A DNA stretch of 64,000 nt from an uncultured cyanobacterium (GTDB lineage Bacteria; Cyanobacteriota; Cyanobacteriia; Cyanobacteriales; CAWCAG01). Below the pieces are notes generated by a model. The model ran no database searches and was not told the origin of the DNA. It saw nothing but the letters and a program-made list of their open reading frames with translations. The stretch lies in NCBI GenBank assembly GCA_963793425.1, contig CAWCAG010000005.1, positions 1,888,001-1,952,000 of the forward strand, written 5' to 3'. The translations under genes and the position numbers were made by a program. Position 1 is the first letter of the stretch, and every line of letters starts with the position of its first letter. Shown here one piece after another: positions 1 through 64,000 of this stretch.

Positions 1-4
1 GGAA

Positions 5-1792
5 ATGGAAGATTATTTAGGGAAGATTAATGGTAAAGCTTCGCGGGTAAGGAAAAGAATCCTTAATAGTAATGGCATTCAGCAACGTTACTACGCATTA
101 GATAAGCAACAAAATACTACTTATAGTAATAGTCAAATGGCAGCTTATGCTGCTCAAGATGCTCTTTTAAAGAGGAATTCAGAAGCAAAAGGAATTGATT
201 TACTTGCTTGTGCCACAAGTTGGCCAGATTTATTAGTACCAGGGTTTGCTAGTTTGGTACATGGAGAGTTGCCAGAATTATCTCCCTTAGAAGCTATTTC
301 TACTCAAGGTGTTTGTTGTGCAGGGGTTGCTGCTTTAAATTACGCTGTTTCTCAAGTGCAATTAGGTAAGAGAAACAATGCTCTGGCGATCGCCTCTGAA
401 TCGGCTTCTCGTTTATTTAAACATAGTAACTTTGAAGCAGAAGATAAAGTTAAAAATGGTGGCAAGCTCCCTTTTGATACAGAATTTCTTCGTTGGATGC
501 TTTCCGATGGTGCGGGTGCTTTTTTAATTCAAAATTCTCCTGCTAAGGAAGGTATTAGTTTAAAGATAGAGTGGATTGAATCAATTTCCTATGCTAATAC
601 TTATCCTTTGTGTATGTATGCGGGGACTGCTGATGAAACGGGGAGGAAAAGTTGGCTAGATTTCCCTTCTTATCAAGATGCTGCTGCTGCTGGGGCGATT
701 AATTTACGGCAGAACATTCGCTTGCTGGATCAGGTGGTTAAGTTAGGGGTGGAAGGTTGGTTAAAATTGATTGAAAGGGGAAAGGTTAAGCCAGAAGAAA
801 TCGATTGGCTTTTATGTCACTATTCTTCCCATTTTTTCCGTAGCCAGATTGTTGATTTATTGGAGCAAGGTGATTGTTTAATTCCTGAATCTAAATGGTT
901 TACCAACCTTTATACGAAGGGGAATACTGGTTGTGCTTCTATTTACCTGATGTTGGAAGAGCTATTTAATTCTGATAAGTTGAAAGCGGGAGAAAAAATC
1001 TTTTGTTTTGTTCCGGAAAGTGGTCGTTTTACTACTGCTTACTTAATGTTAACGGTGGTATCTTCTCAACAGGAAAGCGTAACTTTAGAACCTCCGGCCT
1101 TAAGTTTTCCCCTTAATAGTATTACAGCGAGTGATGCTAATACTGTGGCAGCTAGTTTACTAAGGCAATTAGCTCTAGTTTGGTTAGAGTTTGAGCGCAA
1201 CTTAAATTCAGTCTCTTTAATTCGGAAACTCTATCGCAATGAGTTTACCATTAAAGATTATCAGGCTTTATTAAGTAACCTACATCCTCAAGTTGTAGAA
1301 GGGGCGAGATGGATAGCCCGTGCCGCTTCTAATATGAAGGATTTTCAGCTTCGTTCTACTTTTATTTGTCATGCCCAAGATGAACACAGAGACTATCAAA
1401 TGTTGGAGCGGAATTATGTCTCTGTAGGGGGAGAATTGGCAGAAATTGTTAATGCAGAAAAAAATCTTGGTTCGGAGGCACTTTCTGCTTTCATTTTCCA
1501 TCAAGCATCCCAAGAAAATCCTCTCGATTTAATTGGCAGTATGTTTATTATTGAAGGTTTAGGTAATCAATTAGCAGGAAAATGGGCTTCTTTGATTAAA
1601 CGAACTCTTAATTTAACTGAAGAGCAAGTTTCTTTTTTAAGCTATCACAGTGACAATGATGAATCCCATATTGGTAAATTAGCAGCGATTATTAATGCCC
1701 CTTGGTTAACCCCAGAAATTGCTCAACGCATTATTAAGACTGCTCAAGTTACTGCTCGTTTATATCAACTACAATTAGAAGAAGTTAAATAA
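5..1792 (+). CDS. StlD/DarB-like beta-ketoacyl synthase III fused to a C-terminal heme-oxygenase-like (iron-containing redox enzyme) domain; probably 5'-truncated by the window edge
   Basis: KAS III triad motifs QGVCCAG (Cys), LCHYSS (His), KGNTG (Asn), plus FLRWMLSDGAGA and FVPESGRF typical of the DarB group. The last ~220 aa carry HAQDEH, IIEGLG and HSDNDESH. The frame is open to the window start. Confidence 0.85.
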   Translation: MEDYLGKINGKASRVRKRILNSNGIQQRYYALDKQQNTTYSNSQMAAYAAQDALLKRNSEAKGIDLLACATSWPDLLVPGFASLVHGELPELSPLEAISTQGVCCAGVAALNYAVSQVQLGKRNNALAIASESASRLFKHSNFEAEDKVKNGGKLPFDTEFLRWMLSDGAGAFLIQNSPAKEGISLKIEWIESISYANTYPLCMYAGTADETGRKSWLDFPSYQDAAAAGAINLRQNIRLLDQVVKLGVEGWLKLIERGKVKPEEIDWLLCHYSSHFFRSQIVDLLEQGDCLIPESKWFTNLYTKGNTGCASIYLMLEELFNSDKLKAGEKIFCFVPESGRFTTAYLMLTVVSSQQESVTLEPPALSFPLNSITASDANTVAASLLRQLALVWLEFERNLNSVSLIRKLYRNEFTIKDYQALLSNLHPQVVEGARWIARAASNMKDFQLRSTFICHAQDEHRDYQMLERNYVSVGGELAEIVNAEKNLGSEALSAFIFHQASQENPLDLIGSMFIIEGLGNQLAGKWASLIKRTLNLTEEQVSFLSYHSDNDESHIGKLAAIINAPWLTPEIAQRIIKTAQVTARLYQLQLEEVK

Positions 1793-2655
1793 TGTACAAT
1801 CGCCAAAATCCCGATGCTTGGCAAGTATTGTATTTTGACCAAGCTATTCCTGTAGACTCCGTAGCTAAGGAATATATGATTGCAGATTTGCAGAGTTGGA
1901 CACGCAATTACTTACTTATCCCGATCAAAGTTTTTGCTAACATTATGTTAGCTCTAATCATGACTTTGAAACGATTGCTACCTTTCCAGTTCAAAGCTTA
2001 CACTTTAATGCACCGTGTCGCCGCATTTTTCTTAAAAAACTTTGTTTCCCCGGCAGCTTGTTATTTAATTATCAGACATATTTGCCTTGGTTCCAATATT
2101 GTTAATTTTCTCATTGATAACAGTCCTAATCCTGAAATCGAAAAATCACAACTTTATCCTCGCGAAATAGATGATTTAGCAGCTAATGCTTTCTTAGAAC
2201 ATGATCTGATTCTCTATAACTTTGTTTGGGATTATAATCAAGCAGTAATTAAAAATCCTCACTGGCTAAAAGAAGTGCAAGCAAGAGGAATTAACTATGA
2301 TGCTATTCAGCCAGTGAAAGTAGAAGTTGATTTTAACAAGAATCGCTGGTTAAGAGTTTTAGATTTAGAATCTGCTTTAGAATTATTCAAAGTCTTTTAT
2401 TCTCTTTGCCTAACTAGTGAGGAATTTGCTAGGGCTGTTTTATCACTACAACTTGATGAAAACTTTGCTGTTTATGTAAGCCAATTAACAGGAGATTATA
2501 ACTGGAATCATATTATCTCTAATCGCAATCCTTTAGTACCTAATAGCCATTTTCAAGCAGCTAGAAATTTGATGGTACACGGAGTAGTTAGTGAATACTT
2601 ACACCGTTATTTGGAAATAAGAAAAGGAGATGGCGAAGTAATAAGTAATAGGTAA
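1792..2655 (+). CDS. Uncharacterised protein (DUF6999-like), translationally coupled to the ketosynthase fusion
   Basis: 287-aa ORF with TAATG stop/start overlap at 1790-1794. The family name is recalled from similar ketosynthase clusters and is not verified. Confidence 0.6.
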   Translation: MYNRQNPDAWQVLYFDQAIPVDSVAKEYMIADLQSWTRNYLLIPIKVFANIMLALIMTLKRLLPFQFKAYTLMHRVAAFFLKNFVSPAACYLIIRHICLGSNIVNFLIDNSPNPEIEKSQLYPREIDDLAANAFLEHDLILYNFVWDYNQAVIKNPHWLKEVQARGINYDAIQPVKVEVDFNKNRWLRVLDLESALELFKVFYSLCLTSEEFARAVLSLQLDENFAVYVSQLTGDYNWNHIISNRNPLVPNSHFQAARNLMVHGVVSEYLHRYLEIRKGDGEVISNR

Positions 2656-2720
2656 TAGGCATTGGTAACAAGTTAAATAAAAGTCCAATCTTTCAAACCC
2701 CTGTCGTTAGATTCAGCAAC

Positions 2721-2834
2721 GTAGGGTGTGTTGGCGCTGCGAAAAATTATGGCAAGTCTACCACAATCTTGATTCAGCGCTTAACGCACCGTCTTCGCTT
2801 TTTCAATAATATCTAGGAAACGAGTCGCCCCTAC
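2721..2834. repeat. REP-like GTAG-footed imperfect palindromes between convergent genes
   Basis: GTAGGGTGTGTTGGCGCTG (2721) pairs with CAGCGCTTAACGCACC (ends 2790). GTCGCCCCTAC at 2824-2834 is a reverse GTAG-footed arm. Confidence 0.55.
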
Positions 2835-2840
2835 TTATTA

Positions 2841-3962
2841 CTACAATCCTCTTGCTGTTTCACTAACAATTAAATCCACAACATCTTGATAATTGCCTCG
2901 TTTTTCATAAGCTTGTCGTTGTCTTTGGGCAGCGTTGCCTCCTTTGAGGGTTTGCTTAACCAAAGCAGAAATCTCTTGCCAATCTCCTGCTGCTTCCAAT
3001 GCAGGGCGAATTTCTTCTAACAAAGCTGCAACTAACTCCTTAGCGGGAACAGAATGCTGATTAACCACATCAATTAAGTTTCCTGTCAATCCATAACGGG
3101 CAGCTTGCCAATGAGCAGATCGTAGCAATTCATGGCGCACAGGGACAAACTCTTTTTTTTCTACAGCTTGTTGATAGCAAGTCCAAACTAAAGCCCTAGT
3201 TAAGCCAGCCATCATCACTGCTTCATCTACGGTTAAGCAAATATCTGTCACCCGAAACTCAACGGTAGGAAACTTTTCCGAGATGCGAACATCCCAATAA
3301 ATTTTGGTAGGATCATCGATGGCTTCTGTGGTGAGCAGGGCTTTAAGCAATTGTTCATATTCGCTATAATTGGCAAAGACTAAAGGCGGCCCTGTTAAAG
3401 GCAATCGATGCCAAAGTTCGGTACGATAGCTATCATAGCCAGTATCTTTGCCTAACCAGAAAGGGGAGTTGGCTGTCAGGGCTAACAGTGTCGCCAACCA
3501 AATGCGGGCGCGGTTGATGGTTTGGATTGCTAGTTCATGATCTTCTAAACAAACATGAACATGACAGCCAAAAATCACTAAATCTTTGATGATTTGTTGA
3601 TATTCTTGCATCAAGCCCCTGTAACGCTCTTTGGGAGTGGTTTGTTGCTTTTGCCAATGGGAAAAAGGGTGGGTTCCTGCGGCGGCGATGGTTTTCCCTT
3701 CTTGGGCAGTAGTTTCAATTAAGGTGCGTCGAGAATTGCTAACTAATTCCCGCACTTCTGCTAAATTATGACAAACAGGGGTAGCAATTTCAATTTGAGA
3801 GCGGTGCATTTCCGGTTGCACAACATCTTCTCCTAATTCTTCTCTTGCAGTCGGAATCAGTTTTTTACCCCTTTCAATCAATTCTCGTGTTTCAAGATCA
3901 ACTACCTGATACTCTTCTTCAACACCAATTGTAAAATCTTTTATAGAAAGCATTTTAATCAT
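2841..3962 (-). CDS. Carboxylate-amine ligase / glutamate-cysteine ligase, GCS2 (YbdK) family
   Basis: FTIGVEEEYQ, QIEIATPV, AAGTHPF, FGCHVHV, ANSPFW, YWDVR and TVEFRVTD motifs. Confidence 0.9.
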   Translation of the reverse strand: MIKMLSIKDFTIGVEEEYQVVDLETRELIERGKKLIPTAREELGEDVVQPEMHRSQIEIATPVCHNLAEVRELVSNSRRTLIETTAQEGKTIAAAGTHPFSHWQKQQTTPKERYRGLMQEYQQIIKDLVIFGCHVHVCLEDHELAIQTINRARIWLATLLALTANSPFWLGKDTGYDSYRTELWHRLPLTGPPLVFANYSEYEQLLKALLTTEAIDDPTKIYWDVRISEKFPTVEFRVTDICLTVDEAVMMAGLTRALVWTCYQQAVEKKEFVPVRHELLRSAHWQAARYGLTGNLIDVVNQHSVPAKELVAALLEEIRPALEAAGDWQEISALVKQTLKGGNAAQRQRQAYEKRGNYQDVVDLIVSETARGL

Positions 3963-4396
3963 TTATCATTGTTGGCGTAAGCCTTGCCGTAGGCTACATT
4001 TATCATTAAACGCACCATTTACTAATTGCTGGTTGATTTAGATTATGGGTTAAAATTTAGTTATTCTCATTAATTTAACAGAAGCATTTAAGCAAGTAAA
4101 TCGCTCTTCGGCTATGTATTTCAGGGAAAACGTCTATTTCTTCAGAGAGGGATTTTGGGGAGACTGGGTGACTGGGTGACGAAAATAAAAAGCAAAATCG
4201 ATTCTCATACCTAAATTATCAATTCTTTCCCTGTTTCCTGTTCTCTTTTCCCTGCTCCCCGCTTCCTACTCCCTACTCCCTCTTTTCCACCAATGAAAAA
4301 TGATAAATGTTTAGAGATTTAGTTACAAATCTTTATAAGTTAGCCCTTCTAGCGTATACTACGCGGAGAAAGTCTAGAAAGGAGCAATAAGCAAAG

Positions 4397-5293
4397 ATGG
4401 GGTCGGCTCAGATAGCAGTGAAAGTACCGAAGGAGTTTCTTCAGGCTCCTGGTGGCTTAAATTTAACCCTAACCATATTTTTAATCGCCATTGTCTTGAT
4501 AATTCTCTCAAGCTGTGGCTATTGGCTGTGGGGTTGGCCTAGTTGGTGCTGTTTTTTTACTAATGTTCTTGCTTTACATATGTCAGGAACAGTTATTCAT
4601 GACGCTTCCCACAAGTCAGCCCATAAAAACCCGCTGCTTAACTCTATTTTGGGACATGGTAGCGCTTTGATGTTGGGGTTTGCTTTTCCGGTCTTTACCA
4701 GGGTTCACATCCAGCATCACGCTAATGTTAATGATCCTCAAAATGACCCGGATCATTTTGTCTCTACGGGAGGACCTTTATGGTTAATTGCTGCCCGCTT
4801 CTTTTATCACGAAATATTTTTTTTCAAACGCCGTCTTTGGCGCAAATATGAATTATTAGAATGGTTTCTGAGCCGCTTATTTGTCGCAACCATAGTTTTT
4901 ATCGCTTGTCAACATGATTGCTTGGGCTACATTCTTAATTATTGGTTTTCTCCAGCTTTAGTGGTCGGAATAGCTTTGGGGCTATTTTTTGATTATCTAC
5001 CCCATCGTCCTTTTGTTGAACGTGATCGCTGGAAGAATGCTAGAGTTTATCCTAGTTCTATTCTTAACTTATTAATTTTGGGGCAGAACTACCATCTCAT
5101 TCACCATCTTTGGCCCTCTATTCCCTGGTATAAATATCAAGCTGCTTACCGAGCAACCAAGCCTCTGCTAGATTCTAAAGGTTGTCATCAATCCCTTGGT
5201 TTGCTGAAAGGGAAAGACTTTTTGAGCTTTGTCTACGACATTTTTCTCGGCATTCGCTTCCACCGTAAGGAGTCTGATGGTAAATCTTGTTGA
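4397..5293 (+). CDS. crtR: Beta-carotene hydroxylase
   Basis: His boxes HDASH, HIQHH and HLIHH, plus DPDHFVSTGGPLW and DYLPHRPF, as in cyanobacterial CrtR. AGGAG RBS upstream. Confidence 0.92.
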   Translation: MGSAQIAVKVPKEFLQAPGGLNLTLTIFLIAIVLIILSSCGYWLWGWPSWCCFFTNVLALHMSGTVIHDASHKSAHKNPLLNSILGHGSALMLGFAFPVFTRVHIQHHANVNDPQNDPDHFVSTGGPLWLIAARFFYHEIFFFKRRLWRKYELLEWFLSRLFVATIVFIACQHDCLGYILNYWFSPALVVGIALGLFFDYLPHRPFVERDRWKNARVYPSSILNLLILGQNYHLIHHLWPSIPWYKYQAAYRATKPLLDSKGCHQSLGLLKGKDFLSFVYDIFLGIRFHRKESDGKSC

Positions 5294-5312
5294 GATGGGG
5301 AGATAGGGAATT

Positions 5313-5930
5313 CTAGAATTCTATGCCTGGTTGTGCTTTAACTCCTTGTTCCCGAAAAGGATGCTTAACCAGAGTCATTTCTGTTACCAAGTCTGCTTTA
5401 TCTATTAAGCTAGCCGGAGCGCCTCTTCCTGTAAGCACTACATGACAATCTTCTGGTTTCTCGGCTAAACCTTTCAACACCTCTTCAACATCCAAGTAAC
5501 CGTGTTTCAGGGCAATATTAACTTCATCTAACAGAACAAATTTGTATTCTGGGTTACGGATATATTGCAAGGCCGTTTCCCAAGCAAGAGCCGCTTTTTG
5601 TTGATCTCGTTCCCGATCTTGAGTTTCCCAAGTAAAACCTTCTCCCAATGCCTGAAAAACCAATTGTTCTCCCCAATGAGCAAAAGCAGCTTTTTCGGCC
5701 GGTTCCCAGGCTCCTTTGATAAACTGAATAATTGCTACTTTATAACCATGACCAAGGGAACGTAGGGCCATGCCTAAAGCCGCAGTGGTTTTGCCTTTAC
5801 CGTGGCCGGTATTAACAATAATTAAACCTTTTTCTTGCGATCGCTCCGCCAAGATTTTGTCTTGCACTTCTTTGCGTCGCTGCATTTTGCTCTGATATTG
5901 TTCAGCAGTCAAGTTGTTGTTGTGTTCCAT
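5313..5930 (-). CDS. cobO: Cob(I)yrinic acid a,c-diamide adenosyltransferase
   Basis: TGHGKGKTTAA P-loop, QFIKG, LDEVN, LTGRGA, ADLVTEM, KHPF. Confidence 0.95.
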   Translation of the reverse strand: MEHNNNLTAEQYQSKMQRRKEVQDKILAERSQEKGLIIVNTGHGKGKTTAALGMALRSLGHGYKVAIIQFIKGAWEPAEKAAFAHWGEQLVFQALGEGFTWETQDRERDQQKAALAWETALQYIRNPEYKFVLLDEVNIALKHGYLDVEEVLKGLAEKPEDCHVVLTGRGAPASLIDKADLVTEMTLVKHPFREQGVKAQPGIEF

Positions 5931-5940
5931 AGGTTGTGTT

Positions 5941-6050
5941 GGAGATGGGGAGCTAGGGAGATGGGGAGATGGGGAGATGGGGAGATGGGGAGCTGGGGAG
6001 ATAAAAAATAATAATCTTACCTATTACCTATTACCCATTACCCATTACCC
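5941..6050. repeat. Short tandem repeats (GGGAGATG/GGGAGCTA units, then TTACCYA units)
   Basis: Directly visible arrays between pnp and cobO. Similar arrays occur near 4160-4280, 14777-14850, 26445-26478, 31615-31645, 35635-35700, 45505-45610, 51069-51100 and 57236-57310. Confidence 0.85.
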
Positions 6051-6103
6051 CCCGCTACGGGAACCTCTCCCCTTTTCTCCCATCAGCTTAAAGAAAGCTG
6101 GTC

Positions 6104-8254
6104 TTAATCTGCGGCTGCACGGGCGGCTGCGGCTTCGTCGGGGTGAATGCCGAGACGGGTTAGGTTGATGCGACCTTTGCTGTCTAATTCTCGCACCTTA
6201 ACTACTACCTCATCTCCTACGGCAACTTCATCTTCCACTTTACCTACTCGATGTTCAGCTAGTTGAGAAATATGAATCATACCTTCTTTTTTGGGCATAA
6301 TCTCCACAAAAGCACCGATGGGGATAATGCGGGTAACTTTACCCACGCAAACATCTCCTTCATTGAGCTTACGGGTCATATCCCGAATAATCTTCGCCGC
6401 TTTTTCGGCTTTATCTCCTTCCACCGCTGAGACGGTGACAGTACCATCATCTTCGATGTCTACCTTAGCGCCGGTTTCTTCAGTAATACCTTTAACGGTT
6501 TTACCCCCAGGGCCAATAACTAAGCCAATCAAGTCAGGGTTGATTTTCAAGGTTAGTAGGCGCGGTGCATAATTAGAAAGATTAGTGCGAGGCTCTTCAA
6601 TGGTAGCCAGCATCTTTTCTAAGATATGCAGTCGGGCTGGTTTTGCTTGGGAGATGGCGTTGGCAATAACCTCCATGGGCAAACCGCTGATTTTCATATC
6701 CATTTGCAAAGCAGTGATACCTGTTTCAGTCCCAGCTACTTTGAAGTCCATATCCCCCAAGAAGTCTTCTATGCCTTGAATATCAGTGAGGATGCGTACT
6801 TCTTCTCCTTCCTTAATCAAGCCCATAGCCGCCCCGCTGACGGGTTTGGTGATTGGTACTCCTGCATCCATTAAAGCCAAGGTAGAGCCGCACACAGACC
6901 CCATAGAAGTGGAACCGTTGGAGGACAGTACCTCCGAGACAACACGGATTACATAAGGGAACTCTTCTTTAGCAGGAAGTATGGGTAACAATGCCCTTTC
7001 TGCTAACGCACCGTGACCAATTTCCCTTCTTCCTGGGGAACGCATTGGCTTGGTTTCTCCTACAGAATAGGGGGGGAAGTTGTAGTGGTGTAAGTAACGT
7101 TTTTCATCTTGGGGGTGAAGATCGTCCCCTAAATCTTGAGCATTACCGGGAGTCCCTAATGTGGCAATAGAGAGGACTTGGGTTAATCCCCTAACAAATA
7201 ATCCTGAACCGTGAACCCTGGTGGGTAAAAGCCCGACGCGACAGGAAATAGGACGCACTTGGTCTAATTTACGGCCGTCAACGCGAATACCTTCTTCGAC
7301 GATTTGCGCCCGCATTAGTTTTTTGGTGATCTGTTTAAAGACCTTACCGACAGCTTTGCTATTTTCTGCCGCTGCAACTTGGATGGGATCTTCTTCTGGT
7401 AATTGGGCGATCGCTTCAGTGACTTCTGTTTCTTTGATCTTGTCTAAAGCTTCATCCCTAGCTTCTTTGTCAAAGTCATAGTTAGCGAGAACTTCTTTGA
7501 TGCCTTTTTTGGCGCGATCGCTGATAAATTCTTCTAAGGTAGAATCAACTTCTGGTTCTTTCTCAGTAACTAATTCTAGCCCCAACTCTTTTAGAATGGC
7601 ATTTTGGGCTTCAATCAAATCCTGAACAGCTTCGTAACCAAAATCAATGGCTTCAATAATATCCTGTTCCGGTAGTTCATTGGCCCCCGCTTCCACCATC
7701 ACTACCCCATCAGGGGAACCAGCAACGATTAAATCTAAATCTCCTTCCCGTACTTCTTTGTAGGTGGGGTTGATAATAAAATCATCTCCAACCAATCCTA
7801 CTCGTACCGCTGCCATCGGGCCATTAAAGGGTATTTGAGCCAACAGTACAGCAATAGAGGCTCCCGTCACCGCTAAAACATCTGGTGGGACTTGGGGGTC
7901 CATGGACATGGTAGTGGCGATAACTTGAATATCATCTCGCAACCACTGAGGAAAAAGAGGGCGTAGGGGACGATCAATTAAACGGCAAGTGAGAGTTGCT
8001 TTTTCTGAGGGTCTTCCTTCTCTACGCAAGAAACTACCAGGAATTTTTCCTCCGGCATAGAGTCTTTCTTCATAGTCAACTAATAAAGGTAAAAAATCAA
8101 TTCCTTCTCTACCCTTAGACCGGGTTGCTGTCACCAAAACCGAAGTTTCCCCTGACTCTATTAAAACTGAACCTCCCGCCTGGGGAGCTAGTAGACCAAT
8201 CTTGAGTCGAATATCCCGTCCATCAAAGGATATTGACTTTTCCATCTCTTGCAT
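6104..8254 (-). CDS. pnp: Polyribonucleotide nucleotidyltransferase (PNPase)
   Basis: Two RNase PH domains ([32 protein letters not shown]), KH (IGPGGK) and S1 domains. Confidence 0.98.
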
Positions 8255-8477
8255 TCAAAACTTTTCCTTATTTTCGTCGCTTTTACTTTCTAGCAGCGAT
8301 CCTAGCACTTTCTGAATTTGTGAATTATTAATTTAATAGAGTGGTAGTTTTGAGCAAGGAAACTATTCTTCTCGTAAAATTGCTTTGAACCCAGGTGATA
8401 CGCACCAGCTTTGCCGTTAAACTAGGTTTTAATTGCGAGGTTCCTTTCTCCTCTTTACAGCAACACTTAAAACAAAC

Positions 8478-11400
8478 ATGGCAACTCTACATGGCAGTTG
8501 GATTCTTCAATCCCATCAGGGCTATTTCTTGGTTTGGGGAGAAACTTGGCGTAACCTCAATACTGAAGAAACTAGCCTAACAACAGTTCCTTTGCATCCT
8601 TACAGTACCAATGAAGAAGAATTAGAGGCTTTGTTGCAATCCCATCAGCTTCCTGGAGGGGAGAAAACCTGGCGATCGCAAATTGTTACTTTACCTAGCT
8701 ATACAAAAGCAGATCAGGGTAAAAAGAAAGGTAAAGGCAGAGGTAAAACTAAGCTCAAAGAAAAAGAATTAGTTCCTGTTTTATCTAACGCGAAGGTTGC
8801 TGATTTTGCCTCCCTAAGTTTACAACCTTGGCAAGTGGGAGGGTATGCCCTTAAACCAGAAAAAGCGGCAGAGTTTTTGCATAGTTTACCTCTTACTTCT
8901 TTTCAAAGTGAGGATAATTATGTGGGTGCAGAGTTACGTTTTTGGTGTCAGGTTTATCGCTGGAGTTTAGATTTGTTGGCGAGGGGAAAATTCTTGCCAG
9001 GATTGTTTTCACCCCAACCAGGAGAAGAAGTTGCTTTTTGGCAACCTTTGCTGGATAGCGCGGCGGATCAAGAACTTTTGACTAAATTTATGCGCTCAAT
9101 GCCTGCTGCTTGTCTTGCTTATCAAGAAGAGGTTGAGGTACAAGAATTATTATTATCTTTTTTGAATTATATTATTGATTTCCGGGTAAGAAAATGGCTA
9201 ACAACGAATACTAAACCTGGTAAAGAAAATGAGATTAAAGTTTGGTTACAAGCCCTTTCACAACCAGAGAACTCTTTAGAAATTGCTCCTAGTTTAACTA
9301 AGGGATGGGAGAAAATTATTTCTCGCTGGAAATTACCCTTACAAGATTATTTAGTTGATCCTCTTTCTTATCAGTTAGGAAAAAATCCTTTCCGTACTTG
9401 TTTTGCCCTGGAACCACCGGAAGAGCCTGGGGGAGATTGGTTTCTGGATTATTATCTTCGTTCTATTGATGATGAAGATTTTTTAGTTTCTGCCATAACT
9501 ATTTGGCAATATCCCGCCGAACAAATCACCATCGAAAATAGAGTAATTGAACAACCTCAAGAAACTTTACTCAAAGGTTTAGGTTTAGCTGCACGAATTT
9601 ACGAACCAATTAAAGCAACTTTGCAAGAAAGTAGACCTGTAGTTTGTGATTTGAATCCGATTCAAGTTTATGAATTTATTCGCGCGATCGCTTGGCAATT
9701 TCAAGATAATGGTTTAGGAGTACTTTTCCCTCCTGGCTTAACTCCTGGGGCGGACGAGAAGCGTTTAGGGGTTAGTATTAAAGCTCAAGTAGCTGAGGGA
9801 AAAAAGCGCTTAGGGTTGCAAAGTTTACTTAATTTTAAATTGAATATTGCTATTGGAGACAAGACTCTTTCTAAGCAAGATTTTGAACGGTTACTAGCCC
9901 AAAAATCTCCTTTAGTTGAGGTGGAAGGGGAATGGATGGCCTTGCAACCAGCCGATGTAAAAGCAGCTCAAGCAGTCTTATCTTCTCAAAATGAAAATCT
10001 GGATTTATCAGTAGAAGATGCCCTGCGTTTAAGTCAAGGAGATACTCAAACTTTAGCTAAATTACCTGTCGTTGATTTCCAAGCTTCTGGAGTACTAAAA
10101 GAGTTAATTGATAACCTGAATAACAATCAGTCGATTAAAACTATTGAAGTTCCCCAAAAATTCCAAGGAACCCTACGTCCTTATCAACTACGAGGGGTTA
10201 GTTGGCTGGCTTTTCTGGAACGTTGGGGCTTGGGTGCTTGTTTGGCAGATGACATGGGTTTAGGTAAAACGGCACAGTTAATTGGTTTAATTTTACATCT
10301 CAAAGAAAAAGGAACTTTATCTGCCCCCACTTTAATAGTTTGTCCTACTTCTGTTTTAGGTAATTGGGAGAGAGAAATTTACAAGTTTGCCCCTAGTTTA
10401 TCGGTGGTAGTTCATCACGGTGATAAAAGGAAAAAAGGCAGCAATTTTCTTAACCAAGTCGAGAGGAAAGATTTAGTTGTTACTAGTTATGCTCTCATTT
10501 ATCGGGATATTAAAACCTTAGAAAAAGTTGAGTGGGAAGGTATTGTTTTAGATGAAGCTCAAAACATTAAAAATCCCCAAGCCAAACAATCTAAAGCCGC
10601 TAGAGAATTACCCGCAGAATTTCGTATTGCCTTAACAGGAACTCCTGTAGAAAATCGCCTTTCTGAGTTGTGGTCAATTTTAGATTTTCTTAATCCCGGC
10701 TATTTAGGTACTAAGCAATTTTTTCAACGTCGCTTTGCCATTCCCATTGAAAAATATGGTGACCGCGACTCTTTACAGACCCTACGTTCTTTAGTTCAAC
10801 CTTTCCTGCTTCGTCGTCTTAAAACTGATAAAAAAATCATTCAGGATTTACCAGAGAAACAAGAGATGAATGTCTTTTGTGGTTTATCAGAAGAACAAGC
10901 TGTCTTATATCAACAATTAGTAGACAAATCTTTAGAAGAAATAGAAGCAGCCGCAGGAATTCAGCGCCATGGTTTAATTCTAACTCTGTTACTCCGACTC
11001 AAACAAGTTTGTAACCATCCGGCCCATTTCTTAAAAGAGAAAAAGATCAAATCTGCCGAACGTTCTGGCAAATTGCTACGCTTAGAAGAGATGTTAGAAG
11101 AAGTAGTTGCAGAAGGAGATCGCGCTTTAATTTTTACTCAGTTTTCTGAATGGGGTAAACTCCTCCAACCTTACCTAGAGAGGAAGTTAGGAGGAGAAGT
11201 TCTCTTTTTATATGGTTCAACTCGTCGTGTACAAAGAGAAGCAATGCTTGACCGTTTCCAAAATGATCCTGAAGGACCAAAGTTACTGATTCTTTCTTTG
11301 AAAGCAGGGGGAACAGGACTTAATTTAACCAGAGCTAATCATGTTTTTCATGTTGATAGATGGTGGAATCCTGCCGTGGAAAATCAAGCCACTGACCGCG

Positions 11401-11618
11401 CTTTTCGTATTGGTCAAAAACGTAATGTTCAGGTACATAAATTTGTTTGTAATGGTACTTTAGAAGAAAGAATCAATGAGATTATTGAAAGCAAAAAACA
11501 GTTAGCAGAACAAACTGTAGATGCCGGAGAACAATGGTTAACTAAAATGGATACTGACCAGCTAAGAAACTTACTTTTATTAGATCGGGATGCAATTATT
11601 GAAGAAGAGAATCTTTAG
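8478..11618 (+). CDS. SNF2-family helicase/ATPase (DUF3670-type)
   Basis: LADDMGLGKT, LDEAQ, ALTGTP, QATDRAFRIGQ. ATG at 8478 (MATLHGSW) is preferred over the upstream TTG at 8433. Confidence 0.92.
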   Translation: MATLHGSWILQSHQGYFLVWGETWRNLNTEETSLTTVPLHPYSTNEEELEALLQSHQLPGGEKTWRSQIVTLPSYTKADQGKKKGKGRGKTKLKEKELVPVLSNAKVADFASLSLQPWQVGGYALKPEKAAEFLHSLPLTSFQSEDNYVGAELRFWCQVYRWSLDLLARGKFLPGLFSPQPGEEVAFWQPLLDSAADQELLTKFMRSMPAACLAYQEEVEVQELLLSFLNYIIDFRVRKWLTTNTKPGKENEIKVWLQALSQPENSLEIAPSLTKGWEKIISRWKLPLQDYLVDPLSYQLGKNPFRTCFALEPPEEPGGDWFLDYYLRSIDDEDFLVSAITIWQYPAEQITIENRVIEQPQETLLKGLGLAARIYEPIKATLQESRPVVCDLNPIQVYEFIRAIAWQFQDNGLGVLFPPGLTPGADEKRLGVSIKAQVAEGKKRLGLQSLLNFKLNIAIGDKTLSKQDFERLLAQKSPLVEVEGEWMALQPADVKAAQAVLSSQNENLDLSVEDALRLSQGDTQTLAKLPVVDFQASGVLKELIDNLNNNQSIKTIEVPQKFQGTLRPYQLRGVSWLAFLERWGLGACLADDMGLGKTAQLIGLILHLKEKGTLSAPTLIVCPTSVLGNWEREIYKFAPSLSVVVHHGDKRKKGSNFLNQVERKDLVVTSYALIYRDIKTLEKVEWEGIVLDEAQNIKNPQAKQSKAARELPAEFRIALTGTPVENRLSELWSILDFLNPGYLGTKQFFQRRFAIPIEKYGDRDSLQTLRSLVQPFLLRRLKTDKKIIQDLPEKQEMNVFCGLSEEQAVLYQQLVDKSLEEIEAAAGIQRHGLILTLLLRLKQVCNHPAHFLKEKKIKSAERSGKLLRLEEMLEEVVAEGDRALIFTQFSEWGKLLQPYLERKLGGEVLFLYGSTRRVQREAMLDRFQNDPEGPKLLILSLKAGGTGLNLTRANHVFHVDRWWNPAVENQATDRAFRIGQKRNVQVHKFVCNGTLEERINEIIESKKQLAEQTVDAGEQWLTKMDTDQLRNLLLLDRDAIIEEENL

Positions 11619-11732
11619 GGATTTGCTAGTTGCTAATGGCTAGTTGTGACTTGTGACAAACCGCATTTTTTCATTCTTCTGAGAGAAAGGTTATACTAAT
11701 AACTGTTAACTAATAACCGTCTTCCTGAAATC

Positions 11733-13514
11733 GTGACTAACTTACCCGATTTTTCCAGCCAAGGTTATGAAATAATTCGAGAGTTAGGACGTAACTTGGA
11801 AGGAGGACGTATTACTTGGTTAGTGAGAGAGATAAATACTAATCAAAAAATAGTTCTGAAGCAATTTTGTTTTGCTACAGCGGGTTCGAGTTGGTCTGGT
11901 TTTGAGCTTTATGAACGAGAAATTTCTTTACTTCAAGGACTTAATCACCCTGGCATTCCTCACTATTTAGATAGTTTTCCTACTAAAGAGGGTTTTTGTT
12001 TAATTCAAGAGTATAAAAATGCTTCCCCCCTATCTTTAACTCGCTCTTTTTCTCCGGAAGAAATTAAAATTATTGCTATTAGCATCCTAGAAATATTAGT
12101 TTACTTACAAAACCGCTTACCTCCTATTCTGCACCGGGATATTAAACTAGAAAATATTTTAGTTGATGGCAGGTTAAACGTTTATTTAATTGACTTTGGC
12201 TTAGCGAGTTTAGAAAGTAGAGAAGTTTCTAGCAGCAGTATTTTCAAAGGAACTCCTGGTTTTATTGCTCCTGAACAAATTAGGCAATCAACAAAAGCCT
12301 CAGACTTATATAGTTTGGGGGCAACTTTAATTTGTTTATTAACGGGCAGGAAATCTACAGAAATTTATGATTTAACCACTGAAGATAATCCCTACCGTTT
12401 CGAGTTTGAGCATTCACTCCCACAATTAAACAGGCGGTTTGTCATTTGGTTAGAAAAGATGGTAGAGCCTAGCCTTAAAAATAGGTTTGCCGATGCCCAG
12501 GAAGCTTTGAAGCACTTGCGAGGTCTGGAAATAATTGCTATACCGAAAATAGAATTTAGTGTGGATAAATTTAATTTTCAAGCTCGGAATTTGAATCAAA
12601 GTTTAAGGCAAAATATAATTATTCAAAACTCAGTTAAAGCAACGAACCTACAAGGTAATTGGTCAATTGCTGCCCCTCCTCACGATATTTCGACTTGGAT
12701 TAGCATCACACCACAAAAATTTGAGCAAAATTGGGTCAAATGCCAAATCAAAGTCGATACAAGTAAGTTGCTGGCTAACCAAACTTATCGACGGGAATTA
12801 TGGCTTGATACTAACGCAAGTTCAGACCTCTATATTTTCCCCCTCAAAGTTGTCACAGCTTCCTTAACAACTGAAACCAAAAAAGCTCCTAGCCAGAAGC
12901 TTCTTTTAACTTACTTGATCGCAGTCATCGCCGGTTTACTAATCAGCTTGGCAATTAATTGGACAGTTAATTTACAAATCATCAGATATGCTGTCTTATC
13001 CCTCGCTTTACCTTTATCTTTACCCCTTTTTGGCAACGTCTTTATGTTCCTCTATTTCTCCAAAGAAATGTCTTGGGGAGGAACAACTATAGGTGCAATA
13101 ATTGGTGCAGCTTTGGGGGCAGTTTTTGGTGCTGGATTTGGTGTTATGTTTGCTAATGGATTAGCTGGAGATATTTGGACAGCTTTAGGGGCTATTGTTG
13201 GTACGATCTTTGGTACAAGCATTGGTCCGATACTTTGGTTTGTCGCCAGGGATGAAATAAAATCTTTAAGACAAGACTTCTTAAGTCGAGGCTTTAGTAA
13301 AAGCTTAACTTTCAGCAGTTTGTTACTAACAATAACTTGCGGACTTACTTGTGGAACAGGATTGATTTTCGGTGTATTTAACCCATTTATTTTAGGGTCT
13401 TTAGCCGCAACAAGCCTGCCACTAGCTGGATTGTTATGGTATCCCAACTGGCAACAAAAAAAGCAAATAAATAAATATTACGAAGTCGAAAAACAAACCT
13501 TAGTCAAACCCTGA
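11733..13514 (+). CDS. Ser/Thr protein kinase with a beta-rich middle region and C-terminal Gly-rich transmembrane helices
   Basis: VLK, HRDIKLEN, DFG, GTPGFIAPE, SDLYSLG. Several hydrophobic GxxxG-rich segments follow. Confidence 0.88.
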   Translation: MTNLPDFSSQGYEIIRELGRNLEGGRITWLVREINTNQKIVLKQFCFATAGSSWSGFELYEREISLLQGLNHPGIPHYLDSFPTKEGFCLIQEYKNASPLSLTRSFSPEEIKIIAISILEILVYLQNRLPPILHRDIKLENILVDGRLNVYLIDFGLASLESREVSSSSIFKGTPGFIAPEQIRQSTKASDLYSLGATLICLLTGRKSTEIYDLTTEDNPYRFEFEHSLPQLNRRFVIWLEKMVEPSLKNRFADAQEALKHLRGLEIIAIPKIEFSVDKFNFQARNLNQSLRQNIIIQNSVKATNLQGNWSIAAPPHDISTWISITPQKFEQNWVKCQIKVDTSKLLANQTYRRELWLDTNASSDLYIFPLKVVTASLTTETKKAPSQKLLLTYLIAVIAGLLISLAINWTVNLQIIRYAVLSLALPLSLPLFGNVFMFLYFSKEMSWGGTTIGAIIGAALGAVFGAGFGVMFANGLAGDIWTALGAIVGTIFGTSIGPILWFVARDEIKSLRQDFLSRGFSKSLTFSSLLLTITCGLTCGTGLIFGVFNPFILGSLAATSLPLAGLLWYPNWQQKKQINKYYEVEKQTLVKP

Positions 13515-13639
13515 ACTGAAGAAATATAATCACGTGGGGGCGATGAGTGACAGAATCTAAACAGAGAAAAATCATCAAAATAACAAAACTATCCGATAAT
13601 TAATAATTAGTTACTCTTCCCACACACCTTTATTTATTT

Positions 13640-14770
13640 ATGAATTCTTTCTATCCCCAAAACAAACCTAAAATTGGTATTGCTATTGTTGGTACTGGGT
13701 TTGGGCAGAAAATTCATATACCAGGTTTCCAAAATCATCCCCGTACAGATGTAGTGGCAGTATATCATCGGGATCGGGAAAAAGCGCAAAAAATTGCTGA
13801 TCAGTACAACATCCCCCATGGTTGCACTAGCATATCAGAAATTGTCTCCTTGCCAGAAGTGGAGGCGGTGAGCATCGCTACTCCACCATTTTTACACTAC
13901 GACATGGCTAAGACGGTTTTATCAGCAGGGAAGCATTTACTCTTGGAAAAACCCATGACCATGAATGCTTCTCAGACAAGGGAACTTTATCATTTAGCAG
14001 CCCAAAAAGGAGTTCTTGCCGCAGCAGACTTTGAATTTCGTTTTGTCCCCGCTTGGCAACTCTTGGCAAAATATCTCGCCGATGATTATGTAGGCAAGAA
14101 ACGCCTAATTAAAATTGATTGGTTAGTAACTAGTCGTGCTAACCCTGAACGTCCTTGGAATTGGTATTCCCTGAAAGATAAAGGAGGGGGTGCATTGGGG
14201 GCAGTCGGTTCCCACGCATTTGACTATATTAACTGGTTATTCAGTCCTGTCAAAAAACTAAGTAGTAAATTAAGCTGTGCCATTCCTCAACGCCCTGATC
14301 CTGCTGAGGGAGGGAAGTTAAAACCAGTAGATGCTGATGATACTTGCATGGTAATGATGGAACTAGCTGATGGTACACCCTGTCAACTTAATATTAGTTC
14401 TGTCACCCATCACGGCAGAGGGCATTGGCTAGAAATCTATGGCGATCGCGGTACATTAGTTTTAGGCAGCGATAACCTCAAAGATTATGTTCATGGTTTT
14501 CGCCTCAAAGCCGCAACTCCCGGCAAACCTCTCACTATAGTAGAAATTCCCAAACACCTCGCTTTTACCCAAGTGTTTCCCGATGGGCGTTTAGCACCCT
14601 TCATTCGCGTGGTGAACAATTGGGTACAAGGAATAGATGCCGGTGAACTTAAAGATCCTACTTTGCGTGAAGGAGTCTATTCTCAATTATTAATGGACTT
14701 AACCCACAAAGCAAATGAGGAAGAATGTTGGGTAGATGTGCCAAGTTTAGAGGAATTTCTAGAAGGTTGA
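13640..14770 (+). CDS. Gfo/Idh/MocA-family oxidoreductase
   Basis: IVGTGFG Rossmann motif, GKHLLLEKP, GGGAL..GSH. Confidence 0.9.
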   Translation: MNSFYPQNKPKIGIAIVGTGFGQKIHIPGFQNHPRTDVVAVYHRDREKAQKIADQYNIPHGCTSISEIVSLPEVEAVSIATPPFLHYDMAKTVLSAGKHLLLEKPMTMNASQTRELYHLAAQKGVLAAADFEFRFVPAWQLLAKYLADDYVGKKRLIKIDWLVTSRANPERPWNWYSLKDKGGGALGAVGSHAFDYINWLFSPVKKLSSKLSCAIPQRPDPAEGGKLKPVDADDTCMVMMELADGTPCQLNISSVTHHGRGHWLEIYGDRGTLVLGSDNLKDYVHGFRLKAATPGKPLTIVEIPKHLAFTQVFPDGRLAPFIRVVNNWVQGIDAGELKDPTLREGVYSQLLMDLTHKANEEECWVDVPSLEEFLEG

Positions 14771-14926
14771 ATTGATGGGGAGCTAGGGAGCTAGGGAGCT
14801 AGGGTTCGCGTAAGCGTTGTCGTTAGACTACTAGGGAGCTAGGGAGATGGGAACTAGACTGAGCATTGTTCGGCTTGCCGTTATCGTAGATATCATTGAC
14901 TAGCAATTCTTCCCCTTCCCCTAATT

Positions 14927-15655
14927 TTAAGCGAAATATTCTTCTAATGCTTCAGAACCACCAATCAACTTGCCTTCAATAAAGACTTGAGGAACTGTTG
15001 TCGCACCGCTTACAGCTTGAAGAGATTGCATAGAAGCATCTTGCCCGACTACAATTTCTTCATAAGTCAGACCATGCTCTTTTAACATTGCCTTAGCTTT
15101 AGCGCAGAAAGGACAACCTACCTTCGTAAACAAAGATATTAGTTCGGGTTTAGCGGCTTCTGGGTTAATGTAATTAAGCATAGTTTCCGCATCAGAAACC
15201 TCAAAAGGATCACCAGGAACTTCTGGTTCAATAAACATCTTTTCTACTACCCCATCTTTAACTAACATAGAGTAGCGCCAAGAACGTTTACCAAAACCTA
15301 AGTCTGCTTTATCTACCAACATTCCCATGCCTTCGGTAAACTCGCCGTTACCATCAGGAATCAGGGTGATGTTATTCGCTTCTTGATCTTTTGCCCACTC
15401 GTTCATGACGAAGGTATCGTTAACAGACAGACAAACAATGCTATCAACACCATTCTCTTTAAATACTGGTGCTAAACTGTTGTAACCCGGTAAGTGAGCA
15501 GAAGAACAGGTAGGAGTAAAGGCACCAGGTAAGGAGAAAACGATTACGGTTTTTCCTTTGAATAGTTCGTCACTGGTGACATCAACCCACTCATTATCTT
15601 GGCGAGTTCGGAAAGTAACGCTGGGAACTTTTTTGCCTTCTGAGTTGGATAGCAT
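14927..15655 (-). CDS. Hybrid type II peroxiredoxin-glutaredoxin (Prx5-Grx)
   Basis: PGAFTPTCS peroxidatic motif. C-terminal glutaredoxin with CPFC, TVPQVFI and GG. Confidence 0.93.
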
Positions 15656-15685
15656 CTGGGATTTTTTCCTTAACTAAAAACGTAG

Positions 15686-15738
15686 TCATTATGAGTTTAA
15701 ACCACACTATCTTACTCATAATGAATATGAGTTGGCAA
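15686..15738 (-). promoter_or_regulatory. Probable promoter of the peroxiredoxin gene with Fur/PerR-like operator palindromes
   Basis: Minus-strand TTGCCA (15738-15733), 18 bp, TAAGAT (15714-15709). Palindrome ACTCATA-N5-TATGAGT at 15714-15732. Inverted copy of ACTCATAATGA at 15686-15696. Confidence 0.6.
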
Positions 15739-15837
15739 GTATTATACTAGATTCGGTGTTTACTAGCACAGGTTATTTGTGAGGGTAGGGAGTAGGGAGT
15801 AAGGGTTAGAGAAGTTAATTAAGTTAATGCAGAAATA

Positions 15838-15887
15838 TTCTTGATCATGCTCAAAAATCGGTATTTATTCCTGAGCATGATCAAGAA
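15838..15887. repeat. Perfect 16-bp inverted repeat upstream of the TpsB-like gene
   Basis: TTCTTGATCATGCTCA, 18-nt spacer, TGAGCATGATCAAGAA. Confidence 0.85.
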
Positions 15888-15938
15888 GGAAAGTAGAGCA
15901 GCTTTGCAGTATTTGTTCCTAATTATATTGAGATTTAT

Positions 15939-17660
15939 TTGCTGATGTTCCCCACCCAGACTATATCATCGTTAATTTTTTGTATGTCTCCACTGCTTTT
16001 AGCAGCCCCTGTAGTAGCCCAAATTCCTCCGATTCCTCCCAACAGTCCTGAACCTGTTTTACCGGACTCTCCTCAGTCTCCTAACTCGGAGTTGCTGCCA
16101 CCACCAGAGCAACTATTGCAACCGAATCAAAATCCTCAAACCCCTAATTTACCGACCCCGGAAGATATACCAGGAGAAATTCAAGTTCAACGTTTTGAGG
16201 TGATTGGTAGTAGCGTTTTTAGTCAAGAAGAATTCAATGAATTGTTAAAAGAATTCACAGAAGAACCAATTTCCTTTGCCGAACTTCTCCGCACCCAAGA
16301 TAAAATTACTCAATACTACTTTGAACAAGGATACATAACCTCCGGGGCTTTTGTACCTCCTCAAGAATTAGCTGATGGAGTTGTGCAAATTCAAGTTATT
16401 GAAGGGAGAGTTGATGAAGTTGTCATTGAAGGGTTGCAAAGGCTAAAACCTAGTTATATCCGTAGTCGCATCGAACTTGGTAGTCAAACGCCTTTAAACC
16501 AAAACCGCTTGTTTGAAGCTTTGCAACTACTACAGCTTGATCCGAGAATAGCTACCTTAGCCGTAGAATTAGCAGCGGGTTCTCGTCCTGGGGTAAGTGT
16601 TTTAATTGTTAGTATTGAAGAGAATGATGGTTTTTCTGGTCAACTAACTTTAGATAATCAGCGATCGCCTAGTGTAGGAACATTCCGTCGTCGCCTACAA
16701 GCTAGTCATAATAACCTTTTGGGTTATGGAGATACTTTAAGTGTCGGTTATACAAACACCGATGGCAGCAATGCCTTAGACGATTTTAATTATATTTTTC
16801 CTATCAACCCCCGCAACGGTACTGTGGGTTTCCGCCATAGTCGCACCCGCACTAATATTATTGAAGAACCTTTTAATATCCTTGATATTCAATCCAAATC
16901 CTTAAGTTACGAATTAACTTACCGCCAACCCCTTAAACAAACTCCCACAGAAGAATTCGCTGTCGGTGTCACCGTTTCTCGCCAAGAATCTGCAACCACT
17001 CTTCTCGAAATTCCTTTTCCCCTCACCGAAGGGGCAGATAATAATGGCGAATTGAAAATCTCAGCAATGCGTTTCTTTCAAGAATATACAGCCAGAAGTA
17101 GTCAAGAAGTATTTGCCTTGCGATCGCAGTTTAGCTTTGGGGTAGGCTTGTTGAATTCTACTATTAACGAAGATGCCCCTGATAGTAATTTTTTCTCTTG
17201 GCGAGGACAAGCACAATATTTGCGTTTATTAACACCAGATACCATCTTACTTTTACGGGGAGATTTGCAATTAGCTGACCAATCTTTAGTCTCCTTAGAA
17301 CAATTTAGTATTGGCGGGGCAGCGACAGTTAGGGGCTATCGTCAAGATAGTTTATTAGCAGATAATGGCCTATTTGCCTCTGCGGAAGTGCGCTTTCCTA
17401 TTCTCCGTATTCCTAACTGGGAAACAAACTTACAATTAGCACCTTTTATGGACTTTGGTACAGTTTGGAATAATCGTAATTCTGCTAGTAATTTAGCAAC
17501 CAGCACTTTAACTTCTGTAGGTTTAGGTTTGCGTTTAGGAGTAGGAGATGATTTCAGCGCCCAATTAGATTGGGGAATCCCTTTAGTTGACTTAAACTCT
17601 AGTGGAGATAGCTTACAGGAAAATGGAATTTATTTTAGTATTAATTATCAGTTGTTTTAA
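15939..17660 (+). CDS. ShlB/FhaC/HecB-family (TpsB, Omp85) outer-membrane transporter
   Basis: Signal peptide, Pro-rich linker, POTRA-like GYITS..VPPQ, VRGY motif, C-terminal Phe. Confidence 0.9.
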   Translation: MLMFPTQTISSLIFCMSPLLLAAPVVAQIPPIPPNSPEPVLPDSPQSPNSELLPPPEQLLQPNQNPQTPNLPTPEDIPGEIQVQRFEVIGSSVFSQEEFNELLKEFTEEPISFAELLRTQDKITQYYFEQGYITSGAFVPPQELADGVVQIQVIEGRVDEVVIEGLQRLKPSYIRSRIELGSQTPLNQNRLFEALQLLQLDPRIATLAVELAAGSRPGVSVLIVSIEENDGFSGQLTLDNQRSPSVGTFRRRLQASHNNLLGYGDTLSVGYTNTDGSNALDDFNYIFPINPRNGTVGFRHSRTRTNIIEEPFNILDIQSKSLSYELTYRQPLKQTPTEEFAVGVTVSRQESATTLLEIPFPLTEGADNNGELKISAMRFFQEYTARSSQEVFALRSQFSFGVGLLNSTINEDAPDSNFFSWRGQAQYLRLLTPDTILLLRGDLQLADQSLVSLEQFSIGGAATVRGYRQDSLLADNGLFASAEVRFPILRIPNWETNLQLAPFMDFGTVWNNRNSASNLATSTLTSVGLGLRLGVGDDFSAQLDWGIPLVDLNSSGDSLQENGIYFSINYQLF

Positions 17661-17677
17661 GTTGCAAGTGTAGGTTT

Positions 17678-20600
17678 TTAAAAACGAAATTCGTACTCAA
17701 CCACAGCCCGACTATCTCCTTGAAAATCAGTTGAACCACGAAACAGAGTGTTATCATCAATGCGATACCGTAAGCCGTATTGGGCCGGACGTTCGTCGGT
17801 TAAAACTTTAATCACAGAAACAGATAAATCTCGACTAATGTCAAAAGCCGCCTCTGCCCCGACACCAATTTCACTACCTCCCCCCTGGGAATTACTAGCG
17901 GAAGAGGTGGGGAAAAGACGAAACTCACTTAAGCCTAAAGTATCTCCTACTGCCCTTTGGAAGTTACCCAAAAGTGCTGTCCCGGCCAGGTTAGCTAACC
18001 CTACCGCCGCATCTTGACTAAAACTATTGAGTACGCTGCCCCCTAAGAGGGCGACGATTTCAGTTTCACTGCGGCGAGGATTACTGCTTAACTCTAAGTT
18101 TTCATCTAATCTACTCGCTGCCCCTTCTACACTAGCAATCACCCTAACTGATTGGAGGGAACCGAAGGTACTGATGGGGGCATCAGGAATTTCGTTGGGG
18201 TTAGTATCTGTGGGAATAAAAACGGGGGTTCCTTCGGAAACATTGGCGATTAACTGAACATTAAGAATTGGGTCTAGACCTAATTCAGGGCGAAATTCTG
18301 CTGTTTGAGGGTAGCCTCCCCGAAGGCGAAATTGAGTAGTAAAGAGGTTAACCTGACCCCTTTCTAGGGTAATTAAGCCATCAGGTCTAGGGTCATCAAG
18401 AGGGCCGTTGAGGGTAAAATCTCCTTTAGCTGAGAAGTTGAGGATTGGAGGTTGGGTGATTTGAATGTCATCAACAAGATTAATTTTTAGGTTGGCAAAC
18501 TCCGGGGTAATACCAGCTTCTTGGTTATTATTGTCTCCGGCAACCCCCTCTCCCGCACCCGCATCCTCACCGCTACCACCATCCAAATTGCTTGATTCAG
18601 CAATAAAAACTTTACCGTCTTTGAGATTGATTTCACCACTAACTAAGGGGCTGAGGGCCGTACGAGTGATCAAAACCTCTCCCCCTACACCCCCTTGATA
18701 AATACCTTTAAGATTAAAATCGAGTTCTTTGAGGGCAATGGTCAAAGGACTTTCTTGGGGAGATGGTTCACTAATGGGTAAACTTCCACTGACAACCACT
18801 TCGCCGCCGCCATATTTACCCGTTAAGGTGTTAACCACTTCAATGGTGTCAAAGTCGAAGATAATTTCACCATCTACATCCGTAAGAGTTTCTGTTAGCA
18901 ATTCGGAACTAATGGTGGCATCGCTAATGATGGCACTACCATCAACAACTAAATTCTCAGGACGACCTAACTTTTGGTCAAAAATTCCTTTGATGTTGAT
19001 ATCCACATCACCCTTTCCGGCAACCCAACCAAGTTGTTGGCGAGTAAGAATATCTAAAATAGCTAAACCATCATCTTTTACTTTAACAGCTAGAGCTAAT
19101 TCATTACTGGCTGGTTCTACAGTTGTTCCTGGGAGTTGATAAGGGATTTTGCCGTTGACGGTTAAGGGGTTGTCAGGGGAACCTGCTAAAATTGCGTTGG
19201 CTGCAAAGTTGAGGATGGCATCGTTGTATTGAAAACTACCTTCAGCTTTTTGAACAGATTGTTGATTAATTTTGGCATCAACTATTTCAATCGTACCGAT
19301 ACTTTGAGGATTTTCCCTGCTACCGGAGATACTCGCTTGGGCATCTACTAAGCCACCAAAACCAATGGCAGGAGGTAGTTCGACGAATTCTTGAATTAAG
19401 GAGACAGGAACTTGTTTAGCCCGTAGTTGGCCTGAAAGATTTTCTTCTCCTAAGTTACCGGTGAAGGCTAAAGCCCCGTTGTTAGCAAGTTCAATTAATA
19501 CTGGTTGCAGGGTGACTCTGGTGTTGCTAATACTTCCTTGGCTATTAATGCTGCCTTTAGCAACTACCCTTTCCGCTAAATATTCTTCCCATTGCCAGTC
19601 GTCTCCCAAAAAGTCAAACTCAGCTTGCAATGAAGCCAGGGAACTGTTGCGAATAGAAGCGGCAACATCAACACTACCGCTAAATTCCCCTTCAAGCTTC
19701 TCTAATTCCGGTAAAGGAGAAGCATCTTCCCTGGCGAGGCGTTGCTGTTGCAGGAGGGTTTGAACTTCTGCGAGTCGCTGTAACTGAGTTTCAACAGTAG
19801 TACCCGGCAAACCTAAGCTAAGGATACCAATATCTTCTTGGTTGCCATAGTTGCGATCGCCGCTTCCCCTGGTTAAGTCTTCGAGGTCAAAAATTTGCAG
19901 GGCATAAAGGACATCTTCAATGCGGCCTTTTTCTACATCGGCTTTGGCAACAATTTCTGGGCCAGAAATGCCAGGGGATAACCTAGCATCGAGGGCATAA
20001 ATACTTTCCCCTTTACGCAATTCTCCTTCATTAAAAACCCCGAAACCATTGGCATAATTAAATCTGCCTGTGAATAAGTCTCCTTCAAAGTTACCGACAA
20101 TGGGACGCGCGATCGCAATATCTCCAGAGATGGCGAAGGTTTTGAGGTTAACGGCTATGTTGCCGCTAAGTTGTCCTGCTAAGGTTTGAGTTGCTAGTTG
20201 CGGAGGCAGAGGAATGAATTCTTTGGCGATGCTGATGGGGAAGTTTTCTGTGTCTATATCGAGGATATCTCCTCGTCTTGTACCAGTGGCTGTAACTTCA
20301 ACAAAGTCATCTTCTTCGAATCTGACGGCAACATTTTGGTCGAAGCGGATGTAAAAGGAGTTTGGTTGGTAATTAGGGGCAAGGGCAACACGGATGATAT
20401 CGTCTTCCCCATTTAGTTGTAAGTTGATACCGGAATCTTGGGAGGTTACGCTTCCTGCGAGTAAGGGGTCAAAATCTAAACCATCAAAAATAAAGTTCCT
20501 TAAAGCAATACCGCCATTAATGTTGGGGGATTTAATTGTGCCAGCAATCCTACCATCAAAGTCTGCAAGCCCTCCTAAAGCTAAGTTTGCGGCTGCTTCT

Positions 20601-23600
20601 GGTAAAGGAATTGGTAGTTTGGCGAGGTTCAAATTTTCAGTATCAACTTTAAAGTCGTACCGTTCGATAATATTCAGCCCAGAATTTGCTAAATCCAGGT
20701 CGGCATAGCCACTAGCGACGAAATCTTCTGCTGTGGCATTGGGAATTTGTAATCTTTTACCAGTCCAGTTAAAGGAAGCAGCCAGGGGTCTGTCAATTAA
20801 AGCTAAACCTTGATTAAAATTCAAATCTCCTTTCGCCCTAATACCCGCCGGGGTGAGATTGGCTAAATTTCCCCTCGCTTGAATATCTCCCCCAACATTG
20901 CCTGCTAAGTCTTGGTTTAACAGGGCTAAATTAACCCCAGCAACATCTAAATCTGCAAACCAATTACCATTTTTCAGATCCGCATCAGCAACAACCCTGC
21001 CGCCCCGAAAATTGTTTAAGTTACCTTTAACTTTGCCTTGAATTGTGTCGGGAGTGAAGGAAGCTAAAGTACCATTAAGATTAAAGTTACCTGTGAAAGC
21101 AGAACCTTGTAACTGAGAGATTTGAGGAACAAGTTTTGCTATTTGTAAGTTTTGGGTTAACCCCCTAGCTTGCCAGCGGTTATCAGCTAAATTAATTTGA
21201 GAAGCGTTAATTACCCCGGCCCCGTTGGGCAAAACGACATTTCCTGAACCGCCACCATTAACTCCTGCTAAAGAGAGGTTATTGAGGGAACCAAATAGAT
21301 TTAAGTCGCTATTAACAATCCCCTGAAATTGCCTGGGAACAGAAGCCAGATTCCTCACCCTAATGCCCCTAGCTGCCACATTACTTTGCCAACGTCCCCT
21401 CGCTACTCGAACATCATTGGCAACCACTCTACCCCCAGCTAGACCGAAATTAGCTGTTCCTCTAGCCCGAACGCTATTAAGGTTCAAAGAATTGATGTTG
21501 CCTGCGAGGTTAAAGATGCCATCTAATTCCCCTAGTCGGAATTGGGCAGGTAGGGGAACAATTCTCGCTAAGTCAAGATCAGAAACTCTGGCGGTACTAC
21601 TCCAATTTCCCCTTTGTAAGGCAATATCACTAACACTAATTCTGCCCCCCACGGCCCTTAAATTAGCTGTTCCGGTGGCTAAAATTGATTCTGGGCTGAA
21701 ATCGCTTAAACTACCAGAAACGTTCAGCAAAACCGACTCTAACTGTCCCCCAGGAATTTGGGGTGGTAGTTCAATTAAGCGAGAAATTTGGACATCACTA
21801 GCTTGAATTCTTCCTTGCCAACGTCCCTTATTGAGGAGGATATTGTTGATGGCTACATTTTGCCCTGCTAAGTTAGTTTGGGCCGATCCCCTCGCGGTAA
21901 TAGTTTGGAGGTTAATTTTGTTAACGCTGCCGGAAACATTAAATAAACCATTCAAATTACTTTGGCGGAAGAGAGGAAGAGATTTTCCGGTTATTTCGGT
22001 AACAATTTGATTAAGCTTCAGCCCGGAAGTCCTTACTAAGCCAGCCCAACGCCCATCCCTAACCTTAATATCTCTCGCAGCAACTATGCCCCCAGCTAAG
22101 TTCAAGTTACCGTTAATATCTGCTTGCAGGTTTGCTAAATTCTTCCAAGGGCCAAATAACTTCGCATTCCCGGCTACCAAACCCAAAGTTACGGGTAAGT
22201 CTAAACCATAAATCTGGGAGATCGCCTCTGCTGATACACCTGTAGCATCAGCATCAATAGCTAGGTTTCCCCCTTCTTTCAGGTTCACATTACCAGTAGC
22301 TTGAATTTTTCCTCCTACTAAGGGCAAGACTTCAAAGTTTTGAATCTTTAAATTACTACCCACCAATTCCAACAAGGCGCTAAAGTTGCGAAAGCGAAGT
22401 TTATCAACTTGGATAGTTTTTATCCCCCTCGCTTTAACATTTACTTTCGGTTTATCAAAAGGGCCAGTAATAGCTAAATCGGCGCGAATTTGCCCTTTAA
22501 AAGGAACGGGAGTTTTCTTTAGTCCAAAAGTAGTGAAAACTTTGGTGATCTCTACAGGTAAAGTCGCTGCTTTGATATTTAAACCTTCATCTAAATCTAT
22601 CAATCCTCCAGCCTTAGCCGCAACTTGACCAAAAACCGTAGAGATATTTTTTAGTTTGATTTCTGTCCCTTTAGCGATTAAGCGACCATTGGTTTTTGCT
22701 AAAGTTTGGGGCAACTGTTCTAAGGCAACAGTAACATTCTCAACATCAACAATACCATTTAAAAGTAAAGGCTTTTTCCCATTAATCTCTGCCCTTAAAT
22801 TGGCATCTAATTTACCTTTCCTTAACTCAAAAGGTAAAGGCAACAAGCGACCAATTTCTAAAGCATTTAACTTCTTAGCCCTAGTCCTTAATTTCGCCCG
22901 TTTCGTCTTAGTAAAAAACTCTCCTCGCAAGCGAAAATCACCACTACTCAGGAAATCCCCAGCTAACTGAAAAACTAAATGTCTCCCTTCATCAAGAAGT
23001 TCAACTCCCCCAGAATCGACTAATAATTCTATCGGTTTGTACAACTTCCCTTGCTTAGACCGAGGCACTAAAGTAACATCAGCATCCCTAAAACTAACTC
23101 TTTCAATTTCAGTTTTAATCGGCCCCGCCTCTTCATCGGAATTAGGAGGTAAATTAATCCAAATCCCCTTTTCATCTTGTTCCGCATAAAGTTCCGGTTC
23201 AACCAAAACCACATCTAGTAATAACTCGCGGTTTGTTAATAACTTGAAAAGATTATTAAACCTAACCTGAACCGCCTCCACAGAAGCACTATCAGGATCA
23301 TCAGCCGTAGCTGGAACAGAAGTAGGGCCAAACTCTAACCCTCCCAAACCAACACTCTCTAACTCTCCTAAATCAATCGGTCTACCCAAAACCTGAATAA
23401 GTTGTTTTTCCACCAAGGGGGATAACTTTTGGTGAAGAAAAATCCAACCCCAAGTTAAGCCTCCACCAATACCAACTAATAAAATTCCCGTCAGACTAAA
23501 CCACAAACGTCTCCTACGGCGACGAGGGGGCGGAGTAGGGGGAGTTAATTCCGGTTGTTGATTGGACTCTGGTTCGTTGTCTGGGTTGGGGGTATTAGTC

Positions 23601-23602
23601 AT
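17678..23602 (-). CDS. tamB: Translocation/assembly module TamB (DUF490) protein
   Basis: 1974 aa with an N-terminal TM anchor after a poly-Arg run, a long Gly-rich beta-taco-like body and a C-terminal L.S.P.RSETEIVALLGG ... YEFRF. Confidence 0.88.
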   Translation of the reverse strand: MTNTPNPDNEPESNQQPELTPPTPPPRRRRRRLWFSLTGILLVGIGGGLTWGWIFLHQKLSPLVEKQLIQVLGRPIDLGELESVGLGGLEFGPTSVPATADDPDSASVEAVQVRFNNLFKLLTNRELLLDVVLVEPELYAEQDEKGIWINLPPNSDEEAGPIKTEIERVSFRDADVTLVPRSKQGKLYKPIELLVDSGGVELLDEGRHLVFQLAGDFLSSGDFRLRGEFFTKTKRAKLRTRAKKLNALEIGRLLPLPFELRKGKLDANLRAEINGKKPLLLNGIVDVENVTVALEQLPQTLAKTNGRLIAKGTEIKLKNISTVFGQVAAKAGGLIDLDEGLNIKAATLPVEITKVFTTFGLKKTPVPFKGQIRADLAITGPFDKPKVNVKARGIKTIQVDKLRFRNFSALLELVGSNLKIQNFEVLPLVGGKIQATGNVNLKEGGNLAIDADATGVSAEAISQIYGLDLPVTLGLVAGNAKLFGPWKNLANLQADINGNLNLAGGIVAARDIKVRDGRWAGLVRTSGLKLNQIVTEITGKSLPLFRQSNLNGLFNVSGSVNKINLQTITARGSAQTNLAGQNVAINNILLNKGRWQGRIQASDVQISRLIELPPQIPGGQLESVLLNVSGSLSDFSPESILATGTANLRAVGGRISVSDIALQRGNWSSTARVSDLDLARIVPLPAQFRLGELDGIFNLAGNINSLNLNSVRARGTANFGLAGGRVVANDVRVARGRWQSNVAARGIRVRNLASVPRQFQGIVNSDLNLFGSLNNLSLAGVNGGGSGNVVLPNGAGVINASQINLADNRWQARGLTQNLQIAKLVPQISQLQGSAFTGNFNLNGTLASFTPDTIQGKVKGNLNNFRGGRVVADADLKNGNWFADLDVAGVNLALLNQDLAGNVGGDIQARGNLANLTPAGIRAKGDLNFNQGLALIDRPLAASFNWTGKRLQIPNATAEDFVASGYADLDLANSGLNIIERYDFKVDTENLNLAKLPIPLPEAAANLALGGLADFDGRIAGTIKSPNINGGIALRNFIFDGLDFDPLLAGSVTSQDSGINLQLNGEDDIIRVALAPNYQPNSFYIRFDQNVAVRFEEDDFVEVTATGTRRGDILDIDTENFPISIAKEFIPLPPQLATQTLAGQLSGNIAVNLKTFAISGDIAIARPIVGNFEGDLFTGRFNYANGFGVFNEGELRKGESIYALDARLSPGISGPEIVAKADVEKGRIEDVLYALQIFDLEDLTRGSGDRNYGNQEDIGILSLGLPGTTVETQLQRLAEVQTLLQQQRLAREDASPLPELEKLEGEFSGSVDVAASIRNSSLASLQAEFDFLGDDWQWEEYLAERVVAKGSINSQGSISNTRVTLQPVLIELANNGALAFTGNLGEENLSGQLRAKQVPVSLIQEFVELPPAIGFGGLVDAQASISGSRENPQSIGTIEIVDAKINQQSVQKAEGSFQYNDAILNFAANAILAGSPDNPLTVNGKIPYQLPGTTVEPASNELALAVKVKDDGLAILDILTRQQLGWVAGKGDVDINIKGIFDQKLGRPENLVVDGSAIISDATISSELLTETLTDVDGEIIFDFDTIEVVNTLTGKYGGGEVVVSGSLPISEPSPQESPLTIALKELDFNLKGIYQGGVGGEVLITRTALSPLVSGEINLKDGKVFIAESSNLDGGSGEDAGAGEGVAGDNNNQEAGITPEFANLKINLVDDIQITQPPILNFSAKGDFTLNGPLDDPRPDGLITLERGQVNLFTTQFRLRGGYPQTAEFRPELGLDPILNVQLIANVSEGTPVFIPTDTNPNEIPDAPISTFGSLQSVRVIASVEGAASRLDENLELSSNPRRSETEIVALLGGSVLNSFSQDAAVGLANLAGTALLGNFQRAVGDTLGLSEFRLFPTSSASNSQGGGSEIGVGAEAAFDISRDLSVSVIKVLTDERPAQYGLRYRIDDNTLFRGSTDFQGDSRAVVEYEFRF

Positions 23603-24069
23603 CTTAGGGTTTGGGAGTTGGGAATAATGGTTTTACTGTCCTTAATGACGCACCAGATATTAGGGAGAGATTCTGAAGCTACTCTCTATTTTGAAGAGAG
23701 TAATAGCTGTTAAGTTTCTCAATAATAAATATCACAATAATTAAATTAATCAAGTTTTATCGTAAATCAGGGTTTGGTTGCACAGATTATTTGTGGGGGT
23801 AGGGAGTAGGCAGCAAGGGGAGTGAAACTTTGGGGGTCTGGTATTGGATATTACATCGCCTTATACCAAGGTTAAGAAGCAAAAGCACTTTTTGTTTTTG
23901 TTTTTGCCTCCACCTGCTCAATAACTATACGGCACAGCGGATTACTGGTTTTAATTTTTCCAGAAAACCGTCTCAAACCTTGTAACCAGATTTCATAAGT
24001 GTCAAAGCCCACAATATTAATCTTTAACCTTTACCCCCATTAGGGTATCTCCGACGCAACCAAAGAAAA

Positions 24070-24894
24070 ATGGTATTACTTATTTATTGGTTGTGGGGGA
24101 ATTATCATTTAAAATTTTCTTTCATAGTGAGTTCTATCTTACAAGTAGGGATTGTCGCCGTGGTCAATATTGATCGTATTGCAGAAGAACACGAATTAGG
24201 AAACTTAGTTGGTGAATTTAGATGGAATAAATCTCGGGCCAAATTACTATTCTATGTTTGGTTATTTTTGCTACCTATTATTGCTTTAGCTGTTTTCTTC
24301 ATCCCCTTAGAACCTGTAGAGTTAGGTTATGGCATCGGTGGGATCGCTTTGCTGATCTGCTTTTACTTTATTTACAGGCAAGCAAGCAGACTAAAAAAGA
24401 AAAAAGTCTTGTCGGTTTATGAACAAGGGTTGGTAGATCAGCGCAAAGGTAAACCTAAAGTAATACGCTTTGAAAATGTCAAAAATTTGTGGTTATCTAT
24501 AAACCAGATTTATGGTAGAGGTTTAGCTTTATATCTTTATACTCTACAAACTGAAGATAGCAAGAAGCACAAATTTAATAATAGCTTATCTAGTATTGAA
24601 CAACTTGCTTTCTTGTTTCAAAATCAAGTCTGGCGTTATCAATTTCCCATCGCCATGAACAAATTCAAGGAAGGAGAAGAAGTTGATTTTGGTAAAATCA
24701 GTTTAAGTAAAGAAGGCTTATCTCTCAAGAATAAAAATCTACCCTGGTTCGAGTTAAAACAAATTGATTTGCAGGAAGGAATGGTATTTATTCTGCAAAA
24801 GGAAGAAGGAATATGGGCGAAGTTCCCAGCTTCAGGATTTCCTAATTTGTCTCTCTTTACCGCTATGACTGAGCAAATCAAGAAAAATAATTGA
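24070..24894 (+). CDS. Uncharacterised membrane protein (DUF6585-like); true start may be the GTG near 24160
   Basis: Two TM helices followed by a PH-like region (VYEQGL, FGKISLSKEGL, LPW, PNLSLF). Confidence 0.6.
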   Translation: MVLLIYWLWGNYHLKFSFIVSSILQVGIVAVVNIDRIAEEHELGNLVGEFRWNKSRAKLLFYVWLFLLPIIALAVFFIPLEPVELGYGIGGIALLICFYFIYRQASRLKKKKVLSVYEQGLVDQRKGKPKVIRFENVKNLWLSINQIYGRGLALYLYTLQTEDSKKHKFNNSLSSIEQLAFLFQNQVWRYQFPIAMNKFKEGEEVDFGKISLSKEGLSLKNKNLPWFELKQIDLQEGMVFILQKEEGIWAKFPASGFPNLSLFTAMTEQIKKNN

Positions 24895-24904
24895 TAATCG
24901 AAAA

Positions 24905-25714
24905 ATGTATTGGTATGACGGTGAATTAATTTCAAGTAACTCTATTGAACTTTCTTTAGATAATCCTGGCTTGCTTTATGGCGCAACAGTTTTCACTACC
25001 CTAAGAATTTATCAGCAATCTTTAGAACATCCCCTCACTAATTGGGCTGCCCATTGGCAACGCCTCCATCACGCCATAAAAACTGTAGCTTGGGAAAGCC
25101 CTAACTGGGATAACATCAAACAAGGTACAAAAACTTTAATAAGCCATTTTCCCGTTCTACGCATCACTCTTTTTCCTGATGGTAAAGAATTGATTACTGG
25201 ACGCAATTTGCCGGAGGATTTAGCCAAAAGCCAAACACAAGGAGTTAGTGCTTGGTTAGCCGCAAAGGGAGATTATACTCGTTCTTTACCTAACCTGAAA
25301 ACAGGTAACTATTTAGCGCCTTGGCTAGCTTTAAAAGAAGCTCAAAAGTTAGGGGCAAAAGAAGCAATTCTGGTTGATGTTAAAGGCAATTGGTTAGAAA
25401 GTTCTACGGGCAACCTTTGGGGTTGGAAAAATGGTTGTTGGTATACCCCTCCCCTCAAAGCTGGTATTTTATCAGGAACTATGCGCCAACAACTTCTCAA
25501 TTGGTTAGAATTTTCCCAGCAACCCAAACAAACTACGACTATTTGGGATAAAAGTTTTGTTCAAGAATTAGAAGCAATCGCCTATACAAATAGTGTTGTA
25601 GAAGTTATACCTATCCACACAATATCAAGAACCCAAGGCGATCTTAAATACAATCCTCATCATCTCAGCTTAGGACAGTTAAAAGATTTTTTTATTGCTA
25701 ACAAGAAGCTGTAA
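24905..25714 (+). CDS. Class IV PLP aminotransferase / aminodeoxychorismate lyase-like
   Basis: GLLYGATVFTT, LKTGNY (PLP lysine), E.STGNL, GILSGT.R, TNS. Confidence 0.85.
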   Translation: MYWYDGELISSNSIELSLDNPGLLYGATVFTTLRIYQQSLEHPLTNWAAHWQRLHHAIKTVAWESPNWDNIKQGTKTLISHFPVLRITLFPDGKELITGRNLPEDLAKSQTQGVSAWLAAKGDYTRSLPNLKTGNYLAPWLALKEAQKLGAKEAILVDVKGNWLESSTGNLWGWKNGCWYTPPLKAGILSGTMRQQLLNWLEFSQQPKQTTTIWDKSFVQELEAIAYTNSVVEVIPIHTISRTQGDLKYNPHHLSLGQLKDFFIANKKL

Positions 25715-25874
25715 TCTTGCTTTTTTCTGACTTGACATGATATTATGTACATGGTGGAAAAGGTGCGTCTTGAAAAGCCGTTTCCAAAAGCATTTTTACT
25801 TTCTAATGATTCTTGCTTCCGGCTCTCAACTTAAACAGATTTGCGGATTTTGCTACCTCAAATAGGATTGCTAT

Positions 25875-25964
25875 ATGTTGAGGAAAATAGATAACAATAT
25901 TTGGGTAGCCGAGCAACCTTTGAAGTATTTCGGCTTGAATGTGGGTACAAGAATGAGGGTTATT
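25875..25964 (+). pseudogene. 5' remnant of a DUF4336-like gene
   Basis: AGGA RBS, then ATG reading MLRKIDNNIWVAEQPLKYFGLNVGTRMRVI, which resembles the DUF4336 N-terminus. The similarity ends at the stop codon of the convergent yjbQ-like gene. Confidence 0.65.
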
Positions 25965-26381
25965 TTATTCTCCGTTGACATGAACCACAATTTCTCTATT
26001 ATGGTTACGTTGGCGATGTTCCCAAAGGTAAATACCTTGCCAAGTACCTAACACTAACCTACCACGAGAGATAGGAATTTGTTCTGAGGTTTGGGTAAGG
26101 GCTGAACGAATGTGGGCGGGCATATCATCGGAACCTTCGGCACTATGAATATAGCTTCTGCCATCTTCAGGTACAAGTTTAGCGAAGAAGTTTGCTAAAT
26201 CTGTGAGGACATCAGGATCTGCGTTTTCTTGAATTACCAAGCTAGCAGAAGTATGACGGACAAAAACTGTACATAAACCTGTATCCACCCCTGAGTTAGC
26301 AACAACAGAATCTATATCACGGGTTATTTTATGTAAGGATTTACCAGTAGTTCTAATTTTGAGAACTTTTTGATGGTGCAT
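25965..26381 (-). CDS. YjbQ/UPF0047-family protein
   Basis: HTSASL..QENADPDV, DDMPAHIRS, LGTWQGIYLWEHR. Confidence 0.92.
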   Translation of the reverse strand: MHHQKVLKIRTTGKSLHKITRDIDSVVANSGVDTGLCTVFVRHTSASLVIQENADPDVLTDLANFFAKLVPEDGRSYIHSAEGSDDMPAHIRSALTQTSEQIPISRGRLVLGTWQGIYLWEHRQRNHNREIVVHVNGE

Positions 26382-26478
26382 ATTTTCAGTTATTAGTTAT
26401 TAATGATGTCTACAACAACAGCTAATGCCGTACAGTTATCAGGTAGCGATTAGCAACTAGCGATTAGCAACTAGCAAT

Positions 26479-27390
26479 TTATACTTTCTGAGCAACAACT
26501 GTACGATGCCTGGGGCTATTAGCAGTGATAGTTGGTTCAGCGAAACCCGCTTCGGTGATAGCTTTGGCTATATCTAAATTAAAATATTGATCTAAATAAG
26601 GTTCTGTACTTTTGAGCAAGGTTAAAATGTAAGGAGGCATTTTGGCATAAACTTGCGATCGCGGATTCATATCCATAAAAGCAAAATAACCTCCTGGCTT
26701 TAAAACACGCTTAATTTCTGACAAAATTTCCTGGGTTGCTTGTTGAGGTAATTCGTGAAATACCAAAAATACCGATACCAAGTCAAAAGCTACATCAGGC
26801 AAGCCTGTATCTTCTGCTGCGGCGTGTTTCCAGTCAATTGCCAGGTTTTTATCCCTAGCACGGTTTTGAGCTACTGTGAGGAAATAGGGAGACAAATCCA
26901 ATCCTGTTATTTTTCCTTGAGGATAAACCTCTTGCAAAGCAAAACTACTCATCCCCACACTACAACCCACATCTAAAATAGCTTCCGGCGAACCCGAAAC
27001 TTGTTCTTTCACCAAGTTGTGATAACTCTGCCGCAACATTGCATCCCCTTTCACCCCAGCATCGGGCCAAATTTTGGCATGAACAGCATAAGCAGCAAAC
27101 TCAACTTCTAAAGCAGCATCCCAACTTAAGTTACCCTTTTCATAAGCATGGAAGGAGCGTAAATAATATTCAGGATAGGTTAATTGAGAATCTTCAACTG
27201 CTGCTAATTCTGAGTCCCAATCATAACTCCGCAACTTTTCTACCCCAGTCCGCCAAGGGACACCCATAGCCTCAGCCCGATCCATCATCATTTTACGGGC
27301 TTGATATTTAGCTAAATTAGCTAGAGGTTTGACTGCTAGTACTCCATTCACAAAACGAGAAGCTAAACCAGGAATAGCGCTTGTAGTCAT
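26479..27390 (-). CDS. Class I SAM-dependent methyltransferase
   Basis: ILDVGCSVG, GLDLSP, FDLV, FHELP, LKPGG. Confidence 0.9.
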   Translation of the reverse strand: MTTSAIPGLASRFVNGVLAVKPLANLAKYQARKMMMDRAEAMGVPWRTGVEKLRSYDWDSELAAVEDSQLTYPEYYLRSFHAYEKGNLSWDAALEVEFAAYAVHAKIWPDAGVKGDAMLRQSYHNLVKEQVSGSPEAILDVGCSVGMSSFALQEVYPQGKITGLDLSPYFLTVAQNRARDKNLAIDWKHAAAEDTGLPDVAFDLVSVFLVFHELPQQATQEILSEIKRVLKPGGYFAFMDMNPRSQVYAKMPPYILTLLKSTEPYLDQYFNLDIAKAITEAGFAEPTITANSPRHRTVVAQKV

Positions 27391-27487
27391 AGGTTTATGT
27401 CATCTAAATTTTTAGTTATTAAAGCTTATTTTGCCTTAATTAGGAGTCGCTATTACAATTTACCAAAAACAAAAAGGTTTAAAGCAA

Positions 27488-27644
27488 GTAGGGTGGGCAA
27501 AAAATAATATATTTGTTGATTAAACTAAAAGTAAATTTGCCCACCATTATTCTGTAGGCGATCGCAGATTTACTTTTAATTTTGGTGGGCAAGAATAAAC
27601 AAATTTTTGATGCCCATTTTACTTGCTTGGCTTGCCCACCCTAC
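27488..27644. repeat. REP/BIME-like composite palindrome with a central HIP1 site
   Basis: Perfect 13-bp terminal inverted repeat GTAGGGTGGGCAA...TTGCCCACCCTAC, internal TTGCCCACC and GGTGGGCAA arms, GCGATCGC near 27558. Confidence 0.8.
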
Positions 27645-27676
27645 AGTGCCATCTAGTTTAGTAAGTTTATCAATTA

Positions 27677-28996
27677 TTAATTGACAACCTCTGCCACTAA
27701 CTTAGGAACAGCCGCCGTCAACACATCATGCCCCTCTGCTGTCACCAAAATATCATCTTCAATGCGAATGCCAATACCGCGCCAACGTTCATCCACTTCC
27801 GGTTGATCTTCTGCTGGTTTAAAATTGGGGGAGATATAAATACCGGGTTCCACTGTCACAACATGACCTGGTTGAAAAGCTTGCCAAACTTCTTCTCCAT
27901 GTTTATAAACTCCCGCATCATGAACATCTAAACCTAACCAATGTCCCGTGCGGTGCATATAAAAGGGTTTGTACTTCTCTTCTTCAATAATTTCTTCTAA
28001 GTCCCCTTGCAACAAACCTAAATCCAACAAACCTTGGACAATTACACAAACGGCAATGTCATGAAACTCGTTATAAGGATTGCCGGGTTTAACCTCTGCG
28101 ATCGCCTTTAATTGCGCCTCTAAAACAATCTCATAAAGTATCTGCTGTTCCTTACTAAACTTCCCTTCCACAGGAAAAGTGCGAGTAATATCGCCATTGT
28201 AGTAACCATAGGAACAACCAGCATCAATTAACAACAAATCCCCGGCTTGCATTTGACAGTTGTTTTCAATGTAATGAAGGATGCAAGAATTCACCCCGGA
28301 AGCCACAATCGAAGGATAAGCGGGGCCTAATGCTCCTTGGCGACGGAAAAAATGCTCTAATTCTGCTTGAACCTCATATTCAAATACCCCTGGTTTCGCA
28401 ACCTCTCTGGCTAAATTATGGGCCTCAGCGGAAATATCTGTAGCTTTACGCAACAAAGCTAATTCCCCAGGACTTTTTACCTTACGCATCCCGTGTAAAA
28501 TCGGCCCTGGATCAGCGATCGCAGTTGGCCCCGTGCCACTTTTTTGATACCCTCTCACCATTCTTTGATAATGGCGAAGAACAGTATTATTAAAGGGGCG
28601 ATCGCGTCCTAAATGGTAATAAATGCGGTCAGCTTTTTGCAAATATTGGGGCAGTTTTTCATTCAACTCTTCCAGAGGATAAGCTTCATCTGCCCCGAAT
28701 TGTTCTTTAGCTGCTTCCACCCCAACACGATAACCCGTCCAAGTTTCTTTTTCCGGGTCTTTTTTCTGCACAAAAAGCACAAAGCGATGTTCTTCATGAT
28801 GAGGGGCCAACACTGCTACGGCTTCTGTTTCATTGAAACCTGTTAAGTAATAAAAATCACTATCTTGACGAAAAGGATACTCTACATCATGGTGCATCAC
28901 CGCCAGAGGCGCACTACAAAAGATGGCTGTACTATTGCCCATCTTCTCCATAAATTCTTCTCGACGCTGATGATATTCTTTTTGTTCTATACCCAT
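27677..28996 (-). CDS. pepP: Xaa-Pro aminopeptidase
   Basis: FRQDSDFYYLTG, LIDAG, DITRT, HWLGLDVHD, TVEPGIY, GIRIEDD. Confidence 0.95.
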   Translation of the reverse strand: MGIEQKEYHQRREEFMEKMGNSTAIFCSAPLAVMHHDVEYPFRQDSDFYYLTGFNETEAVAVLAPHHEEHRFVLFVQKKDPEKETWTGYRVGVEAAKEQFGADEAYPLEELNEKLPQYLQKADRIYYHLGRDRPFNNTVLRHYQRMVRGYQKSGTGPTAIADPGPILHGMRKVKSPGELALLRKATDISAEAHNLAREVAKPGVFEYEVQAELEHFFRRQGALGPAYPSIVASGVNSCILHYIENNCQMQAGDLLLIDAGCSYGYYNGDITRTFPVEGKFSKEQQILYEIVLEAQLKAIAEVKPGNPYNEFHDIAVCVIVQGLLDLGLLQGDLEEIIEEEKYKPFYMHRTGHWLGLDVHDAGVYKHGEEVWQAFQPGHVVTVEPGIYISPNFKPAEDQPEVDERWRGIGIRIEDDILVTAEGHDVLTAAVPKLVAEVVN

Positions 28997-29020
28997 GATT
29001 TTTGATTTAACGATTTAATT

Positions 29021-29791
29021 TCAATAACTCATAACGCGAATAACTGGCCCGTTTTGTGGCAAATTTCCAGGGGAGACTGTTATTGTACTACTTCCAACTC
29101 TACTTACCGAAGTTCCTTCTGTAGTGGTTAAAAACTCATCTACCGGGGCAATATCGCAATTATTAGCATCCGCTTTAGAAGTGCGGTAGTGGGTAGGAAT
29201 AACTAACTTAGGATTGAGTACATCCATAGCCTTTTTCGCTTCCTGGGCATTGTAAGCTTTCTCGCCCCCTCCAACAGGTATCAAAGCGACATCCGGCCTA
29301 CCAATCAGAATCTTTTGTTCTATATCTATCGGTGCTGCTGCCCCCCCTAAATGGAGGATTCTTACCCCTGCTTGAGTCCAACGCCAAGCTACATTAGTAC
29401 CAAACTGCCTACCCCCTTTGCGGTCATGGTCGATACCGATGCCTTGAAACTCTTTACCTTGGAATTCAAAAGCACCAGCTTCATAAAGTACTTTAGGGTT
29501 GCCTGGTAAGCCTTCTGCAGACCCTTCATCGAGAAGAAAGCTACTGATTAAAACTAAATCTGCCCCCACCTTGGGAGGTTGATAGCCAGCAGTACAACCC
29601 AATGCCTTGAAAGGATTGACCAAAACTTGCATACCACCACCACTAAACAAAAAGCAGGTATGGCCTAACCATTTAATGGACAAAGAGCCACCTGTTTGGG
29701 CCTGAGATGGATTTAGCCTAGAGGTTAATATTGTACCTGATGCTGCTAGTAAACTCGCTCCACCGTAACGTATTAACTGTCGTCGTTTCAT
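29021..29791 (-). CDS. Tat-exported MBL-fold protein with degenerate metal ligands
   Basis: MKRRQLI twin-Arg signal, WLGHTCF, LHLG, IPVGG, IPTHY. The canonical HxHxDH is replaced by SSFLLDE. Confidence 0.8.
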   Translation of the reverse strand: MKRRQLIRYGGASLLAASGTILTSRLNPSQAQTGGSLSIKWLGHTCFLFSGGGMQVLVNPFKALGCTAGYQPPKVGADLVLISSFLLDEGSAEGLPGNPKVLYEAGAFEFQGKEFQGIGIDHDRKGGRQFGTNVAWRWTQAGVRILHLGGAAAPIDIEQKILIGRPDVALIPVGGGEKAYNAQEAKKAMDVLNPKLVIPTHYRTSKADANNCDIAPVDEFLTTTEGTSVSRVGSSTITVSPGNLPQNGPVIRVMSY

Positions 29792-29829
29792 TTATGTTTT
29801 TCCTTTAAAAGAGTGCTTTTTTAACTTTG

Positions 29830-30459
29830 TTATACCCTGACCACTTCTTCTTCACTGTTAACAGCTTGCCCCGGCAAAGATGCTAAGAAATTTTGCAAAA
29901 TTTGTTTTCCAGTAGTGGTTAGAATACTCTCTGGATGAAATTGGACTCCTTGAATGTGAGGATAGTTCCTATGCCTCACGCCCATTACCGTACCATCATC
30001 TATCCAAGCTGTTACTTCCAAAGTTTTCGGTAAGGTTGTTTTTTCTATCACTAAACTATGATATCGAGTAGCCCGAAAAGGACTCGTAATATTCTGGAAA
30101 ACTCCTACTCCTTTATGGTGGATTTGGGAGGTTTTGCCGTGCATTAAAGTGGGTGCAGAAATAATTTTGCCACCAAATACTTGACCAATACTTTGATGCC
30201 CTAAACAAACTCCTAAAATCGGTAATTCTGCCCCTAGTTGTTTGATTAAATCTAAGGATATGCCTGCATCATCAGGACGACCAGGGCCGGGAGAAATAAC
30301 GACTCCATGGGGTTTGAGGTTACGAATTTCTTCAATAGTTATTTTATCATTGCGGTATACCCGTATTTGGGAGGCTACAGGTAAAGTTGCCTTAAACTCT
30401 CCTAAATACTGCACCAAGTTGTAAGTAAAACTGTCGTAGTTGTCAATAACAATAATCAA
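29830..30459 (-). CDS. trpG: Anthranilate/aminodeoxychorismate synthase component II (glutamine amidotransferase)
   Basis: IDNYDSFTYNL, SPGPG, GVCLGHQ, RYHSL, QFHPES. TTG start at 30459 is preferred because the upstream extension comes from a tandem repeat. Confidence 0.92.
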   Translation of the reverse strand: MIIVIDNYDSFTYNLVQYLGEFKATLPVASQIRVYRNDKITIEEIRNLKPHGVVISPGPGRPDDAGISLDLIKQLGAELPILGVCLGHQSIGQVFGGKIISAPTLMHGKTSQIHHKGVGVFQNITSPFRATRYHSLVIEKTTLPKTLEVTAWIDDGTVMGVRHRNYPHIQGVQFHPESILTTTGKQILQNFLASLPGQAVNSEEEVVRV

Positions 30460-30550
30460 GCGGGTATCTCCATTTATCATTTATCATTTATCAAGGGACT
30501 TGATGAATGATAACTTCAAGATCAATAATATTATCCCGCTAGAGGTTTTA

Positions 30551-31081
30551 CTACAGAGAATATATTAAAGTAAATAAGCGTGGTAACAAAATTAGCCCAG
30601 CAACCGACATCGCTGCCAAAGCTGAGATCAATACGGCCCCCGCCGCACAATCTTTAGCAATTTTTGCTAATTCATGATAAGTTTGCTTGACTGTAAGATC
30701 CACTACCGACTCGATAGCTGTATTTAATAACTCTAAGACCAATACTAAAGCGCAAGTTAAGCCGATTACCGCCATTTCTACTGTCGAAACTCTTAAAAAG
30801 AAGCCTAAGCTAACTGCCACACTACCAATTACGGTATGAATACGAAAATTCCTTTGGGTAACAAAGGCATAACGTACCCCAGCCCAAGCATATTTAAAAC
30901 TCAGAAAAAGATTGGGGGCAACCTGCCAAGCGAAGAAACGTTCGGTTTTCTTGGTTTGAGGTAAAGGAGAAAGAGGTTTAGCGTGGTTAGCACTCACCAT
31001 AGAATTTGCGGGTAAAAATTTGTTGACCGGAGAATTACTCGTTCTGGATGGCACTGACCTTTGGTTTAATCTCATAATCAA
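30551..31081 (-). CDS. dgkA: Diacylglycerol/undecaprenol kinase (prokaryotic DgkA family)
   Basis: SFKYAWAG, NFRIH, ELLNTAIESVVDL, AKDCAAGAVL. Directly downstream of ybeY. Confidence 0.9.
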   Translation of the reverse strand: MIMRLNQRSVPSRTSNSPVNKFLPANSMVSANHAKPLSPLPQTKKTERFFAWQVAPNLFLSFKYAWAGVRYAFVTQRNFRIHTVIGSVAVSLGFFLRVSTVEMAVIGLTCALVLVLELLNTAIESVVDLTVKQTYHELAKIAKDCAAGAVLISALAAMSVAGLILLPRLFTLIYSL

Positions 31082-31094
31082 AGCTTATTTGAGA

Positions 31095-31616
31095 CTACAC
31101 TTTAGTATACTTAGGCAAAAAATTTTGGTTCTGAGGAACAAGACCCACTAGCTTTAATAATGTTTCCTGCACTGAGAGCATTTCTTCCAAGCTGTCTTGA
31201 TCAGGGTGATCCCAACCCAAAAGATGTAGGAAGCCATGACTGGTTAACCAAGCTAATTCAACTTGTAAAGAATGCCTTTGTTCCTGAGCTTGTTTCCAGG
31301 CTGTATCAACAGAAATAATAATGTCTCCAAGATAGAGAGGTTCTGACTTATCTAGTTGAGGCATATTTACTTCTGATGTTGCAAAGGCTAATACATCCGT
31401 CGGTACATTTTTGTTACGGTATTTACAGTTAAGAGTTTGCATTTCGTGGTCGCCAGTCAGACGCAAGCACAATTCATAAGCAATGGCTTCAGGAATCTGC
31501 TCAGATAATTTCCCAAACCACGACTGAAACCAGCTTTGGACAGTTTCTTGATTGATACCAGGATTATTCAGGGAAGAAGTAGAAAAGAAAACATCCTGAA
31601 GACATACTTCAAACAT
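31095..31616 (-). CDS. ybeY: rRNA maturation endoribonuclease YbeY
   Basis: PTDVLAF, LGDIIIS, HGFLHLLGWDH. The start is uncertain (31616 or 31637). Confidence 0.93.
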   Translation of the reverse strand: MFEVCLQDVFFSTSSLNNPGINQETVQSWFQSWFGKLSEQIPEAIAYELCLRLTGDHEMQTLNCKYRNKNVPTDVLAFATSEVNMPQLDKSEPLYLGDIIISVDTAWKQAQEQRHSLQVELAWLTSHGFLHLLGWDHPDQDSLEEMLSVQETLLKLVGLVPQNQNFLPKYTKV

Positions 31617-31671
31617 TGAACATTGATCATTAAACATTAAACATTTGTTGTTAACAAAAGATAGTCTAAGC

Positions 31672-31878
31672 TTAAGGTTTTGTTAGATAAGAAAGACCGA
31701 TGAAAAAGGCGATTAAGCCAACCGCACTCAGGAAAAAGTGCCGGAGAGATTTGCCGCCTTTGCGTACCATATTTCGCATGGCTAGTTTGGTATAACTAGG
31801 GGGTGGCTCTTTTGGGGTGCTGGTTTCAAGTTCAGAAGGCTCTAAGGTGGTTTGCTCTTGGTCAGAAGGTTGATTCAT
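31672..31878 (-). CDS. DUF3285-like small cyanobacterial membrane protein
   Basis: PSYTKLAMRNMVRKGGKSL.HF motif plus one TM helix, upstream of ybeY. Confidence 0.8.
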   Translation of the reverse strand: MNQPSDQEQTTLEPSELETSTPKEPPPSYTKLAMRNMVRKGGKSLRHFFLSAVGLIAFFIGLSYLTKP

Positions 31879-32035
31879 GGTTAAAAAGCTAGGTCGATTC
31901 TACTGTTTTTAATTTACCCCAATGTAACAATTTATTGAGCATCAGTAAAAAAAGACCCTTCTTGTTCACTTCTGAAAATTTTGTGGCAACCTGGATAGTA
32001 TAGAGTTAGGCCCTTCCTCACCTTAAATAGATCCC

Positions 32036-33700
32036 ATGAGCAACTATCCAGAACTTTCTCACCAAGGTTATCAAATTGAAAAAGTCTTAGGAAAGAACTC
32101 CTTGGGGGGTAGAGTTACCTATAAAGCTCAAAAAGATGAACAACCTGTAGTGCTTAAGCATTTTCAATTTGCTCAATCTGATTCTAGCTGGACAGAATAT
32201 AAAGCCTATGAATCAGAAATTGCTATGTTGCAGCAACTCGCTCATCCTAGTATTCCCCGTTATCTAGATTCTTTTGAAACCCCCACTGGTTTTTGCTTAG
32301 TTCAGGAATACAAACAAGCGATTTCCCTAGCTTCTCCTTTACAATTCACTCCTCAACAAGTTAGGGAAATTGCCTTGGCAGTGTTGGAGGTTTTGGTTTA
32401 TTTGCAACAGCAATATCCTCCGATTATTCATCGCGACATCAAACCAGAGAATATTCTTGTTGAAAGGGGAGCAAAAATTAAAGTTTACTTAGTGGATTTT
32501 GGTTTTGCCCGCCCAGGAGGAGACGATATGGCGGTTAGTAGTGTGGTCAAAGGTACTTTGGGTTTTATGCCCCCAGAACAGATGTTTAACCGCCAATTAA
32601 CCAAAGCTTCGGATCTTTACAGCTTGGGTGCTACTCTAATTTGTTTATTAACACAAACAAAATCTTCGGAAATTGGTAACTTAATTGACGAGACTAACCG
32701 CATTAATTTTCGTTCCTCTGCACCAAAGCTACATCGCCCTTTTTACAAGTGGCTAGAAAAAATGGTTGCCCCTAGCCCCAAAGAGCGTTATCCTCATGCT
32801 CAAGCTGCTTTAAACGCCCTGCAATCCATTGAAGCAGTTAAGGAACGCAAAGTTGTGAGTAGATGCTTAAGTCAGAAAAATTCTTCTGCCAAAATGTCTG
32901 CTGAAACCGTTGTCTTTGGTTTGCTATGCTTTCTAGTTGCTTTTATCAGTGCTTTACAAGGAGAAGTTGAAAAAACAGCGATTAAACCAGTAGAAAGGGT
33001 GAATCCTCCTAGTACAAGACCCATTAGTGATCTTGACCGTTTGTTAACTACAGGGGAATGTCGTAATTGCGAACTGGCTAAAGCTAACCTCGAAGGATTT
33101 GATTTAGCAGGAGTTGATCTTGAAGGTGCAAACCTAGAAAAAGCCAACCTTAGAGGTACTGTTTTGCACAGTGCTAACTTAAAAAATGCTCACCTGAGAA
33201 AAGCAAATCTCAGCAATTCTGTCTTGGAAGGAAGCGATTTAGAAGAGGCTAATTTAAAAGAGGCTAACCTTGATGATGCTAACTTAATTAAAGCATCCTT
33301 AGAAGAAGCAAACCTCAAAGGGGCGACTTTAAATAGAGCGCAACTCAATCAAGTTAACCTCGAAGATGCTAACTTGGAAGATGCTAGTTTAGAGCAAGCT
33401 CGTTTGATTTCTGCTAATTTACAAGATGCCTATTTATGGCGGGCAAATTTAGAAAAGGCTGATTTATTAGAAGCAAATTTGGCAGGGGCAAATTTGCAAA
33501 ACGCTAACTTAGAAGAAAGCCATTTAGAAGCAGCGGATCTAGAAGGTGCAGATTTGAGAAATGCAGATTTACGGGCAGCTAGTCTCACCAATGCTAACTT
33601 AGAGGGGGCCAACTTAAAAGGGGCTTATTTGGAAGGTTCGCAGATGAATGGGGCTAATTTCTCTGGAGCTATTTTGCCTTATGAGAGAAGCTATGAATAA
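32036..33700 (+). CDS. Ser/Thr protein kinase with one TM helix and C-terminal pentapeptide repeats
   Basis: HRDIKPEN, DFG, GTLGFMPPE. TM helix, then C..C and a long A(N/D)Lxx repeat tract at about 33070-33675. Confidence 0.92.
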   Translation: MSNYPELSHQGYQIEKVLGKNSLGGRVTYKAQKDEQPVVLKHFQFAQSDSSWTEYKAYESEIAMLQQLAHPSIPRYLDSFETPTGFCLVQEYKQAISLASPLQFTPQQVREIALAVLEVLVYLQQQYPPIIHRDIKPENILVERGAKIKVYLVDFGFARPGGDDMAVSSVVKGTLGFMPPEQMFNRQLTKASDLYSLGATLICLLTQTKSSEIGNLIDETNRINFRSSAPKLHRPFYKWLEKMVAPSPKERYPHAQAALNALQSIEAVKERKVVSRCLSQKNSSAKMSAETVVFGLLCFLVAFISALQGEVEKTAIKPVERVNPPSTRPISDLDRLLTTGECRNCELAKANLEGFDLAGVDLEGANLEKANLRGTVLHSANLKNAHLRKANLSNSVLEGSDLEEANLKEANLDDANLIKASLEEANLKGATLNRAQLNQVNLEDANLEDASLEQARLISANLQDAYLWRANLEKADLLEANLAGANLQNANLEESHLEAADLEGADLRNADLRAASLTNANLEGANLKGAYLEGSQMNGANFSGAILPYERSYE

Positions 33701-33735
33701 GTATATAGACATCTTTAATTCAGTAATTCCCTCTT

Positions 33736-34497
33736 ATGTCCAAACTAGAAGTATATCAGCCCCCCACATTTGCAACCCCAGCAGCAGAACGTCTTCATCG
33801 ACAACAACGCTTAGCTGCGGCACTGCGCCTCTTTGCTTTGTATGGCTATGATGAAGGGGTTGCAGGACATATTACAGCCCGTGATCCTGAATTAACTGAC
33901 TGCTTTTGGGTTAATCCTTTTGGTATGTACTTCGGTCACATCAAGGTGTCTGACTTAATTTTGGTTAACCATAAAGGTGAGGTGGTAGAAGGCAACAAAC
34001 CAGTTAATGCTGCGGCTTTTGCTATTCATTCTCAAATTCATCAAGCTAGGCCAGATGCGATCGCAGCAGCCCATGCTCACTCCCTTTATGGTAAGGCTTG
34101 GTCAACTTTAGGGCGTACCCTAGACCCCTTAACCCAAGATGCCTGTGCTTTCTATGAAGATCACAGTTTATTTGACGACTATACCGGAGTAGTTCTCGAT
34201 ACAGAAGAAGGCAAGCGCATTGCAGCTACTTTAGGGGAAAGAAAAGCGATTATTCTCCGTAACCACGGCTTATTAACTGTTGGACATTCCGTTGATGAAG
34301 CAGCTTGGTGGTTTATTACGATGGATCGTTCCTGTCAAGCACAATTAATGGCAGAAGCAGTAAGTAAACCAGTTTTAATTGCTCCTGAAGTAGCTAGCTT
34401 AACCTATAGCCAAATTGGAACTCATTATTTAGGTTGGTTTAGTTTTCAATCTTTATACAACAAAATTATTAGCCTCCAGCCAGATTTGCTTGATTGA
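33736..34497 (+). CDS. Class II aldolase/adducin-family protein
   Basis: GHITARDP, AFAIHSQIH, HAHS, LRNHGLLT. Confidence 0.9.
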   Translation: MSKLEVYQPPTFATPAAERLHRQQRLAAALRLFALYGYDEGVAGHITARDPELTDCFWVNPFGMYFGHIKVSDLILVNHKGEVVEGNKPVNAAAFAIHSQIHQARPDAIAAAHAHSLYGKAWSTLGRTLDPLTQDACAFYEDHSLFDDYTGVVLDTEEGKRIAATLGERKAIILRNHGLLTVGHSVDEAAWWFITMDRSCQAQLMAEAVSKPVLIAPEVASLTYSQIGTHYLGWFSFQSLYNKIISLQPDLLD

Positions 34498-34512
34498 GAT
34501 GGGAAGATAGAG

Positions 34513-34640
34513 TAATACCAAATTCGGTTACTAAAATACCTTGATAAAATCGACCAAATAAAGTTCTCAAACCCTTCTCCCTACTCCCCACTCCCTACCC
34601 TAATAAGTAAGTTATGCAACAAGGGCAGGATTTGGTGTAA
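34513..34640. mobile_element. Possible MITE-like miniature inverted-repeat element
   Basis: Ends AATACCAAAT and ATTTGGTGTA are imperfect inverted repeats. The internal sequence is related to stretches near 15766-15815 and 23778-23830. Confidence 0.4.
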
Positions 34641-35564
34641 TTAAATGCTTTTAGCCCGCATCAGCAAAACACTTTCAGTCGGTACTCTAACTTTTGAGGC
34701 TAACTTAAAAAACTCAAGGATTTTAATAAAGCTAAAGGTAGGATCTGGTAAATAGGCCACCTGCTTATCTTTAATCGTGATGCCATGACGACTGGATGAC
34801 TGAAAAGCATGATGAAGATTGTGCCAGCCTTCACCTAAAGTTAGAAAGGCAACAAAGCCATTGTTGCGGCTGTCATCGTCGGTAACAAAGGGTTGCTTAC
34901 CGAAAATATGGCTTAGGGAATTGACGGTTTGCACTCCATGGAATAGTAGAGTTGTGCTGAGGAAAAAAGCACCGAGGTATTCAAGCCCACCGATGAGATA
35001 GGAAATGACCCCAAGGGCTACTACAGGGATGAAATGTAAACGATCAATCACTCTTAACACTACATCTTTTTCAACATCCCCTGGCAGTTTGTCAGGAAGG
35101 AAACTAGGAGATAACAGCCAGCCCCCTTGCGACCAATAGAATCCTTTGATACCTTGAGATGGAGTGTAGGGAGAATGGGTATCAAGTTCTTTGTCTGCAT
35201 ATCTATGATGAGCTAAATGGTGCGCTTTCCACCAACTTGGTCCCATCTGTCCTGCTGATGCCCCGACAATGCACCCCAGCCAGAGAAAGAGAGGGGAAGT
35301 TTGATAACTTTTGTGGGTGAGTAGCCGATGGTAAATCCCTGTAGTTGCTAACATACGGATAACATACAAAAATACGAGCCAAACAACTGCCCCCCATGAT
35401 AAACCAGTCATGAAGACAAGCAGTACACCAACATGGCTAACCAGAATGAGTATCGGACCGATTACATAAGCAATCATTGTCAGTAAAGAATACTGCTTTG
35501 TTACACTAGTTCCTACAGATGCAGGAGAATTCATTTGTTTCATGTAGATGAATGGCGATCGCAC
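34641..35564 (-). CDS. Delta-9-type acyl-lipid/acyl-CoA desaturase
   Basis: His boxes HRLLTH, HLAHH, HNLHH, plus NSLSH and LTLGEGW. The start may be the ATG at 35543. Confidence 0.9.
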   Translation of the reverse strand: MRSPFIYMKQMNSPASVGTSVTKQYSLLTMIAYVIGPILILVSHVGVLLVFMTGLSWGAVVWLVFLYVIRMLATTGIYHRLLTHKSYQTSPLFLWLGCIVGASAGQMGPSWWKAHHLAHHRYADKELDTHSPYTPSQGIKGFYWSQGGWLLSPSFLPDKLPGDVEKDVVLRVIDRLHFIPVVALGVISYLIGGLEYLGAFFLSTTLLFHGVQTVNSLSHIFGKQPFVTDDDSRNNGFVAFLTLGEGWHNLHHAFQSSSRHGITIKDKQVAYLPDPTFSFIKILEFFKLASKVRVPTESVLLMRAKSI

Positions 35565-35700
35565 TAAATTAGTAGTTAATATCAGTCATCATAACTCTTG
35601 CTTTTTAAATAGGTAAAAGATCAAATGCTCATTTATCATTAAATAACCAGTAACTGAATAACTGATCATTGAACATTGATCATTGATCATTGAATAACCG

Positions 35701-37854
35701 ATGCTTAACTTTCCTCAAATTATTGCTCAAGAGCTTTCCTTGCGCCCTTCCCAAGTAGAAAATACTTTGGAATTGTTAGGGGAAGGAGCAACCATTCCTT
35801 TCATTTCTCGTTACCGTAAAGAGCGTACTGGCGGGTTAGATGAGGTTCAGTTAAGGGAGTTGGCTGACCGCTATACTTATCTTAGTGAACTAGAGAAGCG
35901 CAAAGAAAGTATTTTAGGGGCGATCGCTTCTCAAGGAAAGTTAACGGCGGATTTGCAGCAGCAAATTGAGTCTTGCTTACAGAAAAATGAGTTAGAAGAC
36001 CTTTATCTTCCCTATAAAACTAAGCGTCGTACTAAGGCAACGGCGGCGCGGGAGAAGGGTTTGTCACCTTTAGCAGAGTTTATTCAACAGCTTAACCATC
36101 CCGATGCAAAATCTCTGTCTTTAGATCAAGAAGCAAGTAAGTATTTATCCGCCGAACATAAAGTTAATACCGTGGAAGATGCCCTCCAAGGGGCTAGGGA
36201 TATTTTAGGGGAGTTAGTCGCACAAAAAGCTGAACTGCGGGCTTATTTACGGGACTTTTTGTGGCAAACAGGGGAGTTTGTTGCCCAGGTTAAAAAGGAT
36301 TATCCCGAAGGTACAACCAAGTTTGAGATGTATCGCAACTATCGGATTAAGGTGAAAAAAATTGCTCCCCACAATTTGTTAGCTTTGTTTCGCGGGGAAG
36401 CAGAGAAGATTTTAAGTGTAGATTTAGATTTCCCCATAGAAACTGCTATTGCTTATTTAGAACAACAAGAAAGTCAGAGTAAAAGTAGTGAGGTACGCAA
36501 CTTTTACCGAGTAATGTTGAAGGATGCCTTTAACCGTCTGCTGAAACCTGCTTTAATTCGGGAGGTGCGTAGTGAAGCTAAAAGTTATGCGGATTTGGAG
36601 TCGATTGAAACCTTTGCTACTAATTTAAGAGAACTTTTGTTGGCCCCACCAGGAGGAAGAAAGTCAACCTTAGCGATAGATCCTGGCTTTCGTACCGGTT
36701 GCAAGGTGGCTGTACTTTCTGATACAGGGCAATTTAAGGAGTATCAAGCTGTTTTTCCCCATACGGGAGAGAAGAAGCGTACAGAAGCCACAAAAATTAT
36801 TCGGAATCTGATTAGCAAGTATCAAATTGAACTCATCGCTATCGGCAATGGTACTGCTTCCCGTGAAACCGATGCTTTCATTGCTGAGGCGATTACAACT
36901 TTGCCTCAACAACCGATTAAGGTGATGGTAAATGAATCCGGGGCTTCTATTTATTCTGCTAGCGATGTCGCCCGTGCTGAGTTTCCTGATCTTGATGTTA
37001 CCGTAAGGGGGGCAATTAGTATTGGTCGTCGTTTACAAGATCCCTTAGCAGAATTGGTGAAAATTGCCCCCCAATCCATTGGTGTGGGGCAGTATCAACA
37101 TGATGTGGATGGTAAGTTGTTGCAGAAAAAGTTAGAGGAGACGGTGGAAAGTTGTGTTAATTATGTAGGGGTAGATTTAAACACCGCTTCTCAGGAATTA
37201 CTTAGCTATGTTTCGGGCTTAAATCCTGGTGTGGCACAAAATATTGTCGCCTTCCGCAATGAAAAAGGGGCATTCCGCAACCGTCGTCAACTCCTCAAAG
37301 TAGCAAAGTTGGGGCCAAAAGCTTTTGAACAGGGGGCAGGATTTTTACGCATTCGCGGAGGAGATAATCTTTTGGATAATACAGCAGTACATCCAGAGAG
37401 CTATCCTGTGGTGAAGGCGATCGCAACTGATGTAGCTATTCCTTTAACAGAGGTTAGCAAGTTAGGTAGTAAGATGCAAGACTTAGATTTGCAAAAATAC
37501 GTGACTACAAATATTGGCTTACCCACCTTAAAAGATATTATCAAAGAGTTAGAAAAACCAGGCAGAGATCCCAGATCACAATTTAAGTACGCCACCTTTA
37601 AAACTGGGATTAATGAAATTAAGGATTTACAAGAGGGGATGGAGTTAGAAGGAGTTGTGACTAATGTGGTTAATTTTGGTGCTTTTGTTGATGTTGGGGT
37701 ACATCAAGATGGTTTAGTCCACATTTCCCAATTAGCTAATCGTTTTGTCAGCGATCCTAATGAGATAGTTAAGGTGGGAGATGTGGTGAAGGTGAAAGTT
37801 TTGGAAGTTAATGAGAAGTTGAAACGAGTTAGTTTATCGATGAAAGCAATTTAA
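35701..37854 (+). CDS. tex: Tex-family transcription accessory protein (S1 domain)
   Basis: PFISRYRKE, IDPGFRTGCK, GASIYSAS, GVGQYQHD, C-terminal S1 domain. Confidence 0.95.
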   Translation: MLNFPQIIAQELSLRPSQVENTLELLGEGATIPFISRYRKERTGGLDEVQLRELADRYTYLSELEKRKESILGAIASQGKLTADLQQQIESCLQKNELEDLYLPYKTKRRTKATAAREKGLSPLAEFIQQLNHPDAKSLSLDQEASKYLSAEHKVNTVEDALQGARDILGELVAQKAELRAYLRDFLWQTGEFVAQVKKDYPEGTTKFEMYRNYRIKVKKIAPHNLLALFRGEAEKILSVDLDFPIETAIAYLEQQESQSKSSEVRNFYRVMLKDAFNRLLKPALIREVRSEAKSYADLESIETFATNLRELLLAPPGGRKSTLAIDPGFRTGCKVAVLSDTGQFKEYQAVFPHTGEKKRTEATKIIRNLISKYQIELIAIGNGTASRETDAFIAEAITTLPQQPIKVMVNESGASIYSASDVARAEFPDLDVTVRGAISIGRRLQDPLAELVKIAPQSIGVGQYQHDVDGKLLQKKLEETVESCVNYVGVDLNTASQELLSYVSGLNPGVAQNIVAFRNEKGAFRNRRQLLKVAKLGPKAFEQGAGFLRIRGGDNLLDNTAVHPESYPVVKAIATDVAIPLTEVSKLGSKMQDLDLQKYVTTNIGLPTLKDIIKELEKPGRDPRSQFKYATFKTGINEIKDLQEGMELEGVVTNVVNFGAFVDVGVHQDGLVHISQLANRFVSDPNEIVKVGDVVKVKVLEVNEKLKRVSLSMKAI

Positions 37855-37877
37855 TCAATGATCAATAAATTAATTGT

Positions 37878-37939
37878 GGTGGGCAAGAACAGACAAATTT
37901 TTAATACTTAATTTCACTTGCCTATCTTGTCCACCCTAC
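37878..37939. repeat. Second (half) copy of the 27.5-kb REP-like element
   Basis: GGTGGGCAAGAACAGACAAATTTTT...CTTGTCCACCCTAC aligns with about 27583-27644, including the spacer. Confidence 0.8.
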
Positions 37940-38018
37940 TACTTTCTAATCATTAAACGTTTATCGTCATGCGATCGCACATTGGTTTTCAATAAAGTAG
38001 GAGATTAATATTATCTGT

Positions 38019-38228
38019 TTACCTTTTTGCAGCTAGCACTGCTTCAGAAAAGCAAGCAGATAAGGGAACTAAATCTGTAAACTCGTGGGAAATTGTTTTG
38101 CTTTCGCTCTCTACTATTATTGCTGATAAATCAGGCATTTTTTCTCGGCAGTGAGGGCAAAACCAATAAAAACTGTTGTGGGCGATATGACGTAGCATTA
38201 AGCGAGAGCAACAAGGGCAGTCAGTCAT
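38019..38228 (-). CDS. Small putative zinc-ribbon protein
   Basis: CPCC...YWFCPHC pattern, with an AGGA RBS upstream. Confidence 0.7.
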   Translation of the reverse strand: MTDCPCCSRLMLRHIAHNSFYWFCPHCREKMPDLSAIIVESESKTISHEFTDLVPLSACFSEAVLAAKR

Positions 38229-38337
38229 GATTTTATCCTAAATAAAGTTTGTCAAAAAGGTGATTTTTAAATATTAAGGATTAACAAGGAAAAATTCTGT
38301 TTGCTGAACAGAATCCTAAATTAAACCTTGGTTTGAC

Positions 38338-38652
38338 CTAAGTAATTGAGGCTGTTTTTTGTAGGGTAATTTTTGTCGCTAAAATATCTTTGATTCCTCT
38401 ACTAATTATTGACTCTTTCTGCAATCTTTTAGCTACTGGTTCTCGATATAAATATTCTAGTCGAGTTAGTTCTTGCCCTTGCTCTATGGCAATGTATGAG
38501 TTGGGAATTCTACTTAAAACATAAGCAAGTAAGTCTTGATACAAGTCATTCTGGGCGTAAGCAGCTTGAATAGCATTGGGCTGTTCCGCTAGGATATTTT
38601 TAATTTCTTCGCCCACAGAAAACAGTGTTATGTTGACTAGATTTTTACTCAT
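38338..38652 (-). CDS. ComFB (late competence development) family protein
   Basis: LVNIT...V.EEI..IL, Y...L.AYVLSRIPNSY pattern typical of cyanobacterial ComFB-like proteins. Confidence 0.7.
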   Translation of the reverse strand: MSKNLVNITLFSVGEEIKNILAEQPNAIQAAYAQNDLYQDLLAYVLSRIPNSYIAIEQGQELTRLEYLYREPVAKRLQKESIISRGIKDILATKITLQKTASIT

Positions 38653-38747
38653 CTTCTTCTGGAACTATTAATAGCCGGACAAGGTTGAACTGAGAATATA
38701 TACTTTATGGAGTTCAAACAGAAATGCAATGAATTTACTATGCTTTT

Positions 38748-38797
38748 AAGCATACCTTAGCAACAAGAGATAAATAGGGTAAAAATGGGGTAAAAAT
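38748..38797 (-). promoter_or_regulatory. Probable promoter of the ComFB-like gene with an 11-bp-periodic direct repeat
   Basis: The minus strand reads ATTTTTACCCC-ATTTTTACCCT-ATTTATCTC, followed by a -10-like TATGCT at 38753-38748. Confidence 0.45.
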
Positions 38798-38865
38798 CGG
38801 TTAGGGGAAGTTAACCAGAAAAGGGTAGTTGTTAACCATGAGTCATTTAAGAAAAATCCCTTAAT

Positions 38866-39540
38866 CTAAATTTGTTTTAAGCGATAACCAATACTATGAA
38901 CTGTTTCAATAAGATCACGGGGAGCGCCCGCTGCCCTTAGTTTGCGCCGCAAACTTTTGATGTAAGTTTTGACAGTTTCATCTCCGGGAGGATCTTCGAG
39001 TGACCAAATATGTTCAATAATAATACTGCGGCTGAGGACTCGGCGACCATTACGTAAAAAAAGCTCTAAAAAACTATATTCTTTTTGGGTTAAGTTGAGA
39101 GGCTTGTCGTCATAAAAAGCCTCAAAAGTACTAGGATTGAAAGTTAAGCTTTCCCAGCGTAAAATTGGTGAAGATTGATTATTTCCTCGTCGTAATAAAG
39201 CTCTGATTCTGGCAAATAATTCTGGTAAATCGATAGGTTTAATGACATAATCATCAGCCCCAGCATCTAAACCAGCTACTTTATCATTGCTAGTATCGCG
39301 GGCAGTTAACATCAAAATTGGCATTGTATAGTTTTGGGAGCGCATTTTTTGACAAACCGCTAATCCGCTTAACTTCGGCAACATAACATCTAATAAAACT
39401 ATGTCATATTCCAAAGTTGTAATGTACTGCCAAGCTATTTCTCCATCACTAACAAGATCGACTATGTAGCCAAGATCGCTTAGTGCTTCTGCCAAAGTCT
39501 CAGCAAGAGGAATATCATCTTCTACTAATAGAATCCTCAT
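38866..39540 (-). CDS. OmpR-family response regulator
   Basis: MRILLVEDD (ATG at 39540, not 39681), LLDVMLP, GADDYVIKP, winged-helix C-terminus ending GYRL. Confidence 0.93.
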   Translation of the reverse strand: MRILLVEDDIPLAETLAEALSDLGYIVDLVSDGEIAWQYITTLEYDIVLLDVMLPKLSGLAVCQKMRSQNYTMPILMLTARDTSNDKVAGLDAGADDYVIKPIDLPELFARIRALLRRGNNQSSPILRWESLTFNPSTFEAFYDDKPLNLTQKEYSFLELFLRNGRRVLSRSIIIEHIWSLEDPPGDETVKTYIKSLRRKLRAAGAPRDLIETVHSIGYRLKQI

Positions 39541-39882
39541 GATATTAGTAATAGAATTCCTATAATAGCTAGTAGCCTTAAAGACGAATAAGTAAAGGGA
39601 ATTTTTTCTCCTAGTTTTGAGTAAAAAGTCGCTTTTGTCAGTCTTCTTATACAAATAATTATATCTTTTCCTCAAAATCAATTTATACTTCTTAATTAAA
39701 AGTAAGGAAAATAACCAATTTCTCTGTAATGGTAATCATAAAGTTATTGTCATACTACCAAGCTTTAAGGTTCTGCTGTACAAGGGTTTAAGCTTTCTGC
39801 TCACCTAAGAAAAAAATAGAATTACTAGCTCAAAACATTTATTTAACAATTAATTTCAACATGGCTATTCAGGAGAAGAGAA

Positions 39883-42189
39883 ATGAAGCAAGCTTTAGAA
39901 GAAAAGTTCATTAGGGAAAGGAAATATTTCTCCTTCGATTTGCTGCTCTGCACTAGCGGAGTTATCCTCCTTTTTTTGGTTGCTAGCTTTGAATTTGGTC
40001 AATATTTCGAGAGTAATAGTCAATTTTGGCTACTTTTCACCGTGGTGATTTTATTAGCTAACTTAGGAGGACAAATAGTAGCTTGGATAGGTACTGTATT
40101 AGTAACTATTTACCAAATTTTTTACCTTTTAGAAGTGGGAGTATCTTTAATTCAAATAGAAGAAATTACCCACCTTGCTATGAGTATCGTCGTAACCTTA
40201 CTCGCTGCCACAGTAGTAGGAAAAACCAAAGATTATAATAAACAGTTAATCCAAGCCTTACAACAAGCCCAAGAAGACTTAGAAGAGCGAGTTGCAAAAC
40301 GTACTACAGAACTTTCTCAGGTTAATGAACAGTTACGCTTATTGGAATCTGTGGTGGTTTGTGCCAATGACGCGGTGTTGATAACTGAAGCCCGCCCCAT
40401 TAGTGAACCAGGACCAAAAATAGTTTATGTTAATGAAGCCTTTACACGAATGACGGGTTATACCACTCAAGAAGTTTTGGGTAAGACTCCTAGAATACTA
40501 CAAGGTGAGAAAACTAACCGCCGTCAACTGAATAAGATTCGTACAGCTATTGCTCAATTGCAGTCAATTCAAATTGAGTTGATTAATTACCACAAAAATG
40601 GCAAAGAATTTTGGGTTGAACTAAGTATTGTACCTATTGCTGATGAAAAGGGTTGCTATACTCATTTGCTTTCTATACAAAGAGATATAAGCGATCGCAA
40701 GAAAGCAGAAACAGCTTTACGAGATAGTGAAGCCCGTAACCAAGCACTCTTAAATGCTATACCAGACTTGATGTTTCGCCTAGATCGCCAGGGAACATTT
40801 TTAGATTTCCGTGCTAAAGCGAAAGACTTGTTGATGAAACCGGAAGAGATTATTGGTACTAATATTGCCGACTCATCCATGCCCCCGCCAGTTGTTAGCG
40901 TAGTTAAAACAGCCATCTACCAAGCCTTAGCTACAGGAGAGGTTCAAAGTATAGATTACTCTCTACCTTTGCCAGATAAACTTCATCATTATGAAGCAAG
41001 GCTAGCAGAAAGTGGTTTAGATGAAGTTGTGGCTATGGTAAGGGATATTACCGAACGGAAACAAGTTGAGGAGAAATTACGGGAAAACCATCAATTTATT
41101 CAGCGTATTGCTGATACAACTCCTGGCATTTTATATATTTATGATCTTAAAAAACAAAAGAATGTTTATGTGAATCGCTCTGTCGATGATTTTCTTGGTT
41201 ATCCTACTTTAAATGAACAGCAAAAGCGCCTTAGTAAAAAACTATTTCATCCAGAAGATTTTAGCAAGATTCATCAACACTTTAAATACCTCGATTCAAG
41301 TCCTGATCAAACCATTGCTGAAATTGAATATCGGATGCTTGCTGCTGATGGAGAGTGGCGTTGGTTCAATAGCCGTAATACCGTTTTTACCAGAAATATT
41401 GATGGTAAACTGAAACAAATTGTCGGAGTCGCTCAAGATATTACTGACCATAAAATAGCCCAAGAAATGAGCCTTGCTTTAGAAAAAGAAAAAGAATTAA
41501 GCAAGCTACAACTTCGTTTCTTTTCCATGGTTTCTCATGAATTTCGTACTCCTTTAAGTACAATTTTAATGTCTGCTCAAATTCTTGAACATAATACTGC
41601 TGAGAAATTAACGACCAAGACTTTAAGAAATTTACACCGCATTCAAACTTCCGTTAAGCATCTGCTTCATTTATTAGAAGATTTGCTAACTATTAATAGG
41701 GCAGAAAGTGGCAAGTTAGAGTTTAACTCCGAAAAAATTGTCTTAGAAGATTTTGTTTTTCAACTCATAGAAGATATACAGCTTGCCAATAATCATAAGT
41801 TCCAATTTGAGGTAAACAATTCTTGTCGAGATTATCTTACTTATTTAGATTGTAAATTATTGCGATTTATTCTTGCTAATTTAATTTCTAATGCCCTCAA
41901 ATATTCTCCGGGAGACTACACATCACGCTTAGAAGTTTTTTGTCAAGATAAGTTAGCTATTTTCCGCATCAGAGACAGAGGTATTGGTATTCATGCCGAA
42001 GATATTCCTAAGTTATTTGAGCCATTTAGACGAGGAAAAAATGTTGGTATTCTGCCCGGTTCAGGATTAGGTTTAACAGTGGTGAAAAAGTGTGTAGATT
42101 TGCACGGCGGTACTATTGAAGTGGAAAGTGAAGTTGAAGTAGGTACTATAGTAACGGTTAAGTTGCCTTTAATTTATAGCAGGGAGTAA
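39883..42189 (+). CDS. Membrane-bound multi-PAS sensor histidine kinase
   Basis: About 4 N-terminal TM helices, three PAS/PAC domains, H-box SHEFRTPL, N-box NALKYS, DRGIGI and GSGLGL. Confidence 0.93.
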   Translation: MKQALEEKFIRERKYFSFDLLLCTSGVILLFLVASFEFGQYFESNSQFWLLFTVVILLANLGGQIVAWIGTVLVTIYQIFYLLEVGVSLIQIEEITHLAMSIVVTLLAATVVGKTKDYNKQLIQALQQAQEDLEERVAKRTTELSQVNEQLRLLESVVVCANDAVLITEARPISEPGPKIVYVNEAFTRMTGYTTQEVLGKTPRILQGEKTNRRQLNKIRTAIAQLQSIQIELINYHKNGKEFWVELSIVPIADEKGCYTHLLSIQRDISDRKKAETALRDSEARNQALLNAIPDLMFRLDRQGTFLDFRAKAKDLLMKPEEIIGTNIADSSMPPPVVSVVKTAIYQALATGEVQSIDYSLPLPDKLHHYEARLAESGLDEVVAMVRDITERKQVEEKLRENHQFIQRIADTTPGILYIYDLKKQKNVYVNRSVDDFLGYPTLNEQQKRLSKKLFHPEDFSKIHQHFKYLDSSPDQTIAEIEYRMLAADGEWRWFNSRNTVFTRNIDGKLKQIVGVAQDITDHKIAQEMSLALEKEKELSKLQLRFFSMVSHEFRTPLSTILMSAQILEHNTAEKLTTKTLRNLHRIQTSVKHLLHLLEDLLTINRAESGKLEFNSEKIVLEDFVFQLIEDIQLANNHKFQFEVNNSCRDYLTYLDCKLLRFILANLISNALKYSPGDYTSRLEVFCQDKLAIFRIRDRGIGIHAEDIPKLFEPFRRGKNVGILPGSGLGLTVVKKCVDLHGGTIEVESEVEVGTIVTVKLPLIYSRE

Positions 42190-42210
42190 AGGAGAAGAGA
42201 AATACTTACC

Positions 42211-43248
42211 ATGTCCAAATTCCAGGTCTTTACTTATTACTTATTACCTAAATGCGTCATGAGCGATCAAGAAATATCAGAGTTAGATTCCCTACGGCGA
42301 GAAGTTGCTGAATTAAGGAAAATTAAAATAGCTTTTGATACTCAAAATAGCCTGTTAAAAGCATCAGTGGCTGCCACACAAACAGTAACAGGTTCCTTGA
42401 TGCTGAAGACTGTTTTGCAGCAGGCATTATCTATTTGTAGTCAGGTTGTCGAAGCACAAGAGAGTAGCCTTTTTCTCATTAATGGTGAGGGAATAGTTAT
42501 TGAAAGTATTCTTGCTCGTGGTGCTATAATCAAAGAGCAAAAACAAAATATTATTGGTAAAGTTTTAGGCCAAGGGTTAGCCGGTTGGGTAATTAAAAAC
42601 CGGAGAATCGGATTAATTAAAGATACAACTATTGATGAGCGTTGGCTAACTTTACCGAATCAACCTTACAAAGTACGCTCGGTTTTGTGTGTTCCAATTT
42701 TTAAAAGAAGGACTTTACTGGGAATAATTACTTTAATGCACTCTAAACCAGAGCATTTTACCAGAACATCTGTGGAGTTAATGCAAATGTTCGTTGGACA
42801 AATGGTTTTAGTGTTAGATAATGTGCGACTTCATTTAGAAGCAGAACAATATTCATCTAAATCATCTTCTTTACAAGCTAAAGTCAGTGATAACAAACAG
42901 GATTATCCCTCCCCTCCAGCTACTGATAATTTAACTAAACTTGGTATATTTATTATTTTAAATAAAGGCAAATTTCTCTATGCGAATCAGCAATTAGCAA
43001 AAATTTTTGGCTACAGTTTTGCTGAACTTGTTGCTTTGGAGTCTCTGTTTACTTTGGTCGCCACTAGTAATTTAGAGCAAGTCACTCAAGAAATTAACCG
43101 TAGCTTTCAAGATAGAAAAAAAGTTATAGACCTTACTTTTCAAGGACGCTGTAAAGATGCTTCTCTTATTAATGTAGAAATTTATGGAAATCGTACCAAA
43201 TTTTACGGCAAAACTGCCATAATTGGCGCATTGAGACAAGCTGTATAA
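42211..43248 (+). CDS. GAF + PAS domain protein with no output domain
   Basis: GLAGWV...DERW...SVLCVPI...GIITL (GAF) and a C-terminal YANQQLAKIFGY (PAS). The start may be the ATG at 42259. Confidence 0.8.
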   Translation: MSKFQVFTYYLLPKCVMSDQEISELDSLRREVAELRKIKIAFDTQNSLLKASVAATQTVTGSLMLKTVLQQALSICSQVVEAQESSLFLINGEGIVIESILARGAIIKEQKQNIIGKVLGQGLAGWVIKNRRIGLIKDTTIDERWLTLPNQPYKVRSVLCVPIFKRRTLLGIITLMHSKPEHFTRTSVELMQMFVGQMVLVLDNVRLHLEAEQYSSKSSSLQAKVSDNKQDYPSPPATDNLTKLGIFIILNKGKFLYANQQLAKIFGYSFAELVALESLFTLVATSNLEQVTQEINRSFQDRKKVIDLTFQGRCKDASLINVEIYGNRTKFYGKTAIIGALRQAV

Positions 43249-43260
43249 AAAAAGTCAAAC

Positions 43261-44916
43261 ATGGCAAAAATATCAATGTTGAAAAGATGGCGATTAGTAT
43301 TAGTAGCTTTAGGGTGTGCCTTAGCTATTATCCTTACCAACTGTAGTCAAGATGAAGGAACAGAAGTTTCTACATCCCCCTCACAAAATCAGTCAGGAGT
43401 TTTAATTTATGCCTCTGGGGGACAACCAGTTAACCTTGAACCGGGCAATGTCACTGATGGCAACTCACTTATTGTCCAGCAACAGATTTACAATCGCCTT
43501 TTGGAAACTAAACCGGGAACCGCTGAATCAATACCAGCATTAGCAACCTCTTGGGAAAATTCTGAAGATGGCAAAACTTGGACTTTTAAGTTGCGAGAAG
43601 GGGTGAAATTCCACGATGAGACGGATTTTAATGCTGATGCGGTTAAATTTAATGTAGAACGGTGGTGGGATGCAGATCATCCCTATGGCTTTCGTGATGC
43701 CGGGAAGAATTATGAAATTTGGGGTAATCTCTTCGGAGGCTTTCGAGGAGATGCAGAATCTTTGCTTCAGGAAATCAAAGTTGTAGATGATTATACAATT
43801 CAATTTATCTTGCAACAACCCTTTGCAGCCTTTCCTGCTGCTATTGGTTCGGGTTATTTCGGCATTGCTAGCCCTACAGCCATTCAAAAGGCCGCAGAAA
43901 AGTATGGTACACCAAATTCCCAAGCTGTGGGTACGGGAGCTTTTAAATTTGCAGAATGGCGTACAGGCGATCGCATCATCCTGACTAACAATTCTGATTA
44001 TTGGCAGCCCGATTTACCCAAAACAGAACAGCTAGTTTTTCGCTTCATCACCGATCCTGCCGCCAGGTTAGCAGAATTAAGGGCAGGTGGAGTAGATTTT
44101 ACCGTTGATTTAAGCCCTGATCAACGGGAGGAAATTGAAGAGGATGCTAACTTAGAAGCCATAGTACGTCCTTCCTTTAATGTCGGTTATTTGGCACTCA
44201 ACCCTAGTTACGAACCCCTTGCCAAGCTAGAAGTACGCCAAGCTATTGCCGCAGCTATCAACCGCCCTGCCATTGTCGAAGCATTTTGGGGAGAATTAGC
44301 CACCAGTGATCCCCATTTTACTCCTCCTGCCTTAGATTGGTCACAAAACCAGGAGTTAGCAGACTATCAATACGATCCTGAAAAAGCGCAGAAACTCCTA
44401 GCAGAAGCAGGCTACGAAGAAGGCTTTGATTTGGATTTATGGTATATGCCTGTTTCTCGCCCCTATTATCCTTCTCCTAAAGCGATCGCCGAAGCATTTG
44501 CAGCAGATTTAAGTGCAGTGGGTATTAAGGTTAACTTGCAAACAAAAGATTGGGCTGCTTATCTTGAAGATCGGCGCAAAGCTCCAGGGTTTCAAGCTTT
44601 TATGTTAGGTTGGACAGGAGATTATGGTGATCCTGACAATTTTTACTACGCTCATTTTAGCCCTGCGGCCACAGCAGATTTAGGGGGCTGGCAAAACGAA
44701 ACCCTCCTAGAGTTATTAGAAAAAGGGCGACAGGAACAACAAAAGGAAGCAAGGGGTAAAATCTATGCAAAGATAGATAAACTTGTTGCCGAAGAAAAGG
44801 TACGCATTCCTATTGTTCATTCCCAACCTTTATTAGCAAAAAGAAAAAACATTCAAGGTTGGCAACCTAGTCCCCTCGGTTCGGAACCTTTTTCTACTAT
44901 CGAAAAGCAAGATTAA
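43261..44916 (+). CDS. ABC transporter peptide-binding lipoprotein (family 5, DppA-like)
   Basis: Lipobox-like LTNC, PALATSW, F.LREGVKFHD, GTGAFKF, GWTGDYGDPDNF. Confidence 0.92.
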   Translation: MAKISMLKRWRLVLVALGCALAIILTNCSQDEGTEVSTSPSQNQSGVLIYASGGQPVNLEPGNVTDGNSLIVQQQIYNRLLETKPGTAESIPALATSWENSEDGKTWTFKLREGVKFHDETDFNADAVKFNVERWWDADHPYGFRDAGKNYEIWGNLFGGFRGDAESLLQEIKVVDDYTIQFILQQPFAAFPAAIGSGYFGIASPTAIQKAAEKYGTPNSQAVGTGAFKFAEWRTGDRIILTNNSDYWQPDLPKTEQLVFRFITDPAARLAELRAGGVDFTVDLSPDQREEIEEDANLEAIVRPSFNVGYLALNPSYEPLAKLEVRQAIAAAINRPAIVEAFWGELATSDPHFTPPALDWSQNQELADYQYDPEKAQKLLAEAGYEEGFDLDLWYMPVSRPYYPSPKAIAEAFAADLSAVGIKVNLQTKDWAAYLEDRRKAPGFQAFMLGWTGDYGDPDNFYYAHFSPAATADLGGWQNETLLELLEKGRQEQQKEARGKIYAKIDKLVAEEKVRIPIVHSQPLLAKRKNIQGWQPSPLGSEPFSTIEKQD

Positions 44917-44931
44917 TTACTAATTTCAGTC

Positions 44932-45504
44932 TTGCCACAAAATAGCTACCAGAGTTGCATAAATTGCTGGAAGTCAGCTACAGTAACTGCTGAGTCAAAA
45001 ATTGTGGAGGAACAAAATTTCGTGATCGGGATCATCTTTTTTATTCTTGCCTTCATCTTTGGTAGCTTCCTCGAATATTGGCTGCACCGCCTCATGCACG
45101 TTTCTCCGCGTATCGGTAGCCGCCATAGAGATCATCACCGTCGTAATGAAGGACAGGGGGTTCTCTGGGAATTTAGAGACTATATTCGGGGTGGTATTCT
45201 GGTCATGTGTTTAATGTTCTTGATCTCTTTACAAGCCGGTATTGGTTGGTTTTTAGGAGGATTAGTTTACGCGGCTTTTTCCGCCTATGCCCACCAACTA
45301 CAACACGAAAATCCCACCAAATGTTTCTGGATGAAAATGCCTGTTCATTACGTCCACCACAAATACAGTATGTGGCATTACAACTTTGGTTTAGCTGTAG
45401 ACTGGTGGGATCATCTCTTCGGTACTTATAAAGCCGTAGAATGGCTAACGGAAGAAGAAGAAGCCCTGCAAGAACTAAATTATTGGCAGTTACGTTGGTG
45501 GTAA
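44932..45504 (+). CDS. Fatty acid hydroxylase / sterol desaturase family protein
   Basis: HRLMH, HRDHH, HQLQH and HYVHH His boxes, plus NFG...WWD.LFGT. The true start is probably a GTG near 45004-45022. Confidence 0.85.
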   Translation: MPQNSYQSCINCWKSATVTAESKIVEEQNFVIGIIFFILAFIFGSFLEYWLHRLMHVSPRIGSRHRDHHRRNEGQGVLWEFRDYIRGGILVMCLMFLISLQAGIGWFLGGLVYAAFSAYAHQLQHENPTKCFWMKMPVHYVHHKYSMWHYNFGLAVDWWDHLFGTYKAVEWLTEEEEALQELNYWQLRWW

Positions 45505-45593
45505 ACATTTATCATTTATCATTAAACATTTATCATTGAACAAGTTGTTTTAGAGCAACTAGCAACTAGCAACTAGCGACTAGCAACTAGCCA

Positions 45594-46646
45594 TTAGCCA
45601 TTAGCCATTAGCAATATTTGATTGTCACAAAAATCTAACAATCGATTGAAACCCCAAAACTCATCCTCTCCTCCCTTGGCAACGCCGATGTGGGCAACGT
45701 GTCCTCCTTGGGGAGTCATTAATAAATAACCATGGGGATTATTGCTCATGCGTTGTTCGATTTCTTTTACTAAAGTGGGATCGAACATGGGATCATCGGC
45801 GGCATAAACAACCAGGAAGGGCAACTTTAGCTGATCAAGAAGCTCAAGCCCGCTCGTTTTTTGATAATATTCCTCAACACTAGCAAAACCATAGTAGTTA
45901 ATCACCATTTCTCGATCAAAAGAATCAATGGAAGTAATACCCGCTACTGCCCCTGGTTTAACTGCCTGCGGGAAACGATCCTGGCGTTTTTGAGCCTCAA
46001 TTTGTAATTCTTTGGTTAAAGTTTGTTCAATAAACCTTCCGGCTGGAGTGCTAACTAAATATTGCAAAGAACGATTAGACTCTAAATTAGGGGCAATCAC
46101 CGCCCCAGTAAAGATTAACTCACAACCTTCTTCTACTGCTGCTTGTAAACCCCACAGGGCTAACTGCCCCCCCAACGAAAAACCTATCAAAGCTACTGGG
46201 GCAGGACAACCCATCGCGATCGCAGCTTCAGCAATTTTGACTTGATCTACCCCTTCTCGCCAACCATCAGAAGAAGGTGCAGGAGAAAGTTCGGCTGTTT
46301 TGCCATGACTACGCCAATCATAAAGCACCACCGCCCAACCTCTTTGATAAGCTTTGCGGGCAACCACATGGGCATACCAGGCTGTAGCAACAGTACCGGT
46401 AATACCATAATTGAGGATCATCGTACCTTTAGCTTGGGGAGGGCAACTCCACATTCCCCATAAAGGGACATCCTCTGCCCCAGTGAAAACTTTTTCTTGC
46501 CAAGGGATAGGGGGAAGGTGGGCTAACCAAGGTACTTTTTCTCCTAACCAATTCCAGCTATTGCCATACCAAAGGCTGGTGGCAATAGTTTGTACTAAGC
46601 CATCCCTTAAATACCAAGGTGTTTGGTAACTTTTATTTTCTTTCAT
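45594..46646 (-). CDS. YheT-like alpha/beta hydrolase
   Basis: G.VQT, GFSLGG nucleophile elbow, AADDP, GGHV. Confidence 0.88.
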   Translation of the reverse strand: MKENKSYQTPWYLRDGLVQTIATSLWYGNSWNWLGEKVPWLAHLPPIPWQEKVFTGAEDVPLWGMWSCPPQAKGTMILNYGITGTVATAWYAHVVARKAYQRGWAVVLYDWRSHGKTAELSPAPSSDGWREGVDQVKIAEAAIAMGCPAPVALIGFSLGGQLALWGLQAAVEEGCELIFTGAVIAPNLESNRSLQYLVSTPAGRFIEQTLTKELQIEAQKRQDRFPQAVKPGAVAGITSIDSFDREMVINYYGFASVEEYYQKTSGLELLDQLKLPFLVVYAADDPMFDPTLVKEIEQRMSNNPHGYLLMTPQGGHVAHIGVAKGGEDEFWGFNRLLDFCDNQILLMANG

Positions 46647-46860
46647 TAAGGATTTATCAATAATCTTAATTCAACTCCTCACACAAAAATAAGCCAGCAA
46701 ATCTTAAATAAATTTTTAATCTCAACAGTTTTTTCCTGGTAAATCTTTGAAACCTTTAGAAAAAATTTAGGATTACGGCTTATAATAGGACAGGAATTTT
46801 ATATTCTTGCAACACTTCTTCACAAACTGTAAACAAAAGTATAGCCAAAGCTTTCTTGTA

Positions 46861-47625
46861 ATGCCAAGAATACTTGTAATCGATGATGACCCTGCAATTT
46901 CAGAATTAGTCTCTATTAACCTAGAGATGGCTGGATATGATGTCAATATGGCCGAAGATGGCCTTAAAGGCCAAGCCCTCGCCGTCCAGATTCAGCCAGA
47001 CTTAATCATGCTGGATCTTATGCTTCCTAGAGTTGATGGTTTTACAGTTTGCCAGCGATTGCGTAGAGATGAACGCACTTCTGACATTCCCGTATTAATG
47101 TTGACAGCATTAGGACAAACCCAAGATAAGGTGGGAGGCTTTAATGCTGGTGCTGACGACTATATGACTAAGCCTTTTGAGTTAGAGGAAATGTTAGCTA
47201 GGGTGAGGGCTTTATTACGTCGTACTGATCGTATTCCCCAAGCAGCGAAACACTCAGAAATTCTCAACTATGGCCCTTTAACCCTTATTCCTGAAAGATT
47301 TGAAGCAATTTGGTTTGATAAAACAGTTAAACTAACTCATTTAGAATTTGAGTTACTCCATTGCTTACTTCAGCGTCATGGGCAAACAGTTTCTCCTAGC
47401 GAAATCCTCAAAGAAGTTTGGGGATATGACCCTAATGATGATATCGAAACTATTCGAGTTCATATTCGCCACTTGAGAACCAAACTTGAACCTGATCCCC
47501 GTCATCCACGCTATATCAAAACTGTCTATGGCGCTGGTTATTGTTTAGAATTATCCAATAGCGAGCAACCCATTGAAGAGATTGAGAATAACGATGTTGC
47601 TGCTTTAAGCAGTGAAAAGGATTAG
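46861..47625 (+). CDS. rpaA: Circadian output response regulator RpaA
   Basis: [17 protein letters not shown]...[23 protein letters not shown]...[23 protein letters not shown] matches RpaA. TATAAT at 46781-46786. Confidence 0.95.
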
Positions 47626-47639
47626 GTTGGCCAGAAAAG

Positions 47640-48707
47640 ATGGGCTTAGGGCTTAGGAGTTCGCAGCTAAAGTTCACTATTGCTAGTTTTGTTGGGCTTT
47701 TCTGTCAGGGTATGATCATCGCCACTCCTGGGGCATTTCTACCCCAATGGCAAAATGTCTTTGGTGAACAAGTAAGTCTTGGTTGGTACTACAACCTATT
47801 TTTGTTAGGTGGTTTGGTTGGATTACGTTTAGCTTCCACTGTACAAAAGCGTCATCCTCTTGTCTCTTGTGGTTTTGCTGCGGCTGCTTTTGGTTTTAGT
47901 TTCGCTGCGGTGTCTGCTAATTTCCTCAGCATTATCATAGCTGCTATGTTCATTGGCTTTGGCAGCGGCATCATCAACCTGCAATCTAATAGCATGATTG
48001 GAGAATTGCACCCCCAACGCAGAATTGCCATGCTTAATTGGGGTAGTGCTATTTTTGGGCTAGGGGCTTTGAGTACTCCTCTGTTAGCTTCTTTCCTGCC
48101 TTGGCGAATCGCTTTACTTTTGATTGCAACTGTGGCTTTGCTAGGTATAACTTTAGCTTGGCTTGCCCCTTGTGTCCTTGATTTCTCCCCAACAGATAGT
48201 AAGATGCCTTGGAGTAAGGCACGTCTTTTATTATTATTATTTTTCCTCTATGTCGGTTTAGAAAGTTCCATCGGTACTTGGAATAATAGCTATCTCCTTA
48301 ATCTCGGTTGGAATGAAGTTGCTAGCGGAACCCTACTCTCTTTTTATTGGGGCGGGTTAACCCTGGGAAAAGCCGTTTTAGGAACTTGGGTAGGAAAACA
48401 ACCAGTTAGGGCTTTAAAGTTGCTTTTGCTCGGTGCGTTAGTTCTTCTCGGATTTATCTGCATCCCTTCCCTAGTAATTCTTCTCCCCTTAGCCGCTTTT
48501 TTATACGGCCCCCTATTCGGAACAGTATTAGGTCTTTTACAAGAACGTTGTGGTCATGTAGCTTTAGGTTACTTATTTTACGCTGCTTACGTCGGTAGAA
48601 CTTTAATACCTGCTTCTTTGGGCTTATTAGAAAGTCCAGCTTATTTACCCTATGGCTTTGTTAGCTTAGCTTTAATTCTTTATCTCTCAAGCTTGCGTTT
48701 AAAGTAA
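47640..48707 (+). CDS. MFS transporter (FucP/TsgA-like, compact)
   Basis: About 12 hydrophobic segments, FGLGAL.TP, LYVGLESSIGTW. Confidence 0.8.
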   Translation: MGLGLRSSQLKFTIASFVGLFCQGMIIATPGAFLPQWQNVFGEQVSLGWYYNLFLLGGLVGLRLASTVQKRHPLVSCGFAAAAFGFSFAAVSANFLSIIIAAMFIGFGSGIINLQSNSMIGELHPQRRIAMLNWGSAIFGLGALSTPLLASFLPWRIALLLIATVALLGITLAWLAPCVLDFSPTDSKMPWSKARLLLLLFFLYVGLESSIGTWNNSYLLNLGWNEVASGTLLSFYWGGLTLGKAVLGTWVGKQPVRALKLLLLGALVLLGFICIPSLVILLPLAAFLYGPLFGTVLGLLQERCGHVALGYLFYAAYVGRTLIPASLGLLESPAYLPYGFVSLALILYLSSLRLK

Positions 48708-48727
48708 AGGCAACGAACAATTGCTGG

Positions 48728-49552
48728 CTAACTCAAAGCAGACGTAATCGCCTGTTGGCTAACGGTTTGATAAACCTGATCTAAATATTGTCTTACTAAG
48801 GTAGCATCAGCAGAAGGTAAAGGAATATCCCCCAGGATTTCTATAGGAGTTTTGCTTTCTGGAGGGGGTGCAATAACTACTAAAGATGATTCTAAAGGTT
48901 CTTCATATCGCCAGAACTTTTCTAAATCTAAGCTAGTATCTTCTGAAGAGTTTTCTACTTTAACCTTTTGTTCTGAAACTACCTCAATTAAATCCTCTTC
49001 ATATTCCCCTTTATAACCATCAGAACGTAATTGCCTTAAGGTATCAAGAATTTCTCCTTTAGTACGTCCCCTTAACTGGAATAAAACAAAAGGATCTTCG
49101 CTGAAGCGATCCCCTAATTGATAGTAAACAGCACCAATGTGTTTACAGGGGTTGGCTTTGTCAGGGCAGCTACAGCGAGAGTGAATATCAGATAAGGTGA
49201 AGGGAAACAAGCTTAAACCACTGGCGGTAAAAACTTCTTCTTCAATGTTAGCAGGCATTTCTCCGGCTAGTAATTGAGCAGAAAAAACTGCTTTTTGAGA
49301 CATGGTTTCAATGGCATAATCCCAATCTTCGTTGCTAAAAGCATCAAGAGAAAGAGAAACATGATAAGGTTCGGGTTCACTGCCTTGTACTTGTGCTAAA
49401 ACCTTTCCTCCCTCAAATTCTATACTGAGGACATTACCTTCTTTCGCATACTTCCTGGCCCTTTCTAAACGCTTTTTAAAACGATAGGAATCAAGTAACT
49501 CTAGCCATCTTTGTACCCACCATTCCCGACTAGAAATTTGATAATTAGTCAT
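48728..49552 (-). CDS. SWIM zinc-finger protein
   Basis: RLERARKYA, VQGS..PY.V, CSCPD.ANPCKH, DPFVLFQLRG. Confidence 0.92.
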   Translation of the reverse strand: MTNYQISSREWWVQRWLELLDSYRFKKRLERARKYAKEGNVLSIEFEGGKVLAQVQGSEPEPYHVSLSLDAFSNEDWDYAIETMSQKAVFSAQLLAGEMPANIEEEVFTASGLSLFPFTLSDIHSRCSCPDKANPCKHIGAVYYQLGDRFSEDPFVLFQLRGRTKGEILDTLRQLRSDGYKGEYEEDLIEVVSEQKVKVENSSEDTSLDLEKFWRYEEPLESSLVVIAPPPESKTPIEILGDIPLPSADATLVRQYLDQVYQTVSQQAITSALS

Positions 49553-50388
49553 TGCTTTTGATCATTTTTTGGTTGTTCTTGCTCTTTTAGTTTTTCCAGC
49601 TTCTCTTTTCCTGTCTTAATTTTTTCCTCCTTATTTTTGTAAAAAGTCTCCAAACTTTCAATATCTCCCACAAAACGCCAGTGCCAAGGTTCATAAGCAA
49701 TACCTTGTGGGTTATCTTCAGGAAAAGATAGCTCAAAACTATAACGAGGAGCATTTTTTTCTAGCCATTTAAAAGCTGGAGTTTCCTCAAAACTCGTTTT
49801 CAAGTTTGCGGCTGGTAATTTACCATCACCAATATCAATGGCATAACCGGTATGATGTTCACTATAACCTGGAGGGGCGCTTACTTCGGCTCTTTGGCTT
49901 GCTATTTCTCCCCGTTGTTCTTTAACCTGAAAAAATAGTTGTTTCTGGTCTTCTACAGAACGGAAACCAGAAAGAGCAACTAAATTAATGCCCTCAGCAC
50001 TAGCTGCATTGACCATTTCTTTAAATTTTACCGCAGCATTTTTGTGCATTTTAATGCTGCCATTAGCAGTAACTGGTGCTAACTTTTCTTTATCTATTTC
50101 TTCGTAGGGTAAATGCCCCAGCAAATCTTCTTTTTCTGGACTAGGAATAACTTCCCTTTCAGGAGAAGGAGAAGCTTGTTGAGCTTTAGGCGGGGTAACT
50201 GGATTAGAGAACAAAGCACCAGCAAGAAGAGAGATAATACCTAATATTAATCCTCCACTAATTAGTAATATTTTTCGACGTGAAAATTGTGTTTGAGAAC
50301 GGTTGTTCTCCCTCAATGCTTCTGGGACATCATCTCCAGTGGCGAGGGAACGTTTGACAATTTTTTTTTGCGAACCTGCTTTACCCAT
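49549..50388 (-). CDS. D-alanyl-D-alanine carboxypeptidase (M15B, VanY-like)
   Basis: One TM anchor, SGFRS, SEHHTGYAID, EPWHWRFVG. Overlaps the SWIM gene by 4 nt. Confidence 0.92.
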   Translation of the reverse strand: MGKAGSQKKIVKRSLATGDDVPEALRENNRSQTQFSRRKILLISGGLILGIISLLAGALFSNPVTPPKAQQASPSPEREVIPSPEKEDLLGHLPYEEIDKEKLAPVTANGSIKMHKNAAVKFKEMVNAASAEGINLVALSGFRSVEDQKQLFFQVKEQRGEIASQRAEVSAPPGYSEHHTGYAIDIGDGKLPAANLKTSFEETPAFKWLEKNAPRYSFELSFPEDNPQGIAYEPWHWRFVGDIESLETFYKNKEEKIKTGKEKLEKLKEQEQPKNDQKQ

Positions 50389-50489
50389 TCATTGCTCCGG
50401 CTGGTGAGATTCAACCGTATAATGTACATAATTTTCTGCACTGATGCTAGCAAATTAGCTAAATGTTTATCTAATTTTGGAGTCTCATC

Positions 50490-51059
50490 ATGACCCAGGC
50501 TATCACTAAAACCTTAACCATAGAGGAATTTTTACAACGAGAAGAAACGAAACCAGCTTCGGAATTTATTAATGGTAAAATTTTTCAAAAGCCGATGCCC
50601 CAAGGAGAACATAGTTTATTGCAAGGGAAACTTTGCGAGAAAGTTAATCGAGTTGTCAGGAATCAGAAAACTGCTTTAGCTTTCCCTGAGTTGCGTTGTA
50701 CATTCGGTAACAAGTCTATTGTCCCCGATATAGCCGTTTTTCGCTGGTCAAGGATTCCCCTTACTGCTTCCGGGAGAGTTGCTAATCGTTTTGAGATTCA
50801 TCCCGACTGGTCAATTGAAATTCTATCACCAGGGCAGAGCTTAACCAAGGTTTTGAGTAATTTGCTGCACTGTTCTTTCCATGGTACTGAGTTGGGTTGG
50901 TTGGTTAACCCCGAAGAAGAGAGTATTTTTGTGGTACACCCTGAACAAAGGATAGAATTATTTGAGAGAAATGCAGTTTTACCTGTGTTGAGTGGGGTAG
51001 AGTTGGAGTTAAAAGTTGAGAATGTTTTTTCTTGGTTAAGAATTGAGCCAACCAGCTAA
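50490..51059 (+). CDS. Uma2-family PD-(D/E)XK endonuclease-like protein
   Basis: E.KPASEFING...KPMP...HS, PELRC, VPDIAV, PDWSIEILSP. Confidence 0.92.
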   Translation: MTQAITKTLTIEEFLQREETKPASEFINGKIFQKPMPQGEHSLLQGKLCEKVNRVVRNQKTALAFPELRCTFGNKSIVPDIAVFRWSRIPLTASGRVANRFEIHPDWSIEILSPGQSLTKVLSNLLHCSFHGTELGWLVNPEEESIFVVHPEQRIELFERNAVLPVLSGVELELKVENVFSWLRIEPTS

Positions 51060-51187
51060 ATTATCAAGGACGGGGTGACGGGGTGACTCGGTGATGGGGA
51101 GAGGAATTGAATGCCTATTTCCTAGTTTAGTAAAATGTTTAATGATGTCTACGACAACGGCAAATCCGAACAATGAGCGATGATTTT

Positions 51188-51976
51188 TTAACCAAAAATT
51201 GTTTCTTGTTCTGGCTGAAAAATGTAGTCGTAGTCAAAAAATAAGTAATCAATATTTCTAATGATTTCAAAACCTAAATCAACTAATGTTTGGGTCGTGA
51301 AAGTAGCCATAATTAACTCAATAGCTTTTTTCTTACTTAAAGCCGGTTTGCGAATAAAATAACTCCGTTTAGAAAAGAAAATATTTTCATCTCTAGGGCT
51401 AATTAAGCCATTAAGACGATGGGTATGTTGAACAGGTTTAATATAGGTTTTGAAGAAAAATTCTTGGTTGCGTTGCAAACGATAAAGTCTTTCATGTTGT
51501 AACCAACTCATTTGAAAAAGCATTTTAACTAATTCAAAGCCTAAAATATAGTGTAGAACACGATTTTGTTTACTGGGACTTAAGACAAAGCGTAGGGCAG
51601 ATTCTAAATATTGGTCAGGGTTACGGCGAATATCTTGAGCAGAATGAAAATAAAACAACTTAATATATTTTTTTATGGCATCTTCATTTAATGTTGAATC
51701 AACACCGAAGTTTTCTAAATATTTTTGTACTTTAGTTTTGGTATTTTTATTATGAATAATTTTATAAATAAGCCCATCAGCAGTATAATTATCAAGAAAT
51801 TCCGCTTGAGACTTCGGGTTTGCAGCGCATAAAAGATGGCACAAAGACAGTAAACAACGTCTTTGCTCCCAAGGCAGACTTTCTGACCATTTTCTTGCTT
51901 CTTCAGGTAGCAAATTGAGCATTTCTTTCCATCCTCGCTTAAGGCTCAAAGAAGTAATTTCTTGGCTGATTGTCAT
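51188..51976 (-). CDS. Conserved cyanobacterial hypothetical protein
   Basis: 262-aa ORF (LPWEQRR.LLSLCHLLCA, YIKPVQHTHRLN). No P-loop or other motif I can assign. Confidence 0.7.
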   Translation of the reverse strand: MTISQEITSLSLKRGWKEMLNLLPEEARKWSESLPWEQRRCLLSLCHLLCAANPKSQAEFLDNYTADGLIYKIIHNKNTKTKVQKYLENFGVDSTLNEDAIKKYIKLFYFHSAQDIRRNPDQYLESALRFVLSPSKQNRVLHYILGFELVKMLFQMSWLQHERLYRLQRNQEFFFKTYIKPVQHTHRLNGLISPRDENIFFSKRSYFIRKPALSKKKAIELIMATFTTQTLVDLGFEIIRNIDYLFFDYDYIFQPEQETIFG

Positions 51977-52313
51977 CCTGGTTTGCCTTTATATACGTTT
52001 GTAAATAGAGGGCAGTATTATTAGTTTTTTGCTCTCGCCTAATAAAATTTCTTTTTTAGCAAATTGAGAACCCCTAATACATTATATGAATAGCTATGTT
52101 TGCGTTAGGGTTTGCTTTCGTGTTCGTTTACTACTAATAAAAGTTGAACATAACATATACCAAAAAACAGGGAGTAGGGAGTAGGCAGCAGGCAGCAATG
52201 ATCAATGATTATTGATTAGTTTTAACCATAACCAACCTATGAGGCAACCGAGAAGATAATGAGGGAAGTCTAACCAAGAAAAGGTTGTTCCTAAAAATAA
52301 GCGCCCGAATAAT

Positions 52314-52598
52314 TTAAACTTGTTGTTCAAATAGTTCTATCAATTCTTGAGGGGTAAATTCAAAACTTTCAAGCCACCAAGTAGTTAAAGCTAACAACCG
52401 CTTTGCTGTCAAACTTGGTGGGCGATAGGAATCACCTTGAGGATTTTGCATCCAATGCCTTACCGTATCTTCACTTACTCCGGCAAGTAAACCAATTTTA
52501 TAGTAAGTAATGGGGTAGCGAATGGCAAATTGTCTAGGTTCAATGCTGCCCCACAGCCAGTTTTGAAAATCTGCTACTTCATCAGTATTCGGTGTCAT
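52314..52598 (-). CDS. Small putative HTH DNA-binding protein
   Basis: ITYYKIGLLAGVSEDTVRHW fits a helix-turn-helix pattern. Confidence 0.65.
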   Translation of the reverse strand: MTPNTDEVADFQNWLWGSIEPRQFAIRYPITYYKIGLLAGVSEDTVRHWMQNPQGDSYRPPSLTAKRLLALTTWWLESFEFTPQELIELFEQQV

Positions 52599-52712
52599 TT
52601 TTTTAGTTGGTGACGCTTTTGATTTGAGCTAAATTGAAAACAAAATGAGACACTGGAAAGAAGAGCAAATCAAAGATTTGCTCTATTAATGTTTTGAAAC
52701 TTGTCTATTCAT

Positions 52713-52761
52713 GTGCCATTATGACGTGCTTTTTTGCTTATGTCAATATGGCACGTCATAT
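52713..52761. promoter_or_regulatory. Operator-like inverted repeats between the divergent HTH genes
   Basis: TATGACGTGC (52720-52729) and GCACGTCATA (52751-52760) are a perfect inverted pair. GTGCCAT (52713-52719) and ATGGCAC (52748-52754) are a second pair. Confidence 0.65.
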
Positions 52762-52768
52762 TTGTTAT

Positions 52769-53023
52769 ATGAAAAAGGATCGAAGACCTCAAGAGAGTAA
52801 TTCTTTAATAGAAGCCCTGAGAATCAAGCAGACTAATCTTTCTCAGACTGAATTTGCTGTAAAATGTGGCATTCCTTTGCGTACCTACCAACGCTGGATT
52901 TATGGGGAAACTGAAGCAAAGCTAACACCAACCCAGTGGAAAGCAATGATCAAGTTGTTAGATATTCAATCTTTTGAGGATATACCAGACGATTTTGGTC
53001 CGGTGAATCAAGAAGAAGAATAG
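52769..53023 (+). CDS. XRE/Cro-family HTH transcriptional regulator
   Basis: LR....LSQTEFAVKCGIPLRTYQRWIYGET. ATG at 52769 is preferred over the TTG at 52694. Confidence 0.8.
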   Translation: MKKDRRPQESNSLIEALRIKQTNLSQTEFAVKCGIPLRTYQRWIYGETEAKLTPTQWKAMIKLLDIQSFEDIPDDFGPVNQEEE

Positions 53024-53025
53024 GG

Positions 53026-53112
53026 ATTATTGATAAATTAAGAGATGAATTACCAGAAGCTTTGACTGTTGTTAGTCAAACTGCTGTTCGCATCCGTAAA
53101 ACTAATTTTTAG
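53026..53112 (+). pseudogene. Possible 3' remnant of a DUF5615 PIN-like toxin gene
   Basis: The start-less frame reads IIDKLRDELPEALTVVSQTAVRIRKTNF*, resembling the 'el....tvv....vRiR' C-terminus of that family. Recognition is by eye only. Confidence 0.4.
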
Positions 53113-53130
53113 TTATTTTTAGACAACAAA

Positions 53131-56100
53131 TTAATGCTTACTGGTGATTGCTTGTTTGATTTTTCTCCACTGTTGCCGTAGGACAATGGCTAATTTTCTT
53201 TGGAAGCGTTTGATACGGGCGATGAGGGGAAAGTAGCGGACTTTTTCAGGATAAACGGGAATAAAATCTAAGTTCTCTTTGCTGTAGCGGACTGCTAGAC
53301 TTCTGGCGAGAGGAAATATTTCATCATTATAAATGTTTACTTGGAGTAGTTTAATTAGCTTTTCTAAAGCTTTTAAATTACCGATTTTACCCAAAGCCTC
53401 TACCGCCCTTGATCTAAAATAACTATTAGAGTGATTAAGAACAGCAATTAAAGCTTCTACTCCTTGGGCATTGCCGATTTTACTCAAAGCCAATGCCGCA
53501 CTCAATCTAACATCACTATCAAAGTGATTAAGAGCGGCAATTAAAGCATTTACTGCTTGAGTATTTCCTATCTTACCTAAAGCCTCTGCCGCACTCCATC
53601 CAACATCACTATCAGAGTGATTAAGAGCAGTGATTAAAGCATTTACTGCTTGAGTATTTCCTATCTTACCTAAAGCAGATGTCGCACTCAATCTAACATC
53701 ACTATAAGAGTGATCAAGAGCAGTAATTAAAGCTTCTACTGCTTGGGCGTTGCCAACTTTACCCAAAGCCTCTGCCGCACTCCTTCTAACATAAATATCA
53801 AAGTGATTAAGAGCAGTAATTAAAGCTCCTACTGCTTGAGTATTTCCTATCTTACCTAAAGCCTCTGCCGCACCACTTCTAACATCACTATAAGAGTGAT
53901 TAAGAGCAGTAATTAAAGCTCCTACTCCTTGGGCATTACCAATTTTACCCAATGCAAATGCCACACTCAATTTAACATCACCATTAGAGTTATCTAAAGC
54001 AGCAATTAAAGCTTCTACTCCTTGGGCATTACCGATTTTACCTAAAGCAGATGCTGCAATCCATCCAACATCACTATCAGAGTGATTAAGAGCAGTAATT
54101 AAAGCTTCTACTACTTGGGCATTATCAATTTCACCTAAAGCATTTGCTGCAATCCTTCTAACATCACTATTAGAGTCATAGAGAGCGGTAATTAAAGCTT
54201 CTACTACTTGGGCATTATCAATTTTACCTAAAGCATTTGCTGCAATCCTTCTAACATCACTATTAGAGTCATAGAGAGCGGTAATTAAAGCTTTTACTCC
54301 TTGGGTATTACCAATTTTACCCAAAGCCTTTGCTGCAATCCATTTAACATTACTATCAGAGTCATCAAGAGCAGTAATTAAAGCTTTTACTCCCTGGGGG
54401 TTACCAATTTGATCCAAAGCTAATGCAGCACTCAATTTAACAAAGATATCAGAGTCATCTAAAGCAGCAATCAAAGCTTCTTCTACTCCTTGGGCATTAC
54501 CGATTTGACCCAAAGCAGATGCTGCAATCTTTCTAACATTACTATCAGAGTCATCAAGAGCAGCAATTAAAGCTTCTACTCCCTGGGGGTTAGTTGTTTG
54601 ACCCAAAACATCTGCCGCACTCCTTATAACAAAGATATCAGAGTGATCAAGAGCAGCAATTAAAGCTTTTACTGCTTGGGCATTACCAATTTTACCCAAA
54701 GCATCTGCCGCACTCGATCTAAAATAACTCTCGGAGTCATTTAAAATAGCAATTAAAGCTTCTACTCCTTGGGCATTACCAATTTTACCCAAAGCCTTTG
54801 CTGCAATCCATTTAACATTACTATCAGAGTGATTAAGAGCAGTAATTAAGGCTTCTACTGCTTGGGCATTACTTATTTCAGCAAAAATCACTACAACAGA
54901 AGTTACAAATTCAGCATCAGGATAAGCAAGCCAAAACTGATAAACTTCCTCAACAATCCTCCCAACTGAAGCATCCTCAACCTCTTTCCCCTCAGCAACA
55001 CATCGCCCCGCCAACAACAATAAAGTCCGAAAAATATCATCCTTCTCCCCCATAATCGCCTGCAACAAGGGCAAAGGATCATCCATCAATCCTGCGAACA
55101 AAGTTAAAGTCTCATGCCAATCAAAATCCCAAAAATGTTCCTTCGCCAAAGCCACACCATTACTTGCATAGTTTAAATAAGCTGCGGTCAAATACTCCTG
55201 AAAAGTGCGATGCAAAAACAGATACTTATTTCCATCCCTGTCTAACTTCTGAATAATGCCATCCTCTTCCGTCAACTCCCCAATCAACTCCGTAGCGGTA
55301 ACATTGCGAAAATCACTACCACAATCCCCCCGCAAAAACTCTTCAATCTTCTCTCTCAACTCCCGCAACTCAAAAACCTCTTGACTCTGGCAACTAAACT
55401 CATAAGCCAAAAACTCCAACAATTCCGTCTTCGCCACCACCCAACCAGATTCAGCCCCCAAACGCCGATTATCCTTGCGCCATTGACTGAGCATATACTC
55501 AACCGCTTTTTCATAAACCTGACCACGTTTAGCCGGGAGAGTAATACCCTTTTCTTGATAAAGGCTGCAAAGTAAAGATAACAGTAAAGGATTCTGTGCC
55601 AAACCACTGATTTGCGGTTTCTGGCGTAACTCCTCAATTAACCCAGAAGCAGAAATATCTTTCTCTTCTCCCTTCCCCAGAGAAACTGAGAGAGATTCCT
55701 CCGCATTCTTAAACCAAGTCTCAATATACTTTTCCGTTTGCCCTTGATTAAAAGGCACAATCTCCACATCCTTCCCCCCAGCAATAAAACTGCCCCCATA
55801 ACCAACAATGCGGGAGGTGCAGATTATCGGACAAGGATAATATTTGGCGAAGCGGTTTAACTTGTCTTTTAGTTCCTGGCGCTGATCCTTCGGCACTTCA
55901 TCTAAAGCATCCAACAACAGCAAACATTCACCCTTAGCTAACTTATCTTCCAAGAGATGGGCAAGGTTAGGATAACTATACCGATAATCCCGTTGTAGAA
56001 GTTGGGGAATAATCTCAAAAATTTCTCCTTCCCTTTCAGCTAACTCTGAAAGCCTGAATAGCAAGGGAAAAAACTGTTCCGGAATAGTTTTTTCCTGATT

Positions 56101-56760
56101 TAAAAGCTTTTCCCTTTCTTCTTGGGCTACCCTCAAAGCTTCTCGCCGCAACAAAGTTGACTTTCCCATGCCCGGATCTGCTAAAACCATGATTCTGTTA
56201 TGGTTTCGCTTCGCTTCTACCCAATCAACTTGAGTTTTCCTTGTTTCTTCAACTATTCCTTTCAGGGCATAAGCTTTTTTTAATTCCGCTTCCGACTCGC
56301 TATAACCCCAAGTAGTCTCAACTTCGTGGCGATATCTTCTTTCTAAAGTGACTTGAATGGGAATGTACTGCTCTTTAAAAATAAAACTATTCCGCGTGTG
56401 GAATAGTTTTAGATATTTGTATTCCTTTGCAACCTCCTCAAGAAACTGACAAACTTCTTCTGTCGTCGGCGGCTCTGATTTTTTGTTAGCAGGTTCAGAA
56501 TCACTAGGTAAGTTAGAAACTTGTTCTTGCAAAACCTCTCGAATAACTTGCTTCAGTCTTTCTGCTTCAAAACCTTGATAAGTACGATTGTCAAAGGTGA
56601 TTTTTTCCGCAGTCAAGTTAAAATTCCCTTCACCCAACTGCACATTATTGAAATCCCCGGTAATATTCAACTCAGCTTTTAATTGAGCTAAATCATTCTT
56701 ACTATGTTTACCCGCAACAATACGTTGTAAAATTTCGCTCCATTTAGAGGATTTAGCCAT
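53131..56760 (-). CDS. NLR-like STAND NTPase: EAD10-like/RHIM-like N-terminus, NACHT domain, 16 HEAT repeats
   Basis: Walker A ADPGMGKST, Walker B LLLLDALDE, CTSR, NPLLL, FLHRTFQEYL. HEAT/PBS-lyase-type 31-aa repeats follow. Confidence 0.92.
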   Translation of the reverse strand: MAKSSKWSEILQRIVAGKHSKNDLAQLKAELNITGDFNNVQLGEGNFNLTAEKITFDNRTYQGFEAERLKQVIREVLQEQVSNLPSDSEPANKKSEPPTTEEVCQFLEEVAKEYKYLKLFHTRNSFIFKEQYIPIQVTLERRYRHEVETTWGYSESEAELKKAYALKGIVEETRKTQVDWVEAKRNHNRIMVLADPGMGKSTLLRREALRVAQEEREKLLNQEKTIPEQFFPLLFRLSELAEREGEIFEIIPQLLQRDYRYSYPNLAHLLEDKLAKGECLLLLDALDEVPKDQRQELKDKLNRFAKYYPCPIICTSRIVGYGGSFIAGGKDVEIVPFNQGQTEKYIETWFKNAEESLSVSLGKGEEKDISASGLIEELRQKPQISGLAQNPLLLSLLCSLYQEKGITLPAKRGQVYEKAVEYMLSQWRKDNRRLGAESGWVVAKTELLEFLAYEFSCQSQEVFELRELREKIEEFLRGDCGSDFRNVTATELIGELTEEDGIIQKLDRDGNKYLFLHRTFQEYLTAAYLNYASNGVALAKEHFWDFDWHETLTLFAGLMDDPLPLLQAIMGEKDDIFRTLLLLAGRCVAEGKEVEDASVGRIVEEVYQFWLAYPDAEFVTSVVVIFAEISNAQAVEALITALNHSDSNVKWIAAKALGKIGNAQGVEALIAILNDSESYFRSSAADALGKIGNAQAVKALIAALDHSDIFVIRSAADVLGQTTNPQGVEALIAALDDSDSNVRKIAASALGQIGNAQGVEEALIAALDDSDIFVKLSAALALDQIGNPQGVKALITALDDSDSNVKWIAAKALGKIGNTQGVKALITALYDSNSDVRRIAANALGKIDNAQVVEALITALYDSNSDVRRIAANALGEIDNAQVVEALITALNHSDSDVGWIAASALGKIGNAQGVEALIAALDNSNGDVKLSVAFALGKIGNAQGVGALITALNHSYSDVRSGAAEALGKIGNTQAVGALITALNHFDIYVRRSAAEALGKVGNAQAVEALITALDHSYSDVRLSATSALGKIGNTQAVNALITALNHSDSDVGWSAAEALGKIGNTQAVNALIAALNHFDSDVRLSAALALSKIGNAQGVEALIAVLNHSNSYFRSRAVEALGKIGNLKALEKLIKLLQVNIYNDEIFPLARSLAVRYSKENLDFIPVYPEKVRYFPLIARIKRFQRKLAIVLRQQWRKIKQAITSKH
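53377..54867 (-). repeat. Intragenic tandem array of 16 x 93-bp HEAT-coding units
   Basis: 1491 bp = 16 x 93 + 3 (one unit has an extra Glu). Consensus AQ(A/G)VEALI(T/A)AL.(H/D)S.S.V...AA.ALGKIGN. Confidence 0.92.
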
Positions 56761-56769
56761 AGCTAACCT

Positions 56770-57175
56770 TTACGGCTTATTCGAGGAATGATCAGTAGAA
56801 TCTTCGTTATGCTGAATATTGACGTTGTTATTGTTATTGCCAAACTGAACATTATTGCGATCGCCTGTAATCGTCGGACTGTTAGAAAGAAGTCCGCTAT
56901 TAGAAATAGTATCTTGGCTTTGATTAGCAGGATTAATGGGCTGCTTTTCCGGAGCTGGATCTGATTTTCTGAACGTGGCGTATTCCCAACAAGACTGCCA
57001 AACCAGTAAGCCCCCACAATACTAGCTGAATCAAGTCTGTTAGCCCTTGAATAACATTACTATTCGCTTCGACAAACTGTAACAAAACTGGCATCCATTG
57101 TTCAGCCGATAACGCTAAAGCAGCAAGTAGTAAAACTACCAAGGTTGGAACGATCCACCTTGAAGAATTGTTCAT
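56770..57175 (-). pseudogene. Frameshifted two-TM protein with an Asn-rich RHIM-like C-terminus (candidate NLR effector), about 134 aa if restored
   Basis: The 80-aa ORF (two hydrophobic helices) continues in the +1 frame as YATFRKSDPAPEKQPINPANQSQDTISNSGLLSNSPTITGDRNNVQFGNNNNNVNIQHNEDSTDHSSNKP*. That stop lies 9 nt before the NACHT ATG. Span 406 bp = 135 codons + 1 nt. Confidence 0.75.
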
Positions 57176-57291
57176 AGCAAAATTAAGTAAATTGAGGAGT
57201 CAACCATATTAGTAACCATGGTAGCCAAAAAAGTTTTGGCTAGTGGCTAGTGGCTAACGGCTAGTTGTTCTCACCCTAGCTCCCCATCTCC

Positions 57292-59073
57292 CTATTTCCC
57301 CAACTCCCCATCTCCAGGAGAAGTATCAAGAAAAGGGGAACTTTTTGGTTCAGAATCTTCTGGGGATGAATTAGAAGGATTAGGATTAGGAGAATTATTT
57401 TGCAACAAAAAAGTTGCTTCAAAGCGAGTACTTTGAGAATCTATAACTGTTGTCGTAATACCAAAAGCACGAACCCCATTAAGTAAATCCTTTTGCCCTT
57501 CCGGAAAAGCTAAAGTTCCTTTTTTGGCCATAAAATTCTCGACATCAAAAAACAACTCACTATTAACCGGGGCAAAGCCTTTTTTAACTACTTGCTTAAA
57601 CAACTGATTCGATGACAAATTACGTTTCGGTTTTGGTAAGATTTTGTTACTTATTGGAGCGCCTAAAGAAAAGAAAAATACATCTTTTGATAGCCAACCT
57701 CGTACAGCTTCTATACCACCCAGGGGAGATGTCCAATTAACCACAGGTTGCCCCCCTTGTTGAGCAGATTTCACCTGAAATTGATATCTTGTACCCATGG
57801 CTTCATCTAATTGTTGTAGGGCTTTCTCTCCGCTAGCACGATTTTGAGTTTGGGCAACGGTAATTAAAGCAGCCCCCAATTTTACCCCACCTCTATCAGT
57901 AAAATTAATTAAGTTATCTTCAGTAATAGGAGTCAAGGCAAAGGCGAAATCTTCTCCTAACCAAGGGAGAAAATCTTCTTGCCAACTCATGCCCGTGTTT
58001 TCCTGAATAACATTAGCAATAGTCTCTTCCCCAAAAGGTAAAAGGGGCAACAACTCCGCTTCACTGTCCCAACCTTGCCATTGAGTAGGAAGATTTTGCC
58101 CAGCAAAGAAAAATAAAGTCTGTTGGGGTAAGTGGGAAGCTAAACTCTTTTCCTTAAACTGGGTTAAATAATTCCCAAAAGAATTAACTGGCTGCATAAA
58201 TTCTCCCGGTTTTCCCCAAATTATCCCTTCCCAATGCAGAGATTCTGGGGTTAAGCTTAAGCTGCCTGTCACTCCTTGCCGATATTGAGTAGTAGATTCT
58301 GGGGCAGGAGCAAGAGAATTAGTTTTGGCGGTGGCAACTATTGTCGGAAAATGCCCATAAAAACGAGCAAAATCAACTTTTTTGCCTAATTGTCTCAAAG
58401 CTTTTTGATAACTAGAATCAGCTTCTAAAGATGTCTTTTCTTGGTAGCTATCAATCACTTTTTCCATGGCTTGGGAGTTGTTAGCAATAACCAAAAAACT
58501 TTTAATAATTGTTAGGGAATATCTTTGAGATTGACTATTTTGAATCTCTTCAATCTCCACTCCTTTATAGGTGCGTCGCAGTTTCTTACTTTCCAGGTCA
58601 GAGTTAGGAGAATCCAAAAGCTGCCCTGCTTGGACGGAATTCTCCATCGGTAAAATAAATACCATTGGCTTAACCAAATCCTCTGAAGGAGAAGCATTCG
58701 GTACAATTAAGGCAGATTGAGTTGGGGGCAAATAAGCAACGGTGATCTCCTCTCCTACCCAAGGTTGGATATGGGTTTCATAACTATAACCATTGGCTTG
58801 CAAAAAAGTATTGCTAAGCTCAGAAAAATACTTTTTAATCCTCTGTTGACTTCCCTTTGTCCCTAACTGTTGCAATTGCTGCCATTGTTCTTCATCCGTA
58901 GAAATTGAGGCAGCAAAAATCACTTCTTGGGGAACTAATTCTGCCCCCGTTAGCTTTTGCGCCGCAAAAAAATAGGGCCGTACCAACAACCAATAAATTG
59001 CTGTGCCACTACCGAGTAAAATAGCCGTACCTAAAGTCGGTAAGAGAAAGCGCCTAAATTTTTTCTTGACCAT
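57292..59073 (-). CDS. DUF3352-like membrane-anchored protein
   Basis: N-terminal TM helix, GAELVPQ, IQPWVGEEIT.A, YKGVEI, D.LPWLGE.FAFA. Confidence 0.8.
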   Translation of the reverse strand: MVKKKFRRFLLPTLGTAILLGSGTAIYWLLVRPYFFAAQKLTGAELVPQEVIFAASISTDEEQWQQLQQLGTKGSQQRIKKYFSELSNTFLQANGYSYETHIQPWVGEEITVAYLPPTQSALIVPNASPSEDLVKPMVFILPMENSVQAGQLLDSPNSDLESKKLRRTYKGVEIEEIQNSQSQRYSLTIIKSFLVIANNSQAMEKVIDSYQEKTSLEADSSYQKALRQLGKKVDFARFYGHFPTIVATAKTNSLAPAPESTTQYRQGVTGSLSLTPESLHWEGIIWGKPGEFMQPVNSFGNYLTQFKEKSLASHLPQQTLFFFAGQNLPTQWQGWDSEAELLPLLPFGEETIANVIQENTGMSWQEDFLPWLGEDFAFALTPITEDNLINFTDRGGVKLGAALITVAQTQNRASGEKALQQLDEAMGTRYQFQVKSAQQGGQPVVNWTSPLGGIEAVRGWLSKDVFFFSLGAPISNKILPKPKRNLSSNQLFKQVVKKGFAPVNSELFFDVENFMAKKGTLAFPEGQKDLLNGVRAFGITTTVIDSQSTRFEATFLLQNNSPNPNPSNSSPEDSEPKSSPFLDTSPGDGELGK

Positions 59074-59440
59074 AACCCTAAAGATGCAACCCTGACATAT
59101 TCACCTTAAAACCTCATCCTCCCTTAGAAAAGGTGAACATAACTAGTATCGATAGCAACAAACCAGGGAAAAGAAGTAATCCTAACATTGATAGTTCAGT
59201 AGCACTCATCAGCTTTAATCTCCTAACACGCTTCTTTTAAAGTAGCTTGTGAGCAAAAAAAAGTTGGTAAATTCAAGGATTTATTTGCAATTGGTATCAA
59301 GATGTTAAGCTGTCAGGTATTTAGATTGTCTTGCTAGGGTAAGGGAGCAGGGAGTGGGGAGCAATAAAGACATCGGGGAAAATTAGTTAAGGCAAATAAG
59401 GGTAAGGATCTACAATTGAGCTTGGTTACCCATAGAACTT

Positions 59441-59791
59441 ATGCAAAATACTCGTTTAAACAATCTCTTCGCTTTAACCAGCACTCAACTTAATCAATTC
59501 TTCAGCAATCCTTGGCGACGTATAGCACTTGTCCTGCTTAGCTTATTGTTAGGTTTCTTTCTTGGTACAGCCATTACTAGTACCGCCGGACAAACTTCTG
59601 ATTGGGATGTCATCGCTGCTGCTTTTGTGGTTTTGTTTACAGAAATAATTAGCCGCTTTGTTTATGGTCGTAAACGAAATCGTACTGCTGAAGAAGTAGT
59701 TAAATCCTCGCTATTGGTAGAGCTGGTTAATAATTTGAAGATTGGTGTTACCTATGGTTTATTCGTGGAAGCATTTAAACTAAATTCTTAG
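59441..59791 (+). CDS. ycf20: Ycf20/DUF565-family protein
   Basis: MQNTRL, NPWRR, K.G..YGLFVEAFKL.S. Confidence 0.88.
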   Translation: MQNTRLNNLFALTSTQLNQFFSNPWRRIALVLLSLLLGFFLGTAITSTAGQTSDWDVIAAAFVVLFTEIISRFVYGRKRNRTAEEVVKSSLLVELVNNLKIGVTYGLFVEAFKLNS

Positions 59792-59802
59792 GGATTGGGT
59801 GT

Positions 59803-60870
59803 ATGGTTTTGAGAATAGGGGCGTTATTACAGCAGTTGGTTGCGGGGCAAAAGCTAGATAAGTCAGCATATCAAGAACTTTTGCAAGCAGAATTAAACCT
59901 TGTACAAAAAGCTCAAGCTTTTGGTATTAATGCTAACAATGTTCAAAAAAAGCTGACTGCAAGACTAGAACTTTTCCCGGAAGTATCTGCTGAAGTTTGG
60001 CAACTTTGCCAAAACTTAGGTTTTCAAGATCAAGAAATTGCGATCGCCACTCTTTGGCATTTATGGTTGCCTTTGGCCCTGTGGTTAGCTTCAGAAAAAG
60101 AAAAGCTGGGTCGTCCTTTGATACAGGGCATTTTAGGAGGACAAGGAACAGGTAAAACCACCCTAACTACCATCCTTCATTTAATCCTAGGGCGGTTAGG
60201 TTACTCCACTTTAGGGGTATCTATTGATGATATTTACAAAACCTATGCAGATAGGAAACGCTTACAACAAGAAGATCCCCGCTTAATTTGGCGTGGCCCT
60301 CCGGGAACTCATGATGTTGCTTTGGGTATTGAGTTGTTAGATAAATTGCGACAAGAAAATATCACTGCACCACTTTTCGTACCTCGCTTTGATAAATCTC
60401 AGTGGCAGGGAGCAGGAGACAGGACAAAACCGGAGCAAATTGAGGAAGCAAATATTATCTTATTTGAAGGCTGGTTTGTGGGGGCTAGACCCGTCAATCA
60501 GGAAACATTTGACCATGCACCTCATCCTATTTTAACCACCGCAGACCGAGATTTTGCGATCGCTAGCAATACTCGCTTGCAGGAATATTTACCTCTATGG
60601 GAAAAACTAGACCGCTTAATTGTTCTTTATCCTGTAGATTATCGTCTTAGCCAAAAATGGCGCTTAGAAGCAGAACATAAAATGATTGCCACAGGAAAAA
60701 CGGGCATGGGAGACGAAGAAGTTAACCAATTTGTCGAATATTTCTGGAAATCCCTTCATCCTGAACTATTTATCACTCCTTTAACGAAAAATCCTCAGCT
60801 AGTAGATATAGTTATTGAAATTAACCAAGATCGCACCCTTGGTAAGATTTACCAACCTGTTGAGAGCTAA
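59803..60870 (+). CDS. Plant-type D-glycerate 3-kinase-like P-loop kinase
   Basis: GGQGTGKTT, SIDD.Y, RGPPGTHD, PRFDKS...G.GDR, LFEGWFVG. Confidence 0.88.
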   Translation: MVLRIGALLQQLVAGQKLDKSAYQELLQAELNLVQKAQAFGINANNVQKKLTARLELFPEVSAEVWQLCQNLGFQDQEIAIATLWHLWLPLALWLASEKEKLGRPLIQGILGGQGTGKTTLTTILHLILGRLGYSTLGVSIDDIYKTYADRKRLQQEDPRLIWRGPPGTHDVALGIELLDKLRQENITAPLFVPRFDKSQWQGAGDRTKPEQIEEANIILFEGWFVGARPVNQETFDHAPHPILTTADRDFAIASNTRLQEYLPLWEKLDRLIVLYPVDYRLSQKWRLEAEHKMIATGKTGMGDEEVNQFVEYFWKSLHPELFITPLTKNPQLVDIVIEINQDRTLGKIYQPVES

Positions 60871-60921
60871 AAATAAGCCAAAAGCTGCTATCATTTTAAA
60901 AGAGAAAATTCAGCCTAAGAA

Positions 60922-61320
60922 GTGAAGAAAATTCCTCGCACAGTGCGTCTATCAGACACAGATGCAGCAGGTGTCGTCTATTTCGCCAATGCCTTAGTGA
61001 TGTGTCATGAAGCTTATGAAGAGTCTTTACTTAATGCCGGGATTAATTTCCAAGAATTAGTTAAGAGTTCTACTACAGTACTGCCGATTGTACATAGTTC
61101 TGTAGACTTTTTTCTGCCTATGTTTTGCGGTGATAGACTGTTAATCCAACTAACTCCTCAACTATTAAAGGAAAGTGAGTTTGAAGTTGCTTACCAAATC
61201 TTCCCCACTGAAGCGGAAAAACCAGCGGTTAAAGCAATAACCAGACACGTTTGTATCAATCCTTCTAGTAGAAGGAGAACCCCTTTACCCGAAAAGATTC
61301 AGCAATGGCTTTATGGGTGA
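60922..61320 (+). CDS. Hotdog-fold thioesterase, probably 1,4-dihydroxy-2-naphthoyl-CoA hydrolase
   Basis: RTVRLSDTDAAGVVYFAN...CHEAYEESL, LPIVH, T.HVCI. Confidence 0.85.
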   Translation: MKKIPRTVRLSDTDAAGVVYFANALVMCHEAYEESLLNAGINFQELVKSSTTVLPIVHSSVDFFLPMFCGDRLLIQLTPQLLKESEFEVAYQIFPTEAEKPAVKAITRHVCINPSSRRRTPLPEKIQQWLYG

Positions 61321-61805
61321 GGAATTAAAAGTTTGAATTTTGGTATCAAGTGATACAATAAAATAAAGGGTTCTGATTATAACTTTTGTGTTTCCTTCAC
61401 TTAGTTCTCTCGCCAAAAAAACTTGGTTGTGGGATTGCTATGAATACAAGTCTAAGTGAGTTTTCAAAGTTGTAAACCTAGACTGTCATTTTTCTATCAA
61501 GAAATGATAGTTTCTTGCCCCTCTTGCAAAATTTATTATTGCCATAGCTGTCATCAATACTACAGTTAAAGACCAAAAAACAAACTATAAAGATGATAAG
61601 GTCGCCTGATGATGACCTTGATTAGGATGCACTACTAAAAACCAGAAATAAGGGAATACTAAAGGTCATAACTACTGACAAATGAAAATGCGGCTATCTC
61701 GTCTAAGTCTTTGATGAGCTGTGGTCAGTAATTATTTCCGGAATAGTTTTCCTTCAGCCGGACATTTTTACTTAAGGACTATTTAATTAGAACTAGTTAA
61801 ACGAA

Positions 61806-62204
61806 ATGAAATCTTATTTACCCTATGGTTTGAGTTGCGATTTGCCAAAAAGAAAAATTAGTCAAAGCGCGATCGCCATAACTATTTTTGCGGCTGCTAT
61901 GGTAGTTACAAATCCTAATCGCCCAGCTTACCTTGAATATGCTTCAACTAAGTTAGCAGCGGGAATTAATACCAACAATTGCCACTATACTACCGCGACC
62001 TTAAATATTGATAATCAATGCCAAAAATTGAAAAATGTCACCAAAATCAAAAAGACGAAAGATGAATTTCTACAGGACTTTATTTTTCAAGTAACAAAAC
62101 GTCAAAACTTAATTTTCTTGAGTCTTTATACTACAGAACTATCAGGTAAAAAATATCGAACCCTGGCTGCCTTTGGGAACTTTTTGACCTTTTGGGAAAG
62201 TTAG
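61806..62204 (+). CDS. DUF4359-like protein
   Basis: Hydrophobic segment followed by TNP...Y.EYA, T.RQN.IFLSLY.TEL and FGNF. Confidence 0.75.
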   Translation: MKSYLPYGLSCDLPKRKISQSAIAITIFAAAMVVTNPNRPAYLEYASTKLAAGINTNNCHYTTATLNIDNQCQKLKNVTKIKKTKDEFLQDFIFQVTKRQNLIFLSLYTTELSGKKYRTLAAFGNFLTFWES

Positions 62205-62320
62205 TTTATGTAGCATTGTTGGTAGGTTCTTTATATAAAGTTGTTTGTTTTTTGTTGAAAAAATAAAAAAGTCGGCTTAAGCTCAAGACAGGTATGTATA
62301 GATTTCAGGAGCCGACAACC

Positions 62321-63058
62321 ATGAATAATACTAAGGTTGTTTCTACAACATTATCCTTAGCCACTTTAGGGATATTAAACAGTGCAATGGCAGCCAACGC
62401 TGCTACTTTTACTCCTTTAACTGACTTAACAGACGGAGGATTTAATCAACTTCTTGGAGAAGGCAAATTTACAGAAGATTTTATTGCCGAAAGCCGTATT
62501 GGTATTTCTGGTAGCGGAGACTTTGAAATTGATATCCAAGAAGTTGAACCACCCGGCCCAGGAGGGATACCTCAGCCGACTGCTGAATTTGAATGGGGTA
62601 ATAACCAACCAGTTGATTTTCGTTTAGAATATGATGGCTCGAAGGTTATCTATACCGTTGGAGGTATAGAATTAATGAAAGAAGATGTTCAAGATTTAGC
62701 CAATATTAATAGCATTTTCCTCCGTACCCGTTCTAATGGAGATGGTAGCATCGCCGAGATTAGTAACTTAGTTGTTGATGATATGGCTTATAATGGCATA
62801 GTCCGTTCTGATGATAGTGATATCATTGACTACTTAAAAATCACCGACATTGGCAACAATTTTGTGGTGACAGGTACATCAAATTTCGCTTGGGTTGATG
62901 GCAGCCGTCCTACCCGTTCGGAGTTAGCTTATCAGTTTAAGGTTGGTACGATGGGGATGCCACCCTCACATTCTGTACCGGAACCTGCCTCTGTTTCTTT
63001 AATCTCTTTGACTTTATTAGGTGGTGCTTTTGCTTCTACCCGCCGTCGTCGTAAATAG
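62321..63058 (+). CDS. PEP-CTERM sorting-domain surface protein
   Basis: Signal peptide ending ANA-A. C-terminal VPEP, hydrophobic helix, RRRRK. AGGAG RBS precedes the ATG at 62321. Confidence 0.9.
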   Translation: MNNTKVVSTTLSLATLGILNSAMAANAATFTPLTDLTDGGFNQLLGEGKFTEDFIAESRIGISGSGDFEIDIQEVEPPGPGGIPQPTAEFEWGNNQPVDFRLEYDGSKVIYTVGGIELMKEDVQDLANINSIFLRTRSNGDGSIAEISNLVVDDMAYNGIVRSDDSDIIDYLKITDIGNNFVVTGTSNFAWVDGSRPTRSELAYQFKVGTMGMPPSHSVPEPASVSLISLTLLGGAFASTRRRRK

Positions 63059-63120
63059 TCTGAGTGACCCAAAAGGATATTAATAGGGTTAAAGTAATAA
63101 AAACCCAAAACCCTTAAGTC

Positions 63121-63969
63121 ATGAAGGAACGACTTCTTAGAACAATTGTTTTATTTATTGTTCTCACTATTCTATTCGCCATTCTAGAGCGCTTCTGGCC
63201 TAGTATTCCTAATCAGCGTAAATGGAGACGTGGTGTTGGTATAGATACCTTATATTGGTTCGTTACCCCCATGGTTAGCCAAATTTTGAGTATGGCTACT
63301 ATTGCTTTAATTTTAGTCCCACTTTACCTATTATTAGGGCGATCCCTAGCTTGGGAAGATATTCTCGTTGGCTATGGCCGCTTTGCAGAAATGCCCCTTT
63401 GGGGTCAAGGTTTAATCGCTATTGTTGCAGGAGATTTTATTGGTTACTGGACTCACCGTTGGCATCATACTAGGCAACTTTGGGACTACCATGCTGTTCA
63501 TCATAGTTCCAAAACCCTAGATTGGCTTTCTGCGGTGCGTTTGCATCCCATTAATGATGTAATTTCGCGAGTGATGCAAGCTTCTCCCCTGCTGCTGTTA
63601 GGAATGTCTCCTTTAGCTGTGGAACTTTATGTTCCTTTCCTCTCAGCTTATGTAGCCTTGATTCATGCTAACGTTTCTTGGACTTATGGCCCTTTTGGCT
63701 ATGTTCTCGCTAGCCCTGCTTTTCACCGCTGGCATCATACTAATGAGAAGGAAGGGAGGGGAAAAAATTTCGCCGGACTCTTTCCTGTTTACGATTTGAT
63801 CTTCGGAACTTTTTATCTGCCCCAAGGCAAGCAACCGGGAAATTTCGGTATTTATGGCGAGACGATGACGGAGAATTTTGTTGTGCAGTTGCTTTATCCT
63901 TTCCGGAGGTGGAAATTTCCTCTTCCTTTTACTGGGGCTATAGCCAAGTCAAAAGCCAAAAGGGAATAG
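63121..63969 (+). CDS. Sterol desaturase / fatty acid hydroxylase family protein
   Basis: YWTHRWHH, HAVHHS, R.HP, HAN, HRWHH, NFA..FP.YD.IFGT. Confidence 0.9.
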   Translation: MKERLLRTIVLFIVLTILFAILERFWPSIPNQRKWRRGVGIDTLYWFVTPMVSQILSMATIALILVPLYLLLGRSLAWEDILVGYGRFAEMPLWGQGLIAIVAGDFIGYWTHRWHHTRQLWDYHAVHHSSKTLDWLSAVRLHPINDVISRVMQASPLLLLGMSPLAVELYVPFLSAYVALIHANVSWTYGPFGYVLASPAFHRWHHTNEKEGRGKNFAGLFPVYDLIFGTFYLPQGKQPGNFGIYGETMTENFVVQLLYPFRRWKFPLPFTGAIAKSKAKRE

Positions 63970-64000
63970 GAATATAGTTTTCTCCCCGTCACCTACGTCT

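Follow-up and report, generated by a model that had tools for sequence, protein, structure and literature searches.

The locus occupies the reverse strand of a 64,000-nucleotide stretch of DNA from an uncultured cyanobacterium (the window) and comprises a large NLR-like gene and, directly upstream of it, a small gene that is split between two reading frames. Its features, with the evidence on which each rests, are as follows:

53131..56760, minus strand: NLR-like sensor gene, 1209 aa, with EAD10, NACHT and a HEAT-repeat array (open reading frame, Pfam)
53311..54963, minus strand: HEAT/PBS-lyase-type repeat array, approximately residues 600-1150 (Pfam HEAT_2 and HEAT_PBS; HEAT-type matches in PADLOC and NCBIfam)
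55705..56193, minus strand: NACHT NTPase module, residues 190-352 (Pfam; P-loop GMGKST, Walker B LLLDALDE)
56533..56760, minus strand: EAD10 domain, NLR residues 1-76 (Pfam PF19954, AlphaFold2)
56614..56667, minus strand: NLR-side motif copy NITGDFNNVQLGEGNFNL, residues 32-49, strands 1-3 of the model (sequence, AlphaFold2)
56761..56769, minus strand: 9-nt spacer that separates the tail-frame stop from the NLR ATG (sequence)
56770..56961, minus strand: small gene, C-terminal part, read in the shifted frame (63 codons and a TAA stop), with linker and motif tail (translation)
56815..56874, minus strand: effector-side motif copy TITGDRNNVQFGNNNNNVNI (sequence)
56933..57175, minus strand: N-terminal part of the small gene (frame A), 80 codons plus TAA, two-helix membrane module and out-of-frame end (open reading frame; 103 relatives)
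56936..56975, minus strand: zone bound to contain one extra base (reading frames, alignment to the relative P0005, contigs of four runs)

A STAND sensor and a split effector gene

The large gene encodes a NACHT-type STAND NTPase, in which a NACHT module with P-loop and Walker B (28.8 bits; Pfam cut-off 26.7) is followed by a repeat array that contains 13 HEAT_2 stretches and is presumed to be the sensor part. At the N-terminus of this core NTPase, residues 1-76 span positions 1-77 of the 77-position EAD10 profile and score 47 bits in the full-length protein (52.9 bits when residues 1-80 are scored by themselves), above the curated cut-off of 24.1. The AlphaFold2 model of this region (alignment A1; pLDDT 82.9, pTM 0.69) contains helices at residues 3-15 and 21-30, five short strands between residues 31 and 62, and a closing helix at 64-78; EAD10 is thus predicted to be a folded alpha+beta domain, with the NLR-side motif as part of it. 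In relatives of the NLR, precomputed Pfam lists place trypsin, CHAT, TIR or other EADs in the EAD10 slot.

In the tail frame of the small gene, which runs open from position 57021 down to a TAA at 56770-56772, there is no ATG, GTG or TTG start codon. Its two halves align in the same order with one intact relative, P0005 (125 aa); the small gene is accordingly one gene with a frameshift, as the initial annotation had proposed, and its tail agrees with that of P0005 at 11 of 21 residues. Neither frame has a stop in the zone that must contain the extra base, and frame A remains the one homologous to P0005 as far as approximately residue 70; the A4 run at 56965-56968 is the likeliest site. Contigs from four public runs, which belong to one study and may represent the source sample, contain no indel across 56600-57300 (and one synonymous difference), so we consider the extra base real and present in the DNA. 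Most likely, the full-length effector is not made in this genome.

The frameshift could instead act as a throttle, with a rare +1 slip of tRNA-Lys on A-AAA-A yielding scarce full-length toxic effector. At the A4 run the Lys codon can indeed re-pair one base further on, the codons that follow are those of the tail frame, this frame then runs without a stop through 63 codons, ending 9 nt short of the NLR start, and contigs from each of the four runs contain the extra base. Yet a reading of the site sequence reveals no evident rare or stop codon and no upstream Shine-Dalgarno-like stimulator, and the stretch was found in no RNA run. Moreover, P0005 and a second intact relative, P0055, encode both parts in one frame, and another family member (locus L115) is split as well, which looks like the decay of toxic genes. 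We therefore regard programmed slippage as improbable.

A motif matched between the two proteins

The match between the NLR and the small gene holds. Both copies lie where the initial annotation had placed them (56667-56614 and about 56874-56815), in co-oriented genes 9 nt apart, and their cores agree at 9 of 11 residues (ITGDxNNVQxG). Among the 11 core codons, five are identical, four differ silently and two carry replacements, confirming that four of the nine identical residues are specified by different codons; these silent differences argue against a recent DNA duplication. The local alignment of NLR and tail scores 56 (11/20 residues identical), a value that only 2 in 20,000 composition-preserving shuffles of the 63-aa tail reached. 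Of the 84 stop-to-stop ORFs in the window with at least 80 aa, none apart from the tail's own matches it as well as the NLR does (56; next 37), and a degenerate DNA pattern for ITGDxNNVQ with at most one mismatch occurs at these two sites only in the 5,284,537-base genome, where its reversed control has 0 matches. Aligned to 136 EAD10 domains, the tail scored 56 with its cognate NLR, a shared first place, against a median of 28 for the remaining domains. In the nearest EAD10-NACHT-HEAT relatives, with at most 46% identity across residues 1-180, the core is of the ordinary kind, for example GKYTVNIGQGQDIRIGD; it follows that the tail tracks the odd core of its own partner. Mapped onto the model, the last part of the tail (ITGDRNNVQFG...NVNI) corresponds to a copy of EAD10 beta-core strands 1-3.

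This arrangement has several features of a BASS-type pair: adjacent, collinear genes that share a motif of at least 15 aa between the effector's C-terminal region and the NLR's N-terminal region, rich in N, Q, G, V and I and poor in K, P and L. The 21-residue tail segment contains 8 N and 2 each of Q, G, V and I, with no K, P or L; the 20-residue NLR segment contains 5 N, 3 G and 2 L, with no K or P.

A reading in which the two genes have no functional link, the tail being either a remnant in decay or a low-complexity, Asn-rich match that arose by chance next to an unremarkable EAD10 NLR, is disfavoured, and we consider it highly improbable. It would suit a tail that is Asn-rich, low in complexity and unmatched by the Pfam EAD10 model, a small gene that is broken, and the lack of an orthologous locus: 40 related genomes yielded one 28-nt match at most, and a search of genome contigs yielded no close relatives of the locus. 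It is at odds with the rarity of the alignment score among shuffles, the restriction of the motif to two sites genome-wide, the silent codon differences, the one intact relative that matches both halves, and the recurrence of the architecture with co-varying motifs in unrelated loci (described below). Support for conserved adjacency accordingly comes from analogous pairs and not from orthologous ones.

The label "RHIM-like", which the initial annotation had given to the motif, is not supported, because the motif fails the Pfam RHIM model (PF12721). Neither the NLR N-terminus nor the tail matches it at E ≤ 1, nor do any of 30 EAD10 domains at E ≤ 10; the genome itself has no match, and among 401 cyanobacterial genomes two have one at E ≤ 0.01. 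A RHIM/BASS3-like element of the EAD10 family, [IV][QH][IV]GD, does exist, positioned downstream of the shared segment, with a degenerate form in the NLR (ITFDN) and none in the tail. Profile scoring assigns the NLR side to EAD10 and neither side to RHIM. The tail has no match to Pfam EAD10 at E ≤ 1 and is not among the partial matches of the A1 EAD10 profile at iE < 0.05; where the rule in Kaur et al. 2020 has a second EAD10 copy on the effector, the present one has only a 20-aa local match to the NLR.

A BASS3-derived pattern fits 17 of 30 profile-ascertained EAD10 domains, with 0 matches in 409,086 background residues, and typical EAD10 cores are in register with the published BASS3 sequences. 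Typical members have an EAD10 core that looks BASS3-like, whereas the core of this pair looks BASS6-like: by eye, the class to which the tail belongs, G-[DE]-R-S-V-x-I-G-G..S-G-x-I-x-T-G-D, resembles BASS6 entries (supplement of PMC8086366). Against a profile of 10 segments of this class from behind membrane modules (G-[DE]-R-S-V-x-I-G-G..S-G-S-x-I-I-T-G-D-x-N-x-V), the tail scores 12.1 bits, reached by 0 of 2000 shuffles, and the NLR EAD10 scores 3.9 bits, reached by 2 of 2000.

Recurrence of the module and of the design

For P0002, the N-terminal part of the small gene, 103 relatives were recovered at E ≤ 1e-3; the alignment of 96 of these begins within the first 22 residues. NACHT or NB-ARC stands behind the module in 13 of the 18 long relatives scanned, and the AlphaFold2 model of P0005 comprises helices at residues 2-35 and 39-64 and a low-confidence tail. 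These findings support the proposal that the two-TM part is a real effector-type module. With approximately 65 aa and two long helices, it forms a recurrent family of its own, distinct from the Bell domain and without a name in Pfam, PADLOC or NCBIfam. It has no match to SLATT, a pore-forming 2TM effector known from conflict systems; a Pfam scan of P0002 at E ≤ 1 returns only UPF0114 (E 0.035, below the cut-off), and P0005 and P0003 match no Pfam family at E ≤ 0.001. Among 401 sampled cyanobacterial genomes, the family is present in one, the genome studied here. The view that a two-TM effector with a HEAT sensor is an undescribed combination is overstated: the module, though unnamed, recurs, and in the relative P0024 it is fused directly to a STAND ATPase with HEAT repeats.

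Free-standing relatives of the module carry beta-rich tails. In metagenome loci these tails match the N-terminus of the next gene, with motifs that differ from locus to locus: in L123 the tail has INGLTQGNNNQVNNNF and the next gene LNGFVQGANNTVNNVF, and in L125-127 both have GAVGENNT. In 2TM-NLR fusions a similar motif is retained in cis, which would be unexpected if its sole role were a hand-over between two proteins.

The design also extends beyond this effector. In a survey of 109 EAD10 loci, 13 of the 86 N-terminal EAD10 genes with a co-oriented upstream ORF had an upstream tail above the 99.9th percentile of shuffles; the effectors were Peptidase_C14 (6), CHAT (3), small helical Bell-like (2), without a domain (1) and the present one (1). 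The tails in the other loci match profile positions ~33-66, that is, the strands. A second such pair lies in the same genome, where a Peptidase_C14 protein with the tail GKNVVGSIKGDNIQVGDR adjoins an EAD10-GUN4 protein with GKNVVGKIEGQDIQIGDR, and the cognate domain ranks first of 136. Matched tails thus recur with other effectors and other motifs.

A candidate abortive-infection pair

A co-oriented effector/NLR pair with matched C- and N-terminal motifs has, as first proposed, the architecture of BASS, HET-S-type and EAD-coupled systems. We favor the reading, at a probability of roughly 0.6, that the locus encodes a two-gene NLR-type abortive-infection module of this known design, with the EAD10-NACHT-HEAT STAND NTPase as sensor and, as executioner, a protein built of an N-terminal two-helix membrane hairpin, a linker and a beta-prone tail of ~30 aa. 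Oligomerization is an established property of STAND/NLR proteins. Upon binding of a ligand by the HEAT array, the NACHT modules would oligomerize and gather several EAD10 beta-cores. The clustered cores may then seed a stack of beta structure to which the effector tails, disordered until then, are drawn and in which they become ordered, an amyloid-like templating step of the kind shown for BASS11 in Bab/Agp and for HET-S/NWD2 and, by that analogy, plausible in this pair. The clustered membrane hairpins would damage the membrane, and the infected cell would die.

Several observations count against this reading. The NLR-side motif sits in a confidently folded domain (pLDDT 82.9) rather than in a free terminal peptide as in BASS and HET-s. 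The tail reaches neither Pfam EAD10 nor RHIM at E ≤ 1, and the shared segment lacks the BASS3/RHIM-like element. To these we add the motif in cis in fusions, the frameshift, the lack of an orthologous locus and the presence of the 2TM family in 1 of 401 genomes.

The same two proteins might also cooperate without amyloid, the tail docking on the folded EAD10 by beta-sheet augmentation or strand exchange, in a homotypic adaptor contact. EAD10 is modeled as a compact alpha+beta domain with a five-strand meander, tails that span only profile positions ~33-66 suit strand addition, and the motif is retained in cis in fused forms. In the account of Kaur et al., EADs serve as adaptors through which effectors are recruited by homotypic contacts, and they occur in pairs, on a core protein and on an adjacent effector (2020, PMC7159879; 2021, PMC8195603). 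However, the tail is short, rich in N, Q and G, devoid of K, P and L, and disordered in the P0005 model, all like proven amyloid signalling motifs, and the BASS3-derived pattern fits EAD10 domains and not the background. Moreover, the proven amyloid motif BASS11 fills the EAD10 slot in TGP proteins (in cyanobacteria, EAD10 takes the position of BASS11 in the TPR-GreA/B-C-PIN sensor class; Kaur et al. 2021, PMC8195603), and in the profile comparison of supplement file 2 of Kaur et al., EAD10 matches only itself, not Death-like EADs. On balance, docking strikes us as possible but doubtful.

The templating reading draws on several known systems. As described by Dyrka et al. 2020 (bioRxiv 10.1101/2020.01.06.895854), BASS pairs are collinear and mostly ≤10 bp apart, and their Bell/NLR form likewise places a small membrane-directed effector directly upstream of the NLR, with a ~20-25-aa motif rich in N, Q, G, V and I at the effector C-terminus and NLR N-terminus, in multicellular cyanobacteria; all-in-one fusions and other effectors (CHAT, TIR, hydrolase) are also reported there. 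By contrast, the Bell domain is a five-helix bundle of ~100 aa with a hydrophobic N-terminal helix, whereas the present effector is a two-helix hairpin of another family whose gene is frameshifted. The BASS motif of the NLR lies at the extreme N-terminus, here from residue 32 inside the 77-aa EAD10, and those NLR-like proteins are defined by TPR or WD repeats rather than HEAT. In Bab/Agp of E. coli, an adjacent executioner and sensor likewise share an amyloid motif, BASS11, whose templating drives membrane-directed abortive infection (Ibarlosa et al. 2024, bioRxiv 10.1101/2024.11.07.622273); here the sensor is a NACHT-HEAT NLR, motif and effector fold differ, and the corresponding steps are proposed by analogy.

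EAD-coupled effectors (PMC7159879, PMC8195603) likewise have EAD10 at the N-terminus of the core NTPase and a related copy on the adjacent effector, adjacent copies resembling each other more than other copies, as in this pair. The present effector, however, bears only ~20-30 aa of the beta-core and none of the three EAD10 helices, and fails Pfam EAD10. In the text searched, Kaur et al. treat EAD10 as an alpha+beta adaptor without a link to amyloid motifs. In HET-S/NWD2 of Podospora, oligomerization of the NLR likewise nucleates a beta fold, this fold converts the tail of an effector that attacks the membrane, and effector domains occur both NLR-fused and free with the motif; the sequences are unrelated, the HeLo domain is not a two-helix hairpin, and the bacterial context is presumably phage defence. 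The bacterial NACHT/STAND proteins of Kibby et al. 2022 (bioRxiv 10.1101/2022.07.19.500537) also combine NACHT and HEAT-type repeats with a swappable N-terminal effector or EAD, but are described as all-in-one, whereas the effector here is a separate, motif-coupled gene; TM regions are listed there as sensor-side features, not as N-terminal effectors. The literature searched held no fibril, binding or toxicity data for EAD10, the shared motif or the membrane module.

With an extra base between membrane module and tail, the system is probably disarmed, and the death pathway envisaged by the initial annotation is probably not operative in this genome; every contig examined carries the frameshift in the effector gene, so that this copy cannot be credited with a function. 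The design itself is already known from BASS-type amyloid-signalling pairs and EAD-coupled effectors. The present pair differs from the known kind in its unnamed two-helix effector, in a motif that lies inside a predicted folded EAD10, and in a core that looks BASS6-like.

The gene pair and its shared motif

Both genes and both copies of the motif lie on one strand of the window.

53131-56760 (-): large ORF of 1209 aa (ORF call), the sensor (NLR)
Sensor residues 1-76: EAD10, full 77-position model (Pfam, 47 bits; cut-off 24.1)
Sensor residues 190-352: NACHT (Pfam, 28.8 bits; cut-off 26.7)
Sensor HEAT array: HEAT_2 in 13 stretches (Pfam)
56614-56667 (-): NLR-side motif NITGDFNNVQLGEGNFNL, read from the sequence
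56933-57175 (-): N-part ORF, 80 codons with a TAA stop (ORF call), upstream of the large ORF
57021 to a TAA at 56770-56772 (-): open tail frame, with no ATG, GTG or TTG start
56815-56874 (-): effector-side motif TITGDRNNVQFGNNNNNVNI, read from the sequence

The initial annotation had quoted the two motif strings at 56614-56667 and 56815-56874, and we found both there. The cores (ITGDxNNVQxG) are identical at 9 of 11 residues, and the codons differ in four of the nine identical residues, which argues against a recent DNA duplication as the source of the shared core. This match with silent codon differences had also been reported, as had the co-orientation of the genes (both on the minus strand) and the 9 nt between the TAA of the tail frame and the ATG of the large ORF, and each of these held. 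Tail and NLR align locally over 20 columns with 11 identities and a score of 56; shuffling the tail with its composition preserved reached this score in 2 of 20,000 trials. Among the 84 stop-to-stop ORFs of at least 80 aa in the window, the best non-self match to the tail is the large protein (56; runner-up 37), and a degenerate DNA pattern for ITGDxNNVQ, allowing at most one mismatch, hits only these two sites in the 5.28-Mb genome (reversed control: no match in the whole genome). The NLR/effector pair is real and specific.

The palindrome GCGATCGC, which we take to be the cyanobacterial HIP1 word, occurs 29 times in the window (0.13 expected); one copy, at 56857-56864, encodes the G-D-R of the effector-side motif.

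GC content is even from 48 to 62 kb and thus gives no compositional sign of recent transfer, and the neighbours are ordinary (DUF3352, HTH_3, Uma2, VanY and DUF565). A promoter and terminator scan performed no better on the sequence than on shuffles, and Rfam gave no match in 52000-59500. The stretch separating the small gene from DUF3352 contains a short, gccacta heptamer-like repeat (57233-57267), which is probably of a dispersed kind, since many other contigs of four public sequencing runs carry it (seen as a depth spike with loose ends).

PADLOC and NCBIfam added only HEAT- and NACHT-type matches to the sensor. Residues 1-180 retrieved 95 proteins, mainly cyanobacterial NACHT-HEAT proteins, in which precomputed Pfam lists place EAD10, a trypsin-like domain, CHAT, TIR or another EAD in the N-terminal slot; a search of genome contigs with the first 330 aa gave 60 pattern matches, none of them confirmed. 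The closest full-length EAD10-NACHT-HEAT relatives share 34-46% identity over residues 1-180 and have ordinary EAD10 cores (for example GKYTVNIGQGQDIRIGD and GKFNTNIGQITGEDIQIGD), whereas the ITGDFNNVQLGEGNFNL version of the core is peculiar to the window's sensor.

A two-helix membrane module and its broken copy

A word-indexed homology search with the 80-aa N-part matched the query alone. This blank reflects a limit of sensitivity, because a full HMMER scan of 1.84 billion representatives returned 103 relatives at E≤0.001, with the match starting within the first 22 residues in 96 of them. The family signature, in window numbering, is W27, F34, N38, I42-Q-G-L45, Q50 and W54. No Pfam, PADLOC or NCBIfam model covers the module, a protein-atlas search gave unnamed clusters only (0.83-0.84), and one recorded member is a "hypothetical protein" of a Nostocales strain. 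AlphaFold2 models an intact 125-aa relative, P0005, as two long helices (2-35 and 39-64) and a low-confidence tail (block pLDDT means of about 72-92 and 51-66, respectively).

Behind the module, 13 of the 18 scanned relatives longer than 250 aa carry NACHT or NB-ARC, with FGE-sulfatase, TPR or CARDB as sensor parts, and a further one (P0024) carries a STAND ATPase with HEAT repeats. The module therefore occupies the effector slot of NLRs, and the many STAND sensors that carry it as a fusion make it probable that this is a common module for cell death. Among 75 relatives of at most 250 aa, the module is followed by an ITGD-type motif in 11, where 0.4 would be expected by shuffling (maximum 3 in 200), for a pattern written after examples had been seen. 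A profile of the module found only the window's own genome among 401 cyanobacterial genomes (0 of 400 others), and the DNA of the small gene gave a single 28-nt match, in one same-genus genome, across 40 related genomes.

P0005 bears on how the two pieces of the small gene belong together. In one frame it matches both the N-part (32 of 66 residues identical, E 1e-20) and the tail (11 of 21 identical, ...SNIITGDRNRVQ, E 4e-4), which supports reading the pieces as one gene, as the initial annotation had restored it. Passing from the N-part frame to the tail frame takes one surplus base, and both frames are open over 56936-57021; because homology to P0005 keeps the N-part frame valid to about residue 70, the base narrows to about 56936-56975, where the A4 run at 56965-56968 is the likeliest site. 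Contigs assembled independently from the four runs span 56600-57300 with no indel and one synonymous difference, at 56734; the runs come from one study of a sediment metagenome, maybe the source of this genome, and are not independent populations. The extra base is present in DNA derived from reads. A 263-nt low-depth contig of one run (X4) shows 10 differences over the EAD10-coding stretch 56618-56730 and then diverges; its source is either a second strain in the sample or a paralogue.

In our reading the small gene became a pseudogene recently. Infrequent +1 slippage at the A run could in principle still make some full-length effector, a possibility that is unsupported; no RNA runs containing the stretch are listed. 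With this copy frameshifted, the module is probably inactive in this genome, so that of the membrane effector proposed initially the membrane module stands, but the proposed death pathway probably does not operate in this genome. Breakage is in keeping with the burden that such a toxin places on its carrier, and experiments would have to use a gene with its frame corrected or else an intact relative, for example P0005.

Matched tails in other loci

Thirteen metagenome loci carry members of the two-helix family. At one of them (L123) the tail of a 122-aa member is ...INGLTQGNNNQVNNNF, and the product of the gene that follows after 40 nt starts with MFKNYGRYLNGFVQGANNTVNNVF; at three others, near-identical to one another (L125, L126 and L127), a tail ...YTGAVGENNTVHMTIN is followed after 6-13 nt by a 604-aa protein beginning ...SKFLGAVGENNTIIQIIN. 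The motif thus varies between loci and is shared within each pair. Adjacency and co-variation, which the initial annotation had named as its check, are accordingly seen in these analogous pairs, but not for the window locus itself, of which no orthologue was found in the 40 related genomes or the genome contigs. In four of the remaining loci (L117, L119, L121 and L124) the module is fused to NACHT and FGE-sulfatase, and another four (L116, L118, L120 and L122) are truncated at a contig end or give no information. At L115:481-3209 (+), a 2TM-NACHT-FGE-sulfatase gene is split into overlapping ORFs of 175 and 714 aa, another broken gene for the module.

The same design recurs with other effectors. 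A second pair sits in another contig region of the same genome.

L003, 1762-2739 (-): Peptidase_C14 protein with tail GKNVVGSIKGDNIQVGDRT
L003, 244-1758 (-): EAD10-GUN4 protein with GKNVVGKIEGQDIQIGDRN, 30 nt downstream; no NACHT by Pfam

Our set of 109 EAD10 loci combines 31 that the Pfam model found in 401 genomes with 78 that came from a pattern-seeded scan biased to canonical cores. Their six-frame ORFs contain 137 distinct full EAD10 domains, 127 of them N-terminal, and 86 N-terminal EAD10 genes have a co-oriented upstream ORF of at least 60 aa ending within 250 nt. For 13 of these 86, the window pair included, the match between the EAD10 core and the last 45 residues of the upstream ORF scores higher than 99.9% of shuffles (null distribution with mean 18.6, sd 4.4 and maximum 44), although several of the 13 are mutually related and not independent. 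The effectors are Peptidase_C14 proteins (L003, L010, L037, L038, L083 and L099), CHAT proteins (L032, L061 and L087), small helical proteins with a hydrophobic N-terminal helix (L062 and L110), a 250-aa protein without a domain (L028) and, in the window, the two-helix membrane protein.

The EAD10-core tails span only Pfam EAD10 positions ~33-66, comprising the strands but not the helices. Canonical tails show no preference for their own partner (cognate rank 6 to 97 of 136 EAD10 domains). The L003 tail, which follows its partner's unusual core, ranks its cognate first of 136, and for the window tail the cognate ties for first among 136 (56; median of the others 28). In these two pairs tail and partner have diverged together.

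At L023:1498-2316 (-), a 273-aa protein with several hydrophobic segments ends in an EAD10-core tail, SKYNINIATGTDISIGDNY (Pfam EAD10 positions 42-65, 25 bits), and has no obvious partner gene downstream. Some cyanobacterial genomes also show strong clustering of EAD10 genes, as many as 12 matches lying within ~32 kb (G284:C4:159047-191523, G171:C1:2711033-2729405, G332:C2 and G022:C89 in the EAD10 genome search), which suggests large islands of EAD10-linked effectors and sensors.

The EAD10 core, its motif class and what the pair may mean

Thirty cyanobacterial EAD10 domains share the consensus ...QLGKYNVNIGxGxxIHIGDRIY..., with helices on both flanks. On this alignment, AlphaFold2 models the window's EAD10 (pLDDT 82.9, pTM 0.69) with two N-terminal helices, five short strands (31-33, 39-42, 45-48, 53-56 and 59-62) and a C-terminal helix; the shared motif corresponds to strands 1 to 3. 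Foldseek found no PDB match to the model at E≤0.001, and a wide VIA fold search gave no clear relative (best Z 5.0); these weak results are no proof of a new fold. Kaur et al. 2020 (PMC7159879) describe EAD10 as mixed alpha+beta; in a profile comparison by the same authors it matches only itself, unlike the Death-like EADs, and the term EAD10 is absent from the supplements of PMC7159879 that were searched. At L022:1501-1737 (+), an EAD10 domain has its beta-core replaced by a GERAVAIGGSADEAVIVTGERNII-type segment, and its score against the class profile described below suggests that EAD10 helices can frame different BASS-like cores.

Pfam RHIM finds no match in any of these sequences; the RHIM reading of the pair was rejected, and the RHIM-like label of the initial annotation is not supported for it. 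The BASS training sequences are printed in the supplement of PMC8086366, and our comparisons with BASS3 and BASS6 are visual and pattern-based, not profile tests. By eye, BASS3 entries such as GKYNVTVQGGKGVQIGDNNTQ stand in the same register as the canonical EAD10 core GKYNVNIGQGQDIHIGDRTYQ. Of 30 profile-ascertained EAD10 domains, 17 agree with a spaced pattern taken from BASS3, as do 104 of 136 in a larger, biased set; the pattern has no match in 409,086 residues of background ORFs. Neither the window's NLR nor its tail fits this pattern: the tail lacks the [IV][QH][IV]GD element, and the NLR has a degenerate form of it (ITFDN). Rather, the shared segment is of the class G-[DE]-R-S-V-x-I-G-G-x-x-S-G-S-x-I-I-T-G-D-x-N-x-V, which by eye resembles BASS6 entries (...SGERSVAVGG..SG.I.TGD...). 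This class follows the two-helix module both in free members (P0005, P0055 and P0086) and in fused ones (P0024, P0038, P0104, L122 and L124), and it ends the small helical proteins of L062 and L110. A class profile built from ten hand-picked segments gave 12.1 bits on the window tail (reached in 0 of 2000 shuffles), 3.9 bits on the NLR's EAD10 (2 of 2000) and 29.6 bits on the L022 EAD10, whose core is of this type.

The pair belongs to a known matched-motif NLR/effector design, and the concept is not new. According to Kaur et al. 2020 (PMC7159879), EADs occur both on a core protein and on an effector, which the neighbouring gene often encodes, with adjacent copies most alike, and Dyrka et al. 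2020 (bioRxiv 10.1101/2020.01.06.895854) report pairs that are collinear in 91% and at most 10 bp apart in 57%, with BASS also joined to CHAT, TIR2, hydrolase and cyclase effectors and in all-in-one fusions. Ibarlosa et al. 2024 (bioRxiv 10.1101/2024.11.07.622273) show that abortive infection results when Agp passes the BASS11 fold to Bab by templating, and Kaur et al. 2021 (PMC8195603) found the Bab/Agp sensor class through EAD10. The running text of openly available papers and preprints yielded no statement of EAD10 as an amyloid motif and none of the EAD10 core strings, and the passages searched of Kibby et al. 2022 (bioRxiv 10.1101/2022.07.19.500537) do not show the two-helix module. As variants, three features appear new relative to that text: the unnamed but widespread family of putative two-helix membrane effectors, the placement of the sensor-side motif inside a predicted folded EAD10 domain, and the apparent BASS-likeness of EAD10 cores.

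Because the motif lies inside a predicted fold, the question arises of how a folded resting state would switch to a templating state. The main rival is that the effector tail docks as a simple strand onto the folded EAD10 domain; amyloid-like templating is the mechanism we prefer, at slightly under even odds. The broader reading, to which we give a probability of about 0.4, is that EAD10 would be a helix-capped cassette displaying a BASS-type amyloid signalling motif, not an ordinary adaptor, and the two-helix module a new, widespread family of NLR-controlled cell-death executioners. If so, the EAD10 core would be BASS3/RHIM-like in most members and BASS6-like in some (L022 and the window's NLR), and activation, starting from a folded resting state, would release or stack the beta-core. 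The module would be a functional analogue of Bell, HeLo and MLKL, either fused to NACHT/NB-ARC or free with co-varying motifs. The EAD and amyloid-signalling literatures would then describe the same device, and the sequence bridge between EAD10 and BASS would merge two separately described concepts. Amyloid-type hand-over from NLR to death effector is an established mechanism of fungi, joined in 2024 by a single defence system of E. coli; the locus bears on how widespread and how varied such hand-over is in bacteria.

Follow-up and report, generated by a model that had tools for sequence, protein, structure and literature searches.

A frameshift separates a putative two-helix membrane effector from the motif it shares with the adjacent EAD10-NACHT sensor in an uncultured cyanobacterium

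In the window, i.e. the whole 64,000-nucleotide stretch of DNA from an uncultured cyanobacterium that was analysed here, a small gene for a predicted membrane protein stops shortly before a long NACHT gene, while the +1 frame stays open beyond that stop and encodes a tail with a motif resembling the N-terminus of the NACHT protein. A previous sequence-only reading of the locus took this for a frameshift that cuts the motif-bearing tail off a putative effector, and left three options for its origin, a sequencing error, a recent inactivation of a toxic effector or a reversible switch. The locus therefore raises the questions of whether the tail is a coding sequence, where the frame changes, whether the break is present in the DNA itself, and what it has done to the two genes. 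The features concerned are as follows.

56933 to 57175, minus strand: 80-aa ORF, ATG start, stop codon taa at 56935-56933
56770 to 57021, minus strand: open stretch in the +1 frame, 83 codons plus stop, with the linker and the tail motif
56933 to 56996, minus strand: zone holding the frame change, as placed by the junction scan against the family HMM
57011 to 57015, minus strand: G5 run, the alternative slip site of the sequence-only reading, disfavoured
56812 to 56871, minus strand: effector-side motif ITGDRNNVQFGNNNNNVNIQ, in the +1 frame, tblastn coordinates
56605 to 56664, minus strand: motif as found on the sensor, ITGDFNNVQLGEGNFNLTAE, at residues 33-52 of the NACHT protein and within EAD10
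56533 to 56760, minus strand: EAD10 (PF19954), N-terminal domain of the sensor, residues 1-76
53131 to 56760, minus strand: EAD10-NACHT-HEAT repeat gene, 1209 aa, intact

The 80-aa ORF with its stop at 56933, the last +1 stop at 57022-57024, the run of that frame to 56770 and the G5 run were all found again where the sequence-only reading had placed them. Residues 1-64 of the 80-aa ORF form a conserved two-helix membrane domain, followed in residues 65-80 by a basic stretch, for which the ancestral frame may be this one or another. Between its last stop (tag, 57024-57022) and its closing taa (56772-56770), the +1 frame contains no ORF of at least 30 aa starting with ATG, GTG or TTG in the ORF list, and one CTG and four ATT codons were the only other candidate starts seen by eye; when GGAA at 56986-56983 is read as one step, a continuous product of 134 aa is obtained, which contains LAVLLGYATFRK. 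The ATG of the sensor gene is located 9 nt past the tail-frame stop and 172 nt past the stop of the 80-aa ORF, and the 9-nt spacing fits the long ORF. Both flanking ORFs, of 1209 and 593 aa, are intact. Ten phycobilisome-family matches in the genome of the locus identify it as cyanobacterial, and a promoter and terminator scan yielded counts not above those of shuffled sequences. On the upstream side, the space from the DUF3352 gene to the small gene contains a short interspersed repeat (57227-57315); a 701-base stretch around it has 14 matches in its own genome, itself included, and 15 in a same-genus genome, and the contig depth rises several-fold at the repeat in all four metagenome runs described below.

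Openness of the +1 frame is by itself weak evidence of coding, since the third frame is open as well, with an 84-aa ORF of GTG start at 57017..56763 on the minus strand. Codon usage over 56935-56773 gave log-odds of +7.2 bits for the +1 frame, -26.4 bits for the third frame and -102 bits for frame 0, and a family HMM built without the protein of the window matched the +1 tail (9.4 bits, E = 6.6e-5 at Z=1) and gave no match to the third frame. The 84-aa ORF was accordingly rejected as coding on its poor codon usage and the missing family match, and the openness of its frame is a side effect of the Asn/Gln-rich composition. Compared by BLASTP with P0003, an intact 125-aa relative, frame 0 showed 32 identities in 66 positions (E = 1e-20) and the +1 tail 11 in 21 (E = 6e-4), with a nearly equal spacing from helix 2 to the motif in P0003 and in the read-through product. 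Codon usage, the family HMM and the P0003 alignment thus agree with the earlier claim that a one-base frame change separates the motif-bearing tail from the membrane domain.

The position of the frame change was determined by a junction scan, in which one base was removed at each position in turn and the product was scored against the family HMM. Junctions from 56996 to 56933 scored on a plateau (120-127 bits) that peaks with 127.3-127.4 bits at 56975-56970, and on these scores the frame changes past helix 2, in a zone from about 56996 to 56933. This zone reads as a plausible basic stretch in either frame, so that the change may lie at any of its bases; the net change is +1 base or -2 bases. 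Removing one A at 56983-56984, as the sequence-only reading had proposed, falls on the plateau (126.5 bits) and gives a continuous 134-aa product, but it is indistinguishable from the neighbouring sites, and junctions in the two A4 runs scored 125.7 and 122.4 bits. The G5 run at 57011-57015, offered there as an alternative slip site, was rejected, as a junction in it scored 110.9 bits, ∼15 bits below the plateau, owing to the conservation of helix 2 in frame 0.

These scores bear directly on the idea of a reversible phase-variable switch, in which slipped-strand mispairing at a homopolymer would turn the effector on and off. Contingency loci usually carry runs of about 7 or more. The G5 run and the two A4 runs in or near the zone are what such a switch could use, but the runs are short, the homopolymers inside the favoured zone are A2 and A4 only, and the longest nearby run, the G5, lies outside it and gives a junction 15 bits worse. 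Neither a long homopolymer nor, as a contingency locus would have it, a short tandem repeat was found at the break, and no length variant was seen in the contigs of the four runs, so that a switch must be regarded as very improbable.

A sequencing or assembly error in the window has in its favour that a single-base indel is the commonest assembly error. The stretch is present in four metagenome runs (X1-X4) of one study, with depths of 6.5, 10.1, 24.7 and 4.75, and in no RNA run, and the comparison was made on assembled contigs, in which minority intact alleles or slippage products are invisible. In each of X1-X3 one contig extended across 56500-57500 with 3 base differences and 0 gaps, and in X4 two contigs covered the same range, again with 0 gaps; hence, no indel or length variant was present across the zone in the contigs of the four runs. 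The differences at 56587, 56734 and 57463 were common to all four runs and, with the codons read by eye, are synonymous third-position changes in the flanking genes, two of them within the sensor gene. X4 had two extra differences at 56941-56942, at a depth of 4.75, which leave the frame unaltered. Because all four runs carry SNPs relative to the window, their contigs are not copies of the window assembly, and the absence of an indel from separately assembled contigs that differ from the window at three other sites makes an assembly error unlikely, against which the intact adjoining ORFs of 1209 and 593 aa speak as well. Weighed together, these observations leave very little room for an error; the break is genuine DNA, and it arose before at least two slightly different strains parted. 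In addition, the exact 80-aa product is recorded on five contigs, and no longer allele was found among proteins of 44-140 aa (word-indexed search, 22 candidates, the single match being the product itself). The only allele on record is therefore the 80-aa form, and gene callers do miss the tail, as had been anticipated from the sequence.

The gene downstream of the break encodes an intact sensor of the STAND NTPase type. Residues 1-76 matched EAD10 (PF19954) with 47.0 bits, where the cut-off is 24.1, and a six-frame scan gave 51.8 bits for this domain. A NACHT domain was matched over residues 190-352 with 28.8 bits against a cut-off of 26.7, and 13 HEAT_2 stretches were detected. The tail motif is identical to sensor residues 33-52 at 11 of 20 positions. 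Across the 5.28-Mb genome the best non-self match of the tail is the sensor N-terminus, and the reverse is also true; the sensor ranks 1 of 3459 ORF N-termini for the tail match, and the Smith-Waterman score of 56 between the tail and the NACHT N-terminus was reached by 1 of 5000 shuffled tails and by 0 of 5000 shuffled N-termini. Only when the +1 frame is read does the effector at this locus have a C-terminal motif in common with the N-terminus of its NLR neighbour. The whole EAD10 gave no match on the tail at E ≤ 1, so a second whole EAD10 on the effector, by which the EAD-coupled arrangement is recognised, was not seen here, and a scan of the genome for EAD10 at E ≤ 1 found two sensor N-termini only.

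The other of these N-termini belongs to a second EAD10 pair of the same genome, which is intact (L020, G000:C5:21207-24434, ORFs 1759-2727 and 241-1731, both on the minus strand). A 322-aa caspase-like gene (PADLOC caspase, 2.3e-15) stands directly before the second EAD10 gene, which encodes 496 aa with an EAD10 of 81.4 bits and a C-terminal part matching PADLOC PD-T4-6 (5e-38), and the last 20 residues of the caspase-like protein match the second EAD10 at 13 of 20 positions by hand count. In both pairs the effector carries the short motif and no recognisable whole EAD10. That ∼20 EAD10 residues are common to effector and sensor in two pairs of one genome suggests that the catalogued EAD10 and the amyloid-type signalling motifs are descriptions of one device.

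A phmmer search with the read-through product against 1.84 billion representatives yielded 118 family representatives at E ≤ 1e-3, the 80-aa protein of the window among them, and 10 at E ≤ 1e-10, with the window's own 80-aa product as the sole match at E ≤ 1e-30. The part common to the family is the N-terminal ∼65 residues, and an HMM of 116 relatives, built without the protein of the window, matched the 80-aa product over residues 1-75 with 106.2 bits (E = 1.5e-34), which makes it a member of the family. AlphaFold predicted helices at 3-37 and 39-68 in read-through numbering, with block pLDDT of 75-93 over residues 1-70 and down to 45-61 in the tail. The two-helix domain had no model match in Pfam, PADLOC or NCBIfam, and the effector family appears unannotated and undescribed as judged from these three HMM libraries and a literature search that included PMC7159879. 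In the ESM Atlas, P0003 scored 0.84 at best, against unnamed clusters that gave no lead.

Among the other 117 representatives, 18 are of at most 100 aa, 53 of 101-200, 22 of 201-400 and 24 of more than 400 aa. NACHT or NB-ARC follows the same N-terminal domain in 19 of the 22 long relatives scanned, indicating that the domain is an N-terminal effector module of NLR-like NTPases, and the long members usually then have FGE-sulfatase-like, TPR or HEAT ends. In six of the all-in-one proteins (P0016, P0021, P0066, P0069, P0070 and P0088) the membrane domain is followed by an ITGD.N-type motif and then by the NTPase; the arrangements seen in these sequences suggest that split forms may become fused, and fused ones split, through gene fusion or fission at the motif. 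P0092, of 195 aa, has two copies of the tail motif, similar to the double pseudo-repeats that certain amyloid signalling effectors have been described to carry (10.1101/2020.01.06.895854).

Intact stand-alone members are 115-135 aa long and end in ITGD.N.V-type or ..QGENN.V-type motifs, and the intact small members, including P0003 (125 aa), P0012 (115 aa) and P0060 (125 aa), align to both halves of the read-through product, the nearest intact relative being 42% identical. All three complete stand-alone loci (L015, L017 and L018), which come from further cyanobacterial records and represent one cyanobacterial subgroup, contain the membrane domain, the linker and the C-terminal motif in a single ORF of 125-134 aa, which the window does not, and the next gene opens with a matching motif. 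The partner encoded by this next gene is ∼490-510 aa long, carries a C-terminal bacterial SH3 domain (SH3_3), has no NTPase match and is not an NLR. In six of seven metagenome loci, the linker after the domain continues in the frame of the domain. The seventh, L032, has many breaks, some inside the membrane domain, and L027 and L030 have one break each, at different sites inside the NTPase-bearing part; the breaks in these three loci could be errors or decay. Relatives thus do not keep an 80-aa product with its stop codon beside a +1 frame free of coding conservation, as would be seen if the sequence-only reading had been mistaken; in the nearest ones the tail is in frame with the domain, and the +1 frame is conserved as coding sequence.

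The lengths also raise the alternative that the 80-aa two-helix protein is now the working product, with a membrane role of its own, and that the tail is a decaying remnant. The 80-aa form is the sole allele on record and common to two slightly different strains, and the 18 representatives of at most 100 aa among the 117 would be its counterparts, but short representatives may be fragments, such as P0012 and P0052 from contigs of 541 and 1870 bases, and none of the 18 is a near relative. Moreover, the protein has no visible link to the sensor without the motif, and the tail is so far without decay, which renders this alternative improbable.

A DNA search of 40 related genomes found no orthologue of the locus, with matches only at query positions 1-74, i.e. 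the interspersed repeat upstream. In the same-genus genome G001 the DUF3352 neighbour is 80% identical and other genes lie downstream. There (L025, G001:C6:243800-254000) the genes after the DUF3352 orthologue encode a haemagglutinin-like repeat protein of 913 aa and a protein of 861 aa that by its sequence looks like the TPR/CHAT type, and the absence of the NACHT pair from L025 indicates a variable region. A profile search of 400 other genomes of the phylum gave 0 matches, a weak result in that at most 10 candidates were scored per genome and the profile contained the read-through product; the cyanobacterial family members were found by another route.

The conserved single frame of the relatives also bears on translational recoding, by which +1 slippage at a low rate, e.g. 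at A-AAA-A (56968-56965) or A-AAA-G (56948-56944), would keep a lethal full-length effector at a very low dose. Where AAA precedes A or G, tRNA-Lys would be able to re-pair in the +1 frame. Such AAA-A and AAA-G sites are present after helix 2, the tail frame is open with an intact motif, and the sensor gene is intact, all of which recoding would account for. However, there is no frame change after helix 2 in any of the three stand-alone loci or in six of the seven metagenome loci, so that no conserved shift site of the prfB type was found, and the runs are of only 4 bases. By inspection, the sites also have no in-frame stop, no obviously rare (hungry) codon and no Shine-Dalgarno-like stimulator at prfB-type spacing, and recoding is accordingly unlikely. 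Still somewhat harder to credit is the break as a dosage device, with rare +1 slippage at the A-rich sites giving a trace of full-length effector, or with a separate tail peptide modulating the sensor; if either were true, the population would harbour a lethal membrane effector in latent form, beside an intact sensor and a tail that is intact and still open.

The explanation that we consider probable is that an inactivating frameshift has become fixed in a module of two genes for cell death or defence, through which the effector has been uncoupled from the sensor and the module disarmed. Out of the three origins first considered, inactivation is thus the favoured one, and sequencing error (four runs, no indel) and a switch (G5 ∼15 bits worse, short runs) are unlikely. 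The ancestral upstream gene would have encoded ∼134 aa, composed of a two-helix membrane hairpin, a disordered polar linker and a C-terminal motif of ∼20 residues, with the N-terminal hairpin as the presumed membrane-damaging effector. By analogy with EAD- and amyloid-motif-coupled NLR/effector pairs, we infer that the activated and oligomerised NACHT sensor would recruit or template the effector via the shared motif, and that this recruitment would drive the assembly of the membrane domain. With the break, translation would stop at residue 80 and the membrane domain would be made without its coupling motif, presumably leaving the sensor with no effector to address, its only matching partner in the genome being out of frame.

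Several observations fit a disarmed module less comfortably. The tail frame is still open and its motif intact, which agrees with a recent break but also with continued use of the tail; the sensor is intact and its two SNPs are synonymous, whereas a dead module might be expected to decay; the 18 of 117 representatives of at most 100 aa may be contig-end fragments or short forms with a role of their own; and the closest intact relative, at 42% identity, leaves the locus with no orthologue in the unbroken state. The contig data, coming from one study, are also blind to intact alleles in the minority.

As an event, the frameshift is ordinary and probably amounts to a natural loss-of-function allele in a suicide or defence effector. 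It is of use in laying bare how the pair is wired and in pointing to a widespread two-helix effector domain, which is used in three ways, i.e. fused to NACHT/NB-ARC sensors, coupled to them by a short motif, or coupled to SH3-ended partners that are not NLRs. In addition, the disarmed allele and its read-through form make a convenient matched pair for tests of motif-dependent activation.

A parallel of the pair is HET-S/NWD2 of Podospora, in which an effector that damages membranes is encoded by the neighbouring gene and has its C-terminal motif templated by the N-terminal motif of an NLR. The same logic would apply here, with NLR-side and effector-side motifs in adjoining genes, but there is no sequence relation, the host is bacterial and the effector is broken. 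In bacteria, the adjacency and the shared motif indicate that the system would work like the EAD-coupled or BASS-type NLR/effector pairs. As far as described in PMC7159879 (Kaur, Burroughs, Iyer, Aravind 2020), the core NTPase of EAD-coupled conflict systems recruits an effector encoded next door, and EAD10, of mixed alpha+beta character, is one of the domains that recruit effectors. The locus resembles these systems in its STAND NTPase with an N-terminal EAD10 and in the effector gene adjacent upstream, and differs from the systems described there (PMC7159879) in that the effector has ∼20 residues matching the beta part of EAD10 only, that its effector domain is a two-helix membrane hairpin, and that the effector copy is out of frame.

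Conversion of an effector-side motif by an NLR-side motif has been described for the Bell/BASS (10.1101/2020.01.06.895854) and Bab/Agp (10.1101/2024.11.07.622273) pairs, and as in both, a small membrane-targeting effector here has the motif at its C-terminus and the adjacent NLR-type gene has it at its N-terminus. The identity of the motif pair, 55%, is like that of Bell/BASS, for which the published cross-seeding pairs are 43-56% identical (Dyrka et al. 2020, 10.1101/2020.01.06.895854). Unlike Bell of ∼100 residues, the effector here is of ∼64 residues with two hydrophobic helices and has no Pfam match, and unlike in Bell/BASS, the NLR-side motif lies inside a 77-residue Pfam domain preceded by a helix. 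Finally, as for Bell/BASS (10.1101/2020.01.06.895854), the host belongs to a lineage of multicellular type, the cyanobacteria, and all-in-one fusions of effector and NLR exist.
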